Of a stretch of 52,817 bases of DNA, positions 1-52,817 are shown piece after piece (position 1 is the first letter of the stretch; every line of letters starts with the position of its first letter). A program made the translations under genes and the position numbers. The notes beneath the pieces were generated by a model that did no database searches, was not told the origin of the DNA, and saw only the letters and a list, made by a program, of their open reading frames with translations. This stretch comes from Halieaceae bacterium (GTDB lineage Bacteria; Pseudomonadota; Gammaproteobacteria; Pseudomonadales; Halieaceae), in assembly GCA_018666295.1 (NCBI GenBank), contig JABIZW010000161.1, forward strand, positions 1-52,817, given 5' to 3'.

Positions 1-436
1 CACAAAGCTATTGGCCTCACTCGGAGGGAATCTCACGGCGGAATCAGTTTTGCGCGCGGATGAAACCACGCTTCGTAGTGCAGGGCTCTCTCGCCAAAAG
101 GTTGAATACATGCGCTGCCTTGCCACCGCTGACGCGACCCAGGTGCTGTCTCTGGAGGCCTTGCCGAGTTTAAGTGATGATGAGGCGATCCGCGCGATTA
201 CTCAGATTAAAGGATTTGGTGACTGGTCAGCCCAAATGTACCTCATGTTTTCATTGGGTAGACCTAATATATGGCCGGTCGGTGACTTGGCTGTGCGCGA
301 GGGATTTAAGCGTATTCATGGGCTCGAAGAGCGTCCAACCATTGGACAGCTCGGTGCGCTTGGCGAGCCGTATCAGCCGCATCGAAGCGCATTGGCCATG
401 TTGTGCTGGCGCTTCTGTACGGCGGAGCCTTTGTGA
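1..436 (+). CDS. DNA-3-methyladenine glycosylase, AlkA/HhH-GPD family (5'-partial)
   Basis: HhH motif 'ITQIKGFGDWSAQMYLMFSLGRPNIWPVGDLAVR'; frame is open back to the window edge; stop overlaps the tadA start (GTGA at 433-436). Confidence 0.85.
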   Translation, partial: TKLLASLGGNLTAESVLRADETTLRSAGLSRQKVEYMRCLATADATQVLSLEALPSLSDDEAIRAITQIKGFGDWSAQMYLMFSLGRPNIWPVGDLAVREGFKRIHGLEERPTIGQLGALGEPYQPHRSALAMLCWRFCTAEPL

Positions 437-921
437 CTGACTTTTCTGATTTAGACACTCGGTTTATGGCGCTTGCGCTTGAAGAGGCGCAGCGTGCTGC
501 CTCGTTAGGTGAAGTGCCGGTCGGCGCGGTCATTGTTCGCGACGATCAGGTGATTGCGCTCGAGTGTAACCGGCAGATAACGCTGAGCGATCCGACAGCG
601 CATGCGGAAGTGTTGGCGCTGAGAAAAGCCGCACAGATGCTGGGTAACTATCGTTTGCCAGAGTGCGAACTGTTCGTCACGCTCGAGCCCTGTACCATGT
701 GCTGTGGCGCCCTAGTGCATGCGCGAATCAAGCGTTTGGTGTTTGCTGCAAAAGAGCCAAAGGCAGGCGCTATTTTGAGCAGCGCGAGTTTGCTCGACAA
801 TGCGTCACTTAATCACCGTGTGGTGTGGCAAGAAGGCCTTATGTCGAGGGAGAGTTCGCGGCTACTTCAGACATTTTTTAGATCTCGCCGGCAGTCAAAG
901 GCTCAGCGGATTCCAGTTTAA
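433..921 (+). CDS. tadA: tRNA adenosine(34) deaminase
   Basis: 'GEVPVGAVIV', 'DPTAHAE', 'TLEPCTMC' zinc deaminase motifs; GTG at 433 chosen over the ORF-track start at 403; sits next to mltF-purL as usual. Confidence 0.95.
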   Translation: MTDFSDLDTRFMALALEEAQRAASLGEVPVGAVIVRDDQVIALECNRQITLSDPTAHAEVLALRKAAQMLGNYRLPECELFVTLEPCTMCCGALVHARIKRLVFAAKEPKAGAILSSASLLDNASLNHRVVWQEGLMSRESSRLLQTFFRSRRQSKAQRIPV

Positions 922-2313
922 AAGCGCATCTTTTGAGCGCGTCACTTCACGAATATTTAAAGGGGGTGATACTGCGCGGCTCGGGATGTCTTTGAGTTGT
1001 AGCGTCGTGTAGTAATGTCGAATATTGTCGATGTAGGTCACGGCTTCTTTTCCTCGGGCAAATCCGTGTCGCAGATGCGGATAAATCGCTGGGTTCTGTA
1101 GGTCAGGCAGCTTCGCGCGAACATCTTGCCAGAGATGTGGATCTTGACCGTTGCCTTCGGTAAGACGCCTCGCCTCCTCGAGATGAGCCATTCCTATATT
1201 GTAGGCAGCCAACGCCATCCAGGTCCGGTCTGGGTCGTCAATGTCGCTGGGCAGTCGGCGTAACAAACTGTTAAGGAATCGAGCGCCACCGCGCAGACTT
1301 TGTTCGGCGTCCAGACGATTCGTTACACCCATTTCTTTCGCTGTGGGTCGTGTGAGCATCATCATTCCGCGCACACCCGTTGGTGATCTTGCAGTAGGGT
1401 CCCAGTGCGACTCCTGGTACGAAATGGCTGCCAGTAATCGCCAGTCGATGCGGAACTCTTGCGCAACTTTTTCGATCAGGGGTCGCCATTTGGGCAGTTG
1501 CATCTCAACCGCTTTTTGGAAAGTAAACGACTCAATGCGAGAGGCATTGGCAACACTTCCAAAGTAGGCCTCTTTCATTTGCTCAAGGGTTCCATTTTGA
1601 GTGACGGTCTTGAGAAACTGGTTTGCCTGATCACGCCACTCCTTGGCGCGCGGATCATTACCCAAGTACCACACCGTGCTCAGTGCCTCTTTGAGTTGAA
1701 AGGCCTCAGCGACACGGGGGTAAAGACGTTGTTGCATTGAAAACTCGCCTGAGTCCAACACCGCAATGTCAGCCTGACCCAATTCGATGGCCTCGAGCAC
1801 CGCGCTTGACTGGGCAGTATCTAAAACACGCCAGCGAATATCCGGATCTATTTCACTGAGTACGCCGAGTCTGAGTCTGTGCTGACTGCCGCGCATGACC
1901 ACGATATCAAGATCGGCTAAATCGTCGAGGGACCGAGGTCGGTACTGACCCGCTTTGTAGACGACCACCGGGTGCTGGTTAAGGTACGTCTCGGTGGACT
2001 CAAATAATTGAGACCTTTCTGTCGATCCTGTTAAACCTGCAGCTGCGATGTGTGCTTCGCCGCGCTTAAGTGTCTCGAAAACGTCCTCTAGTGTGAACGC
2101 GACTTTGACTCTCAGGGTCATCCCTTGCGCATCTGCAAACCCACGAACGAGTTCGTACTCAAACCCTGCCGGCCCGTCTGCGCCTAGATAGTAGGTCGTC
2201 GGTCCATTTCGAGTCACAACCACGAGCTCATTATCAGCGCGAAGGTCCTCGAGCACGGTGGGGTTGCCACAGCTCGTCAAGGTCAATATTGCGATAATGA
2301 ACCAAGATCTCAT
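895..2313 (-). CDS. mltF: Membrane-bound lytic murein transglycosylase F
   Basis: N-terminal substrate-binding domain ('GFEYEL') plus SLT domain ('YQESHW','GVRGMMMLT','AAYNIG'); start MRSWFII at 2313 with lipobox-like LTSC; tadA-mltF-purL synteny. Confidence 0.93.
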   Translation of the reverse strand: MRSWFIIAILTLTSCGNPTVLEDLRADNELVVVTRNGPTTYYLGADGPAGFEYELVRGFADAQGMTLRVKVAFTLEDVFETLKRGEAHIAAAGLTGSTERSQLFESTETYLNQHPVVVYKAGQYRPRSLDDLADLDIVVMRGSQHRLRLGVLSEIDPDIRWRVLDTAQSSAVLEAIELGQADIAVLDSGEFSMQQRLYPRVAEAFQLKEALSTVWYLGNDPRAKEWRDQANQFLKTVTQNGTLEQMKEAYFGSVANASRIESFTFQKAVEMQLPKWRPLIEKVAQEFRIDWRLLAAISYQESHWDPTARSPTGVRGMMMLTRPTAKEMGVTNRLDAEQSLRGGARFLNSLLRRLPSDIDDPDRTWMALAAYNIGMAHLEEARRLTEGNGQDPHLWQDVRAKLPDLQNPAIYPHLRHGFARGKEAVTYIDNIRHYYTTLQLKDIPSRAVSPPLNIREVTRSKDALLNWNPLSL

Positions 2314-2347
2314 GTCGTCAGTGTAGCCCAGATCTTTACTCTGAACA

Positions 2348-2376
2348 TTCACCCAGCGACGCAGGCACGGTATGAT
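2348..2376 (+). promoter_or_regulatory. Putative sigma70 promoter of purL
   Basis: TTCACC (2348-53), 17-bp spacer, TATGAT (2371-76), then a GC-rich discriminator. Confidence 0.5.
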
Positions 2377-2403
2377 GTGCGCTTCTTCGTTTAGGATCTG
2401 CAC

Positions 2404-5400
2404 ATGCTTCTTTTGCCCGGGTCGGACGCACTCTCTGCGGCTCGATTTATGCGGCTATCTCAACAGGTAGCTGAACTCGATTCCAAACTGATGCTCAGAC
2501 ACGCATATTTTGTCTATGCCATTGATGCTGAGGGTGAGCTTGACAGTGAAAAGCTTGGCGCGTTGCTGCAGCCGGGAACAAGTCCCCTGCCGCGAGATGA
2601 CGCGCTGACCGAACAGCATGTTGTTGTTGTCGCGCCGCGCTTTGGCACGATTTCTCCCTGGTCAAGCAAGGCAACAAATATCGCACGCAACTGCGATTTT
2701 GATGCGGTTAACCGCATTGAACGGGCAGTGGTCTATGTGATCGACGGACTGGGTTCCCTCGCAGACCCGACGGCATTGCATGGTCTTTTGCATGACAGAA
2801 TGGTCGAGACGACCCTGAGCACACTCGAGCAACTTTCGGGTTTATTCACTGCTATTGACCCGACGCCATTGACGAGCGTGTCCGTCATGGAAGAGGGTCG
2901 AGACGCGCTAGTCTGCGCCAATACGGCTCTTGGATTGGCCTTGGCAGACGATGAAATCGATTATCTTACCGATGCGTTTAAGGCGTTGGGGCGCGATCCG
3001 TCCGATGCAGAGCTCATGATGTTTGCACAAGCAAACTCGGAACACTGCCGGCACAAAATCTTCAACGCCTCGTGGACTATTAATGGCATTGACCAGGAAT
3101 GGTCCTTGTTTGGCATGATTAAAAACACCTATCAGCAGGGCGGTGAAAACGTCCTTTCTGCCTACTCGGATAACGCGGCTGTTGTCGCGGGTCATACTGC
3201 CGGGCGTTTTTATCCGGATCCCTCGTCTCAGTCTTGGCGTTATCACGACGAGCCTATTGCCCTATTGATGAAAGTTGAAACCCACAATCACCCCACGGCG
3301 ATAGCACCTTTTGCAGGTGCAGGGACGGGCTCGGGTGGCGAAATTCGAGACGAGGGTGCGGTGGGTCGTGGTTCTCGACCCAAAGCGGGGCTGTGTGGAT
3401 TTACCGTCTCGCATTTGAATTTAGAAGAGTACCCGCGACCGTGGGAACTGAACTACGGAAAGCCCGACCGTATCGTCACACCGCGTCAAATTATGACCGA
3501 AGGCCCCCTGGGTGCTGCCGCGTTTAACAATGAGTTTGGACGTCCGAATTTGGGCGGCTACTTCAGAACCTTTGAGGTTGAGACCAGTGAGGGTGTGAGG
3601 GGTTATCACAAGCCCATTATGGTCGCCGGTGGTTTCGGCAACATCAAGGTTGAGCACGTTGATAAGCCGCCATTTGATGCGGGTGCCAAGTTGGTGGTGT
3701 TGGGTGGTCCGGCCATGCTTATTGGCCTAGGCGGCGGTGCCGCGTCTTCTATGGCAAGTGGCGCAAGCACTGAAGATCTCGACTTTGCTTCGGTGCAGCG
3801 ACAAAACCCGGAAATGCAACGCAGATGCCAGGAGGTTATTGATCGATGTTGGGAGCGTGGAGACGATAATCCGATCGCGTTTATTCATGATGTTGGTGCT
3901 GGTGGCTTGAGCAATGCGTTCCCCGAGCTCGTGAAAGACGGCGGTTGCGGAGGGGATTTCGAGTTGCGCAACATCCCGAGTGACGAGAAGGGTATGAGTC
4001 CCCTCGAAATTTGGTGTAACGAGTCCCAAGAGCGTTACGTCATGGCCATTAATCCCGAGAACCTAGAGATTTTTAAAGCCATGTGTGAGCGCGAGCGTTG
4101 CCCTCATGCGGTTGTGGGGGAGGCGACCCACGATCAGCATCTGCGAATGGGTGACCGGCTGTTTAAGAACAACCCTGTTGATTTACCGCTCTCGCTCCTC
4201 TTTGGCAAACCACCCAAAATGCATAGAAGCACCGGGCATGTGGCCCCACCTGCTGACGCGTTCAATGGGGCGGTTCCTATTTCGGACGCACTCGAGCGAG
4301 TGCTGACCTTTCCTGCAGTGGGCAGCAAGGCTTTTTTAATCACTATCGGCGACCGCTCGGTCACTGGGACGGTTGCGCGGGATCAAATGGTGGGGCCCTG
4401 GCAAGTGCCAGTGGCTGACGTTGCGGTCACTACAGCGGGACTTGATACGCATTTGGGTGAGGCGATGAGCATGGGTGAAAGAACCCCCGTGGCCACATTG
4501 AATGGCCCTGCGTCGGCTCGTTTGGCGGTGGCCGAGGCCATTACTAATCTATTGGCTGCGCCTGTCTCGTCTTTACAGGATATTAAGTTGTCGGCGAACT
4601 GGATGTCTGCCGCAGGGTACCGTGGTGACGATGCGGTGTTGTACGACACTGTTAAAGCCGTTGGGCTCGACTTTTGTCCGGAGCTCGGGATAACCATCCC
4701 TGTGGGCAAGGACTCGATGTCAATGCGGACCCAATGGGATGATAATGGCGAGGCCAAGAGTGTGACTGCGCCGGTGTCACTGATTGTCACCGCTTTTGCC
4801 CCCGTGGGTGATGCTCACGAAACGTTGACGCCCGAGTTATTTCGCGACGAGGCAACCAGTATCCTGTTGATTGATTTGGGGCGTGGGCAGAATCGACTGG
4901 GTGGCTCCGCGCTTGCGCAGACATACGGTCAGTTAGGCTCCAGTGTTCCTGATGTGGCCGCAGCTGATGTAAAAGCATTGTTTGCTGCAATGGTTGAGCT
5001 AAAAGCCGCAAACACTGTTTTGGCGTATCACGATCGCTCTGACGGTGGTGCACTGATTGCACTGCTGGAAATGGCATTTGCCGCACGTTGTGGGCTCGAG
5101 ATCGATGTGGATTCGACACCCGAGCAGGCCCCGGCGCTGCTGTTTAATGAAGAGGTGGGTGTGCTGATCCAGGTGGCAGACACGCAGCTGAGTGTCGTTA
5201 GTGAAGTGCTGGGGAGACACGGTCTCTCTGATGTTGCAGTTGTTTTAGCCAAGCCACGATTGGATGAGCGAGTGGTGGTGAATACCCCGTCGTTTGAGCT
5301 GATTGACAGTCGTCGTGGCGCACTGCAACAGCTTTGGGCGCAAAATAGTTTTGCAATTCAGCGAGCGCGTGACAACGCTGACTGTGCTGATCAAGAGTAC

Positions 5401-6267
5401 GCACAGATTATCGCTGACGACCCAGGTTTAAGCGCCACACTGACTTTTGATGTGTCAAACGACGTATCGGCACCCATGATTGCCACCGGTGTTCGGCCGA
5501 AAATCGCAATTCTCCGTGAGCAAGGGGTTAACGGTCAGGCTGAGATGGCGGCAGCATTCCATCGAGCAGGGTTCGATGCGACGGACGTGCACATGTCCGA
5601 TCTTAAGTCGGGTCGTCAACACCTTGACGACTTCAAAGGGTTTGCGGCCTGCGGTGGCTTCTCTTACGGCGATGTTTTGGGCGCGGGTGAGGGCTGGGCA
5701 AAAGGGGTCTTATTTGACGCGGCAATGAGTGATCAGTTTCAGGCGTTTTTTGACCGCGAAGACACTTTTGCGCTCGGCGTTTGTAACGGCTGTCAAATGC
5801 TGTCAGCACTGGCGCCGTTGATTCCAGGAACCGAGCACTGGCCGAGGTTCGCGCGAAATCTCTCGGAGCAGTACGAGGCGAGATTGGTACGAGTTCGTGT
5901 CGAGGAATCTGCATCAATTTTAACGATGGGCATGGGTGGATCTGAACTGCCAATTGTCGTCGCTCACGGAGAAGGAAGAGCACAATTTTCCAGCGTCCAC
6001 GATCTCTCGGCTCTCGAGTCTTCCAACCGTGTCTCGCTGCGCTACATCGATAATCAGGACCAAGTGGCTGCGACCTTCCCCGCAAATCCTAACGGGTCGC
6101 CAAACGGCGTCACCGGGCTTTGCAATGCGGACGGGCGGGTCAATATTATGATGCCGCATCCAGAGCGCGTGTTTAGGACAGTGCAAATGTCGTGGGCACC
6201 TGCAGACTGGCCTGAGGACTCGGGCTGGATGCGTTTGTTCCGTAATGCACGCGTATGGGTGGATTAG
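2404..6267 (+). CDS. purL: Phosphoribosylformylglycinamidine synthase (large single-chain type)
   Basis: 1287 aa; '[11 protein letters not shown]', 'KVETHNHPT', 'LGVCNGCQM', 'MMPHPER'. Confidence 0.98.
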
Positions 6268-6280
6268 ATTTGAAACTCGA

Positions 6281-6309
6281 TAGCCTAAACACCACTCACA
6301 AGCTAAACT
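6281..6309 (+). promoter_or_regulatory. Putative sigma70 promoter of secDF
   Basis: TAGCCT, 17-bp spacer, TAAACT, then a GC-rich tract. Confidence 0.35.
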
Positions 6310-6359
6310 TCGCGCCTTTCCAGCACCTCGATGTGCTGCGCTAGTCGTATGGAGCCCCA

Positions 6360-8267
6360 ATGCTAAACCGGTATTCACTGTGGAAAAATGCGGTCATCGC
6401 ACTGATTGTCGCGATGGGATTTTATTACGCTGCCCCAAACTTATATGCGCCCGACCCCGCACTTCAAATTGGTGGTTCTAGTGGTTCGCAAGGTGTTGAC
6501 GAAGACCTACTTGTGCTTGCCAGCGAAGCACTCACTGCGGCTGAGATTGAACACTTTGGTCAGGAAGTCCAAGCCTCGGGTAAAACGGGCCTAGTGAGGC
6601 TCCAAAATCGGGACCAGCAGTTAAAAGCGCAGGCCGTACTTCAGCGCGCTTTGGGCGACGGTTTTATTGTGGCACTGAACCTGGCTCCAACAACTCCAGA
6701 ATGGTTGATGACGGGTGGCGCTCAGCCGATGAAGCTTGGACTAGATCTGAGCGGTGGTGTTCATTTTAAGCTTGAGGTCGATGTTGACGCGGCCACGGAG
6801 CGCAAGCTAGAACAATACGAAAACGGGATTAAGCGACGACTTCGTGACGAGCGTATTCGTGGTCGAGTAGCGCTCGACGGCACGCGAATCGGCATGACGT
6901 TTCGAGCGGTTGATGACCGTGAAGCGGCGCGTGCGGCAGTGCGTGAGCTGTACCCCGAACTGTTGCTTGATCGCGTGGACGACGACACGCCTCAGTTATT
7001 TGCTGAAGTGACTCCGGCCACTATTGCAGAAGTGGTTGAATACGCTGTTGCTCAGAACCTCACGACGCTTAGAAACAGGGTTAATGAGTTAGGCGTGTCA
7101 GAGCCTCTGGTCCAACGACAAGGTAAGAATCGAATTGTCGTTGAGCTCCCCGGTATTCAAGACACGGCTGAAGCAAAGCGCATCTTGGGTAAGGTTGCGA
7201 ATTTGGAGTTCCGGCTGGTTGCAGAGACCAGTGCGCCGATTTCAGAGCGCCAGCGATTTGATTACCGCGGGGAGAGTCGCCAAGGCATGACGGAATGGCT
7301 CGAGCGCGACATCATCATTACCGGTGAGCGGGTTTCAAATGCCGCGTCGAGCTTCGATCAAAACGGCCAACCCAATGTTCAAATTACGCTTGATGGTGAA
7401 GGCGGCATGTTGATGTCTAGAGCAACGCGCGCCAACGTTAAGCGACGTATGGGGGTGCTCTTCATTGAGCGTAAGTATCGGACGCGTTACGAAACCGACG
7501 AAGAGGGTGCCACTGTCGTCATACGTGACCCCTATGATGAGAAGAAAGTGCTGACCGCACCGGTCATCCAATCAGCGTTGGGCGCTCAGTTCCAAATTAC
7601 CGGTTTGGACAACCCAGGAGAGGCATCAGAGCTGGCACTGATGTTGCGAGCAGGCGCATTAGCCGCTCCGATCAGCTTTGTTGAAGAGCGGACTGTGGGT
7701 CCTTCTCTGGGTGCCGAAAATATTGAGCTGGGCATGAAGTCGCTCCAGCTAGGGCTTGCGCTCGTTGTACTCTTTATGGCCGTTTATTACCGTGTGTTTG
7801 GTGTCATAGCCGTCGTTGCGTTGTCTGCAAACCTCGTTCTCTTGGTGGCCGTTATGTCTCTGCTGAGTGCAACTCTGACCCTCCCGGGTATTGCCGGTAT
7901 CGTCTTGACGGTGGGTATGGCGGTGGATGCTAATGTCTTGATTTTTGCTCGTATTCGAGAGGAGCTGGCGGCTGGGACATCCAACCAACTGGCTATTCAC
8001 AGTGGGTTTGAGCGCGCAGTAACCACAATTTTGGATGCAAATATTACGACGCTGATTGTGGCGGTGATTTTGTATGCAGTGGGTACGGGACCGATCAAGG
8101 GATTTGCGGTCACGCTCTCGGTCGGCATTATCACGTCAATGTTCACGGCGATTATGGGCACCCGCGCGCTGGTTAATGTGGTTTACGGAGGGCGGCGTGT
8201 TCAACGTCTCAGCATAGGTCGCGTTCGCATGAAAGCCGATGCAAATACTGAAGGGGCAACGGCATGA
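6360..8267 (+). CDS. secD: Protein translocase subunit SecD
   Basis: 'MLNRYSLWK', 'LGLDLSGGVHF', 'RVNELGVSEP', 'GMAVDANVLIFARIREE'. Confidence 0.97.
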   Translation: MLNRYSLWKNAVIALIVAMGFYYAAPNLYAPDPALQIGGSSGSQGVDEDLLVLASEALTAAEIEHFGQEVQASGKTGLVRLQNRDQQLKAQAVLQRALGDGFIVALNLAPTTPEWLMTGGAQPMKLGLDLSGGVHFKLEVDVDAATERKLEQYENGIKRRLRDERIRGRVALDGTRIGMTFRAVDDREAARAAVRELYPELLLDRVDDDTPQLFAEVTPATIAEVVEYAVAQNLTTLRNRVNELGVSEPLVQRQGKNRIVVELPGIQDTAEAKRILGKVANLEFRLVAETSAPISERQRFDYRGESRQGMTEWLERDIIITGERVSNAASSFDQNGQPNVQITLDGEGGMLMSRATRANVKRRMGVLFIERKYRTRYETDEEGATVVIRDPYDEKKVLTAPVIQSALGAQFQITGLDNPGEASELALMLRAGALAAPISFVEERTVGPSLGAENIELGMKSLQLGLALVVLFMAVYYRVFGVIAVVALSANLVLLVAVMSLLSATLTLPGIAGIVLTVGMAVDANVLIFARIREELAAGTSNQLAIHSGFERAVTTILDANITTLIVAVILYAVGTGPIKGFAVTLSVGIITSMFTAIMGTRALVNVVYGGRRVQRLSIGRVRMKADANTEGATA

Positions 8268-9178
8268 AACCGATAGCATTTATGCGTGGCCGCTTTGTAG
8301 CGGCGGCGTTTTCAGGCGTTCTTTTACTCGCCACGGTCGTTTCGCTGGCAGTGCAGCAATTAAACTGGGGTCTCGACTTCACCGGCGGCACGCTCATCGA
8401 GCTTAACTATGAGGACAGTGCGGATCTTGGTGCGATCAGAACACAATTGAGCTCAGGCGGTTTTGAAGGCGCCATGGTGGTCAGTTTTGGTAACGACAAG
8501 GATGTGCTCGTGCGACTCCCGATCAGTTACTCGGACGCTGACGGCGCGAGGATGGTTGAAGTCCTGCGGGGTGCAACCACACAAGATATTATTTTACAGC
8601 GCATGGAGTTTGTTGGACCGCAGGTCGGTGATGAACTGCGGGAGCAAGGTGGGCTTGCGATGCTCCTTGCACTCGGTCTTGTGTTGATTTACGTCGGATT
8701 CAGATTTCAAATTAAATTCGCCATGGGTGCGGTCGTTGCACTCGCACATGATGTGTTGATCATTCTCGGGTTTTTCTCGCTCACGCGACTGGAGTTTGAT
8801 TTGTCAGTGCTCGCTGCGATTCTTGCCGTCATCGGATATTCCTTGAACGATACAATTGTCGTGTCAGATCGGATACGCGAAAACCTGCGCAAGATTAGAA
8901 AGACAGCCCCTTTAGGTGTCATCGATATTTCGCTCAATGAAACGCTTGGTCGGACATTGGTAACCTCGCTGACGACAATGCTGGTTCTCACATCGCTTGC
9001 TGTATTGGGTGGCGATATGATTTTCGGCTTTGCTGTGGCGCTTTTGGTGGGCGTGACGGTGGGAACGTATTCGTCAATCTACGTGGCGTCTACCTCACTG
9101 CTCGCGCTTGGCGTGAACAAAGAAGACGTTGCTATTCCCGTCAGGGAAGGCGCAGAGCAGGACGAGATTGCGCCCTAG
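8264..9178 (+). CDS. secF: Protein translocase subunit SecF
   Basis: 'WGLDFTGG', 'GYSLNDTIVVSDRIREN'; ATGA overlap with secD. Confidence 0.97.
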   Translation: MKPIAFMRGRFVAAAFSGVLLLATVVSLAVQQLNWGLDFTGGTLIELNYEDSADLGAIRTQLSSGGFEGAMVVSFGNDKDVLVRLPISYSDADGARMVEVLRGATTQDIILQRMEFVGPQVGDELREQGGLAMLLALGLVLIYVGFRFQIKFAMGAVVALAHDVLIILGFFSLTRLEFDLSVLAAILAVIGYSLNDTIVVSDRIRENLRKIRKTAPLGVIDISLNETLGRTLVTSLTTMLVLTSLAVLGGDMIFGFAVALLVGVTVGTYSSIYVASTSLLALGVNKEDVAIPVREGAEQDEIAP

Positions 9179-9181
9179 CGG

Positions 9182-9964
9182 CTATCGAATCGATGCCGCG
9201 ATTTGCTTAAGCAGTTTGGGATTTGCGGTCATAATGTCACCGCCATCAAGAACATCGTCACTGCCTTTGAAGTTGGTCACCAATCCGCCTGACTCTCTGA
9301 TCAGAAGGGCGCCTGCAGCGATATCCCAGGGCTTGAGGCCTGCTTCCCAAAATCCATCCAGACGGCCTGCTGCGACATAGGCAAGATCCAGTGCTGCAGC
9401 CCCCATGCGGCGAATACCCATAGAGTTGCCCGCAATGTGCCCTAAGCCCTTGAGGTACCAGTCCATTTGGTCATCGCAATGGCCCAAAAACGGAGTGCCG
9501 GTGCCTATCAGGCACTCAGCGAGATTTGTGCGATCCGATACTCTGATCCGTCTGCCGTTGACTTGCGCGCCACGTCCGCGAGAGGCTGTAAACTCTTCTT
9601 GTCTGACCGGATCCAAGATGATTGCGTGCTCAAGCTTTCCATTTTTCACGCACGCCATGCTGACGCAATAATGCGGGACGCCGCGCATAAAATTACTGGT
9701 GCCGTCGAGTGGGTCGATAATCCAGACATATTCCGCGTTTTCCGGACCCGTTCGCCCACTTTCCTCGCAGATGAATGCATGGTCGGGGTAGGTTTTCTTG
9801 AGGTTGTAAAGAATCTCTTGCTCTGAGGCGAGATCAACCTCCGTAACAAAATCTGCCTTTCCCTTGGCCTCGAAGCGGAGCCGTGTTAGGTCATCTGACG
9901 CGCGAGCAATAAGGTTGCCTGCTTTGCGGGCTGCGCGAAGCGCGATATTAACCATAGGTTCCAT
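9182..9964 (-). CDS. suhB: Inositol monophosphatase family / Nus factor SuhB
   Basis: 'WIIDPLDGTSNF', 'GAAALDLAYVAAGR', 'PWDIAAG'; divergent from trmJ. Confidence 0.95.
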   Translation of the reverse strand: MEPMVNIALRAARKAGNLIARASDDLTRLRFEAKGKADFVTEVDLASEQEILYNLKKTYPDHAFICEESGRTGPENAEYVWIIDPLDGTSNFMRGVPHYCVSMACVKNGKLEHAIILDPVRQEEFTASRGRGAQVNGRRIRVSDRTNLAECLIGTGTPFLGHCDDQMDWYLKGLGHIAGNSMGIRRMGAAALDLAYVAAGRLDGFWEAGLKPWDIAAGALLIRESGGLVTNFKGSDDVLDGGDIMTANPKLLKQIAASIR

Positions 9965-10064
9965 GAAACTATCCGGGTATTCGAGAAGACGCGCGATGAT
10001 AGCAAGAAGCGCGCGTCGGCGTTAGGGTTTGCTACACTCGCGGCCCAGCAAATTAGGTTCATTT

Positions 10065-10808
10065 ATGAATTCGAACAACATACAAGTTGTACTGGTTAAT
10101 CCTTCGCATCCTGGGAATATCGGCGCAGTCGCACGCGCTATGAAAAATATGGGTTTACGTAAGTTGGTACTTGTGGATCCCCACAAATTCCCAGATCCGG
10201 AGGCCCAGTGGCGTTCCGCGAGTGCTGTCGACATTATTGATAGTGCGAGAGTCGTGAGTTCCCTTGACGAGGCGATCAAGGACAGTCAGTTCGTCGTGGG
10301 TACGAGCGCACGCGATCGACGGATACCCTGGCCTGTACAAGACGCTCGTCTGACGGCGCGACGAATCGTTGACCACTCCGTCAGTGAAAACGTATCGATA
10401 CTGTTTGGTCGGGAGGACAGTGGGCTCAATAATGAGGAGCTCAAGCGTTGTAATTTGCACTGTCACATACCAACGCACCCCGACTATGAGTCACTCAATT
10501 TGTCGATGGCTGTGCAGATCGTATGCTATGAGATTCGAATGACGGAACTCGAGGGCACGCTGCCGCGCGAGGAGGATTCCGACTGGGAAAACCCTTTCGC
10601 TACGGCCCAAGACATGGAGTACTTCTTTGAGCACCTCGAAGCGACGCTTGTTGACCTTGATTTTTTAAATCCCGCAGCGCCCAAGCGACTGATGACCAGG
10701 CTTCGGCGTTTGTTTACTCGGGTACGTTTGGACGAAATGGAGGTGCAAATCCTCAGAGGTGTGTTGAAAGAGACCCGCCGAGTTGTTGGAGAAAATCGCA
10801 ATAAATAA
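10065..10808 (+). CDS. trmJ: tRNA (cytidine/uridine-2'-O-)-methyltransferase TrmJ
   Basis: SPOUT motifs 'HPGNIGAVARAMKNMG', 'FGREDSGL', 'SLNLSMAVQ'; ATG at 10065. Confidence 0.93.
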   Translation: MNSNNIQVVLVNPSHPGNIGAVARAMKNMGLRKLVLVDPHKFPDPEAQWRSASAVDIIDSARVVSSLDEAIKDSQFVVGTSARDRRIPWPVQDARLTARRIVDHSVSENVSILFGREDSGLNNEELKRCNLHCHIPTHPDYESLNLSMAVQIVCYEIRMTELEGTLPREEDSDWENPFATAQDMEYFFEHLEATLVDLDFLNPAAPKRLMTRLRRLFTRVRLDEMEVQILRGVLKETRRVVGENRNK

Positions 10809-10832
10809 CGCCCTTATGTGGCGCATTGTGTA

Positions 10833-10857
10833 ATTCTTGACTAAACTAGTCAGGTAT
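10833..10857 (+). promoter_or_regulatory. IscR type-1 operator (autoregulatory site)
   Basis: ATTCTTGACTAAACTAGTCAGGTAT closely fits the 25-bp type-1 consensus ATASYYGACTRWWWYAGTCRRSTAT; ends 24 bp before the iscR ATG. Confidence 0.85.
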
Positions 10858-10881
10858 TCAAAGCGTGCCATTAAATTTGCA

Positions 10882-11349
10882 ATGAAATTGACGACTCGAG
10901 GCCGCTACGCGGTGACTGCAATGCTCGATCTTGCCATCCACGGTGGGGAGCAGCCCATTACGCTTGCTGACATCTCGGCGCGTCAAGAGATTTCGCTGTC
11001 GTATCTGGAGCAGTTGTTTTCAAAGCTAAGACGGGAAGCGCTCGTGCGCAGTGTGCGAGGTCCAGGCGGTGGCTATCAGTTGGCTCGGTCGAGCGATCTG
11101 ATTTATGTGGCGCAGATCATCGATGCCGTTGACGAGTCTATCGATGCAACGAACTGTCAGGGGCGTGGCGATTGCAACCACGGTGAGGTGTGCCTTACAC
11201 ATCACCTTTGGCAGGACTTATCGGACCAGATACATGGTTTCTTGAGTGGCATCAGTTTAGATCAATTGGTTAACCGTGACGGTTACCCGCAAGCAGGTTA
11301 CATGGCTGGGCTTGTCGAAGCGCAACCATTGACCGTTAGAGAATTATAG
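10882..11349 (+). CDS. iscR: Fe-S cluster assembly transcription factor IscR
   Basis: '[18 protein letters not shown]', 'SVRGPGGGY', three Cys plus His cluster ligands '[19 protein letters not shown]'. Confidence 0.96.
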
Positions 11350-11373
11350 GCCGAGAGGCTAAAGGACTGATTT

Positions 11374-12606
11374 ATGGGAAAGGCTGAAGTGTTGAATGTG
11401 CCGGTCTATTTAGATTACTTGTCGACTACACCGGTGGATCCGCGTGTCGCAGAAGCAATGATCCAGTGTCTTTCGATGGACGGTGTGTTTGGAAATCCGG
11501 CGTCACGCTCGCACCAATACGGCTGGAAGGCTGAGGAAGCGACAGAGAATGCGCGTGGCCAAGTCGCCGAGCTACTCAACGCAGATCCGCGTGAAATTGT
11601 GTGGACGTCGGGCGCCACCGAATCTGACAACCTGGCGATCAAAGGCGTAGCGCACTTTTATCAGCGCAAAGGAAAGCACATCATCACCTCGAAGATCGAG
11701 CACAAAGCGGTGTTAGATACGTGCAGACAGCTCGAGCGAGAGGGGTATGAAGTCACTTACCTTGAACCCAATAGTGACGGATTAACTACGCCTGAGATGA
11801 TTTCTGGCGCCATTCGTGAAGACACAACCCTTGTCAGTGTAATGCACGCAAATAATGAGATTGGCGTCGTCAATGATATCGCCGGCATTGGTGAAGTGTG
11901 CCGTGCACGCGGGGTCATTTACCACGTGGATGCGGCGCAAAGCACCGGTAAACTCCCGTTAGATATGGACGCGATGAAGGTCGACTTGCTGTCGATCTCG
12001 GCCCACAAAATGTATGGGCCGAAAGGTATTGGCGCCCTGTATGTGCGTCGCAAGCCGCGGGTGCGACTAGAGGCGCAAATGCATGGGGGCGGGCACGAAC
12101 GTGGAATGCGGTCAGGGACACTGGCGACCCACCAGATTGTCGGTTTGGGTGAGGCGGCGCGGATTGCTAATGAAGAGATGCACGTCGAGGGCGAACGTCT
12201 GAAAGCGCTTCGTCAGCATTTCTGGTCTTCGATTAACGATATTCCCGAAGTCCACATCAACGGCTCAAGAGATCATCGCTTACCGGGTGCGCTCAATGTG
12301 AGTTTTGCATTTGTAGAGGGCGAGTCGCTCCTGATGTCATTGAAAGATCTCGCAATTTCGAGCGGCTCTGCGTGCACGTCTGCAAGCTTAGAGCCGTCTT
12401 ATGTGTTGCGTGCCTTAGGTCTTAACGACGAAATGGCGCACAGTTCTTTACGGTTCAGTTTTGGGCGTTTTACGACGCAGGGCGACGTGGATCAAGCGGC
12501 GCAAAGTGTTCGTCACGCGGTCGAAAAATTGCGCGAGTTGTCGCCGTTGTGGGATATGTACCAAGACGGTATTGATCTTGACACCATTGAATGGTCGGCG
12601 CATTAA
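11374..12606 (+). CDS. iscS: Cysteine desulfurase IscS
   Basis: 'GNPASRSH', PLP-lysine motif '[10 protein letters not shown]', 'SSGSACTS'. Confidence 0.97.
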
Positions 12607-12635
12607 CAGGCGCTAAGCGCCGAAAGGAGTAGGTT

Positions 12636-13019
12636 ATGGCTTACAGTGAAAAAGTAATTGATCATTATGAAAATCCCCGAAATGTTGGGAAACTCGATGC
12701 CGATAGCGACAACGTTGGTACGGGTATGGTCGGGGCGCCTGCTTGTGGTGACGTGATGCGTCTGCAGATACAGGTGAATGATGAGGGTGTTATCGAAGAC
12801 GCTAAATTCAAGACCTATGGTTGTGGCTCAGCAATTGCGTCCAGCTCACTGCTCACCGAGTGGGTCAAAGGCAAGAAGTTAGATGAAGCTGCGGCGATTA
12901 AAAACACTGAAATTGCTCAGGAGCTGGCGTTGCCACCTGTGAAAATCCACTGTTCAGTGCTCGCTGAGGATGCCATTAAAGCTGCCGTTAAGAACTTTCG
13001 TGAGAAGCGGGGCGAGTAA
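12636..13019 (+). CDS. iscU: Fe-S scaffold IscU
   Basis: 'GAPACGDVM', '[10 protein letters not shown]', 'LPPVKIHC'. Confidence 0.98.
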
Positions 13020-13342
13020 TGACCATTAGCGTAACAACCGCTGCCGCCGAACACGTGAGCAAACAGCTGACGGCACGAGGCTCTGGAGAGGGGATTCGCA
13101 TTGGTGTTAAAACGTCAGGGTGTTCGGGGCTAGCCTACGTGCTTGAGTTCGTAGACCAACGCGATCCTGCGGACACCATCTTTGAAACGGATGGCGTGTG
13201 CGTTTTTGTGGATCCGAAGAGCTTAGTGTATCTGGACGGCACCATCGTGGACTTTACTCGCGAGGGTCTGAACGAGGGGCTTGAGTTTAAAAATCCGAAC
13301 GTCGCGGGTGAGTGCGGCTGTGGTGAGAGCTTTACAGTCTAA
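13019..13342 (+). CDS. iscA: Fe-S assembly protein IscA
   Basis: 'SGCSGLAY', 'CGCGESF'. Confidence 0.96.
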
Positions 13343-13375
13343 GTTCTGGACGTTAGCGCCCATTAGTGAGGTTTC

Positions 13376-13888
13376 GTGGCCAATTACTTTCAGTCTTTCG
13401 ACCTGCATCCTCAGTTCGATATCGAGTTAGGTGCACTTGAACAGCGTTATGAGCAACTCATGCGGTTGTGTCATCCGGATCGCTTTGCTGGCTCACCTGC
13501 TTTCGAACAACAGGTCGCCGCGAAGCGAAGTGCGGATATCAATGAGGCCTTTGATGTTCTTAAACACGCCGTTAAGCGTGCGGGCCACTTACTGGAGCTT
13601 AAAGGCGTTGACTTGGACAAACTTGAGCGGCAACCCGCATCTCCGGACTTCCTTTTTGATCAAATGATGTTGCGTGAGCAGTTACAGGCATTCGATAGCC
13701 TCTCCCAGGCGCGTGCTGACGCGCTTGTCGAACAAGTCTGCTCGGCGTACTCGTGCACTGAGGCGAAGTTTGTTGAGCACTTTGAGTCCGGTGATATAAC
13801 CGCTGCTTCGGCCTCCTGGGTGGAGTTCCACTTTCAGCAAAAATTAAAAGATGAGCTGGTCAGAGCACAAAGCCAGGCGGGCCGTTAG
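13376..13888 (+). CDS. hscB: Co-chaperone HscB
   Basis: J-domain 'HPDRF', 'FLFDQMMLRE'; position in isc operon. Confidence 0.92.
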   Translation: MANYFQSFDLHPQFDIELGALEQRYEQLMRLCHPDRFAGSPAFEQQVAAKRSADINEAFDVLKHAVKRAGHLLELKGVDLDKLERQPASPDFLFDQMMLREQLQAFDSLSQARADALVEQVCSAYSCTEAKFVEHFESGDITAASASWVEFHFQQKLKDELVRAQSQAGR

Positions 13889-13890
13889 AT

Positions 13891-15747
13891 ATGCTACTCC
13901 AAATTTCAGAGCCCGATAGTCCAGTAACGAATCAGCGTGTGAGAAAACGTGGTCTCGGTATTGATCTCGGGACGACAAATAGTTTGGTTGCGACCAAGTC
14001 AGAGCAAAACACCTCGGTACTTAAGGGTCCCGACGGCACCGCGTTGCTGCCCTCCGTCGTTCACTTTGGTGACAAGGTCACGGTTGGCAATTCAGCACTT
14101 GCGTTGGCCGAGAGTGATCCGGGTAATACGGTCGTGTCGGCAAAGCGACTGATGGGCAGAGCACGCGAGGATTTGAGCCACATTCAGTTACTTGGCTTGG
14201 AGGATTCGGACAGGCTTGCCTTTGACACCGCCAGCGGACCTAAAACGCCGGTGGAAGTGTCTAGCGAAATTTTACGGGCGCTCTCTGAACGTGCTGCGGC
14301 TGTTTTGGGTGAGCCTAACGAGGGTGTCGTGATAACAGTGCCGGCGTACTTCGATGATCGACAGCGACAAGCGACGCGTCAAGCTGCCGAAGTTGCCGGG
14401 GTGAATGTTTTGCGCTTGCTAAACGAGCCGACAGCTGCCGCGGTGGCTTACGGTCTTGACGAGACTATTGCTGAGTCAAGCGTAGTGGCTGTCTACGATT
14501 TGGGTGGTGGCACCTTTGACATTTCAATTTTGCGCATGGAGCAAGGTTTGCTCCGGGTTCTGGCCACTGGAGGCGACAGTGCGCTCGGTGGCGATGACTT
14601 CGACGCTGTGATTGTTGATTGGCTTCAGACCCAATGGTCTCTGTCCGAGCCTACGCATTCTCAAATGCGACAGCTTCTGATGACTGCTCGAAGGGCCAAA
14701 GAAGCGTTGACGGACTGTGACGCGGTTACTGTTGATGCGCCCAATTCAGTGGCACCCCAGCCCAGTTGCGAACTCAGTCGCGAGCGGCTTCAGGCGTTAT
14801 CGCAGACACTTGTCCAGCGCACGTTAGACGCGTGTTCCAATGCAATGGAAGACGCGGGTGTCGAGCAGATCTCGGAGGTCGTTTTGGTGGGAGGATCGAC
14901 GCGAATGCCACTTGTTCGAGAATCTGTCGCTGACTTTTTTCACAGTGATCCCCTATGTTCTATTAATCCTGACGAAGTGGTTGCACTGGGCGCCGCGATT
15001 CAGGCGGATGTATTAGTGGGTAACGGTGATGGCCAGGAAGCGCTGTTACTCGATGTGATTCCGCTCTCTCTGGGCCTTGAGACCTATGGAGGGCTCATAG
15101 AAAAGATCGTGCCACGAAATTCGGTACTGCCGGTGGCCAAAGCGCAGGAGTTTACAACAGCAAAAGATGGCCAGACAGGATTAGTGGTACACGTTCTTCA
15201 AGGAGAGCGTGAGCGGGTGGAGGACTGTCGTTCGCTGGCGCGTTTCGAGTTGAGCGGTATTCCGCCAATGGTGGCAGGCGCCGCTCGAATCTTGGTGACA
15301 TTTCGTGTGGACGCCGACGGACTGCTTGAAGTCTCAGCCAGAGAGGAAATAACGGGGACCGAAACCCATCTTGTGGTTAAGCCATCGTTTGGACTCTCTG
15401 ATGATGAAGTCGCTGCGATGCTTCGATCGAGTCAACAATACGCAGCCGAGGATATGCAAGCGCGTCAGTTGCGCGAAGCGCGGGTGGAGGCGGAGTCTTT
15501 ATTGCACGGCCTCGCCGGTGCACTGGAGGCCGATGGAGATTTATTAAGTGTTCATGAGCGGCTAGACCTTGATGGTGAAGTCGAGCGATTACTGCAGGTG
15601 TTGGACGCGGATGACGTGGATGTCATTCGCCTGCGTGCAGACGAATTGGGTCAGGCGTCGCTTGCGTTTGCTGAGCGACGGATGGATAAAAGTATAAAAG
15701 CAGCTCTTGGCGGTGTCGCCGTGTCAGAGCTTGAGTCTTTGGATTAA
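13891..15747 (+). CDS. hscA: Fe-S chaperone HscA (Hsp70 family)
   Basis: 'MLLQISEP', 'GIDLGTTNS', 'DLGGGTFD', 'LLLDVIPLSLG'. Confidence 0.96.
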   Translation: MLLQISEPDSPVTNQRVRKRGLGIDLGTTNSLVATKSEQNTSVLKGPDGTALLPSVVHFGDKVTVGNSALALAESDPGNTVVSAKRLMGRAREDLSHIQLLGLEDSDRLAFDTASGPKTPVEVSSEILRALSERAAAVLGEPNEGVVITVPAYFDDRQRQATRQAAEVAGVNVLRLLNEPTAAAVAYGLDETIAESSVVAVYDLGGGTFDISILRMEQGLLRVLATGGDSALGGDDFDAVIVDWLQTQWSLSEPTHSQMRQLLMTARRAKEALTDCDAVTVDAPNSVAPQPSCELSRERLQALSQTLVQRTLDACSNAMEDAGVEQISEVVLVGGSTRMPLVRESVADFFHSDPLCSINPDEVVALGAAIQADVLVGNGDGQEALLLDVIPLSLGLETYGGLIEKIVPRNSVLPVAKAQEFTTAKDGQTGLVVHVLQGERERVEDCRSLARFELSGIPPMVAGAARILVTFRVDADGLLEVSAREEITGTETHLVVKPSFGLSDDEVAAMLRSSQQYAAEDMQARQLREARVEAESLLHGLAGALEADGDLLSVHERLDLDGEVERLLQVLDADDVDVIRLRADELGQASLAFAERRMDKSIKAALGGVAVSELESLD

Positions 15748-15757
15748 GGGGCGGGAA

Positions 15758-16096
15758 ATGCCACAGATTATCGTACTACCACACCATGAGATATGTCCTG
15801 CTGGCGCGGCGGTGGAAGCCGAGAGTGGGCAGACCGTTTGTGAGGTATTGCTGAAAAACCATATCGATATCGAGCACGCCTGCGAAATGTCGTGCGCTTG
15901 CACCACCTGTCACGTGGTTGTCAGAGAGGGGTTTGACTCGCTGAGTGACGCCGACGAGCTGGAAGAGGATTATTTGGATAAGGCTTGGGGACTCGAGCCC
16001 GAGTCTCGTCTGTCCTGCCAGGCCGTCGTGGGTGCTCAGCCGCTTGTGGTTGAAATTCCGAGATATACGATCAATCACGCCTCGGAGAAGCATTAA
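15758..16096 (+). CDS. fdx: ISC [2Fe-2S] ferredoxin
   Basis: 'MPQIIVLPH', 'HACEMSCACTTCH', 'SRLSCQ'; ATG at 15758. Confidence 0.95.
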   Translation: MPQIIVLPHHEICPAGAAVEAESGQTVCEVLLKNHIDIEHACEMSCACTTCHVVVREGFDSLSDADELEEDYLDKAWGLEPESRLSCQAVVGAQPLVVEIPRYTINHASEKH

Positions 16097-16115
16097 AAAG
16101 TACACTTTTGTTGTC

Positions 16116-16144
16116 ATGACAGCCTGAGGCAAAGGCCTTATACT
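16116..16144 (+). promoter_or_regulatory. Putative sigma70 promoter of the ndk-rlmN-...-der cluster
   Basis: ATGACA (16116-21), 17-bp spacer, TATACT (16139-44), then GC-rich discriminator CCGCGCGC. Confidence 0.65.
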
Positions 16145-16216
16145 CCGCGCGCGCGACGCACGTGGTCACTGCATGATCAGAGCGAGCGCTCATTTATTTA
16201 TTATCAGGAGACACCC

Positions 16217-16642
16217 ATGTCCGTTGAACAAACCCTCTCGATCATTAAGCCTGACGCGGTTGCAAAAAATGTTACAGGTCAGATTAACGCGCGCTTCGAA
16301 GCCGCGGGACTCCAGATCGTGGCACAAAAGATGTTGCGTTTGTCGGACGACGTTGCTGGCGGGTTCTACGCTGAGCATAAAGAGCGCCCTTTTTATGCGG
16401 ACCTCGTCGGCTTCATGACCTCAGGGCCTGTTGTGGTTCAAGTTTTGGAAGGTGAGGGTGCGATTCTCAAGAACCGTGAACTCATGGGTGCGACAAACCC
16501 AGCGGAGGCAGACGCCGGTACTATCCGAGCTGATTTTGCGAAATCGATTGACGCGAACGCAGTTCATGGTTCGGATGCTCCCGAGTCTGCAGCGAGAGAG
16601 ATTGCTTACTTTTTCGCCGCAAGCGATCTTTGCGGTCGATAA
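16217..16642 (+). CDS. ndk: Nucleoside diphosphate kinase
   Basis: '[10 protein letters not shown]', 'NAVHGSD'; SD AGGAG upstream. Confidence 0.98.
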
Positions 16643-16658
16643 GGTTCCTTCGCTCACG

Positions 16659-17807
16659 ATGCCAGATGGGGTGATCGCAACAACTAAGCCCATCAGCAAA
16701 GTTAACTTGCTGGGCATGACGCGCGCCCAGCTTGAACATTTTTTTGCTGAAATTGGTGAGAAAAAGTTCCGTGCACAACAGGTGATGAAGTGGATTCATC
16801 ATCAAGGCGTGTGCGACTTTCAGGTCATGACGAACCTTGGCAAGGCCCTCAGAGACCGACTCGAGACACTCGCGGAAATTACGCCTCCAGGCATTAGCAG
16901 TCAGCAAGACTCGACCGATGGGACGCGAAAGTGGGCGATCAGCGTTACAGGTGGTGCACTCGTCGAGGCGGTTCTAATTCCAGAGGGGGACAGAGCAACA
17001 TTATGCGTTTCATCCCAAGTGGGGTGCAGTCTTGACTGTAAGTTTTGCTCAACCGGTAAGCAGGGGTTTCAGCGCGATCTGACTGCCGCGGAAATTATTG
17101 GTCAAGTGTGGCTTGCGATCGACTCTTACGACGGTTGGCAGCCTGGCAAAGGACGGGTTGTCACTAATGTCGTGATGATGGGGATGGGGGAACCGCTGCT
17201 CAATTTCGATAATGTCGTCTCATCTATGGACCTGATGTGCGACGACCTTGCTTATGGCCTCTCAAAGCGCAAAGTGACGCTGTCGACATCGGGTGTGGTT
17301 CCTGCATTAGACAAGCTTGCCGAGTTATCCGATGTCAGTCTTGCCATTTCATTGCATGCACCGAACGATAAGATTCGCGATAAAATCGTGCCGCTTAATC
17401 GCCGGTACCCTATCGACAAGCTGCTCAGCTCAGCGCGGGCTTACATCGATGCGCAAACTGATAAGAAGCGCGTGGTAACGATCGAATACACCTTGCTTGC
17501 GGGGGTTAACGATCAAGTGGAGCACGCGCAGGAGCTAACGCAGTTGCTCAAGGACTACCCATGCAAGATTAATTTAATTCCCTTTAATGATTTTCCAAAT
17601 TCCGGCTTTGAACGTCCCAGTGGAAATGCGGTTTCCAGATTCTGGAAAGTCTTGATGGAAGCAGGATTCATCGTCACAGTAAGGACAACACGGGGTGATG
17701 ATATCGACGCTGCATGTGGACAGCTCGTTGGAGACGTTAACGACCGTACAAAACGTTCTGCTCGATATCGTGCACAATACGAAGAACTTGAGACACTAGA
17801 GGGGTAA
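16659..17807 (+). CDS. rlmN: Dual-specificity 23S rRNA/tRNA methyltransferase RlmN (radical SAM)
   Basis: '[18 protein letters not shown]', 'MGMGEP', 'DIDAACGQL'; start placed after the ndk stop. Confidence 0.96.
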
Positions 17808-17815
17808 GACGTCCG

Positions 17816-18577
17816 GTGAAATACTTTTCACTTCTGATACTCACGGTCTTTTTGAACGCATGTGTGACCGAAACCTCGGGCCCAGAGCCAGTGCCAGTCA
17901 ATCCGCAAATGGCGCTCGAGCAGCGTGTGGGATTAGCTCGACAATACATTGGTGTCGGTGATTGGGAGAACGCGAAGCGAAATCTTGAATTAGCAGCTGA
18001 TATTGACCCCAGCAGCCCGGAGGTACTGGAGACTTTTGCACTGGTCTATCAGCGCACGGGTGAGTTTGAGCGGGCTGAACGTAGTTTCGATCGTGCATTA
18101 GCACTCGGTGGCGGTTCGCGGATTAAGAATAACTACGCGGCCTTCTTGTTTGCTCAAGGGCGCTACCGCGATTCTGCGAGCGCCTTCGAGGAGGTCACTA
18201 ACGACACACTCTACAGAGGTCGATCGCAAGCTTTTGTCAATTTGGGGCTGGCCCTATTGCAGACGGGCGATGTGCAAGATGCGCGTGCATCATTTGATCG
18301 AGCGTTGCTCATGGAACCACGAAATGCCACTGCGCTGCTGGAGTTGACTCAGATCGCGCTTACCGAGGGTGATGAAGACGCCGCGAGTCGGTATTATGAA
18401 CGCTATCGGCAAGGGGCACGCAGTCAAACGGCACGAGCCCTCATCCTGGGTGTAGAGATTGCGCGTCTTCAGGACGATGCGAATTTAGAAGCGAGCAATA
18501 TGATGGTGCTGAGAAATCTTTACGCCGAGACGCCGATTTTTAGGGCGTGGACAGCTGCACAGTTGGAGCAGCGTTAA
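17816..18577 (+). CDS. pilW: Type IV pilus biogenesis/stability TPR lipoprotein PilW/PilF
   Basis: Lipobox 'LNAC', TPR repeats with 'NNYAAFLFAQG'; follows rlmN as usual. Confidence 0.85.
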   Translation: MKYFSLLILTVFLNACVTETSGPEPVPVNPQMALEQRVGLARQYIGVGDWENAKRNLELAADIDPSSPEVLETFALVYQRTGEFERAERSFDRALALGGGSRIKNNYAAFLFAQGRYRDSASAFEEVTNDTLYRGRSQAFVNLGLALLQTGDVQDARASFDRALLMEPRNATALLELTQIALTEGDEDAASRYYERYRQGARSQTARALILGVEIARLQDDANLEASNMMVLRNLYAETPIFRAWTAAQLEQR

Positions 18578-18607
18578 GACTATAAGAACAATTTAGGGGG
18601 GCTCTCC

Positions 18608-19735
18608 ATGAGTCAGGCTTCACCGATCAAGCGTCGTAAGAGCCGCCAGATTATGGTTGGCAACGTACCTGTGGGTGGTGACGCCCCAATCAGCGTTCAA
18701 AGCATGACGAATACGGAGACGTGTGATGTCAGCGCGACCGTTGCTCAAATTGAGGCGATTGCTGATGCTGGCGCTGATATTGTCAGAGTTTCGGTGCCGA
18801 GTATGGATGCCGCTGAGGCGTTTAAAGAAATCAGAAAAGCCTCCCCCGTACCGTTGGTGGCAGACATTCACTTTGACCACAAAATTGCGCTAAAAGTGGC
18901 TGAATATGGGGTGGACTGTTTAAGGATTAACCCCGGTAACATTGGCAAAGAGCAAAAGGTGCGTGAAGTCATTGCGGCGTGCAAAGACAAGGGTATTCCC
19001 ATTCGTATTGGCGTCAACGCGGGCTCGCTCGGTAAAGAGTTGATGCGTAAGTACCCCGAGCCAACGGCTGAGGCCTTGATTGAGTCTGCGCTGAAAAACG
19101 TGGATATCTTAGAGCGACACAACTTTCCCGATTTCAAGGTCAGTGTTAAAGCCTCCGACGTATTTATGGCCGTGGCTGCCTACCGTGGATTAGCGCAACA
19201 AATAGAGCAACCTCTGCACCTTGGAATCACGGAGGCGGGCGCACTTAGGGGCGGTACCGTCAAGTCTGCCGTGGGTCTTGGTATGTTATTGATGGAAGGT
19301 ATTGGCGATACGCTGCGTGTCTCCTTAGCCGCTGACCCGGTGGAAGAGGTCAAAGTGGGCTTTGAGATCCTCAAGAGCTTAAAAATAAGAGCAAATGGTA
19401 TTAATTTTATCGCTTGTCCTAGCTGCTCACGGCAAAACTTCGACGTTATAGGTACAATGAACGAGCTCGAACGGCGCCTTGAGGACATTCGAACGCCCAT
19501 GGATGTCGCAGTCATTGGTTGTATCGTTAATGGGCCGGGCGAAGCCAAGGAGGCCGATGTTGGTCTCACAGGTGCCACACCCAGTAATTTGATTTACCTC
19601 GACGGGGAGCCGGATCACAAAATCAGTAACACCAATTTTGTTGATCATTTGGAATCCGTTATCCGCAAGCGTGCTGAGAACCTGGAAGCCCAGCGTGCCC
19701 GAGAAGAAGCGGACATTATTTCCAGCAGTCACTAG
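18608..19735 (+). CDS. ispG: 4-hydroxy-3-methylbut-2-en-1-yl diphosphate synthase
   Basis: 'VQSMTNT', 'RINPGNIG', 'CPSCSR', 'GCIVNGPGE'. Confidence 0.97.
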
Positions 19736-19747
19736 GATACGCAGTTA

Positions 19748-21034
19748 ATGAGTCAGTACCGCGCAGTTCGGGGAATGGTTGATGTTCTTCCCGATGAAAC
19801 GTCGTTGTGGCAGATGCTTGAGCAAACTGCGCGCGATGTGATTGGCGCACACGGCTATTCTGAAATTCGAACACCGCTGGTTGAACGAACAGAGCTTTTT
19901 GCGCGATCCATTGGCGAAGTCACTGATATTGTAGAAAAAGAAATGTACTCGTTTGCGGACCGAAATGATGAGGGTTTATCTCTGCGTCCCGAGGGCACGG
20001 CAAGCACTGTTCGAGCAATGGTGCAGCATAATTTAATCCAGTCAGCTCAACGGGTTTGGTACATGGGTCCAATGTTCCGCTACGAGCGGCCACAAAAGGG
20101 TCGTCAGCGCCAATTTCACCAGCTCGGTGTCGAAGCGTTTGGTGTGCCGACGCCCGATCAAGACGCCGAGCTTTTGTTGCTCTGCCGTCAATGGTGGAAA
20201 CGACTCGGTATTGACGATGTTGTGACTTTGGAACTCAATACTATCGGCAGTGCTGAATCTCGGCACGCCTACAAGCAGGCGCTGACCGCGTATCTGCGGC
20301 AGCACGTTGAGTCGCTGGATGAGGACAGCCAGCGTCGCCTTGAGACTAATCCGTTGCGCATTTTGGACAGTAAATCTGCGGCGACCCAAAACGTGGTTGC
20401 TGACGCACCTGCAATGGCGACGTTTCTGGACGACGAATCGAAGGTGCATCACGACCAGTTGTGCGAACTACTGAGGCAGGCAGGGCTGTCTTTTGTTGCC
20501 AATCCAAACCTAGTGCGCGGCCTCGATTACTACAACAAGACCGTTTTTGAGTGGACCACTGATCGACTCGGCGCGCAGGCGACAGTCTGTGGCGGTGGAC
20601 GTTACGATGGCATGGTCGGTCAGTTTGGCGGCAAGGCGACGCCGGCGGCGGGATTCGCCGCGGGACTGGAGCGTCTTATTATGTTGTTGCAAACGCTCGA
20701 GGTTGACGCAACAGACCCCCCAGATTTGTACGTCATAAGTGCGGATTCAAATGCACTTAGCCAAGCGATGCTCGAGGCAGATAGAATACGCACTGAATTT
20801 CCGGGTTTACGTGTTGTCCAACACCTCGGTGGGGGCAGTCTTAAGAGTCAATTTAAGCGAGCGGACAAGAGTGGCGCTTCATGGGCCATGGTTTATGGTC
20901 CAGATGAACTGGCGCAAGGGACAGTGACTGTGAAGCCCCTGCGAACAAACGAAGAACAGACGAGCCTCGACAGAGGCGCATTGAATGAGTTTTTACACCG
21001 GTTAGAACGACTGGCGAGTGATATTGAGGAGTAG
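19748..21034 (+). CDS. hisS: Histidine--tRNA ligase
   Basis: 'LRPEGTA', 'FRYERPQKGRQRQFHQ', 'RGLDYY', 'GGRYDG'. Confidence 0.98.
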   Translation: MSQYRAVRGMVDVLPDETSLWQMLEQTARDVIGAHGYSEIRTPLVERTELFARSIGEVTDIVEKEMYSFADRNDEGLSLRPEGTASTVRAMVQHNLIQSAQRVWYMGPMFRYERPQKGRQRQFHQLGVEAFGVPTPDQDAELLLLCRQWWKRLGIDDVVTLELNTIGSAESRHAYKQALTAYLRQHVESLDEDSQRRLETNPLRILDSKSAATQNVVADAPAMATFLDDESKVHHDQLCELLRQAGLSFVANPNLVRGLDYYNKTVFEWTTDRLGAQATVCGGGRYDGMVGQFGGKATPAAGFAAGLERLIMLLQTLEVDATDPPDLYVISADSNALSQAMLEADRIRTEFPGLRVVQHLGGGSLKSQFKRADKSGASWAMVYGPDELAQGTVTVKPLRTNEEQTSLDRGALNEFLHRLERLASDIEE

Positions 21035-21037
21035 GGA

Positions 21038-21703
21038 GTGGCTGATCACCTTCAAGAGGAAGAGCAGTTAGATGCGATTAAGCAGTGGTGGGACGAAAAC
21101 CGTGTCTCAGTAATTGCTGCCGTGGTGCTGACAATCGGTGGATCGTTTGGGTGGTCCCAGTATCAAGACTACACGGTGAGCACAGCAGATGCTGCTGCAA
21201 ATGCTTACGATGAGGTACTCCAGTTAAAGCTCTCTGGCGAGTCTGCAGAGCAACTTGCGATCATGAGCCGCGGTCTACGCGAGCGTCACGCGGGTGACGC
21301 GTTTGCTGACTTTGCGTCGCTTCAGGTGGCTTCTGCTGCTGTTGAGGCTGGAGATCTTGCACTGGCAGAGCGTGAGCTTGAGTCGGTCATGGCCAGTGTT
21401 GATCTTGAGACAACGGTCGGGCAACTGGCCCAGCTGCGACTTGCTCGAGTCCTCGCTGCAAATGGTAACGAGGCTCGCGCGATTGCTATTTTAGAGTTAG
21501 GTAGTGACTCGTTCCCGGCCAGTTACGCACAAGCGCTGGGGGATGTTCACCTCGCCGCAGGTCGACAGGCACAGGCGCTTGAGGCTTACCGTACAGCACA
21601 AACAGCGTCGCTATCACTGGGTGGTCAATTGGGCCTTGTTGACCTCAAGGTCAGTGGCTTAGCGCTGAGAGAAACCAACGAGTCTACTGAGGTAAATCAG
21701 TAA
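21038..21703 (+). CDS. yfgM: Ancillary SecYEG subunit / periplasmic chaperone YfgM
   Basis: 'EEEQLDAIKQWWDEN', one TM segment, TPR-like helices; hisS-yfgM-bamB-der synteny. Confidence 0.88.
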   Translation: MADHLQEEEQLDAIKQWWDENRVSVIAAVVLTIGGSFGWSQYQDYTVSTADAAANAYDEVLQLKLSGESAEQLAIMSRGLRERHAGDAFADFASLQVASAAVEAGDLALAERELESVMASVDLETTVGQLAQLRLARVLAANGNEARAIAILELGSDSFPASYAQALGDVHLAAGRQAQALEAYRTAQTASLSLGGQLGLVDLKVSGLALRETNESTEVNQ

Positions 21704-22878
21704 TGAAGCTATGGCGTCTGCTGATTATCAGCGTCTCAGTGGTCACGCTCAGTGGCTGTAGTACCCTCCAGGATTGGTTTAACTCTGATGACGGTGAGGA
21801 CCTGACTGCTCCGGTTGAGCTCGAGCGAATTGAGGCGACGGTAAAACTCAATAAGCAGTGGTCAACCAGTATTGGAGACGGACAGGGCAATGGGTTTTAT
21901 AGAATTACGCCCGTGCTTGAGAACGGTGTCATCTACGCCGCCTCTAGCGATGGTGAAGTCGCGGCAATTGATGCCATAGACGGCAATCGACTATGGCGCG
22001 TTGAGTTGGAACGGCCACTCTCTGGCGGCGTGGGTTACCACAACGACAGTGTCTATCTTGGTGGCGCTGACGGCTCAGTGCTGCAACTTTCGGCACGAGA
22101 TGGTCAGGTTCTATGGGAAGCGGCCGTGTCCGGTGAAGTTCTCGCCGCACCCGCAGTCTCTGATGACTGGGTCATTGTTCAGACTTACGACGGTAAACTT
22201 TTGGGCTTTGAGGCCGGTGCTGACAAGCCGACATGGACCTTTACGAGCGACGTCCCCGTATTGACGTTGCGAGGGACTTCAACACCCATTTTATTGGGTA
22301 ATAACGCGATTGCTGGATTTGGCGACGGTAAGGTCATTGCCGTCGATGTGGATTCAGGAAACGTCAGTTGGGAGTCTCGGATTGGTGTTCCACAAGGCAG
22401 TTCTGAGATTGATCGAATCGTCGATATCGACGGAACGATCACTCAGCAAGGCGTTGAGTTATTCGTGTCGAGCTATCAAGGACGTGTTGCGGCCTTGGAT
22501 ACGCGCACCGGACGAAAATTATGGCAACAGAACGTGTCCTCGGTCACCGGAACGCACGTGGGTTTCGGCAATGTGTATGTGACCGATGTGGACGGAACTG
22601 TCAGCGCATTTCTACGCAATGGGCAGGGCGTCCGCTGGCAAAATATTGAACTGGGTTATCGTGAACTGTCTAGGCCGACCCCAATCAACAGTTACGTCGC
22701 TACCGTCGACTACGAGGGTTACCTCCACTTACTGTCGCAAGTTGACGGCACTATTGCTGGTCGGACTAAAGTCGGGGGGAGTGCGGCTCGAGCGGACATG
22801 ATCTCTGACCGCGGTCGACTCTACGTCTACACCGACAGCGGTCAGCTCCTCGCCTTTGAGTTAGAGGTTCGAGAATAA
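21703..22878 (+). CDS. bamB: Outer membrane protein assembly factor BamB
   Basis: Lipobox 'LSGC', PQQ-like beta-propeller repeats, 'LTLRGTSTP', 'EIDRIVDID'. Confidence 0.95.
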
Positions 22879-22882
22879 GCCA

Positions 22883-24301
22883 ATGCTACCCGTCATTGCG
22901 TTGGTTGGACGCCCTAATGTGGGCAAATCAACGCTCTTTAATCAACTCACGAAGTCTCGAGATGCACTTGTCGCGAATCTTTCAGGCTTAACCCGTGATC
23001 GTCAGTACGGTGAAGGCCGCTGTGATGAGCAGCGCTTCATTGTGATCGATACGGGAGGTATCACCGGCGAAGAGGCGGGCATAGACGCCGCGATGGCGGC
23101 GCAATCGCTGGCGGCCATTGACGAGGCTGACATCGTTTTATTAATGGTCGATGGTCGCGCAGGTCTGCAAGTGGGGGACCAAGCGCTGGTTCGTTTGCTG
23201 CGCAACCGCAGCAAGCCCTTTGAACTGGTGGTGAACAAAATTGACGGGGTGGGAGAGGACGTAGCAGCGGCGGACTTCCACGGTCTGGGCGTCAGTGGGT
23301 TGCATACGATTGCAGCGACACACAACCGTGGTGTGCGCGCAATGATTGCTGAGGTCATGGAACCTTTTGGCGAGACTCACAGCGAGAACGACGATCTAGG
23401 CGGTGGTATTCGTGTTGCGGTTGTCGGTCGTCCAAACGTGGGTAAGTCAACGCTGGTAAACAGGCTTTTAGGAGAAGATCGCGTTGTGGTCTTCGATGAG
23501 CCCGGTACCACTCGTGACAGTGTCTTCATTGAATATGAGCGGCACGGGCACACCTATACCTTGATCGATACTGCAGGCGTTAGACGTCGAAAGAACGTTA
23601 AAGAGACAGTCGAAAAGTTTTCGATTGTCAAAACGTTGAAAGCCATCGACCAGGCCAATGTCGTCATCTTACTGATGGACTCCCGGGAGGGCGTTGTCGA
23701 TCAGGATCTTCATTTGTTGGGACAGTGCATCGAAGCAGGCCGGGGCCTGGTTGTTGCACTTAACAAATGGGACGGCATGGAGGCTGATGAGCGTGAGCGT
23801 GTCAAAGTCGAGCTTCAGCGGCGCTTGATTTTTGTGGACTACGCGGACATTCATTTTATTTCCGCGCTTCACGGGACCGGTGTGGGGCATTTGTACGATT
23901 CTATTCATGGAGCCTACGAATCGGCCACTCGTAAACTGACAACGCCAAGGTTGACCAAATTACTTGAGGATGTGGTCGGGAGCCATCCACCGCCGATGGT
24001 CGGCGGTCGTCGCGTGAAGCTGCGATATGCGCACATGGGAGGACATAATCCGCCGAGAATCGTGATACACGGGAACTCTACTGACAACTTACCCCAAAGT
24101 TATGTGCGGTATTTGGAGAACGCATTTCGCCGTGAGCTTGATCTTACTGGAACGCCCATTCGGATTGAGTTGAGAACAGGGGAAAATCCTTACGCAGGAC
24201 GAAAGAATAAACTAAGTGAGCGTCAAGTTCAGCGTCGAAAACGACTCGTGTCTCACATCAAGAAAGCGGACAAGAAGAAGAAAAATAAAAAGACGCAGTA
24301 A
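22883..24301 (+). CDS. der: Ribosome biogenesis GTPase Der (EngA)
   Basis: Two '[10 protein letters not shown]' P-loops plus a KH-like C-terminus. Confidence 0.98.
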
Positions 24302-24438
24302 GTTTCAAATAAACTAAATCTCCGCACATTTATTTGTATAAATTATGAGCGAGATATAAGTCATTTATTTCACAAATACACAAAACTCCCACATAGTGTG
24401 CGCACTGAATCTGACATTACGTTGAGTAGGGGTGTGTT

Positions 24439-26025
24439 GTGAGCAATTACCTGGAGCAAGTTGATAATCTGGCGGGTCTGGCAACGGCCGCCAATGGTGT
24501 GAGTGCGGAGCAAGCAGTGCGCATGCGGCTGCAAAATCAGTTCAAGACGGGGCTCGATGTGGCGCGATATACCGCAGACATTATGCGACGCGATCTCGAC
24601 GCCTACGATGCGGATACGTCTCAGTACACGCAATCATTGGGCTGCTGGCATGGATTTATTGGCCAACAGAAAATGATTGCGATTAAAAAGCATTTCGGTG
24701 ATACCCGCCGTCGTTACCTCTACTTGTCCGGTTGGATGATTGCGGCGCTGCGGTCGGAATTTGGTCCATTACCTGATCAGTCGATGCACGAAAAAACATC
24801 AGTGCCATCGCTTATTGAAGAGCTTTATACGTTTCTGCGACAGGCTGATGCTCGTGAGCTTGGTGGTCTGTTTCGTCAACTCGATGCGGCGCGTAATGAG
24901 AATAACGACGTTCAAACGCGTTCGATTATTAATCAGATTGATAATTTCGAGACACATGTCGTCCCGATTATTGCAGATATCGATGCTGGATTTGGTAATG
25001 AGGAAGCGACTTACCTGCTCGCTAAGAAGATGATCGAGGCGGGCGCTTGCGCAATTCAAATTGAAAATCAGGTCTCTGATGAAAAACAGTGTGGGCACCA
25101 GGACGGAAAAGTCACGGTCCCCCACGCTGACTTTCTCGCAAAGATTCGCGCGGTTCGCTATGCGTTCATCGAACTTGGTGTTGAAAATGGCATTATCGTC
25201 GCGCGGACAGACTCTCTCGGAGCCGGTTTGACCAAACAAATTGCGGTCACCAATGAGCCCGGTGATCTGGGTGATTTATACAACAGCTTTATCGACGGTG
25301 ACGTGGTGCAAAGTGCTGACGATTTGGCCAACGGCGATGTTGTGATGAAAGCTAATGGCGAACTGATTCGTCCAAAGCGTCTTGCGTCTGGATTGTTTCG
25401 GTTCAAGCCCAACACGGGTGAGGATCGTGTCGTTCTTGACTGTATTACGTCACTTCAAAACGGCGCTGATCTATTATGGATTGAAACAGAAAAGCCCCAC
25501 GTCGGTCAGATTGCGCAAATGGTGAATCGAATTCGTGAGGAAGTGCCTACCGCTAAGCTGGTTTACAACAACAGCCCTTCGTTTAACTGGACATTAAATT
25601 TCCGCCAGCAGGTCTTTGATATTTGGGCAGAAGAAGGGCGCGATGTCTCCGCGTATACGCGTGATGAATTGATGGCAGCGCACTATGATGACACTGAGCT
25701 TGGGCTTGAGGCAGATCGTAAAATTCAGTCTTTCCAAGCTGACGCGGCGCGTGAAGCCGGTATTTTCCATCACTTGATTACGTTGCCGACGTACCACACG
25801 GCGGCATTGTCCACGGATAACCTGGCCAAAGAGTACTTTGGTGAAGCGGGCATGCTGGGCTATGTTGCCGGCGTTCAGCGAAAGGAGATTCGTCAGGGCA
25901 TCGCCTGTGTGCGGCATCAAAATATGGCGGGCTCGGATATGGGTGATGATCATAAGGAGTACTTTTCGGGTGATGCGGCGCTTAAGGCAGGTGGCGCGGA
26001 CAATACAATGAATCAATTCGGGTAA
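24439..26025 (+). CDS. aceA: Isocitrate lyase (Pseudomonas-type, ~530 aa)
   Basis: 'YLSGWM', 'DIDAGFG', catalytic 'EKQCGHQDGK', 'WIETEKP', 'YNNSPSFNW'. Confidence 0.95.
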   Translation: MSNYLEQVDNLAGLATAANGVSAEQAVRMRLQNQFKTGLDVARYTADIMRRDLDAYDADTSQYTQSLGCWHGFIGQQKMIAIKKHFGDTRRRYLYLSGWMIAALRSEFGPLPDQSMHEKTSVPSLIEELYTFLRQADARELGGLFRQLDAARNENNDVQTRSIINQIDNFETHVVPIIADIDAGFGNEEATYLLAKKMIEAGACAIQIENQVSDEKQCGHQDGKVTVPHADFLAKIRAVRYAFIELGVENGIIVARTDSLGAGLTKQIAVTNEPGDLGDLYNSFIDGDVVQSADDLANGDVVMKANGELIRPKRLASGLFRFKPNTGEDRVVLDCITSLQNGADLLWIETEKPHVGQIAQMVNRIREEVPTAKLVYNNSPSFNWTLNFRQQVFDIWAEEGRDVSAYTRDELMAAHYDDTELGLEADRKIQSFQADAAREAGIFHHLITLPTYHTAALSTDNLAKEYFGEAGMLGYVAGVQRKEIRQGIACVRHQNMAGSDMGDDHKEYFSGDAALKAGGADNTMNQFG

Positions 26026-26047
26026 GCATGCCGAATAAGTTGTTAGC

Positions 26048-26075
26048 GCCCGGTCATTTGGCCGGGCTTTTTTTT
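26048..26075 (+). terminator. Rho-independent terminator of aceA
   Basis: GCCCGGTC-ATTT-GGCCGGGC stem-loop (one G-U pair) followed by T8. Confidence 0.9.
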
Positions 26076-26119
26076 GACCGTGACTTGCCAAAGCGCGCAG
26101 ACCAAAGCAAAGTTCCAAA

Positions 26120-26674
26120 ATGAAATGGGAAAACATAGATCAACAGGTATGTTCAGTTGCCCGCGCACTGTCGATTGTGGGTGAGCGATGGACGCTGCTC
26201 ATTATTCGCGATGCGTTCAAGGGCACTCGGCGGTTTGAAGGGTTTCATAAAAACTTAGGTGTCACGCGGCACAGACTGACGGAGCGTCTAACGATGTTGG
26301 TCGACTCGGGGGTCTTGACGAAAGTGCCGTACCGGACGAATCCCGAGCGCTTTGAATATCGCCTGACGCGGATGGGGCTTGGTCTTTACCCCGTTTTAAT
26401 GAGCCTGAGTCATTGGGGCGATCAATGGCTGGCGGATGAAAATGGACCACCGATGACGTATTGGCACAGTCGATGCGCTAGCGGATGTGATCCTCAACTC
26501 GCCTGTAGCGGCTGTGGTGAGCCCCTACGCCCGGAAGAGGTATCCGCCAAGCTAGGCACTGAGTTGAGTGAATATGTGGCACACTTGGAACGTCAGGGTT
26601 TGTCCGTGCCCAGTGATGCCGAGTTGCCCAGGCAAGCCGGTGAATACCGTTTAGCCCAGAATAAAAAGGAATGA
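26120..26674 (+). CDS. HxlR-family winged-helix transcriptional regulator
   Basis: 'CSVARALSIVGERWTLLIIRDAF', 'EYRLTRMG', C-terminal H-x2-C...C-x2-C motif. Confidence 0.88.
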   Translation: MKWENIDQQVCSVARALSIVGERWTLLIIRDAFKGTRRFEGFHKNLGVTRHRLTERLTMLVDSGVLTKVPYRTNPERFEYRLTRMGLGLYPVLMSLSHWGDQWLADENGPPMTYWHSRCASGCDPQLACSGCGEPLRPEEVSAKLGTELSEYVAHLERQGLSVPSDAELPRQAGEYRLAQNKKE

Positions 26675-27465
26675 GGAATATGAATCAGCAAGCGAACAAT
26701 CTGATTATGAACGCTGACGAGAACATGGGTAATGTTGAGCGTGCCCCCCTTGATGAGCAGCTTTTCCGGAAGCAACGTTTAGCGGCTGCGCTGCGTATCT
26801 TTGGGCGTTTCGGATTTGATGAGGGTGTCGCGGGCCATATTACCGTCCGAGATCCACTGGATCCTGAGACATTTTGGGTCAACCCCATGGGGCGGTCATT
26901 TAAGATGATGCGCGTATCGGACCTCATTCGTGTCGATCACAGTGGGACGATTGTCGAAGGAAGCGGTATTTTAAATGGCGCCGCCTTTACCATTCACAGC
27001 CAGATTCACGCGGCGCGTCCCGACGTGACCGCGGCGGCGCATGCCCATTCTATTTACGGTAAAACCTGGTCGACACTTGGGCGGCTGCTCGATCCGTTGA
27101 CCCAAGACGCCTGTGCTTTTTATGACGATCACGCCTTGTTAGACGATTACACGGGTGTTGTTGTCGATATGGACGAGGGCGAGCGTCTTGCGAAGACCCT
27201 GGGAGAGGGTAAGGCCATTATTTTGAAAAATCACGGGCACCTCACTGTCGGTCAGTCCATTGAAGAAGCGACGTGGTGGTATGTGACGATGGAGCGTTCA
27301 TGCCAAGCACAGCTGATGGCCGAGGCGGTCGGTAATACGAAACCTATTCCTCATGAAATGGCGCTACACACACAAAAACAAGTGGGAAGTACGCTTGCCG
27401 GGTGGTTCAGTGGACAGCCACTTTTTGATGTTATTTTGAGTGAGCAACCCGAACTTCTAGACTGA
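26671..27465 (+). CDS. Class II aldolase/adducin family protein
   Basis: 'GVAGHITVRDP', 'IHSQIHAARPD', 'AHAHS', 'LKNHGHLTVG'; ATGA overlap with the HxlR gene. Confidence 0.9.
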   Translation: MRNMNQQANNLIMNADENMGNVERAPLDEQLFRKQRLAAALRIFGRFGFDEGVAGHITVRDPLDPETFWVNPMGRSFKMMRVSDLIRVDHSGTIVEGSGILNGAAFTIHSQIHAARPDVTAAAHAHSIYGKTWSTLGRLLDPLTQDACAFYDDHALLDDYTGVVVDMDEGERLAKTLGEGKAIILKNHGHLTVGQSIEEATWWYVTMERSCQAQLMAEAVGNTKPIPHEMALHTQKQVGSTLAGWFSGQPLFDVILSEQPELLD

Positions 27466-27499
27466 CAGTCGGTGGGTGTTTTGCTTGTCGGTTAGCGTA

Positions 27500-28096
27500 C
27501 TAGACTGATGCAGAAAAATGGCGTCGGTTGAACGCGCCCAACAACACCGCAACGTTGAGCGCTTGAACTGCTAATAAAGGGTAATGAATGGCTTGAACGA
27601 GCGTCGGTGGGTCATCGGTTCCGAGCGCGTGGCGCGCCCATTGGTAGAACGCGGCTGCAAAAGCAAGACCGAGTAGCGCTCCGACGGACTTTCCAATATC
27701 CACGATCTTGAGTTGATCCTTCGCGATGAGCAGGGTTTCAAATCGAACGAGGTAGCTCCCGAAAATCAGTGCGACCTGAAAACCCAGATAAATACCTGCG
27801 GCTAGTGCGAAGCCCGGCGGGTAGAGCAGAATAGCGATGACGCTAATGAGCGCGACGACCTCCACAGTGATCGAGATTCGAAAAAACCACTTGAGATTAA
27901 ATAGCCGCGAATAGGCCAGCGCAACCACTGATGTACCGATGCTGAATCCAATACCCCCTGCAGAGAAAATCTCAGGCGCCAGGGGCGTCATTAAACCAAC
28001 GTAGGCAGTACCCCAAACCCCTTGGAAAAATGCATTGATGGATTTATAAGCAATGAATCGATTGAGACGAATGGCCTTGTGGGTCGCCTCCGCCAT
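27500..28096 (-). CDS. Uncharacterised ~6-TM membrane protein, last gene of the btuB-cobO operon
   Basis: About six hydrophobic segments in 198 aa; its ATG directly abuts the cobO stop (TAG-ATG). Confidence 0.75.
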   Translation of the reverse strand: MAEATHKAIRLNRFIAYKSINAFFQGVWGTAYVGLMTPLAPEIFSAGGIGFSIGTSVVALAYSRLFNLKWFFRISITVEVVALISVIAILLYPPGFALAAGIYLGFQVALIFGSYLVRFETLLIAKDQLKIVDIGKSVGALLGLAFAAAFYQWARHALGTDDPPTLVQAIHYPLLAVQALNVAVLLGAFNRRHFSASV

Positions 28097-28696
28097 CTAG
28101 TAGTCAACGCCTTTTCGCGCTTTAACGCCCGCATTGAAGGCATGCTTTACATCTTTGACCTCTGAGACGGTGTCTGCCAGGTCTTGAAGTGCTGTGCCGC
28201 CACCGCGGCCGGTGATGACAACACTTTGATGCTGAGGCCGACCATCAACGGTGGCAATGACTTCGGATTCGCTGAGGTAACCAAAGGCGAGCATATACGT
28301 GAGTTCATCAAGGATAACGAGGTCGTAATTGGGATCCGACAGCATGCGAGCGGCCTCGTGCCAAGTTCGCTGCGCAGCGTCAATATCGGCTTGCCGATCT
28401 TGTGTGTCCCATGTAAACCCCGTACCCATTTGATAAAAATCAGACTGAGGCAGGTTTTCGCGCGCGAAGAGTTCTTCTCCTGATAACTGTTCGCCCTTGA
28501 TGAACTGCACAATACCGACTCTCTGGCCATAACCCATTGCGCGCATGACCATACCAAATGCAGAACTGGTTTTGCCTTTACCATTGCCCGTAAGCAACAC
28601 CACGAGGCTTTTTTCAGTGTCCGCTGCAGCGATAGAGGCGTCGACGTTTGTCTTCTGTTTCTCCATCGACGCTTTGTGTTTTGCGTCCTTGTTCAT
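28097..28696 (-). CDS. cobO: Cob(I)yrinic acid a,c-diamide adenosyltransferase (CobO/BtuR)
   Basis: 'TGNGKGKTSSAFG', 'QFIKG', 'GTGFTW', 'LDEL', 'VITGR', 'KHAFNAG'. Confidence 0.95.
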   Translation of the reverse strand: MNKDAKHKASMEKQKTNVDASIAAADTEKSLVVLLTGNGKGKTSSAFGMVMRAMGYGQRVGIVQFIKGEQLSGEELFARENLPQSDFYQMGTGFTWDTQDRQADIDAAQRTWHEAARMLSDPNYDLVILDELTYMLAFGYLSESEVIATVDGRPQHQSVVITGRGGGTALQDLADTVSEVKDVKHAFNAGVKARKGVDY

Positions 28697-28705
28697 CGAA
28701 GATCC

Positions 28706-30547
28706 TTAAAGCGTAAGATTTATACCCAGATACAGTGCCCGACGAGGGCTGCGATATCCAACAATGTCGGTGTACTTCTGGTTAGCCAGATTTTCCGCTC
28801 GAACCGAGAGTTTGACATTGTTTGTGATGTCGTAGGCGTAACTCGCATCGACGACCGCGTAGTCCTCGAGGTCGCCCCCAAACTCGTCTACGCGATCTGC
28901 GATCTGACGCGCTGTGAGCATCCAATTTGACCGATCGTCTGTGTAGCGGGCGCTCAGTTGAGAGGTCAGACCAGGACGATAGGGCAGTGGGGCGCCGGAA
29001 GCATCGTCAGCGTCGAGTTGGGACACAAAGCCGCTAACAGCGAGGCGATCCGAAAGCTGCCATGAGGCTGACGCCTCTATGCCGGTTGATTGGCTCTTAC
29101 CCTGAATCTGGACATAACCACTGTAGCCCACTAAGTCGAAAATAATTGCGTCTGTAATGTCCTGATCGAAGTAGGTGACCTCCCAGACCAACGCGCCACT
29201 GGTGTCACGTAAGCCCAGCTCCCAACCAGCGCTTTGCTCCTCAGACAGCGGTTGATCGGCTGCGGGAGTGTAGGCCCAGGGCCCACTGTTGTAGCCGATT
29301 TCATAGGGCGATGGCGCTCTGAAACCCGTGCCCGCCGCAATTTTAAGCACAACATTATCCAGTGGGGTTTGAGAAAGGGCCGTGACCCTCCAAGACGTGT
29401 GACGACCGAAATCGTCGTTATCGTCCGACCGGATGCCCGCGGACAGTGTGAGTCGCTCTGACTGGCGTCTTAGGTTTACAAAAGTCGCGTTATTGTCGCG
29501 CGTGCGTTGATCAGCACCGTCGTCGTATCCCTGTTCATCGAGATCAATCCCCACGGTGAGGCTCAAGTCGTTCGTCAGATTGCGATTGTGCAGGGCCGAG
29601 ATCTGACGATTTTTACCTTGAGTACTAAAACCTACGGTATTGTCTGTTGCATAGGCTCGTTCGCTATTGCTCTCGCTCCATCTGACTTGCGACGATTGGC
29701 CCTCGCCAGTGTGCTGAAGCAGCAGTGATTGGCTGTCATTTTGATAATCGTCTCGACAATTATTGCTGGTGGTAAAGCTCGCCGTGTAGCACAGATCGTA
29801 GTCCGTCTCAGCACGGACCTCACGGGCACTCAGGGTTGCGCTCCAATTTCTCCAGGTTGGCGTGGTATAGGTGAGCTGGTAACTCTCGTTGTCATAGCCA
29901 TCGTCGTCGTTAAGGGTGACGTCATCGAGTCGGGCATTGAACCCGTCGAGCGTCATCTGACTGATGGAAATCGAGCCCTCACCGAGGTCACTTGTACCCG
30001 AGCTCAAGACAATTGACTCGCTTTGAAAACCGTATCCTCCCAGCTCAGCACTCATTAAAACAGAGGGCTGACTCGACCCTCTTCGACTACTCAGAGCGAT
30101 TACCCCACCGGCGTCAGCACCCCACAAAAGCCCTTGAGTCCCGCGCAGTACCTCGATGCGGTCGAGCGAATTTGACACGATGTGTTCCATACGAGGACCA
30201 ATTTGAGGCGACGAGGGGTCGCTAATATCAACACCGTCGAGTAACACCTTTGTTCTAAAACCATCTTGACCGCGTATCCGCACACCGCTGACTGCACCGA
30301 TGCCGCCCGTTTGAGTGGCGGTAATGCCGACCTCTGATTCAAGCAGCTGTGGTAACGTTGCGGAGCCAAGCGCAGAGATCAGCGCTCGATCAAGCACGTT
30401 GACTGACACGGCTAACGCGTCACTTGCAGTGTTTATGCGGTCCGCGACAATAACCGTTTCTTCGATCGTGCTGGCAATTAGCGATTGGGGGAGGAAAGCT
30501 AGCAGCGCTGCAGCTGCAAGCGGACTGCGCGAGAAATTCAATGTCAT
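28706..30547 (-). CDS. btuB: TonB-dependent cobalamin receptor (BtuB-like)
   Basis: Signal peptide, TonB-box-like 'ETVIV', plug 'RIEVLRG', C-terminal beta-signal 'YLGINLTL'; downstream of a cobalamin riboswitch and upstream of cobO; SD AGGAG before ATG 30547. Confidence 0.85.
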   Translation of the reverse strand: MTLNFSRSPLAAAALLAFLPQSLIASTIEETVIVADRINTASDALAVSVNVLDRALISALGSATLPQLLESEVGITATQTGGIGAVSGVRIRGQDGFRTKVLLDGVDISDPSSPQIGPRMEHIVSNSLDRIEVLRGTQGLLWGADAGGVIALSSRRGSSQPSVLMSAELGGYGFQSESIVLSSGTSDLGEGSISISQMTLDGFNARLDDVTLNDDDGYDNESYQLTYTTPTWRNWSATLSAREVRAETDYDLCYTASFTTSNNCRDDYQNDSQSLLLQHTGEGQSSQVRWSESNSERAYATDNTVGFSTQGKNRQISALHNRNLTNDLSLTVGIDLDEQGYDDGADQRTRDNNATFVNLRRQSERLTLSAGIRSDDNDDFGRHTSWRVTALSQTPLDNVVLKIAAGTGFRAPSPYEIGYNSGPWAYTPAADQPLSEEQSAGWELGLRDTSGALVWEVTYFDQDITDAIIFDLVGYSGYVQIQGKSQSTGIEASASWQLSDRLAVSGFVSQLDADDASGAPLPYRPGLTSQLSARYTDDRSNWMLTARQIADRVDEFGGDLEDYAVVDASYAYDITNNVKLSVRAENLANQKYTDIVGYRSPRRALYLGINLTL

Positions 30548-30660
30548 AAAAGGCTCCTGTAACTCACATTCAGAAGCGGGAGACTGCAAAGAGGTGGCGT
30601 ACTCGAGTGGCATCGGGCACTGACCCTCTGCTGGTGCCCACCGCGCCATTGGGTTTTTTT

Positions 30661-30780
30661 AGGCAGGTATCGGGCTCGGACCACGCGTGACACGTTGTCT
30701 GTACCGTTGCGGGGGCAGCGCTGGCTCATCCAGACTTCCCTTTTAACCTACCCGAGCGTTTCACACCTGTAGGCACCTAA
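30661..30780 (-). ncRNA. Cobalamin riboswitch aptamer (short form)
   Basis: Minus strand reads AGGTG...GGTTAAAAGGGAAGTCTGG...CCAGCGCTGCCCCCGCAACGGT...GAGCCCGATACCTGCCT, the conserved core and B12-box elements; lies upstream of btuB. Confidence 0.9.
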
Positions 30781-30787
30781 GGGGCGG

Positions 30788-30816
30788 ACGGTACGCGCTT
30801 GTTGCCAGCGAGTCAA
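30788..30816 (-). promoter_or_regulatory. Putative sigma70 promoter of the riboswitch-btuB operon
   Basis: Minus strand TTGACT (30816-30811), 17-bp spacer, TACCGT (30793-30788); implied start near 30781 matches the aptamer 5' end. Confidence 0.65.
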
Positions 30817-30842
30817 CGCACTTTTTGTGCTAGGGTTCGCGC

Positions 30843-31394
30843 ATGAATGATGCCGAAAAAAAGGCCGCGCGCGTGGCGCAGTGGCGCCCGTTTGTTGCCG
30901 AATGTCTGGGACGTGAACCACGGGGATTTCGCGATGTCGCGGCCCTTAACGCTCGCGGCGAACCGTCGGTAATCGAAGTGTGCTCGGTGGTCGATGGTAA
31001 GCCGTTCCCGACCCTTTATTGGTTGATCGATGCCGCGCTATCGCTGGACATTGACCGCCTTGAAGCCGCCGGCTGGATAGCAAAATTACAGAGCGAAATC
31101 GCAGACAGCAGCGCGTTCCAACGTCGTATGAATAACGATCATCGAGCACATATTGCACTGCGAGACAGTCTTCTTTCTGATGACGATCGCCGAGTGTTGA
31201 CTGCGAACGGAATGGCCTCGGCGTTATCAGATCGAGGCATTGGCGGCATTAGCGAGCCCGATCGTGTGCGTTGTTTCCACACGTGGTACGCGGCCCATTT
31301 GGTCGTGCCCAATAGTGTTGGCGCTGTAATCGACCGGCTATTAAGTGGCGTCATTGAGGCGCCGTTAATTGAAACTACACCGGTCGATCTTTAA
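30843..31394 (+). CDS. DUF501 domain-containing protein
   Basis: 'LGREPRG', 'GKPFPTLYWL', 'RLEAAG', 'GIGG', 'RCFH' follow the DUF501 pattern (PFPTxxWL...GIGG...KCLH). Confidence 0.8.
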   Translation: MNDAEKKAARVAQWRPFVAECLGREPRGFRDVAALNARGEPSVIEVCSVVDGKPFPTLYWLIDAALSLDIDRLEAAGWIAKLQSEIADSSAFQRRMNNDHRAHIALRDSLLSDDDRRVLTANGMASALSDRGIGGISEPDRVRCFHTWYAAHLVVPNSVGAVIDRLLSGVIEAPLIETTPVDL

Positions 31395-31404
31395 GGTATT
31401 GATA

Positions 31405-31776
31405 TTACCCGAAGTGACAGAAGCAGAGCTTATTGCCCTCGGCATCCCTGACGTACGCCCCGTAAAATACGTCCGGAATACGTTGCCCTGGTGCGCCATC
31501 ACAGGTCGCTCCTAACGAAAGAGCCTTTTCATAAAGTGCGTCAACACCCTCCGGACTACCGCCGTGAAAGGCAACCATGACACCGTTTCCTGCGCTTGGT
31601 GCTTCCTCGTCATACGGCGTGCAAATCGCTAGCGCAGCCTCCGCAAGTGATGAGCCAAAAAATACAATGCGGTCCGTCCCCATGAGTTTTTTCCAGCCCA
31701 TTGACTCGGTGAGCGCTGTGTAAAATTCGACTGCCGCGTCAAGATTGGAGGCGCCAAGGGTTGTGTAAGCGAGCAT
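31405..31776 (-). CDS. VOC/glyoxalase family protein
   Basis: 'YTTLGASNLDAAVEFY', 'GNGVMVAF', 'DGAPGQR', 'YGAYVRDAEGNKL'. Confidence 0.9.
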   Translation of the reverse strand: MLAYTTLGASNLDAAVEFYTALTESMGWKKLMGTDRIVFFGSSLAEAALAICTPYDEEAPSAGNGVMVAFHGGSPEGVDALYEKALSLGATCDGAPGQRIPDVFYGAYVRDAEGNKLCFCHFG

Positions 31777-31953
31777 AGAAACATCCTTTTTATAAGTTCA
31801 AATCAGCGATGCACTGTACCTGCGCTGCGAGCGAATAACGACCGCAACTCAGTAATTGTTCAGCTTTTTGCCACCGGGGTCTTGTCAGACCGTGATGGCG
31901 GTTGCGGTGTCGACGGGAGAGTGACTGGACATGTTTTAATTTTATCACCCACG

Positions 31954-31977
31954 AGGCGGGTCTTTACCCGCTTTTCT
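31954..31977 (+). terminator. Orphan plus-strand terminator-like hairpin in an intergenic region
   Basis: GCGGGT-CTTT-ACCCGC followed by TTTTCT; both flanking genes are on the minus strand. Confidence 0.55.
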
Positions 31978-32279
31978 GCTGCAACTCTCAAGAAAACTTA
32001 AAATTTTTGTCGCGTGTGCTGCAAGGGTCGTCAAAAAAGGGGCTGCGGCGCAGGTGTTTTCTATTAACTGTGTGAGGCTGAGACTTTTGACGCGGACACA
32101 GTATTTTCGTTTTGACTCCAGTACTCGCTACCGACGGATTTTGACGCCTTATGCGTTTGTCAGAAACCTCATCGTAGGCAACATGAGTGGTTGTATTTGA
32201 GGCAATTGTCTTCGGCTTATATCAGCCACTTCACGGGCCTACCGGGTTAGTATTTTGTGTGGACTTAAGCGCTCTTACT

Positions 32280-33110
32280 TTACGTGGATGGCGGCGTCCC
32301 GCCTAAGCTTAGGGTGAGCAGTAAGTCTCTGACGACTTCGAGGTGTGTGTGGCCGCGTGATTTTTCGTTAGCCCGAAGCTCAAAAAGATACTCGATCAGG
32401 TCAGTGTGCTCGTCAAGTTCCGGCGAGTTCGCAAGTGTTTTCAGATTTTCAGCGTTTACATTTGCACGTCGCCAGGCGGCGGTGCTGCATTCAATTTTTC
32501 GACACGCTGTAATCGTGTGATTTTCGCTCAAACCCTCGGACTCTAAGAGGCTCCTGAGTTGCCCGACGGTCTGTTCGAGTTTGTCCCAGTCTTTGTCAAG
32601 ATTATGCTTGAGCACCCGTCGCCTCAGTTTTAAAAGGCGGTGTTGCGCCTTCTCAAGCGCCGTGACGTCGAGACCCGCTTCCAAGTCTTCGTGGGGTAAC
32701 GAGTCAAGGTAGCCGAACCACCACCGCTTTACGCGTTTCCACTCGTCGCTACTCAGGAGCCTGTTGCAGCGGCTGATCGAAGCTTCTGACAATCTACCTA
32801 GGGGGCTTGCTGTGTACTGCAGGTCTCTCTTCGAGAGTGAATTGCGCAAGAGATCGACCAAGGTCAGCCAGGCAATGCCTGCGCTTAACTTTTGCTGAAA
32901 TTTTAACCAGCGCTTGCCTTGCTTGTTTGAGTCAGCTGCCGGAATCGAATGTAACTGCCCGGTAATGGCGGTGATAGTACTATCAAATCGTTGCATCGGA
33001 CCAGGGTAGAGTGGCGCTGCAATCCACTCAGCACGCGCCCGCTCAAGCTGCTTACTCAGTTCAACGAGCAAAAGCCTGCGCGAGAGATGTTTCGGGTCGT
33101 CCTCTGCCAT
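32280..33110 (-). CDS. All-helical hypothetical protein, possibly a degenerate CHAD domain
   Basis: ATG at 33110; spacing of segments such as 'WDKLEQTVGQLRSLLE' and 'LLSSDEW' resembles CHAD helices, without the H/R motifs. Confidence 0.5.
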   Translation of the reverse strand: MAEDDPKHLSRRLLLVELSKQLERARAEWIAAPLYPGPMQRFDSTITAITGQLHSIPAADSNKQGKRWLKFQQKLSAGIAWLTLVDLLRNSLSKRDLQYTASPLGRLSEASISRCNRLLSSDEWKRVKRWWFGYLDSLPHEDLEAGLDVTALEKAQHRLLKLRRRVLKHNLDKDWDKLEQTVGQLRSLLESEGLSENHTITACRKIECSTAAWRRANVNAENLKTLANSPELDEHTDLIEYLFELRANEKSRGHTHLEVVRDLLLTLSLGGTPPST

Positions 33111-33202
33111 GATTTCTCTGCTTAGAGATGGGTGGGCTGTGAGCTCCAAGCGGTCATGTTAACATCTCGTCAGACAGCGACCAGTAGTCCCTGGAGAAGC
33201 CT

Positions 33203-34108
33203 ATGAAGCCCACTGAGGTACTTACGACAGAGCAGCGAGACGCCGTACTGCAGCGCAGCGATATCAAGGCCTTGAGCGCAGTAATGGGCACCTGGACGTT
33301 AACGCTGACTACTCTGATGATGGTTGGCCACTTTCCGAGTATCGTAACACTGGCACTCGCGTGGATTGTGCTGCCCGGTCGCCAACTGAGTTTGGCCGTT
33401 CTAATGCATGAAGCGGGTCATGGCAGCTTGTTCAAAACACGAGCGCTTAATCGCTGGGTAGGACAATGGCTCTGCGCCTTGCCCGTGCTCAGCGACTTTG
33501 ATGCCTACGCTCGCGGTCACCAAGCACATCACCGTCTGGCCGGGACGGCAGACGATCCTGACCTTCCGAACTATCACGCCTATCCGATTTCGAAGGCGAG
33601 TCTAAAGCGTAAGTGGTTTAGGGACTTAACGGGGCAAACAGGGTTTAAAGTATTGCAGGCGCTTGCTCGCGGGACTGGGAGTCAAATGAGTCGCGAGACT
33701 CCGACCTCTGATCGGTTGGTGTACCGACAAGTCATGGTTCACGGGGTGTTTATTGGTGTTCTCGCCGCATTGGGTATTGCGTGGACCTGGTTTGTCTGGG
33801 TATTCACGTTTTTGACCTCCTACATGTGGGTCGTACGCCTGAGACAAGTGGGCGAACATGCGGTTGTGCCTGACCTTTACAACCCTGATGTCCGCGCGAA
33901 TACAAGAACCGTGGAAGCACCGATATGGCAGCGTTTTCTGGTGGCTCCCAATAACGTCAATTACCACCTCGAGCATCACTTTATGGCGGGCGTTCCCTGT
34001 TATAACTTGCCTAAACTTCGATCATTGCTCAAAGAGCAAGGGCTTCTCGACAACGTCCCCTCGGTCGCAGGTTACGGTCAAGTGTTAAAAATGGCGATGA
34101 TTCGTTAG
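33203..34108 (+). CDS. Membrane fatty acid desaturase family protein
   Basis: His boxes HEAGH, HQAHH, (EH), HLEHH; TM segments; 'VPCYNLPKL'. Confidence 0.9.
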   Translation: MKPTEVLTTEQRDAVLQRSDIKALSAVMGTWTLTLTTLMMVGHFPSIVTLALAWIVLPGRQLSLAVLMHEAGHGSLFKTRALNRWVGQWLCALPVLSDFDAYARGHQAHHRLAGTADDPDLPNYHAYPISKASLKRKWFRDLTGQTGFKVLQALARGTGSQMSRETPTSDRLVYRQVMVHGVFIGVLAALGIAWTWFVWVFTFLTSYMWVVRLRQVGEHAVVPDLYNPDVRANTRTVEAPIWQRFLVAPNNVNYHLEHHFMAGVPCYNLPKLRSLLKEQGLLDNVPSVAGYGQVLKMAMIR

Positions 34109-34269
34109 ACATTTGTTGCTTTGCTTACCACCTAAGGTCAGACGAGATGTCGACTGCTGGTGTTTATACACTATCTGGCTGAACTGATCTTCCCCTGTAC
34201 ACGTCTCTTCTGAGAGTCTGGTGACCCCTGAAAAAGGGCTATTGATTCATCAGACCAAGGAGGGTCTAT

Positions 34270-34533
34270 ATGAGACGTTTGAGCACCACTGCACTGGTAA
34301 CGCTGTCACTTTGCTTGTCACTACCGGCTGCGGCATTACCCCGAGACGCCCTGATTAACAACACGCTATCACTGCCGGGCGAACTGAAAAAATCTGTTTT
34401 GTTAGAGCACGAGTTAGCTGACGTTAGAGGGGCGGTATGGCCTCTGATTTTTGGTATCGCGACGGTCGACTTGGCACTTCAGGCCTATTACTTTGGGGTT
34501 TATATCCCAAAGACGCGAGGTGGTCGCGGTTAG
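34270..34533 (+). CDS. Secreted peptide precursor: Sec signal + double-glycine-type leader + 32-aa hydrophobic core
   Basis: SD AAGGAGG at 34257-63; signal MRR-hydrophobic-PAAA (residues 1-22); L44/E48/L49/V52/G54-A55 fall at leader positions -12/-8/-7/-4/-2/-1; C39 peptidase two genes downstream. Confidence 0.75.
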   Translation: MRRLSTTALVTLSLCLSLPAAALPRDALINNTLSLPGELKKSVLLEHELADVRGAVWPLIFGIATVDLALQAYYFGVYIPKTRGGRG

Positions 34534-34552
34534 CGCCCAAACTCATTCCAAC

Positions 34553-34578
34553 GAGCCGTCGTACCGGCGGCTTTATTT
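34553..34578 (+). terminator. Intra-operon hairpin / weak terminator after the precursor gene
   Basis: AGCCGTCG-TAC-CGGCGGCT (one G-U pair) followed by TTATTT. Confidence 0.55.
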
Positions 34579-34590
34579 GAGGGAGCATCC

Positions 34591-34830
34591 ATGGCCACTT
34601 CGAAACAGAGGTTAGCTCAAAAATTTGCCGTATTCGCGGTTGAGCACAAGCGACGACAAATCTTCTGGTCGACGATGACACAACCGACCATCACCTGGGT
34701 GGCATTAGGATTGACCTACTCGACCCTGACTAGCGATGGTACGGCTCAAAACGCTTGGTTCGCAGGGATGTTCGCGCTATACGGCGCGCAGATTGCCTAC
34801 GCTTGGTACTTGTCAGAGACGACTAAGTGA
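34591..34830 (+). CDS. Small two-TM membrane protein (putative immunity/partner protein)
   Basis: SD GGGAG; basic N-terminus then two hydrophobic stretches; GTGA overlap with the C39 gene. Confidence 0.65.
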   Translation: MATSKQRLAQKFAVFAVEHKRRQIFWSTMTQPTITWVALGLTYSTLTSDGTAQNAWFAGMFALYGAQIAYAWYLSETTK

Positions 34831-35342
34831 ACGTTCCTGTGTGGATCGTCGTGCTAGTAATTTTATGGGTCACGCCGCTGGCCAATGCTTCGAACGATAT
34901 GCATTCAAATCACATTGCTCTAGTAAAACAGACGTCACCTTTTAATTGCGGGCTTGCAGCGCTTGCGATGCTGTTGTCGGCCGGTACGCCCAAGCCGGTC
35001 ACACTGACTTCGCTCTCGGGTCTTGCAATCACACTGATAGCGCCTGCGTCTCAAGAGTACCGAGATCGTGGATTTTCGGTGAGTGAATTGCAGCGATTAG
35101 CCGCTGCATACGGTCAGGCGCTTACAGCGCGATGGATGACGACCGACACGCTGCTAACTGCCTCGTTTCCCCTCATTGCGTGGGTGCAGCTCGATGACCT
35201 TGGACATTTCACTGTCGTTGAAGGAATTGACCGCGGTCATGTTTCAGTCGCAGACCCTACTCGCGGCTATCTTTCGCTGGATCTTGACGATTGGCAGAGT
35301 ATTTGGCTCCAGGGCAATCAAGGGATTGCCCTGGAGCTTTGA
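34827..35342 (+). CDS. Stand-alone C39 family cysteine peptidase with signal peptide
   Basis: Q35-x5-C41 ('KQTSPFNCGLAALAMLL'), H127 ('GHFTVV'), D143 ('VADPTRG'), 'GFSVSEL'; hydrophobic N-terminus ending in ANA; no ABC TMD or NBD. Confidence 0.9.
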   Translation: MNVPVWIVVLVILWVTPLANASNDMHSNHIALVKQTSPFNCGLAALAMLLSAGTPKPVTLTSLSGLAITLIAPASQEYRDRGFSVSELQRLAAAYGQALTARWMTTDTLLTASFPLIAWVQLDDLGHFTVVEGIDRGHVSVADPTRGYLSLDLDDWQSIWLQGNQGIALEL

Positions 35343-35359
35343 GCACGGCTTGCGCGTGT

Positions 35360-38302
35360 TTACGCGAGATCGTGATGAGTCCAGCCTAGATCAACAAGTG
35401 CCTGACTCGCTGCTGTCTTGGGGTCTGTCAAGATCACCGAACAGCCGACTTCCGGTTTCAGGTAGGTGTCTGTCACCCGCCGCAAATCTTCTACCGTTGT
35501 CGACACAATTGACGCTCTGAGTTCGCGTTTGTGATCTGCAGTTCGGCCGTAAAGACCGTCATAAAACGCCTTTTTGACTTCACCTGAGGGTGATGCGGGC
35601 TTATCCAAGCTCGAAATGACGCTGAGAATAGCCTCTTCTAAAGCCAATGAGTCAGGCTCAGCCGAGAGTACCCAGTCGATCGACGCGTCAAAGTCAGAAA
35701 GGGTTTCTAGATTTCGAGGGTCTCGGTACGAAAAGAAACGGAAGGCACCCACATTGCCGTCGTGACTTGCACCGCCACCGTAGGCACCGCCTTGCTCGCG
35801 TATGCTTCGATGCAAAAAACCATTTCTGAGGTAGGCCGCTAACACCGAAAGTGTCGGCGCATCTGGGTGGCCACTCGACACTGTCGGGTAAGCCTTTGCG
35901 CAGAAGTTTACCTGCGTATTGGCTGCCCAGATTTGATTGCTCCCACCCGCGCTTTCTGACAATGACCACGGCTGCAGGTTTCCGGCAGAGGTCAGTCCAT
36001 GTGCGGCACTCCTCAACTGGTTTGTTGCTGCCTCGCAGTTTTGAGAATCGCTTACCGTCAGCAGGTTTACCGACGATGTGGTGAGTAGATGCGTTCGCAG
36101 TGCGGTCAGTTCCTCACTCAAAGATCTAAGGCTCGACGGATCTGCTAAGCTATCGTCTAAGTGACGGAGGCGGGCGATACCCTCAAGCCCGCTTTGTCTG
36201 TGGTAAAGATTTGCCAAGGGACTCATGCTTGCGCAAGCCGCAGTCATCGCTAGGCTGTGGCCTGCCCCCGAGATGCTCTGATCTCTGCGGGCGCGTATCT
36301 GTTTAACCAATTCTCGAACACGATCGGCCTCAACAAATGACGCCGCAGTCAGTGTGTCCGTCATTAAGCGGGTTTGATCGGAAACTTTGTGCGCGAGCGC
36401 TTTAGAGGACATGACCAAAAAGCCAGAGATGTCATTGACATCAGATCTGGATGCCCGAGTGGACACACTCAGACTCAAACTGCCTACACTTGCAGACTGC
36501 CGGTCTTGGATCTCAAGGTACGTCGTGTCCCCTAGTCCCACCTCAGTGGCAAGGGCACACAGAAGGGGAAGTCGCTCTTGTTGAGCGGGGGTCAAGACCG
36601 GTAATTTCAACGCGATCTGTTGATAGACTAAGCCGTTGGTACCTGCCGTTCCAACAAAATGTTGTGTCTGTTCATCAATATCTAGACGCGTCAATGCGGG
36701 CGTTACAACGTCTTTTGGAATATCAGCAAGACCTACTTTGGGCAGTATGCTGACGTCATCCACCTGATTTTGGCGGTCTTCCAGGTCCTGCGCGAGTTTG
36801 CGGATGTTGTCGATAGCGGACTGATCGAGATCTGCTCTTATTGCCTGTAAGCGAGCTGTCTCGCGTTCCTTGCGCTGCTGGTCAAGTCTGGAGTCAGGTG
36901 CGACAACAAGGGTCACTCGATGCGGATTCTCAAGTACGAGTTCACGTAACCGAGTTTTGATAAAGTCAGGATTCGTGATCTTTTGGCGTAATCGCTCTAC
37001 CGCGGGGCTGAGATCAAGCGCGGCGACAGCGTCGCCGTTATGCGTCGCAGCCCCAAGAGCCCGCAGCATTAAATTGAGTCCGTAAGGCATTCCATCACCT
37101 GTGATTTCACGCTGGTGCAATTCGATCTGATGCAATATCGCTTCGAGTCGCTCTGGGCTCACCCCTTCGTCTGAGACGGTTCGAATAACGTCAAGGACTT
37201 GAGTCTCGAACGCACTAGCTTGGTCCTCATTACTCCCCTCGATACCGCAGCAAAGAACCATTTCCCGCATGGAGTCTTCGAGACCACATAGCGGTGACGG
37301 TGCTGTCCCAAGATCATTGGTTTCTAACCACTGCATGAGCGGTGAGGCGCTGTTTTCCATCAGTACAGAAGATAAGAGCTGTGCTTCCAAGAGTGTGTCT
37401 AGGTCTGAGCTTTCGCCCAACTTCCACCCCATGATTAGGTGTGTTTTGTCGCTCGTGTCGGTGTCTTCGAGGGCGTAGTGATGTGCGGCACGTCTGGGTT
37501 CTGAAAAAGGCACCTCAAGACCGACTTCAATCTGTTCACTGGATTTTTCAAAGCGCCCGAGAGCCTCGCGCTCAAAAACATCATGGTGCTGTGAGACTGG
37601 AAGATTGCCAAACGTCAGTAAAATGGCATTACTGGGGTGGTAGTGGCCTTTATAAAATGCCATCAGCTGCTCGTAGCTAAGATTTGGTATCGCCTCAGGG
37701 TCACCGCCACTGTTGTGGTGATAAGTGCTTGTGGGGAATAACTCAAAACAAAGTCGATCCCACAAGACAGACGATATTGAGGACATAGCACCTTTCATCT
37801 CGTTGAAAACGACGCCTTTATAGACCAAAGGCGCGTCGGGATCTTCAGTTGCCAGCTCAATACGATGTCCCTCTTGTGCAAAGTCGAGAGGATCAAGTCG
37901 AGAGAAAAATACAGCATCTAAATAAACAGAAAGTAGGTTGTCAAAATCTTTTGGATTTTGTGTGGCGAAGGGGTAGGCGGTCCAGTCTGAGCTGGTGAAC
38001 GCATTCATAAACGTGTTGAGAGAGCGCCGTAACATCATGAAAAACGGGTCGCGGACCGGGTACTTCTCACTGCCACACAGCACTGTGTGTTCCAAAATAT
38101 GAGCGACGCCGGTTGAGTCCTCCGGAACAGTCTTCAGCGCTACCATAAAAACGTTCTCGTCCGAGTCGGTTGCCATGTGTAGATGCCGCGCGCCGGTTGC
38201 CAAGTGCAGATACTCTTGCACCTCGATGCCGAGGGATTCAATGGTGACTTTGCGCGCCAGCTCGAAGGCTGGGTGAACTGATGGTGTCGCTACTGCATTC
38301 AT
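35360..38302 (-). CDS. M16C metallopeptidase (presequence protease PreP/Cym1-like insulinase)
   Basis: Inverted zincin 'HILEH', 'YPVRDPFF', 'FMNAFT', 'GVVFNEMKG', 'IREQGGAYGG', 'SYRDP'. Confidence 0.93.
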   Translation of the reverse strand: MNAVATPSVHPAFELARKVTIESLGIEVQEYLHLATGARHLHMATDSDENVFMVALKTVPEDSTGVAHILEHTVLCGSEKYPVRDPFFMMLRRSLNTFMNAFTSSDWTAYPFATQNPKDFDNLLSVYLDAVFFSRLDPLDFAQEGHRIELATEDPDAPLVYKGVVFNEMKGAMSSISSVLWDRLCFELFPTSTYHHNSGGDPEAIPNLSYEQLMAFYKGHYHPSNAILLTFGNLPVSQHHDVFEREALGRFEKSSEQIEVGLEVPFSEPRRAAHHYALEDTDTSDKTHLIMGWKLGESSDLDTLLEAQLLSSVLMENSASPLMQWLETNDLGTAPSPLCGLEDSMREMVLCCGIEGSNEDQASAFETQVLDVIRTVSDEGVSPERLEAILHQIELHQREITGDGMPYGLNLMLRALGAATHNGDAVAALDLSPAVERLRQKITNPDFIKTRLRELVLENPHRVTLVVAPDSRLDQQRKERETARLQAIRADLDQSAIDNIRKLAQDLEDRQNQVDDVSILPKVGLADIPKDVVTPALTRLDIDEQTQHFVGTAGTNGLVYQQIALKLPVLTPAQQERLPLLCALATEVGLGDTTYLEIQDRQSASVGSLSLSVSTRASRSDVNDISGFLVMSSKALAHKVSDQTRLMTDTLTAASFVEADRVRELVKQIRARRDQSISGAGHSLAMTAACASMSPLANLYHRQSGLEGIARLRHLDDSLADPSSLRSLSEELTALRTHLLTTSSVNLLTVSDSQNCEAATNQLRSAAHGLTSAGNLQPWSLSESAGGSNQIWAANTQVNFCAKAYPTVSSGHPDAPTLSVLAAYLRNGFLHRSIREQGGAYGGGASHDGNVGAFRFFSYRDPRNLETLSDFDASIDWVLSAEPDSLALEEAILSVISSLDKPASPSGEVKKAFYDGLYGRTADHKRELRASIVSTTVEDLRRVTDTYLKPEVGCSVILTDPKTAASQALVDLGWTHHDLA

Positions 38303-38310
38303 GTTTTTTC

Positions 38311-39108
38311 CTATGGTTTCTTGCCGGACCGTTCTACCGGTTTAATCCGGTAGAGATAAGGCCATCGTTTACCGCTTAACCAGATTCCCTTGTTACGGGG
38401 ATCAAAAGCAATGCCGTTGAGTACATCGGTACCTGGCTGGCGTTCGCCTGCGGGTAATAAGTGCGAGACGTCAATGATACTGCTGATTTGCCCTGAGGTG
38501 GGATCGATTCGCACAATCTGATCAGTGAGCCATACATTTGCCCAGATTTCCCCATTGATCCATTCAAGCTCGTTGAGTCGGGAAATAGGCTTTCCGTTAA
38601 GCGTGACCTTGATTGTTTTGACTTGCTTGCTGTCCTGCCATACGGACAACTGAGCTGTTCCGTTGGAGACATAAAGCTGTTCACCATCGCTGGTGACGCC
38701 CCATCCCTCCCCAGGCAATGGGATTGTCGAGATAATGGACAGATCTTGAGGGTCTATAACGAGCATCTTTTGCGATCGCCACGTCAGTAGATACAGCTGT
38801 CCTCCTAACTCGGCCAAGCCCTCTGCAAACCATTTGCTAGGAAGATTCTTACGGCTGCGATTAGTCATGGAGGGCCAGTCCGATCGTGCGATAAACGACT
38901 CGCCGTAGAGACCCGAGCTGACCCACAAGGCATCATTCCAAATTAAGAGACCCTGCGTGAAATTTTCGCGATTAATGGCGCGTTTCTCGACGACCTCATA
39001 GTCAAAGACCTGAATCTCGTCTGCGATCAGGTCTGACGACAGCCCAGGCACCATGAGTAAAAGTGTTAGCGCTATTTTTAAGCCCGGGTTCAGGCAGGGA
39101 GTGTTCAT
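38311..39108 (-). CDS. Glutaminyl-peptide cyclotransferase (beta-propeller type), exported
   Basis: 'FTQGL', 'FAEGL', 'LTWRS', 'GEGWG', 'LNELE', 'WANVW', 'VLNGIA', 'GKRWP'; N-terminal signal-like segment. Confidence 0.92.
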   Translation of the reverse strand: MNTPCLNPGLKIALTLLLMVPGLSSDLIADEIQVFDYEVVEKRAINRENFTQGLLIWNDALWVSSGLYGESFIARSDWPSMTNRSRKNLPSKWFAEGLAELGGQLYLLTWRSQKMLVIDPQDLSIISTIPLPGEGWGVTSDGEQLYVSNGTAQLSVWQDSKQVKTIKVTLNGKPISRLNELEWINGEIWANVWLTDQIVRIDPTSGQISSIIDVSHLLPAGERQPGTDVLNGIAFDPRNKGIWLSGKRWPYLYRIKPVERSGKKP

Positions 39109-41123
39109 CAGTTCCCCTTAATCAACCGGCGCTTTAAAAATCGCGCCGGGGAGATTGCTTGTAGCAGGTAGCGAGGCAGCGGAGGCGCCCGTCGGAACAT
39201 TTGAGACACGAGGACTTCCGCGAGAATGGGCGCTGAGGTGAGCCCGCGTGACCCCAGGCCGGTCATAAGCCAAAGACCTGAATAGTTCGGTTGCTTTGCA
39301 TTAATTATTCGCTTTCTGTTGTGCCTCAATCCTGCGAAGGTCGCATTAAATTCGGCCTCGTTAGGAACTGAGCCGACGATGGGAAGGTAATCGCTAGTGG
39401 CGCAGCGAATAGCCGCGGCACCACGAAGTGACTCGGCTGTGACGGATTCGGCAAGCGAGGGGATATTGTGAATGAGCTGGTTAACGTTGGTTTGGTGATC
39501 CTCGTCACGTTCATCTGTCTCGACGTCGTTGAGACCGTAGGTGGCTCCGACACAATGTGATCCAAGTCGTGCTGGGGGGGTGTAACCTTCATGGCAGACG
39601 GTGCAGTTGAGGTGCGCCAGTGCGCCCTTTGAATCAAGCATGGTCGTCTGTCCGCGAATTGGCTGGAGCGGGAGCCAACTCAGTCTCTTGTCTTGATTCG
39701 CAGCCCATGCAGTGGTTACGACACTGGTGTCGCCGACCGCCAAGGTTTTTCCTTCGGCGTTACAGGCGATCCAGAGGAGAGAGTCGTGCTGTTCAAGTGT
39801 GATGGGACCCACACCCTCAATCACCCGGATATTGTCATGCTCCAGCAGTTCCCGGCAGATTCCTTGAGGGTTGAGCCACCCCGACTGCGGGAAGTGGATG
39901 CCGGGTCGTTCAAGCTTAACCCCAGAGATTCGACTGGCTTCAGACGCACTAATGAGTCGCAGTGGACTATCAGGGTCGTCAAATGTGCTGCCCAGCCTTT
40001 CGTGGGTTTGTGGGTCGCTTAGCTGGATGTACCCATTGAGTTCACCGTCTACGCCCACCTCGAGCGCGGTGCTGGCAAATTTCTGATAGTGATGGTCCAC
40101 CGAGTAGGCGTAGGCGCTCAGTGAAAAATCCGAGAGCTTGCTATGCTTGTGCGAGGGTCGAGTATAGATGACTCCCTGAGGTTGCACAGAGCCTCCAGAG
40201 GCGATCTGATTTTGCTCCAGCAGGGTCACGCGACACCCCATCTCAGCCATGTTCCGAGCGATGTGACAGCCAGCCATGCCGCCCCCGATAACGAGGCAGT
40301 GTTCGGGCGCAACCCAGTATTGGGGTTGGTCCCACTGTGTTAATTCGGAGCTTGGGAATTGTGTGGTTATGGTCGATATATCGCTCAGGAAGTGTGCGTG
40401 AATACATTCGCGTTTTTTTCCGAAACCTGCACGTTTAGTGACCGTGAAGCCGCTCTCTTCAATGCGCTTTCGGACCCAACCCGCAGCTGTAAATGTCGCA
40501 ATCACTGCGCCTGGCGTGCTGAGTCGGGCAACGCAATCTAGGACCTGACCACTCCACATGGCCTCGTTCCTAACGGGAGTGAATCCGTCGAGAAACCAGA
40601 TATCAACCCAACGTTGATGGTGGCTTTGAAGATCAATGAGGGCTTCTTTGACATCCTCGAACCAAAAGTCGGCCATGAATCCTTTGACTACATTTTTCCG
40701 TCGGTGGCAGCCCGGGAGTGGGCTTGGCCAACGCTCAAGGAGCGTGTTTAAATTTTTGCTCAGACGATTAAAAGGGCTGTTGAGTGTCTTAAGTTGCGTC
40801 AGGGTCAGGGGGTATTTTTCGATTCCAATGTAGTGGCAGTGGGCTTCAGCGGGTCCAACGTCCTGCCATGCTTCCATGAGAAGCAACAGGTTCAGTGCGG
40901 TTCCGACGCCCAGCTCTGTGATCACGAGCGTTTGTCCTGGCGCGAGAGACGCCATCTGCCCTCTTACGTCGGCGCCTTCGAGGAACACGTACTCGCTCTC
41001 CGCTAACCCATCTGTTGGGGAGTAGTAGTCGTCATCGAATTGAGCGGATCGCGGTGTCCCGTCGACAAAATCGATCTCGGGACGAGACATTAACTGCCAA
41101 TCTTTGTTGCCTCGCTCGATCAT
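39108..41123 (-). CDS. mnmC: Bifunctional tRNA mnm5s2U34 biosynthesis protein MnmC
   Basis: 'FDDDYYS', 'WFLDGF', 'GFGKKRE', FAD motif 'VIGGGMAG', 'GLGSRGL'; true start may be 41090. Confidence 0.95.
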   Translation of the reverse strand: MIERGNKDWQLMSRPEIDFVDGTPRSAQFDDDYYSPTDGLAESEYVFLEGADVRGQMASLAPGQTLVITELGVGTALNLLLLMEAWQDVGPAEAHCHYIGIEKYPLTLTQLKTLNSPFNRLSKNLNTLLERWPSPLPGCHRRKNVVKGFMADFWFEDVKEALIDLQSHHQRWVDIWFLDGFTPVRNEAMWSGQVLDCVARLSTPGAVIATFTAAGWVRKRIEESGFTVTKRAGFGKKRECIHAHFLSDISTITTQFPSSELTQWDQPQYWVAPEHCLVIGGGMAGCHIARNMAEMGCRVTLLEQNQIASGGSVQPQGVIYTRPSHKHSKLSDFSLSAYAYSVDHHYQKFASTALEVGVDGELNGYIQLSDPQTHERLGSTFDDPDSPLRLISASEASRISGVKLERPGIHFPQSGWLNPQGICRELLEHDNIRVIEGVGPITLEQHDSLLWIACNAEGKTLAVGDTSVVTTAWAANQDKRLSWLPLQPIRGQTTMLDSKGALAHLNCTVCHEGYTPPARLGSHCVGATYGLNDVETDERDEDHQTNVNQLIHNIPSLAESVTAESLRGAAAIRCATSDYLPIVGSVPNEAEFNATFAGLRHNRKRIINAKQPNYSGLWLMTGLGSRGLTSAPILAEVLVSQMFRRAPPLPRYLLQAISPARFLKRRLIKGN

Positions 41124-41232
41124 ACTGATAAGCTCTCACATCGACGCAAAGACGCCGTAATTCGCATACGTGGTGATGCGAGCGGTCATTGTAAGCTATT
41201 CGTCATTCGCACTGTTTTTTTGGGGAAAAATT

Positions 41233-41736
41233 ATGGCCTTGGGTAATTCTACGATGACAAACGACCAGTTGGGCCAACTGACTGCTCACTTGTTAAACAA
41301 GGCTTTTATTGAAACGACGAGAACCGTGTCTAAAAGTATTTATCGACGCCTCGTGGACGGCGAGCTGGTTCACGTGACTCAACTCGAGTTCGAGGGCGAC
41401 GAGACGGTTCAATTAGATGTCAAACTTAATCATGCGGAGTACCAGGGAGACCTCAATTACTCCAAGTTTCGCGATAGCATTATGGCGTTGCTCCAAGAAC
41501 TGTTGACCGCGCTGAGCAGGGAAGGCGCCCTCAAACTATTCGAGGGCAGAGACGGTGATGGAAACCCCACACACACCCGACTGATGGGCGCTTCGGGTCC
41601 GACTCAGCACGAGACCGAGATTAACGTCTTGATGGTGTCGATGACACCGTCAGCCCGTGAGCCGCTCATTGTTATGGAACTTTTATACATGGACCCTAAT
41701 CAGTTTGCCGGCGCTGCTAATCGCGGGGAGTCGTGA
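41233..41736 (+). CDS. Hypothetical protein
   Basis: Protein-like 167-aa ORF filling the gap, GGGGA upstream of ATG 41233; no family recognised. Confidence 0.65.
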   Translation: MALGNSTMTNDQLGQLTAHLLNKAFIETTRTVSKSIYRRLVDGELVHVTQLEFEGDETVQLDVKLNHAEYQGDLNYSKFRDSIMALLQELLTALSREGALKLFEGRDGDGNPTHTRLMGASGPTQHETEINVLMVSMTPSAREPLIVMELLYMDPNQFAGAANRGES

Positions 41737-42206
41737 TCTAAGAGTTCAACAGCAGGCGGCGGTATCACTTTCACGGTTTGTTTTTGTGTGGGTGCAATAA
41801 CGCGCGACTCGCCGCGACAGACTTCTTTACCCTCTTGGTTTTTTACTGATAAGGACAGGCTGACCCACGGCTTTTTAGGGTGCTTGCTGTCCACGGTCAG
41901 TGCAATGGTAAGCGTATCTCCGAGAAAAATGGGGGAGCGGAACTCGAGATTTTGTCCCAGGTACACGGTGCCGGGACCGGGAAATTCCAGTCCAATTACG
42001 GCACTGACGAACGCCCCAATGAGCATTCCATGCCCGATACATTCGCCGAATTGTGTTGTCGCTGCATACTCAGGGTCGAGGTGAAGTGGATTGTGGTCAC
42101 CTGACACCACGGCGAAAAGTTCGACGTCCCGCGCTGTGACTAGACGACTAACTTCTATACCATCTCCTACCGCAAGTTCGTCAAATGTACTATTTGTTAC
42201 TTCCAT
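41700..42206 (-). CDS. MaoC/PhaJ-like (R)-specific enoyl-CoA hydratase
   Basis: Hydratase motif 'FAVVSGDHNPLHLD', 'GHGML', 'PGPGTVYLGQ'. Confidence 0.9.
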   Translation of the reverse strand: MEVTNSTFDELAVGDGIEVSRLVTARDVELFAVVSGDHNPLHLDPEYAATTQFGECIGHGMLIGAFVSAVIGLEFPGPGTVYLGQNLEFRSPIFLGDTLTIALTVDSKHPKKPWVSLSLSVKNQEGKEVCRGESRVIAPTQKQTVKVIPPPAVELLDHDSPRLAAPAN

Positions 42207-42248
42207 GGGGGCCTCGCGTGGGTCACTGATTGACGTGTTTTAGGAAAT

Positions 42249-42292
42249 ACATCAGAAAACACATCAGAATAGACATTAGAAAAACATCATAA
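42249..42292 (+). repeat. Four tandem direct repeats ACATYAKAA upstream of fadD
   Basis: ACATCAGAA (42249), ACATCAGAA (42261), ACATTAGAA (42273), ACATCATAA (42284); period 12/12/11. Confidence 0.8.
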
Positions 42293-42314
42293 CGAATAAA
42301 ACGGGGTTAACCGA

Positions 42315-44000
42315 ATGCAAGCCGATATCAGTGCCGCTATTGCGGCTCGGTACCAAGATCTCAATATTGAGTGGAATGTCGATGTCACGGCTTATCCGTC
42401 TATCGTAAGCCTGTTCGAAGAGGCTATGCGCAATTTCTCAGACCTGCCCGTGTGTTCGAGTCTTGGACACGCACTGACCTACCAAGAGCTTGACAGGCTG
42501 TCAGGTGATTTTGCCAGCTGGCTGCAGATCGACTCCGGGCTTGCAAAGGGCGATCGCGTGGCGATTCAGATGCCTAACTTGATGCAGTATCTGGTGGCTT
42601 GTATGGGTACTTTACGAGCTGGCATGGTTGTCGTTAATACCAACCCACTTTACACAGAGCGCGAGCTGGAGCATCAGCTTAATGACTCGGGAGCTCGGGT
42701 ACTGGTTGTCCAGGCTAATGTGGCTGAAGTTGCGTCAAAGGTCGTCGCGAAAACGAAGGTCGAGCGGGTTGTTCTGACGGAGATCGCTGACCTGCACCCG
42801 ATTCCTAAGCGCTGGCTCGTCAATGGCGTGGTCAAATATGTTAAAAAAATGGTGCCGAAGGTCCATTTTTCCAATGTCATAAAGTTCAATCAGGCGCTGC
42901 GGCGTGGTGCAACCCAGGCCTTTACGCCAGTCGACGTGTCGCTTGATGACCTTGCGATGCTTCAGTACACGGGCGGTACAACAGGTTTGGCGAAGGGCGC
43001 TATGTTGAGCCACGGAAATATCGTTGCCAATGTGATGCAGCTCGATGGTTTTTTTGAGACGTTTGGTATCGAGGCGCAGGGCAGTGTTTTCATGCAGCCG
43101 CTCCCGGTTTACCACATCTACGCGTTCACTATTTCCATGTATTCATTAAAAAAGGGCGCGCATACGCTGTTTATTCCCAATCCGCGAGACTTAGGGTCGG
43201 TAGTGGACGCTTTTGAGCAATACAAGCCGACCGTATTCTGTGGTCTAAACACGCTATTTGTGGCGCTGTGTAATGACCCGCGGTTTCAGAGCTTAACCTT
43301 TGAAAATTTAGCGCTCACGATGTCGGGCGGCATGGCATTGACGCAGGACGCGGCAGAGCGTTGGGCTGAAGTCACAGAGTGTAAAGTCTATGAGGGTTAC
43401 GGGTTAACCGAGACCTCGCCAACAGCGACCAGTAATCCCGGGAATGGGCGGCAGTTGGGCACTATTGGTATTCCTGTACCGCAAACAGAAGTAAAAACCG
43501 TGAACGAACACGGCGAGACGCTCGGATTTGGGGATGCAGGCGAGCTGTGCATCAAGGGTCCACAGGTCATGCAAGGCTATTGGCAGCGGCCTGAGGCCAC
43601 CGCAGAGGTGCTTGACGAAAGCGGGTGGTTTTCGACCGGTGATGTCGCCGTGATCCAGCCCGATGGTTACCTCAAAATCGTAGATCGCATTAAGGACATG
43701 ATCATTGTCTCGGGTTTTAATGTGTATCCCAACGAACTTGAGGACGTCTGTGCGAAACATCCTGGTGTGCTCGAATGTGCCGCCGTCGGTGTGCCTTCAG
43801 AAGCGACGGGAGAGGGCATTCGCATGTATGTTGTAAAGTCGGATACAGCACTCACTGAAGACGACGTCATCACCTATATGCGGGAGCAGGTGACAGGCTA
43901 CAAGGTGCCTAAGTCGATCGTCTTCAGAGACGATCTACCCAAAACTAACGTCGGTAAGATTCTTCGTCGTGAACTGAGGGACGAAGCGGCAAACGACTAG
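42315..44000 (+). CDS. fadD: Long-chain fatty acid--CoA ligase
   Basis: 'LQYTGGTTGLAKGA', 'EGYGLTETSP', 'TGD', 'SGFNVYPNE', 'KTNVGKILRRELR'. Confidence 0.93.
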   Translation: MQADISAAIAARYQDLNIEWNVDVTAYPSIVSLFEEAMRNFSDLPVCSSLGHALTYQELDRLSGDFASWLQIDSGLAKGDRVAIQMPNLMQYLVACMGTLRAGMVVVNTNPLYTERELEHQLNDSGARVLVVQANVAEVASKVVAKTKVERVVLTEIADLHPIPKRWLVNGVVKYVKKMVPKVHFSNVIKFNQALRRGATQAFTPVDVSLDDLAMLQYTGGTTGLAKGAMLSHGNIVANVMQLDGFFETFGIEAQGSVFMQPLPVYHIYAFTISMYSLKKGAHTLFIPNPRDLGSVVDAFEQYKPTVFCGLNTLFVALCNDPRFQSLTFENLALTMSGGMALTQDAAERWAEVTECKVYEGYGLTETSPTATSNPGNGRQLGTIGIPVPQTEVKTVNEHGETLGFGDAGELCIKGPQVMQGYWQRPEATAEVLDESGWFSTGDVAVIQPDGYLKIVDRIKDMIIVSGFNVYPNELEDVCAKHPGVLECAAVGVPSEATGEGIRMYVVKSDTALTEDDVITYMREQVTGYKVPKSIVFRDDLPKTNVGKILRRELRDEAAND

Positions 44001-44028
44001 GGTGTTGCGCAGTTGAGTTGAGGAGCGA

Positions 44029-47000
44029 GTGAGAAGAGAACCACAGGAACAACAGGTCGAGCGTCTGATCCCTCAACGCATAGACTACCCAGAAGGTCTC
44101 CCGGTTGTCGCGCGCAAAGATGACATTATGCGCGCCATTTCAGCACATCAAGTGGTGATAGTGGCCGGTGAAACAGGCTCCGGTAAGACGACCCAGCTCC
44201 CCAAAATGTGTCTCGAACTGGGTCGCGGAAAATACAAGCGTATCGGTCACACTCAGCCACGACGCATTGCCGCGCGGGCGGTATCGACTCGCATCGCAGA
44301 GGAACTCAAGACCTCTGTCGGCCAGTTGGTAGGCTATCAGGTTCGTTTTAACGACGATGTGACTGAGCAGACTGCGGTTAAAGTAATGACCGATGGTATC
44401 CTGCTGGCGGAGCTCTCCCGTGACCGACAGTTACAAGCCTATGACACGCTCATTATTGATGAGGCGCATGAACGAAGCCTCAATATTGACTTTATATTGG
44501 GCTATCTCAAGCGTTTACTGCCCAAACGACCCGATTTAAAAGTCATTATTACGTCGGCGACGATCGATGTTGAACGATTTAGTAAACACTTTAACGATGC
44601 GCCCATCATCGAAGTCTCTGGTCGGACGTTCCCGGTTGAAGTCCGCTATCTCGACAGCGTTGAAGACCGTGATCGTGGTGTTCAGCAGCAAGTCGTGCAA
44701 CTTGTCGATGAGATCGCCGAGGAGCACTTCGGTCCGCGCGGCGATATCTTGGTTTTTTGTCCGGGCGAGCGGCAAATTCGTGATCTGGCGAAGGCGCTGC
44801 GGGGCCGCGATCGCATACAGGTGCTTCCGCTTTATGCGCGGTTGAGTAACGCTGAGCAAAATCGCGTATTTAATCCATCGGGGCGGGGCCTGCGCGTCGT
44901 CCTTGCCACTAATGTTGCTGAAACGTCGCTCACCGTGCCGGGAATACGTTACGTGATCGATCCGGGTGATGCGCGCATAAGCCGTTACAGTCATCGCTCA
45001 GGCTTACAGAGACTCCCGATTGAGTCGATTTCCCAAGCAAGCGCAAACCAACGAAAGGGGCGTTGTGGGCGCGTCGCCGAGGGTGTGTGTTTTCGCCTTT
45101 ACTCTGAGGAGGACTTCCTTGCTCGCGCCGAGTTTACCGACGCAGAGATACTGCGGACCCATCTTGCATCGGTCATTCTTCGCATGTTGGAGCTCGGTCT
45201 TGGCGATGTGCGTAAGTTCCCCTTTGTGGATCCTCCAGACGCCAAGATGGTTCGCGATGGATTTCGGTTGTTGACCGAACTGGGTGCAGTCGATGCCCAT
45301 GCGAAACTCACACCCATCGGTAGAGCCATGGCGAAACTTCCGGTTGACCCTAAGCTTGGCCGCATTTTGCTTGACGCTGCGAGTCGCGATTGTCTCAACG
45401 AGGGTTTAGTCATCGTCAGTGCGCTGTCGGTACAAGACCCACGTGAGCGACCACCAGAGAAGCGGGCGCAGTCAGATCAGCAACATGCGCGTTTCAACGA
45501 CAGTCGCTCCGATTTTATGGCTTGGCTAAATTTGTGGCGCTACCTCGAGGAGCAGCGTCAGGCACTGACTCAAAATCAGTTGAGGAAATTGTGCGAGCGC
45601 GAGTTTTTATCGTATCTGCGGGTTCGAGAGTGGCGCGAAGTTCATTATCAACTTGTCGTCTCGTGCCGTCAGATGAACTTTCGAGTTGCGCCTATGAAAC
45701 CGGATGATGAGCAATACGCCGCTATTCATCGCGCGCTGCTGACCGGGTTGTTAGGCAACGTGGCTCAGCAGGATGAGGGGCGACGATTCAATGCCGCACG
45801 CAATCGGAAGGCGCAGGTCTTTCCGGCCTCGAGCCAGTATAAAAAGCCACCGAAGTGGTTGATGGCCGCAGAGCTGGTGGAGACATCACAAGTGTTTGCC
45901 CGACAGTGTGCGGCTATTGAGCCCGAGTGGTTATTGGAGACTAATCCGCTGCTGCTCAAGCGACACCACTACGAGCCTGCGTGGAGTGCTCGTTCAGGAC
46001 GAGTGATGGCGAAGGAGCGAGTTTCGCTTTTTGGACTTACGGTCAGTGACGGGCAGCGGGTGCACTATGCCAGTATTGATCAGAAGACGTCGCGCGAGAT
46101 TATGATCCGTGACGGATTGGTGTCGAATAATTTCAGGCATGCTCCAGGGTTTCTTAAACACAACCAAACGCTTGTCAGCGAGGTCATGGCGCTTGAGTCT
46201 CGGGTACGTCGGCGCGATCTATTGGTTGATGATGAATCAATGGTTCGCTTTTACGACGAGAGGCTACCCGAGGATTGTGCCAGCGCGGTCGCCTTGGATA
46301 AGTGGCTTCGACGCGATAGCACGGCGGACAGCAGCCTGCGGATGAAGCGTGAGCAAGTGCTTACCCGAGACCCGGGCGGAGAAGTTGAGGCGCAATTCCC
46401 TAAAACGTTGGACAGCAAGGGCGTGAGCTTCCAGCTGGTGTATCAATTTGAGCCGGGTGGTCAACAAGATGGCGTGAGCGTCATTATTCCGCGTGCGCTT
46501 TTAAACCGTGCACCGCGTTATCTATTTGAGTGGTTGGTTCCTGGGCTGTTGAGGGACAAATTGATTGCCCTGATTAAAGCGCTTCCCAAGCCCTTGCGAA
46601 AACAGTTAGTGCCTGCTCCCGATGTGGCGGATGCATTGCTGGAACGGCTCATCACAAACGATGAGCCGTTATCGCAGGCGCTCAGTCGAGAAATTAAGGT
46701 GCTGCGCGGTGTTTCTGTGTCGCTTAGAGACTGGGAGCAAGTTTCTTTAGAGCCGTTTTATCAGATGAACATTCGAGTCGTTGACGATCGAAAGAAGGTG
46801 CTTGCAGAAGGACGTGACCTCAAGACCTTAGTCGCACAGTTTAGAACGGAGTCACCCGTCGAGGTCGTGACCACCCGCAATAACCTAGAGCGCGTCAACG
46901 TAACGCGGTGGGATTTCCAAACACTGCCGACTGAATGGCGAGGAAAGTCTGCGGGCACTGAGGTCCTTGCTTATCCTGCTGTGATTAAAGAGGGGTCAGG

Positions 47001-47778
47001 GCAACTGGCGATCCGGCTGTTGGATTATCCGTCAGAGGCGGATCGTCAGCACCGATTGGGCGTCGCGGGACTGCTATTACAGAGTGATTTAAAGACGGCG
47101 AAATACCTGAAGAAACAATTATTTGTCGATAATGCGGCAACGCTTTCCTTGGCGGGTGCACGTCTTGAGCGAGAGCCGTTGATCGATGCGCTTATCGAGG
47201 GTGGGCTCTGGAGGCTTTTGGAAGGGAGGGCGCTGCCGCGCTCACCTGAACAGTTTGCCGAGGCTCAGCGCGTTGTGAACGCTCAATGGGTGCCTCATGT
47301 ACTTGAGATGGGCAATCATTTGATGGTCGCTGTGAAAACAGCGGCTCAAGCGAGTGCGACACTGGCCCGTTATAAAGTAAGTGAATACGCAGCCTCGCGT
47401 GCCGACATGACCGCGCAGCTGCAAGCGCTCTTTGAGGCAAAGCGCCTCGTTGAGACGCCAACACAGTACCTCTCTTACTATCCGCGTTACCTCAAGGCCT
47501 TGCTCAATCGAGCTGAGCGGTTGTCGGCTCAGGGCAGTAAGGACGAAAAGTCGATGGCCATGCTCGCGCTGCAGCTGGAGCGTTTAGCGAAGGGAAGACG
47601 AGATTATCCCGGTCTGGAGGTGCTATCACCTGAAGCTGTCCAATTTCGCTGGATGCTCGAGGAGTTTAGAGTCTCGCTCTTCGCTCAGCAGTTAGGCACC
47701 AAACTTCCCGTATCTGCCAAACGCCTCGATCAGCAGTGGCAATCCGTTGAGCACTGGATGACGAATAATCCACGTTAA
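44029..47778 (+). CDS. hrpA: ATP-dependent RNA helicase HrpA
   Basis: 'GETGSGKTTQLPK', DEAH, SAT, 'QRKGRCGR', C-terminal 'EEFRVSLFAQQLGT'. Confidence 0.97.
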   Translation: MRREPQEQQVERLIPQRIDYPEGLPVVARKDDIMRAISAHQVVIVAGETGSGKTTQLPKMCLELGRGKYKRIGHTQPRRIAARAVSTRIAEELKTSVGQLVGYQVRFNDDVTEQTAVKVMTDGILLAELSRDRQLQAYDTLIIDEAHERSLNIDFILGYLKRLLPKRPDLKVIITSATIDVERFSKHFNDAPIIEVSGRTFPVEVRYLDSVEDRDRGVQQQVVQLVDEIAEEHFGPRGDILVFCPGERQIRDLAKALRGRDRIQVLPLYARLSNAEQNRVFNPSGRGLRVVLATNVAETSLTVPGIRYVIDPGDARISRYSHRSGLQRLPIESISQASANQRKGRCGRVAEGVCFRLYSEEDFLARAEFTDAEILRTHLASVILRMLELGLGDVRKFPFVDPPDAKMVRDGFRLLTELGAVDAHAKLTPIGRAMAKLPVDPKLGRILLDAASRDCLNEGLVIVSALSVQDPRERPPEKRAQSDQQHARFNDSRSDFMAWLNLWRYLEEQRQALTQNQLRKLCEREFLSYLRVREWREVHYQLVVSCRQMNFRVAPMKPDDEQYAAIHRALLTGLLGNVAQQDEGRRFNAARNRKAQVFPASSQYKKPPKWLMAAELVETSQVFARQCAAIEPEWLLETNPLLLKRHHYEPAWSARSGRVMAKERVSLFGLTVSDGQRVHYASIDQKTSREIMIRDGLVSNNFRHAPGFLKHNQTLVSEVMALESRVRRRDLLVDDESMVRFYDERLPEDCASAVALDKWLRRDSTADSSLRMKREQVLTRDPGGEVEAQFPKTLDSKGVSFQLVYQFEPGGQQDGVSVIIPRALLNRAPRYLFEWLVPGLLRDKLIALIKALPKPLRKQLVPAPDVADALLERLITNDEPLSQALSREIKVLRGVSVSLRDWEQVSLEPFYQMNIRVVDDRKKVLAEGRDLKTLVAQFRTESPVEVVTTRNNLERVNVTRWDFQTLPTEWRGKSAGTEVLAYPAVIKEGSGQLAIRLLDYPSEADRQHRLGVAGLLLQSDLKTAKYLKKQLFVDNAATLSLAGARLEREPLIDALIEGGLWRLLEGRALPRSPEQFAEAQRVVNAQWVPHVLEMGNHLMVAVKTAAQASATLARYKVSEYAASRADMTAQLQALFEAKRLVETPTQYLSYYPRYLKALLNRAERLSAQGSKDEKSMAMLALQLERLAKGRRDYPGLEVLSPEAVQFRWMLEEFRVSLFAQQLGTKLPVSAKRLDQQWQSVEHWMTNNPR

Positions 47779-47832
47779 ATGCGCTGTTATTTTTGATAAA
47801 GTGCGATTGAGGGTTGTAGGAGGCTTTCATTG

Positions 47833-48558
47833 GTGCAAAGTTTTTTAAAATCGTTTTGTTGCATGTCACTGGTTGTGGGCGCTTTGCTGCCTGCCGCTTC
47901 GGTGAATGCGAATGACGACCCCTTTGAATCTCTCAATCGCGATATTTTAAAGTTCAACGACGCTGCGGATGAAGCGTTTCTGCGCCCAATTGCGGTGGCT
48001 TATGATACGGCGGTGCCGCGTCCGATTCGGCAGGGCTTTGTGAATGCCTATGAAAACCTGTCTGACGTGAATGCGGCGCTCAATGCACTTCTCCAAGGGC
48101 GACCCGTCCCTGCGGTCAAAAATACTGGGCGGGTACTCGTCAACTCGACACTGGGCATTTTGGGCACGATTGACGTTGCGACTGATATGGGGATAGAGCG
48201 TTACGAGACCGATTTCGGCCACACGTTGGCGCGGTGGGGGACTCCCGAGGGACCTTACGTCATGCTGCCGTTTCTGGGCCCCAGAACCTTCCGGTCGGGG
48301 TTTGGTGACCTTACGGACAGCTTTATGTCCGCCAACGACTATTTGTTTGACGATGATGCGATTACCTGGGGCACTCGGGGCTTGCGCGTGCTTGAGTATC
48401 GCGCTGACTTACTGGAGGCGGAAGAGCTGATAACGGGCGATCGTTATGTCTTTATTCGCGACGCTTACCTGCAAAATCGTGAAGCCCAGGTGAACGACGG
48501 TATCGTGGTCGACACCTTCTCTGACTTTGAGGACGATGAGTGGGACGAGGACTTTTAA
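47833..48558 (+). CDS. mlaA: MlaA/VacJ family phospholipid asymmetry protein
   Basis: 'DPFESLNR', 'NSTLGILG', 'DFGHTL', 'GPYVMLPFLGP', 'YVFIRDAYLQ'; SD AGGAGG before GTG 47833. Confidence 0.92.
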   Translation: MQSFLKSFCCMSLVVGALLPAASVNANDDPFESLNRDILKFNDAADEAFLRPIAVAYDTAVPRPIRQGFVNAYENLSDVNAALNALLQGRPVPAVKNTGRVLVNSTLGILGTIDVATDMGIERYETDFGHTLARWGTPEGPYVMLPFLGPRTFRSGFGDLTDSFMSANDYLFDDDAITWGTRGLRVLEYRADLLEAEELITGDRYVFIRDAYLQNREAQVNDGIVVDTFSDFEDDEWDEDF

Positions 48559-49568
48559 GCGCTGCGGCGTTCAATCATTTGTTCCGTGTGAGCCACTGCT
48601 GATCGGAAAAGTTCAGTATCAGCTCCCTCTCGATGCATTCCTTCGCTCAAAAGGCGTCTAAACACTTTGCCCCCGGGTTGACGTTGATAAAGCCCTAGAA
48701 CATGCCGGAGCACGTGATTGATGCGACCCCCCTGGGACAACGTTTCTTGAAGGTAGGGTAGCAAGGCGTTTGCAAGCTCAGACCGACTCATTGACGGCGC
48801 CTCGGCCCCGAAGAGCTGGTGGTCGACCTGACTCAAAAGCCAGGGATTTTGATAGGCTTCGCGCCCTAACATGACTCCGTCGACGTGATTTAGGTGCTCA
48901 ACACAGGCCTCGAGCGATGTAATACCCCCGTTAATGACGATGGTAAGATCGGGGAAGTCGCGTTTAAGTTGATAGACCCATTCGTACTTGAGTGGGGGGA
49001 CCTCTCGATTCTCCTTTGGCGACAAGCCCTGCAGCCAAGCGTTTCGCGAATGGGCGATAAACACTTGGCTGCCGCCTTGCGCGACGGTACCGACAAAGTC
49101 TCTGAGTATGTCGTAGCTGTTATCGTCATCGACGCCAAGGCGGTGCTTGACGGTTACTGGAACCGATACCGCGTCATTCATCGCGGCGACACACTCACGT
49201 ACTCGCAGCGGCTGACGCATTAAGCAGGCGCCGAATGTGCCGTTTTGAACCCGATCAGACGGACACCCGCAGTTAAGGTTGATCTCGTCATAACCGGCGT
49301 CTTCGCCCATTTTTGCAGCAACAGCAAGATCCTCGGGTGAGGAACCACCTAACTGGAGCGCGACGGGGTGTTCTTCGTCATTAAATCGCAGGTGTCGTTC
49401 ACGGTCGCCGTGTATGAGTGCGCCAGTCGTTACCATTTCAGTGTAGACACGCGTATGTCGCGTCATGAGTCGCCAAAAATAGCGGCAATGCCGGTCGGAC
49501 CAGTCCATACAAGGCGCGGTATTGAAGCGCCAAGGGCTGTAGATACTGTCGTTCACTGTATTGCTCAT
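48555..49568 (-). CDS. dusA: tRNA-dihydrouridine(20/20a) synthase DusA
   Basis: 'DWSDRHCRYF', 'YTEMVT', 'NLNCGCPSDRVQ', 'GLSPKENR', 'GVMLGREAYQNP'. Confidence 0.95.
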   Translation of the reverse strand: MSNTVNDSIYSPWRFNTAPCMDWSDRHCRYFWRLMTRHTRVYTEMVTTGALIHGDRERHLRFNDEEHPVALQLGGSSPEDLAVAAKMGEDAGYDEINLNCGCPSDRVQNGTFGACLMRQPLRVRECVAAMNDAVSVPVTVKHRLGVDDDNSYDILRDFVGTVAQGGSQVFIAHSRNAWLQGLSPKENREVPPLKYEWVYQLKRDFPDLTIVINGGITSLEACVEHLNHVDGVMLGREAYQNPWLLSQVDHQLFGAEAPSMSRSELANALLPYLQETLSQGGRINHVLRHVLGLYQRQPGGKVFRRLLSEGMHREGADTELFRSAVAHTEQMIERRSA

Positions 49569-49682
49569 GGGTGTATTGTCGCATAGGTTATGGCATGCCC
49601 AGAACCAAAGAGTCTGTGTCGTAGATAGAGTCCCTTTGTTAAAGAGAGCTTCTTTCTTAGAGTGAGGGTTGTGCGGGGTATG

Positions 49683-49725
49683 AGTCAGTCAGGACTAAGA
49701 CACGAGTCAGTCACAAGTCAGTCAC
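49683..49725 (+). promoter_or_regulatory. Pho-box-like 11-bp-periodic direct repeats upstream of phoD
   Basis: CAGTCAC-AAGT-CAGTCAC (49708-25) in 7-4-7 spacing, plus CAGTCAG 22 bp upstream (49686); resembles CTGTCAT-N4-CTGTCAY. Confidence 0.7.
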
Positions 49726-49780
49726 GAATGTTTAATGGAGGGCGGCGATACTCCCGCTCACGGTAATAAGGGGCCACAAG

Positions 49781-51424
49781 ATGATGATTAATCGCAGAAA
49801 GGTGCTTCAGGGTATTGGTGCCGGTGCGGGTGCTTTGAGCGTCAACCGTGTGCTGGCTGCAAGTGCGGGAAACCGTGGTTTTACTCATGGCGTTGCCTCT
49901 GGCGACCCTCTTTCGGATCGGGTGATCTTGTGGTCACGGTACGTCCCTGAAGGGAATGTGGCGCGCGCTGAAAATATCATCTGGCAAGTGGCTTACGATC
50001 GGGCGTTTGGCGATATTGCTGCCAGTGGTATGACGTCAACGCACCGTTATCGAGATTTCACAATTAAGGTTGATGTCACAGGCTTAAAGTCAGGGCAGCG
50101 TTACTTTTATCGATTTGTTATCGATGGACATCGATCTGAGACCGGCAGCACAAAGACGCTCCCTGTGGGAGCGGTTGATCGCTTTCGACTTGGGGTGGCG
50201 TCGTGCTCAAATTACCCGCAGGGCTATTTTCATGCCTATGACGACATGGCGAAAAGTGACCTTGATTTGGTATTGCACTTGGGTGACTACATTTATGAAT
50301 ACGCGCGCGGACGCTATGTGAACCCCATAGCAGAGGACACGTTGGGTCGGGTCGTCGAGCCCCAAAATGAGATTATTTCTCTTGATGACTATCGAGCGCG
50401 TTACGCGGTATATCGCTCAGACAAGGACCTTCAGGCCGCTCACGCGGCTCATCCTTGGATTTGCGTATGGGACGACCATGAATTAATGAACAACACCTGG
50501 CGAGGGGGTGCAGAAAACCACAATGAGGGAGAGGGCGACTTTGACGAGCGTATTGCAGCGGCGCGGACGGCCTATCACGAGTGGATGCCCATACGAACAG
50601 CCGCTCAAACCGATCAAGCAGCGATTTATCGCAGATTTCAAATCGGCCAACTCGCCGACCTAATTATGCTTGATACACGGTTACAGGGGCGCGACGAGCA
50701 GCTTGATTACCAGCGTGATATCGCTAAGGCGGGTGGTCCTGAGGCCTTTGTTAAGGATCTACTGATGAATCCGCAGCGCACTATTTTGGGTGCTGATCAA
50801 GAGAATTGGCTCGCGTCTCAGCTTGCGGATAGTCAGGATCGAGGCGCGATTTGGCAGATTATTGGCCAACAGGTGCTCATGGGAAAACTGATTACGCCGC
50901 TGATCCCCAAAGAAACGCTGGACGAGCTGGATCTGGCTGATCGGTACAGACCTCGTTTAGAACGGCTTGAGCAAATTGCGCGAGCGAAATTGCCATTAAA
51001 CCTCGACGCCTGGGACGGGTATCCCGTTTGTCGCGAGCGGATTCACGGTCTCTTCAAGCAATTTGCACCCAACCCGGTTGTGTTGGCGGGCGATACGCAC
51101 AATGCGTGGGCTTTCAATATGCAGAATCAGCAAGGGGACGAGGTGGGTGTAGAGATTGGCACACCCGGCGTCACGAGTCCGGGCATGGAAGCCTACCTTC
51201 CAGCGCCATCGCAGATGATGCAAGAGGCATTTAAAGCCAGCAGCACTGAACTGTTTGACCTTGATACGACACGCCGAGGTTGGACTGTGGTTGAGATGAC
51301 ACCGACAGAGGTGACCGCGAAATGGCGGTTTTTATCAACAATTTTGGAGAGTCAGTACCAGATTAATGAAAGCGAACCACTCTTGTGTAGAGCCGGTGAC
51401 AGGCGGTTTAGTGAGCGCGACTGA
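49781..51424 (+). CDS. phoD: PhoD-family alkaline phosphatase, Tat-exported
   Basis: Twin-arginine signal 'NRRKVL', 'HGVASGDP', 'HLGDYIYE', 'WDDHE', 'LDTR', 'DAWDGY', 'GDTH'. Confidence 0.94.
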   Translation: MMINRRKVLQGIGAGAGALSVNRVLAASAGNRGFTHGVASGDPLSDRVILWSRYVPEGNVARAENIIWQVAYDRAFGDIAASGMTSTHRYRDFTIKVDVTGLKSGQRYFYRFVIDGHRSETGSTKTLPVGAVDRFRLGVASCSNYPQGYFHAYDDMAKSDLDLVLHLGDYIYEYARGRYVNPIAEDTLGRVVEPQNEIISLDDYRARYAVYRSDKDLQAAHAAHPWICVWDDHELMNNTWRGGAENHNEGEGDFDERIAAARTAYHEWMPIRTAAQTDQAAIYRRFQIGQLADLIMLDTRLQGRDEQLDYQRDIAKAGGPEAFVKDLLMNPQRTILGADQENWLASQLADSQDRGAIWQIIGQQVLMGKLITPLIPKETLDELDLADRYRPRLERLEQIARAKLPLNLDAWDGYPVCRERIHGLFKQFAPNPVVLAGDTHNAWAFNMQNQQGDEVGVEIGTPGVTSPGMEAYLPAPSQMMQEAFKASSTELFDLDTTRRGWTVVEMTPTEVTAKWRFLSTILESQYQINESEPLLCRAGDRRFSERD

Positions 51425-51426
51425 GC

Positions 51427-51448
51427 GCCCTAATAATAGGGCACTTTT
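51427..51448. terminator. Hairpin between convergent phoD and the ABC ATPase gene
   Basis: GCCCTA-ATAA-TAGGGC then ACTTTT in the 22-bp gap. Confidence 0.55.
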
Positions 51449-52817
51449 AAGCTGCAGATTGTCCCGGTATTGCGGACAGTAACTGCCGTGTGTAATCGCT
51501 TTCTGGCGTGTTGAATACGCGAGCCGTGTCACCCACTTCTTCAAGCTTGCCTCGGTAGAGCACTGCAACTCGATCGGCAATTTGGCGAATGACGGCGAGG
51601 TCATGAGACACAAAGAGCATCGTTAAGCCGTACTCGTCTTTGAGGTCCTTAAGCAGGTCTAAAATTTGTGCCTGAATAGTCACATCGAGGGCTGATACTG
51701 GTTCGTCTGCGACGATGAATTCTGGCTTTGTTGCCAGCGCTCGACCAATGGCAATCCGCTGACGTTGCCCACCGGAAAATTCGTGAGGGTATTTTTTAGC
51801 AAAGCTCCTTGCCAACCCGACGTTGTCCATCAGCGCTTTGATGGCATTGTCCAGATGTGAACGCGTGACAATTTTGTGGAGCAGTAGTGGCTCAGCAAGT
51901 GTGTCGTAAACGGTCATACGCGGGTTGAGCGATGCGTAGGGATCTTGGAAGATCATTTGCATTCGTCGGCGCAGCGCTTTTAGGTTGTTTCGGTCCAGTC
52001 CACCCACATCAATACCGTCAAAACTGATTCGGCCGTCGGTAATGGGGGTTAGGCGCAGTAGCGATCGGCCAAACGTCGACTTTCCGCTACCGGATTCGCC
52101 GACCAGTCCGAGGACCTCACCTTGACGGATGGTGAGTGAGACATCGTCAACCGCTTTGACGGGCTCTTCGGCGTTGTTGCTGGTGAAATAGGTCTTAAGA
52201 TTAGTCGCGGTAATTAAGTTGGGGCGGTCTGCGTCTGATTTAGGCGTCTCGCCACTCGGAATGGCCGCTAACAGCTTTTGCGTGTACGGGTGCTGCGCTT
52301 GCGAGAAGATCGCCGAAGGCGTGCCTTGCTCGACAACATGGCCTTTTTCCATCACCACAATATGATCGGCAATATCGGACACTACAGCCAGATCGTGACT
52401 GATGAAAAGAACCCCAATGTCTCGTTTGTCCTGAAGCGCTTTTATCAGTCGCAAGATTTGAGCTTGAATGGTGACGTCTAGTGCAGTTGTCGGCTCATCG
52501 GCAATTAATAACTTGGGTTCAGCAATGAGGGCCATAGCTATCATGACCCGCTGCCGCATACCGCCGGAGAATTCGAAAGGGTACGCCTGCATCGCGACTT
52601 CGGGATTCTGAATACCCACTTCATCTAAAAGCGCAATCGCACGCTGTGTTGCGGCCTCCTTGTTGGCGACGCCGTGCACAATCAGCGGCTCGATGAGTTG
52701 TTCACCAATTCGCATGTAGGGGTTTAGACAGGTCATTGGGTCTTGGAAGATCATGGCAATATCGGAACCACGAATGCCTCGGAGCTCACGCTCAGAGAGA
52801 CTGAGAAGGTCACGGCC
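51447..52817 (-). CDS. Peptide/nickel (Opp/Dpp-type) ABC transporter ATP-binding protein with two fused NBDs (5'-partial)
   Basis: Two ABC cassettes: 'FSGGMRQR..DEPTTALD' and 'GESGSGKST..FSGGQRQR..DEPVSALD'; the first Walker A lies beyond the window. Confidence 0.93.
   Translation of the reverse strand, partial: GRDLLSLSERELRGIRGSDIAMIFQDPMTCLNPYMRIGEQLIEPLIVHGVANKEAATQRAIALLDEVGIQNPEVAMQAYPFEFSGGMRQRVMIAMALIAEPKLLIADEPTTALDVTIQAQILRLIKALQDKRDIGVLFISHDLAVVSDIADHIVVMEKGHVVEQGTPSAIFSQAQHPYTQKLLAAIPSGETPKSDADRPNLITATNLKTYFTSNNAEEPVKAVDDVSLTIRQGEVLGLVGESGSGKSTFGRSLLRLTPITDGRISFDGIDVGGLDRNNLKALRRRMQMIFQDPYASLNPRMTVYDTLAEPLLLHKIVTRSHLDNAIKALMDNVGLARSFAKKYPHEFSGGQRQRIAIGRALATKPEFIVADEPVSALDVTIQAQILDLLKDLKDEYGLTMLFVSHDLAVIRQIADRVAVLYRGKLEEVGDTARVFNTPESDYTRQLLSAIPGQSAA

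Follow-up and report, generated by a model that had tools for sequence, protein, structure and literature searches.

A Leader-Bearing Precursor and a Stand-Alone C39 Peptidase in Halieaceae: A Putative Reduced Form of a Four-Gene Secretion Module

Gene Organization of the Cassette

The window considered here is a stretch of 52,817 nucleotides (contig JABIZW010000161.1 of assembly GCA_018666295.1) from a Halieaceae bacterium. It contains three consecutive genes, for a peptide precursor (ORF1), a small membrane partner (ORF2), and a stand-alone C39 peptidase (ORF3), which lie exactly where an earlier note on this DNA had placed them, with the same lengths (Table 1). The stop codon of ORF2 and the start codon of ORF3 overlap in the sequence GTGA. 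Comparison with two close genomes gave dN/dS values of 0.13–0.18 for ORF1, 0.21–0.38 for ORF2, and 0.17–0.22 for ORF3, and two neighbouring genes gave 0.08–0.12 in the same comparison. All three cassette genes are real and under purifying selection. The named close homologues of ORF1 belong to Luminiphilus and the related loci to Halieaceae records; the host genus is very likely Luminiphilus.

Table 1. Features of the cassette (positions in the window)
Feature	Position	Strand	Basis
Hairpin with 5-bp stem and Shine-Dalgarno GGA in a 6-nt loop; likely CsrA/RsmA-type site	34252..34267	+	Comparison of upstream regions
ORF1, precursor (87 aa)	34270..34533	+	ORF list and sequence
ORF1, predicted Sec signal peptide (residues 1–22)	34270..34335	+	Sequence; n/h/c heuristic
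ORF1, pro-region (residues 23–55) ending in the C39-type leader L44-x3-E48-L49-x2-V52-R53-G54-A55	34336..34434	+	Table of 60 distinct leaders; alignments
ORF1, predicted mature core (residues 56–87), hydrophobic helix	34435..34533	+	62-sequence alignment; AlphaFold2
G+C hairpin between ORF1 and ORF2 with a T-rich run behind it; may act as an attenuator lowering ORF2/ORF3 relative to the precursor	34553..34573	+	
ORF2, small membrane partner (79 aa)	34591..34830	+	L-x-x-K N-terminal helix, then two hydrophobic segments; homologue comparison
ORF3, stand-alone C39 peptidase (171 aa) with predicted signal peptide	34827..35342	+	PF03412; homologue of NapP, FapD, and FilB

A family scan of the 43 longest non-overlapping ORFs of the window bore out the earlier observation that no PCAT, HlyD, TolC, RiPP-modifying, or mobile-element family lies near the cassette. 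The remainder of the window consists of housekeeping genes, and only 3 of the 40 ORFs in the main family scan were without any family. The G+C content at the cassette is 0.508, against 0.50–0.57 in ten surrounding bins. The gene for PreP adjoins the cassette in 52 of 68 loci, a count that, like all locus counts given here, comes from kin and not from independent observations. A glutamine cyclotransferase gene (window positions 38311–39108, minus strand) is near the cassette in 46 of the 68 loci, and in the clade of the window the residue at −1 of the leader is often Gln or Glu, so that a cut after the preceding Gly would expose an N-terminus able to form pyroglutamate; this proximity is probably synteny only. 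A cobalamin riboswitch lies at 30645–30795 (minus strand), upstream of genes for a TonB-dependent receptor and cobA/btuR, and Rfam gave no match at the cassette itself. In metatranscriptome contigs from four runs, coverage of the cassette was thin and too little to rank its genes.

Leader and Core of the Precursor

The N-terminus of the precursor resembles a Sec signal peptide throughout the family, as a simple n/h/c heuristic was satisfied by 68 of 69 precursors. Behind this segment, the double-glycine-type register described for the window is present: L44 (−12), E48 (−8), L49 (−7), V52 (−4), G54 (−2), and A55 (−1). Among 60 distinct leaders, position −12 is L/V/M/I in 57, −8 is Glu in 36, −7 is L/A/M/I/V in all 60, and −4 is T/L/V/A/S in 56. 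The Gly at −2 is invariant in an independent 68-sequence alignment. The canonical leader rule, according to the available text of PMC10885120, is GG, GA, or GS together with hydrophobic residues at −4, −7, and −12. The earlier proposal of G-G/A as the cleavage motif does not extend to the family: the residue at −1 in 70 loci is Arg (30), Gly (16), Lys (12), Glu (6), Gln (4), Ala (1), or Thr (1), giving Gly or Ala in just 17, and the −2 Gly alone is fixed. Because −1 varies in this way, the motif of the family is G-X, within which the GA of the window is an exceptional case. Either these C39 enzymes have a wider S1 pocket or the cut may fall one residue earlier.

The predicted core contains five residues (D67, L70, G76, Y78, and P80) that are invariant in an alignment of 62 sequences. 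Its small residues cluster on one face, with 173 of 5000 shuffled sequences reaching the observed moment, and no amphipathic moment was detected (3438 of 5000 shuffles). The net charge of the core is zero or negative in 61 of 70 family members; the peptide of the window has +2. AlphaFold2 predicted a single helix running through leader and core, with a pLDDT of 88–96 for the core and a pTM of 0.39. A core of this kind would suit helix–helix association in a membrane more than the role of a cationic antimicrobial peptide. A PDB sequence search with the precursor profile returned only matches of E ≥ 1.3, and the ESM Atlas only unnamed clusters; hits to PsbJ were taken as chance hydrophobic matches. 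No longer, fused form of the precursor was found among 7997 candidates of 185–2000 aa, which is weak evidence against such forms. One 244-aa protein, P0125, reads as a partial barrel fused to leader and core and is possibly a frameshift artefact.

The Peptidase and Its Membrane Partner

ORF3 matches the C39 family (PF03412, E 7.7e-15), and its catalytic residues Q35, C41, H127, and D143 are present as first described. The linkage of precursor and peptidase is also conserved, with 67 of 70 precursors directly followed by a C39 gene and the other three loci cut off by a contig edge. Of these 67 C39 genes, 55 encode the full Gln/Cys/His/Asp set, 7 are without the Gln, 2 are truncated, 1 has no detectable Asp, and 2 (L079 and L086) have Cys-Ala, which was missed by the Cys-Gly pattern. 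One clade (L073, L074, L076, L080, L082, L084, and L085) is without both the oxyanion Gln and ORF2 and keeps the conserved precursor. In a test for an N-terminal hydrophobic stretch, 59 of the 67 peptidases passed, and so did 627 of 2000 control windows. By this heuristic the N-termini of the family's peptidases are signal-like; the predicted signal of the window's copy is without a basic n-region.

Maturation by a different protease was considered as well. The window's genome (G000, 94% complete) gave one match to PF03412, and the stand-alone enzyme was the sole C39 enzyme found in the single-contig genome G012. In four of five relatives, a second C39 match is an ABC protein without a Q-x5-CG motif in the N-termini listed. 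Processing by a PCAT encoded elsewhere, which would have spoken against the proposed route, is unlikely because the additional C39 domains belong to these motif-less ABC proteins and G012 has only the stand-alone enzyme. G012 also contains a further C39-like match (C1:2211442-2211837), which is broken and has two stop codons.

ORF2 had been read as a two-helix membrane protein, a description that is clearer in the homologues than in the weakly hydrophobic copy of the window, where the 19-residue Kyte-Doolittle average reaches 0.87 among the positions listed. This copy fell below the hydrophobicity filter, yet was matched by the ORF2 profile. Eleven of the 67 loci, from two clades, have no ORF2 beside an intact precursor, and the single-contig genome G004 gave no credible match (best E 0.014, partial). 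No Pfam family was common to more than 7 of 55 ORF2 members.

The Absent Barrel Gene

In the loci of Haliea, Parahaliea, Sediminihaliea, Pseudohaliea, and Halioglobus, the precursor is preceded by a gene of about 285 aa. A model of this Halieaceae protein (pLDDT 86) had FapF as its best PDB match (E 3e-12, TM 0.69), and its sequence matches a Neisseria gonorrhoeae gene with an E of 5e-12 over 93%. The latter is a full-length paralogue of the NapF sequence that PMC11798529 gives in its S1 Fig, and an ORF with a signal peptide and a leader comes after it. The barrel profile matched 3 of 96 genomes of the genus, closely tracks the precursor in other genera, and found nothing in G000 (best E 2.2 in a genome 94% complete). 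A weak match to PF13557 in G000 (C66:3385-3894, L137; E 0.002, below the cut-off) lies in a 380-aa frame that also occurs in G015 and is possibly an unrelated outer-membrane barrel. When the CxxC tail and the barrel were scored together, 14 loci had both, 4 had the barrel only, 45 had neither, none had the tail only, and 7 were not scorable.

The same architecture is found outside the family. A Vibrio plasmid has the four genes in the same order, with the CxxC tail, and two Acinetobacter plasmids carry a barrel, precursors, and C39. With a leader-only profile, 4 Acinetobacter precursors were in the top 6 of 285 ORFs at non-significant E-values; the Neisseria and Vibrio precursors were not among the best 14 of the 285, and their match to the register was read by eye. 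By these comparisons the cassette is not a new architecture: it derives by reduction from a module of four genes, for a FapF/NapF-like barrel, a precursor, a membrane partner, and a C39 peptidase, and most of the genus has lost the barrel. The earlier statement that there is no exporter is therefore true of this lineage, but not of the apparent ancestral module, whose FapF-like barrel other Halieaceae keep.

Relationship to Known Systems

The earlier note had mentioned, with reservation, similar ORFs near C39 genes in Neisseria, and such look-alikes exist: a signal-plus-leader ORF occurs there behind a full-length NapF paralogue. The nap island (NapF, NapP, NapA-C, NapI, and NapH; PMC11798529) shares with the cassette a signal-bearing stand-alone C39 peptidase, the signal of the latter being assigned by heuristic. 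ORF3 is 26% identical to the NapP ORF (E 1e-10), and NapP was the best-ranked match of a Halieaceae C39 protein in the plasmid collection (E 4e-23). In the available text of PMC11798529, cleavage by NapP in the periplasm is only proposed, and the Naps are active against the producer, though not against the tested competitors, so that both a periplasmic route and a self-directed activity have a counterpart there. The S1 Fig of the same paper gives a signal peptide for NapF and NapP and none for NapA-C. NapA-C are cationic, and the island that carries them is acquired and low in GC, whereas the Halieaceae precursor is single, mostly neutral or anionic, and vertically inherited; the nap island also has the NapF barrel, of which none was found in G000. 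In the gonococcal island (L132:1743-5555), NapA and NapC read like small membrane partners; in a paralogous locus (L123:4992-6440), a complete barrel gene precedes a signal-plus-leader ORF whose C-terminal domain is long. This class of signal-plus-leader ORF may be the true NapP substrate.

The Fap system of Pseudomonas (FapD and FapF; PMC5557850) likewise combines Sec export with a periplasmic C39 enzyme, and the barrel of the Halieaceae relatives has the FapF fold. FapD is periplasmic and requires its Cys, and its target is described as unclear in the accessible part of that paper (PMC5557850), whereas the cassette has a leader-bearing candidate substrate adjacent to the enzyme. Fap has amyloid-repeat subunits, in contrast to the cassette, which is without them and has a predicted helix as its core and no detected barrel; ORF3 scores 38.9 bits against the FapD model, whose cut-off is 330. 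Fap-like operons with C39 are present in genomes of the same order (L014 and L016). FilB of the Acinetobacter Fil system is a stand-alone C39 protein of the same clan (NF050078, E 1.9e-9), but ORF3 scores 37.3 bits against a cut-off of 475, and the cassette contains no further fibre genes.

The PCAT double-glycine systems (class II microcins, ComC/ComA, and LahT) have in common with the cassette the hydrophobic −12/−7/−4 register and the −2 Gly. Their leaders are N-terminal, whereas in the cassette family a signal-like segment comes first in 68 of 69 homologues and the leader follows it. They have GG, GA, or GS at −2/−1, in contrast to the Arg, Lys, Glu, or Gln at −1 in most of the cassette family, the window having GA. 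They also encode a PCAT with an active C39 domain, and none was seen at the cassette locus or in G000. Class II microcins have a cognate immunity gene, a role that ORF2 fits by size and position, but ORF2 is absent in 11 of 67 loci. The cassette fails membership of the nap island proper and of the Fap, Fil, and PCAT-microcin systems, and works like the two-step export and maturation of Fap and Nap. The accessible part of a survey of polymorphic toxins (PMC3482391) contained nothing on this module. In a search of titles and the beginnings of abstracts, which took in little of the subscription literature, no description of the Halieaceae cassette family or of its barrel-less form was found.

Distribution and Inheritance

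A census by leader and core profile covered 96 genomes of the genus, 36 of them of high quality. The precursor is present in 77 of the 96 and in 34 of the 36, nearly always as a single copy, and in about 77/192 to 79/196 genomes of the family, in 11 of 37 genera. Among 400 sampled other genomes of the class it was not found save for one weak partial match, and none of 51 pattern matches in viral contigs was a relative.

Over 51 loci, the C39 and PreP trees have 19 of 23 supported splits in common, with 2 in conflict, and the precursor and PreP trees have 10 of 18 in common, with 4 in conflict. On average over these 51 loci, identity amounts to 0.60 in the core, 0.63 in PreP, and 0.33 in C39; the mean for ORF2 is 0.28 (40 loci, in an alignment that leaves out the ORF2 of L083). 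The core is about as conserved as its housekeeping neighbour PreP and follows the PreP tree. Such a pattern marks a gene set passed on by inheritance rather than a toxin undergoing diversification.

Translational Control

The hairpin in front of the precursor recurs in the family: the Shine-Dalgarno GGA is in the loop of a stem of at least 4 bp in 29 of 61 distinct precursor upstream regions, with many different stem sequences. The same test was positive for 32 of 456 control genes from the same genomes, 7 of 120 genes from the same loci, and 1 of 45 ORF2 starts. ACARGGA, the centre of the CsrA SELEX consensus RUACARGGAUGU reported in short hairpins (available text of PMC7652899), occurs in 19 of the 61 precursor regions versus 13 of 456 controls; the site of the window has the hairpin and is without the exact ACARGGA. 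Because the hairpin is enriched, ACARGGA is in excess, and csrA is present in the genome, repression of precursor translation by Csr is likely. About 35 nt ahead of the start of the precursor, at about 34221–34240 (plus strand), there is a second short hairpin, which is found again, with altered stems, in the clade of the window.

Terminator-like matches in the region around the intergenic hairpin of Table 1 were no more frequent than expected by chance (2 versus 1.8). No sigma-70 promoter match was found at the cassette and no promoter motif common across clades; an ATTGTGC motif of one clade was set aside as a cassette promoter, as it probably belongs to the divergent neighbour.

Proposed Maturation Route and Function

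The earlier proposal that Sec export and C39 maturation are uncoupled is supported by the precursor–peptidase linkage (67 of 70), by the signal-like N-termini, and by the FapD and NapP precedents, and a route of Sec export followed by periplasmic C39 trimming is quite probable. In such a route, the precursor would be exported by Sec and cut after G54-A55 in the periplasm. CsrA/RsmA would repress translation at the hairpin until relieved, probably under stationary or dense conditions. Signal peptidase I would then remove residues 1–22, and the pro-helix would hold the core inactive until the periplasmic C39 enzyme docks on the hydrophobic residues at −12, −7, and −4 and cuts after G-X. The residues G7/A10/A14/A17/G21 would form the face by which the released helix, once inserted in a membrane, self-associates, and the invariant Asp would be a polar, possibly ion- or pH-sensitive site; the dispensable ORF2 would likely temper or chaperone the peptide. 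Because no gene for a FapF-like channel was found in G000, the 32-residue helix would likely stay in the envelope of the producer and act on it. A self-directed function of the peptide is mildly favoured, and about even confidence is placed in the reading of the cassette as a domesticated derivative that has no channel and whose peptide probably works in the envelope of the producing cell. In this reading, a bacteriocin-type secretion module would have given rise to a domesticated membrane-active peptide directed at the producer itself, for Nap-like self-permeabilisation or for the control of lysis.

A more detailed version is put forward tentatively and is unlikely to hold in full: a bacteriocin-type module would have been domesticated in Halieaceae as a Csr-controlled, near-core gene set, Luminiphilus would have dropped the channel, and a C39 switch widened to G-X (Arg, Lys, Glu, or Gln) would release an Asp-gated, oligomerising peptide into the cell's own envelope for protease-triggered self-permeabilisation or programmed lysis in a marine lineage that is abundant.

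Several results stand against the proposed route and function. At −1, 53 of 70 loci have R/K/E/Q/T, outside GG/GA/GS, and the cut could fall one residue earlier; seven peptidases are without the oxyanion Gln; the homologous four-gene plasmid cassettes look like toxin–immunity units; a sub-cut-off PF13557 match (E 0.002) exists elsewhere in a genome that is 94% complete; and the site of the window is without the exact ACARGGA consensus.

The cassette forms a minimal pair of one enzyme and one putative substrate, which makes the question of what periplasmic stand-alone C39 enzymes cleave directly testable, together with whether such enzymes accept large or charged −1 residues. A peptide kept after loss of the channel in most of a widespread marine genus would show that a secretion module had been repurposed inside the envelope of its producer.

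Weighing of the Alternatives

One alternative is a microcin-like toxin with ORF2 as its immunity protein; the peptide would kill competitors after release in vesicles, through lysis, or via a channel not yet recognised. On the Vibrio and Acinetobacter plasmids, the gene order is the same and Gly-rich cores are each followed by a small ORF, and the rapid evolution of ORF2 (0.28 identity) also fits immunity. Class II microcins usually have hydrophobic cores that are neutral or anionic, which counts for a toxin as well. CsrA moreover represses a colicin lysis gene (accessible part of PMC2896534). Against this stand the single copy, vertical inheritance, and near-PreP conservation of the core, the lack of mobile context in the window, the failure to find a dedicated channel in most of the genus, and the 11 of 67 loci in which ORF2 is absent and the precursor intact. 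The classical microcin/immunity reading offered earlier is weakened by the vertical single-copy inheritance, the housekeeping-level conservation, and the loss of ORF2 in two clades, and is unlikely, although it ranks directly after the self-directed envelope peptide.

It is improbable that the peptide is a structural subunit, with processed helices assembling into a fibre on the surface or a coat on the membrane in the manner of Fap and Fil subunits. FapD and FilB are the closest enzyme models, the barrel is FapF-like, conservation of the core is strong and its small residues form a packing face (173 of 5000 shuffles), and a strong ribosome-binding site with a downstream hairpin could favour an excess of precursor; nevertheless, amyloid repeats are lacking, eight loci read gene by gene contain no accessory fibre genes, and the barrel, which a fibre at the surface would require, is lacking in most of the genus. 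Lower still, and quite improbable, is a pheromone with a receptor encoded elsewhere. GG-type leaders also mark pheromones such as ComC (available text of PMC10885120), and the likely Csr control ties the peptide to density or growth phase, but the cassette has no receptor gene, an exit channel was not found, and the core is very hydrophobic with little lineage-specific variation. That the cassette is a decaying relic of the four-gene module without current function ranks last and is very improbable: the CxxC tail, the barrel, ORF2, and the oxyanion Gln have been lost stepwise in parts of the genus, but all three genes have dN/dS values of 0.13–0.38, the precursor is kept in 34 of 36 high-quality genomes, and five core residues are invariant in 62 sequences.
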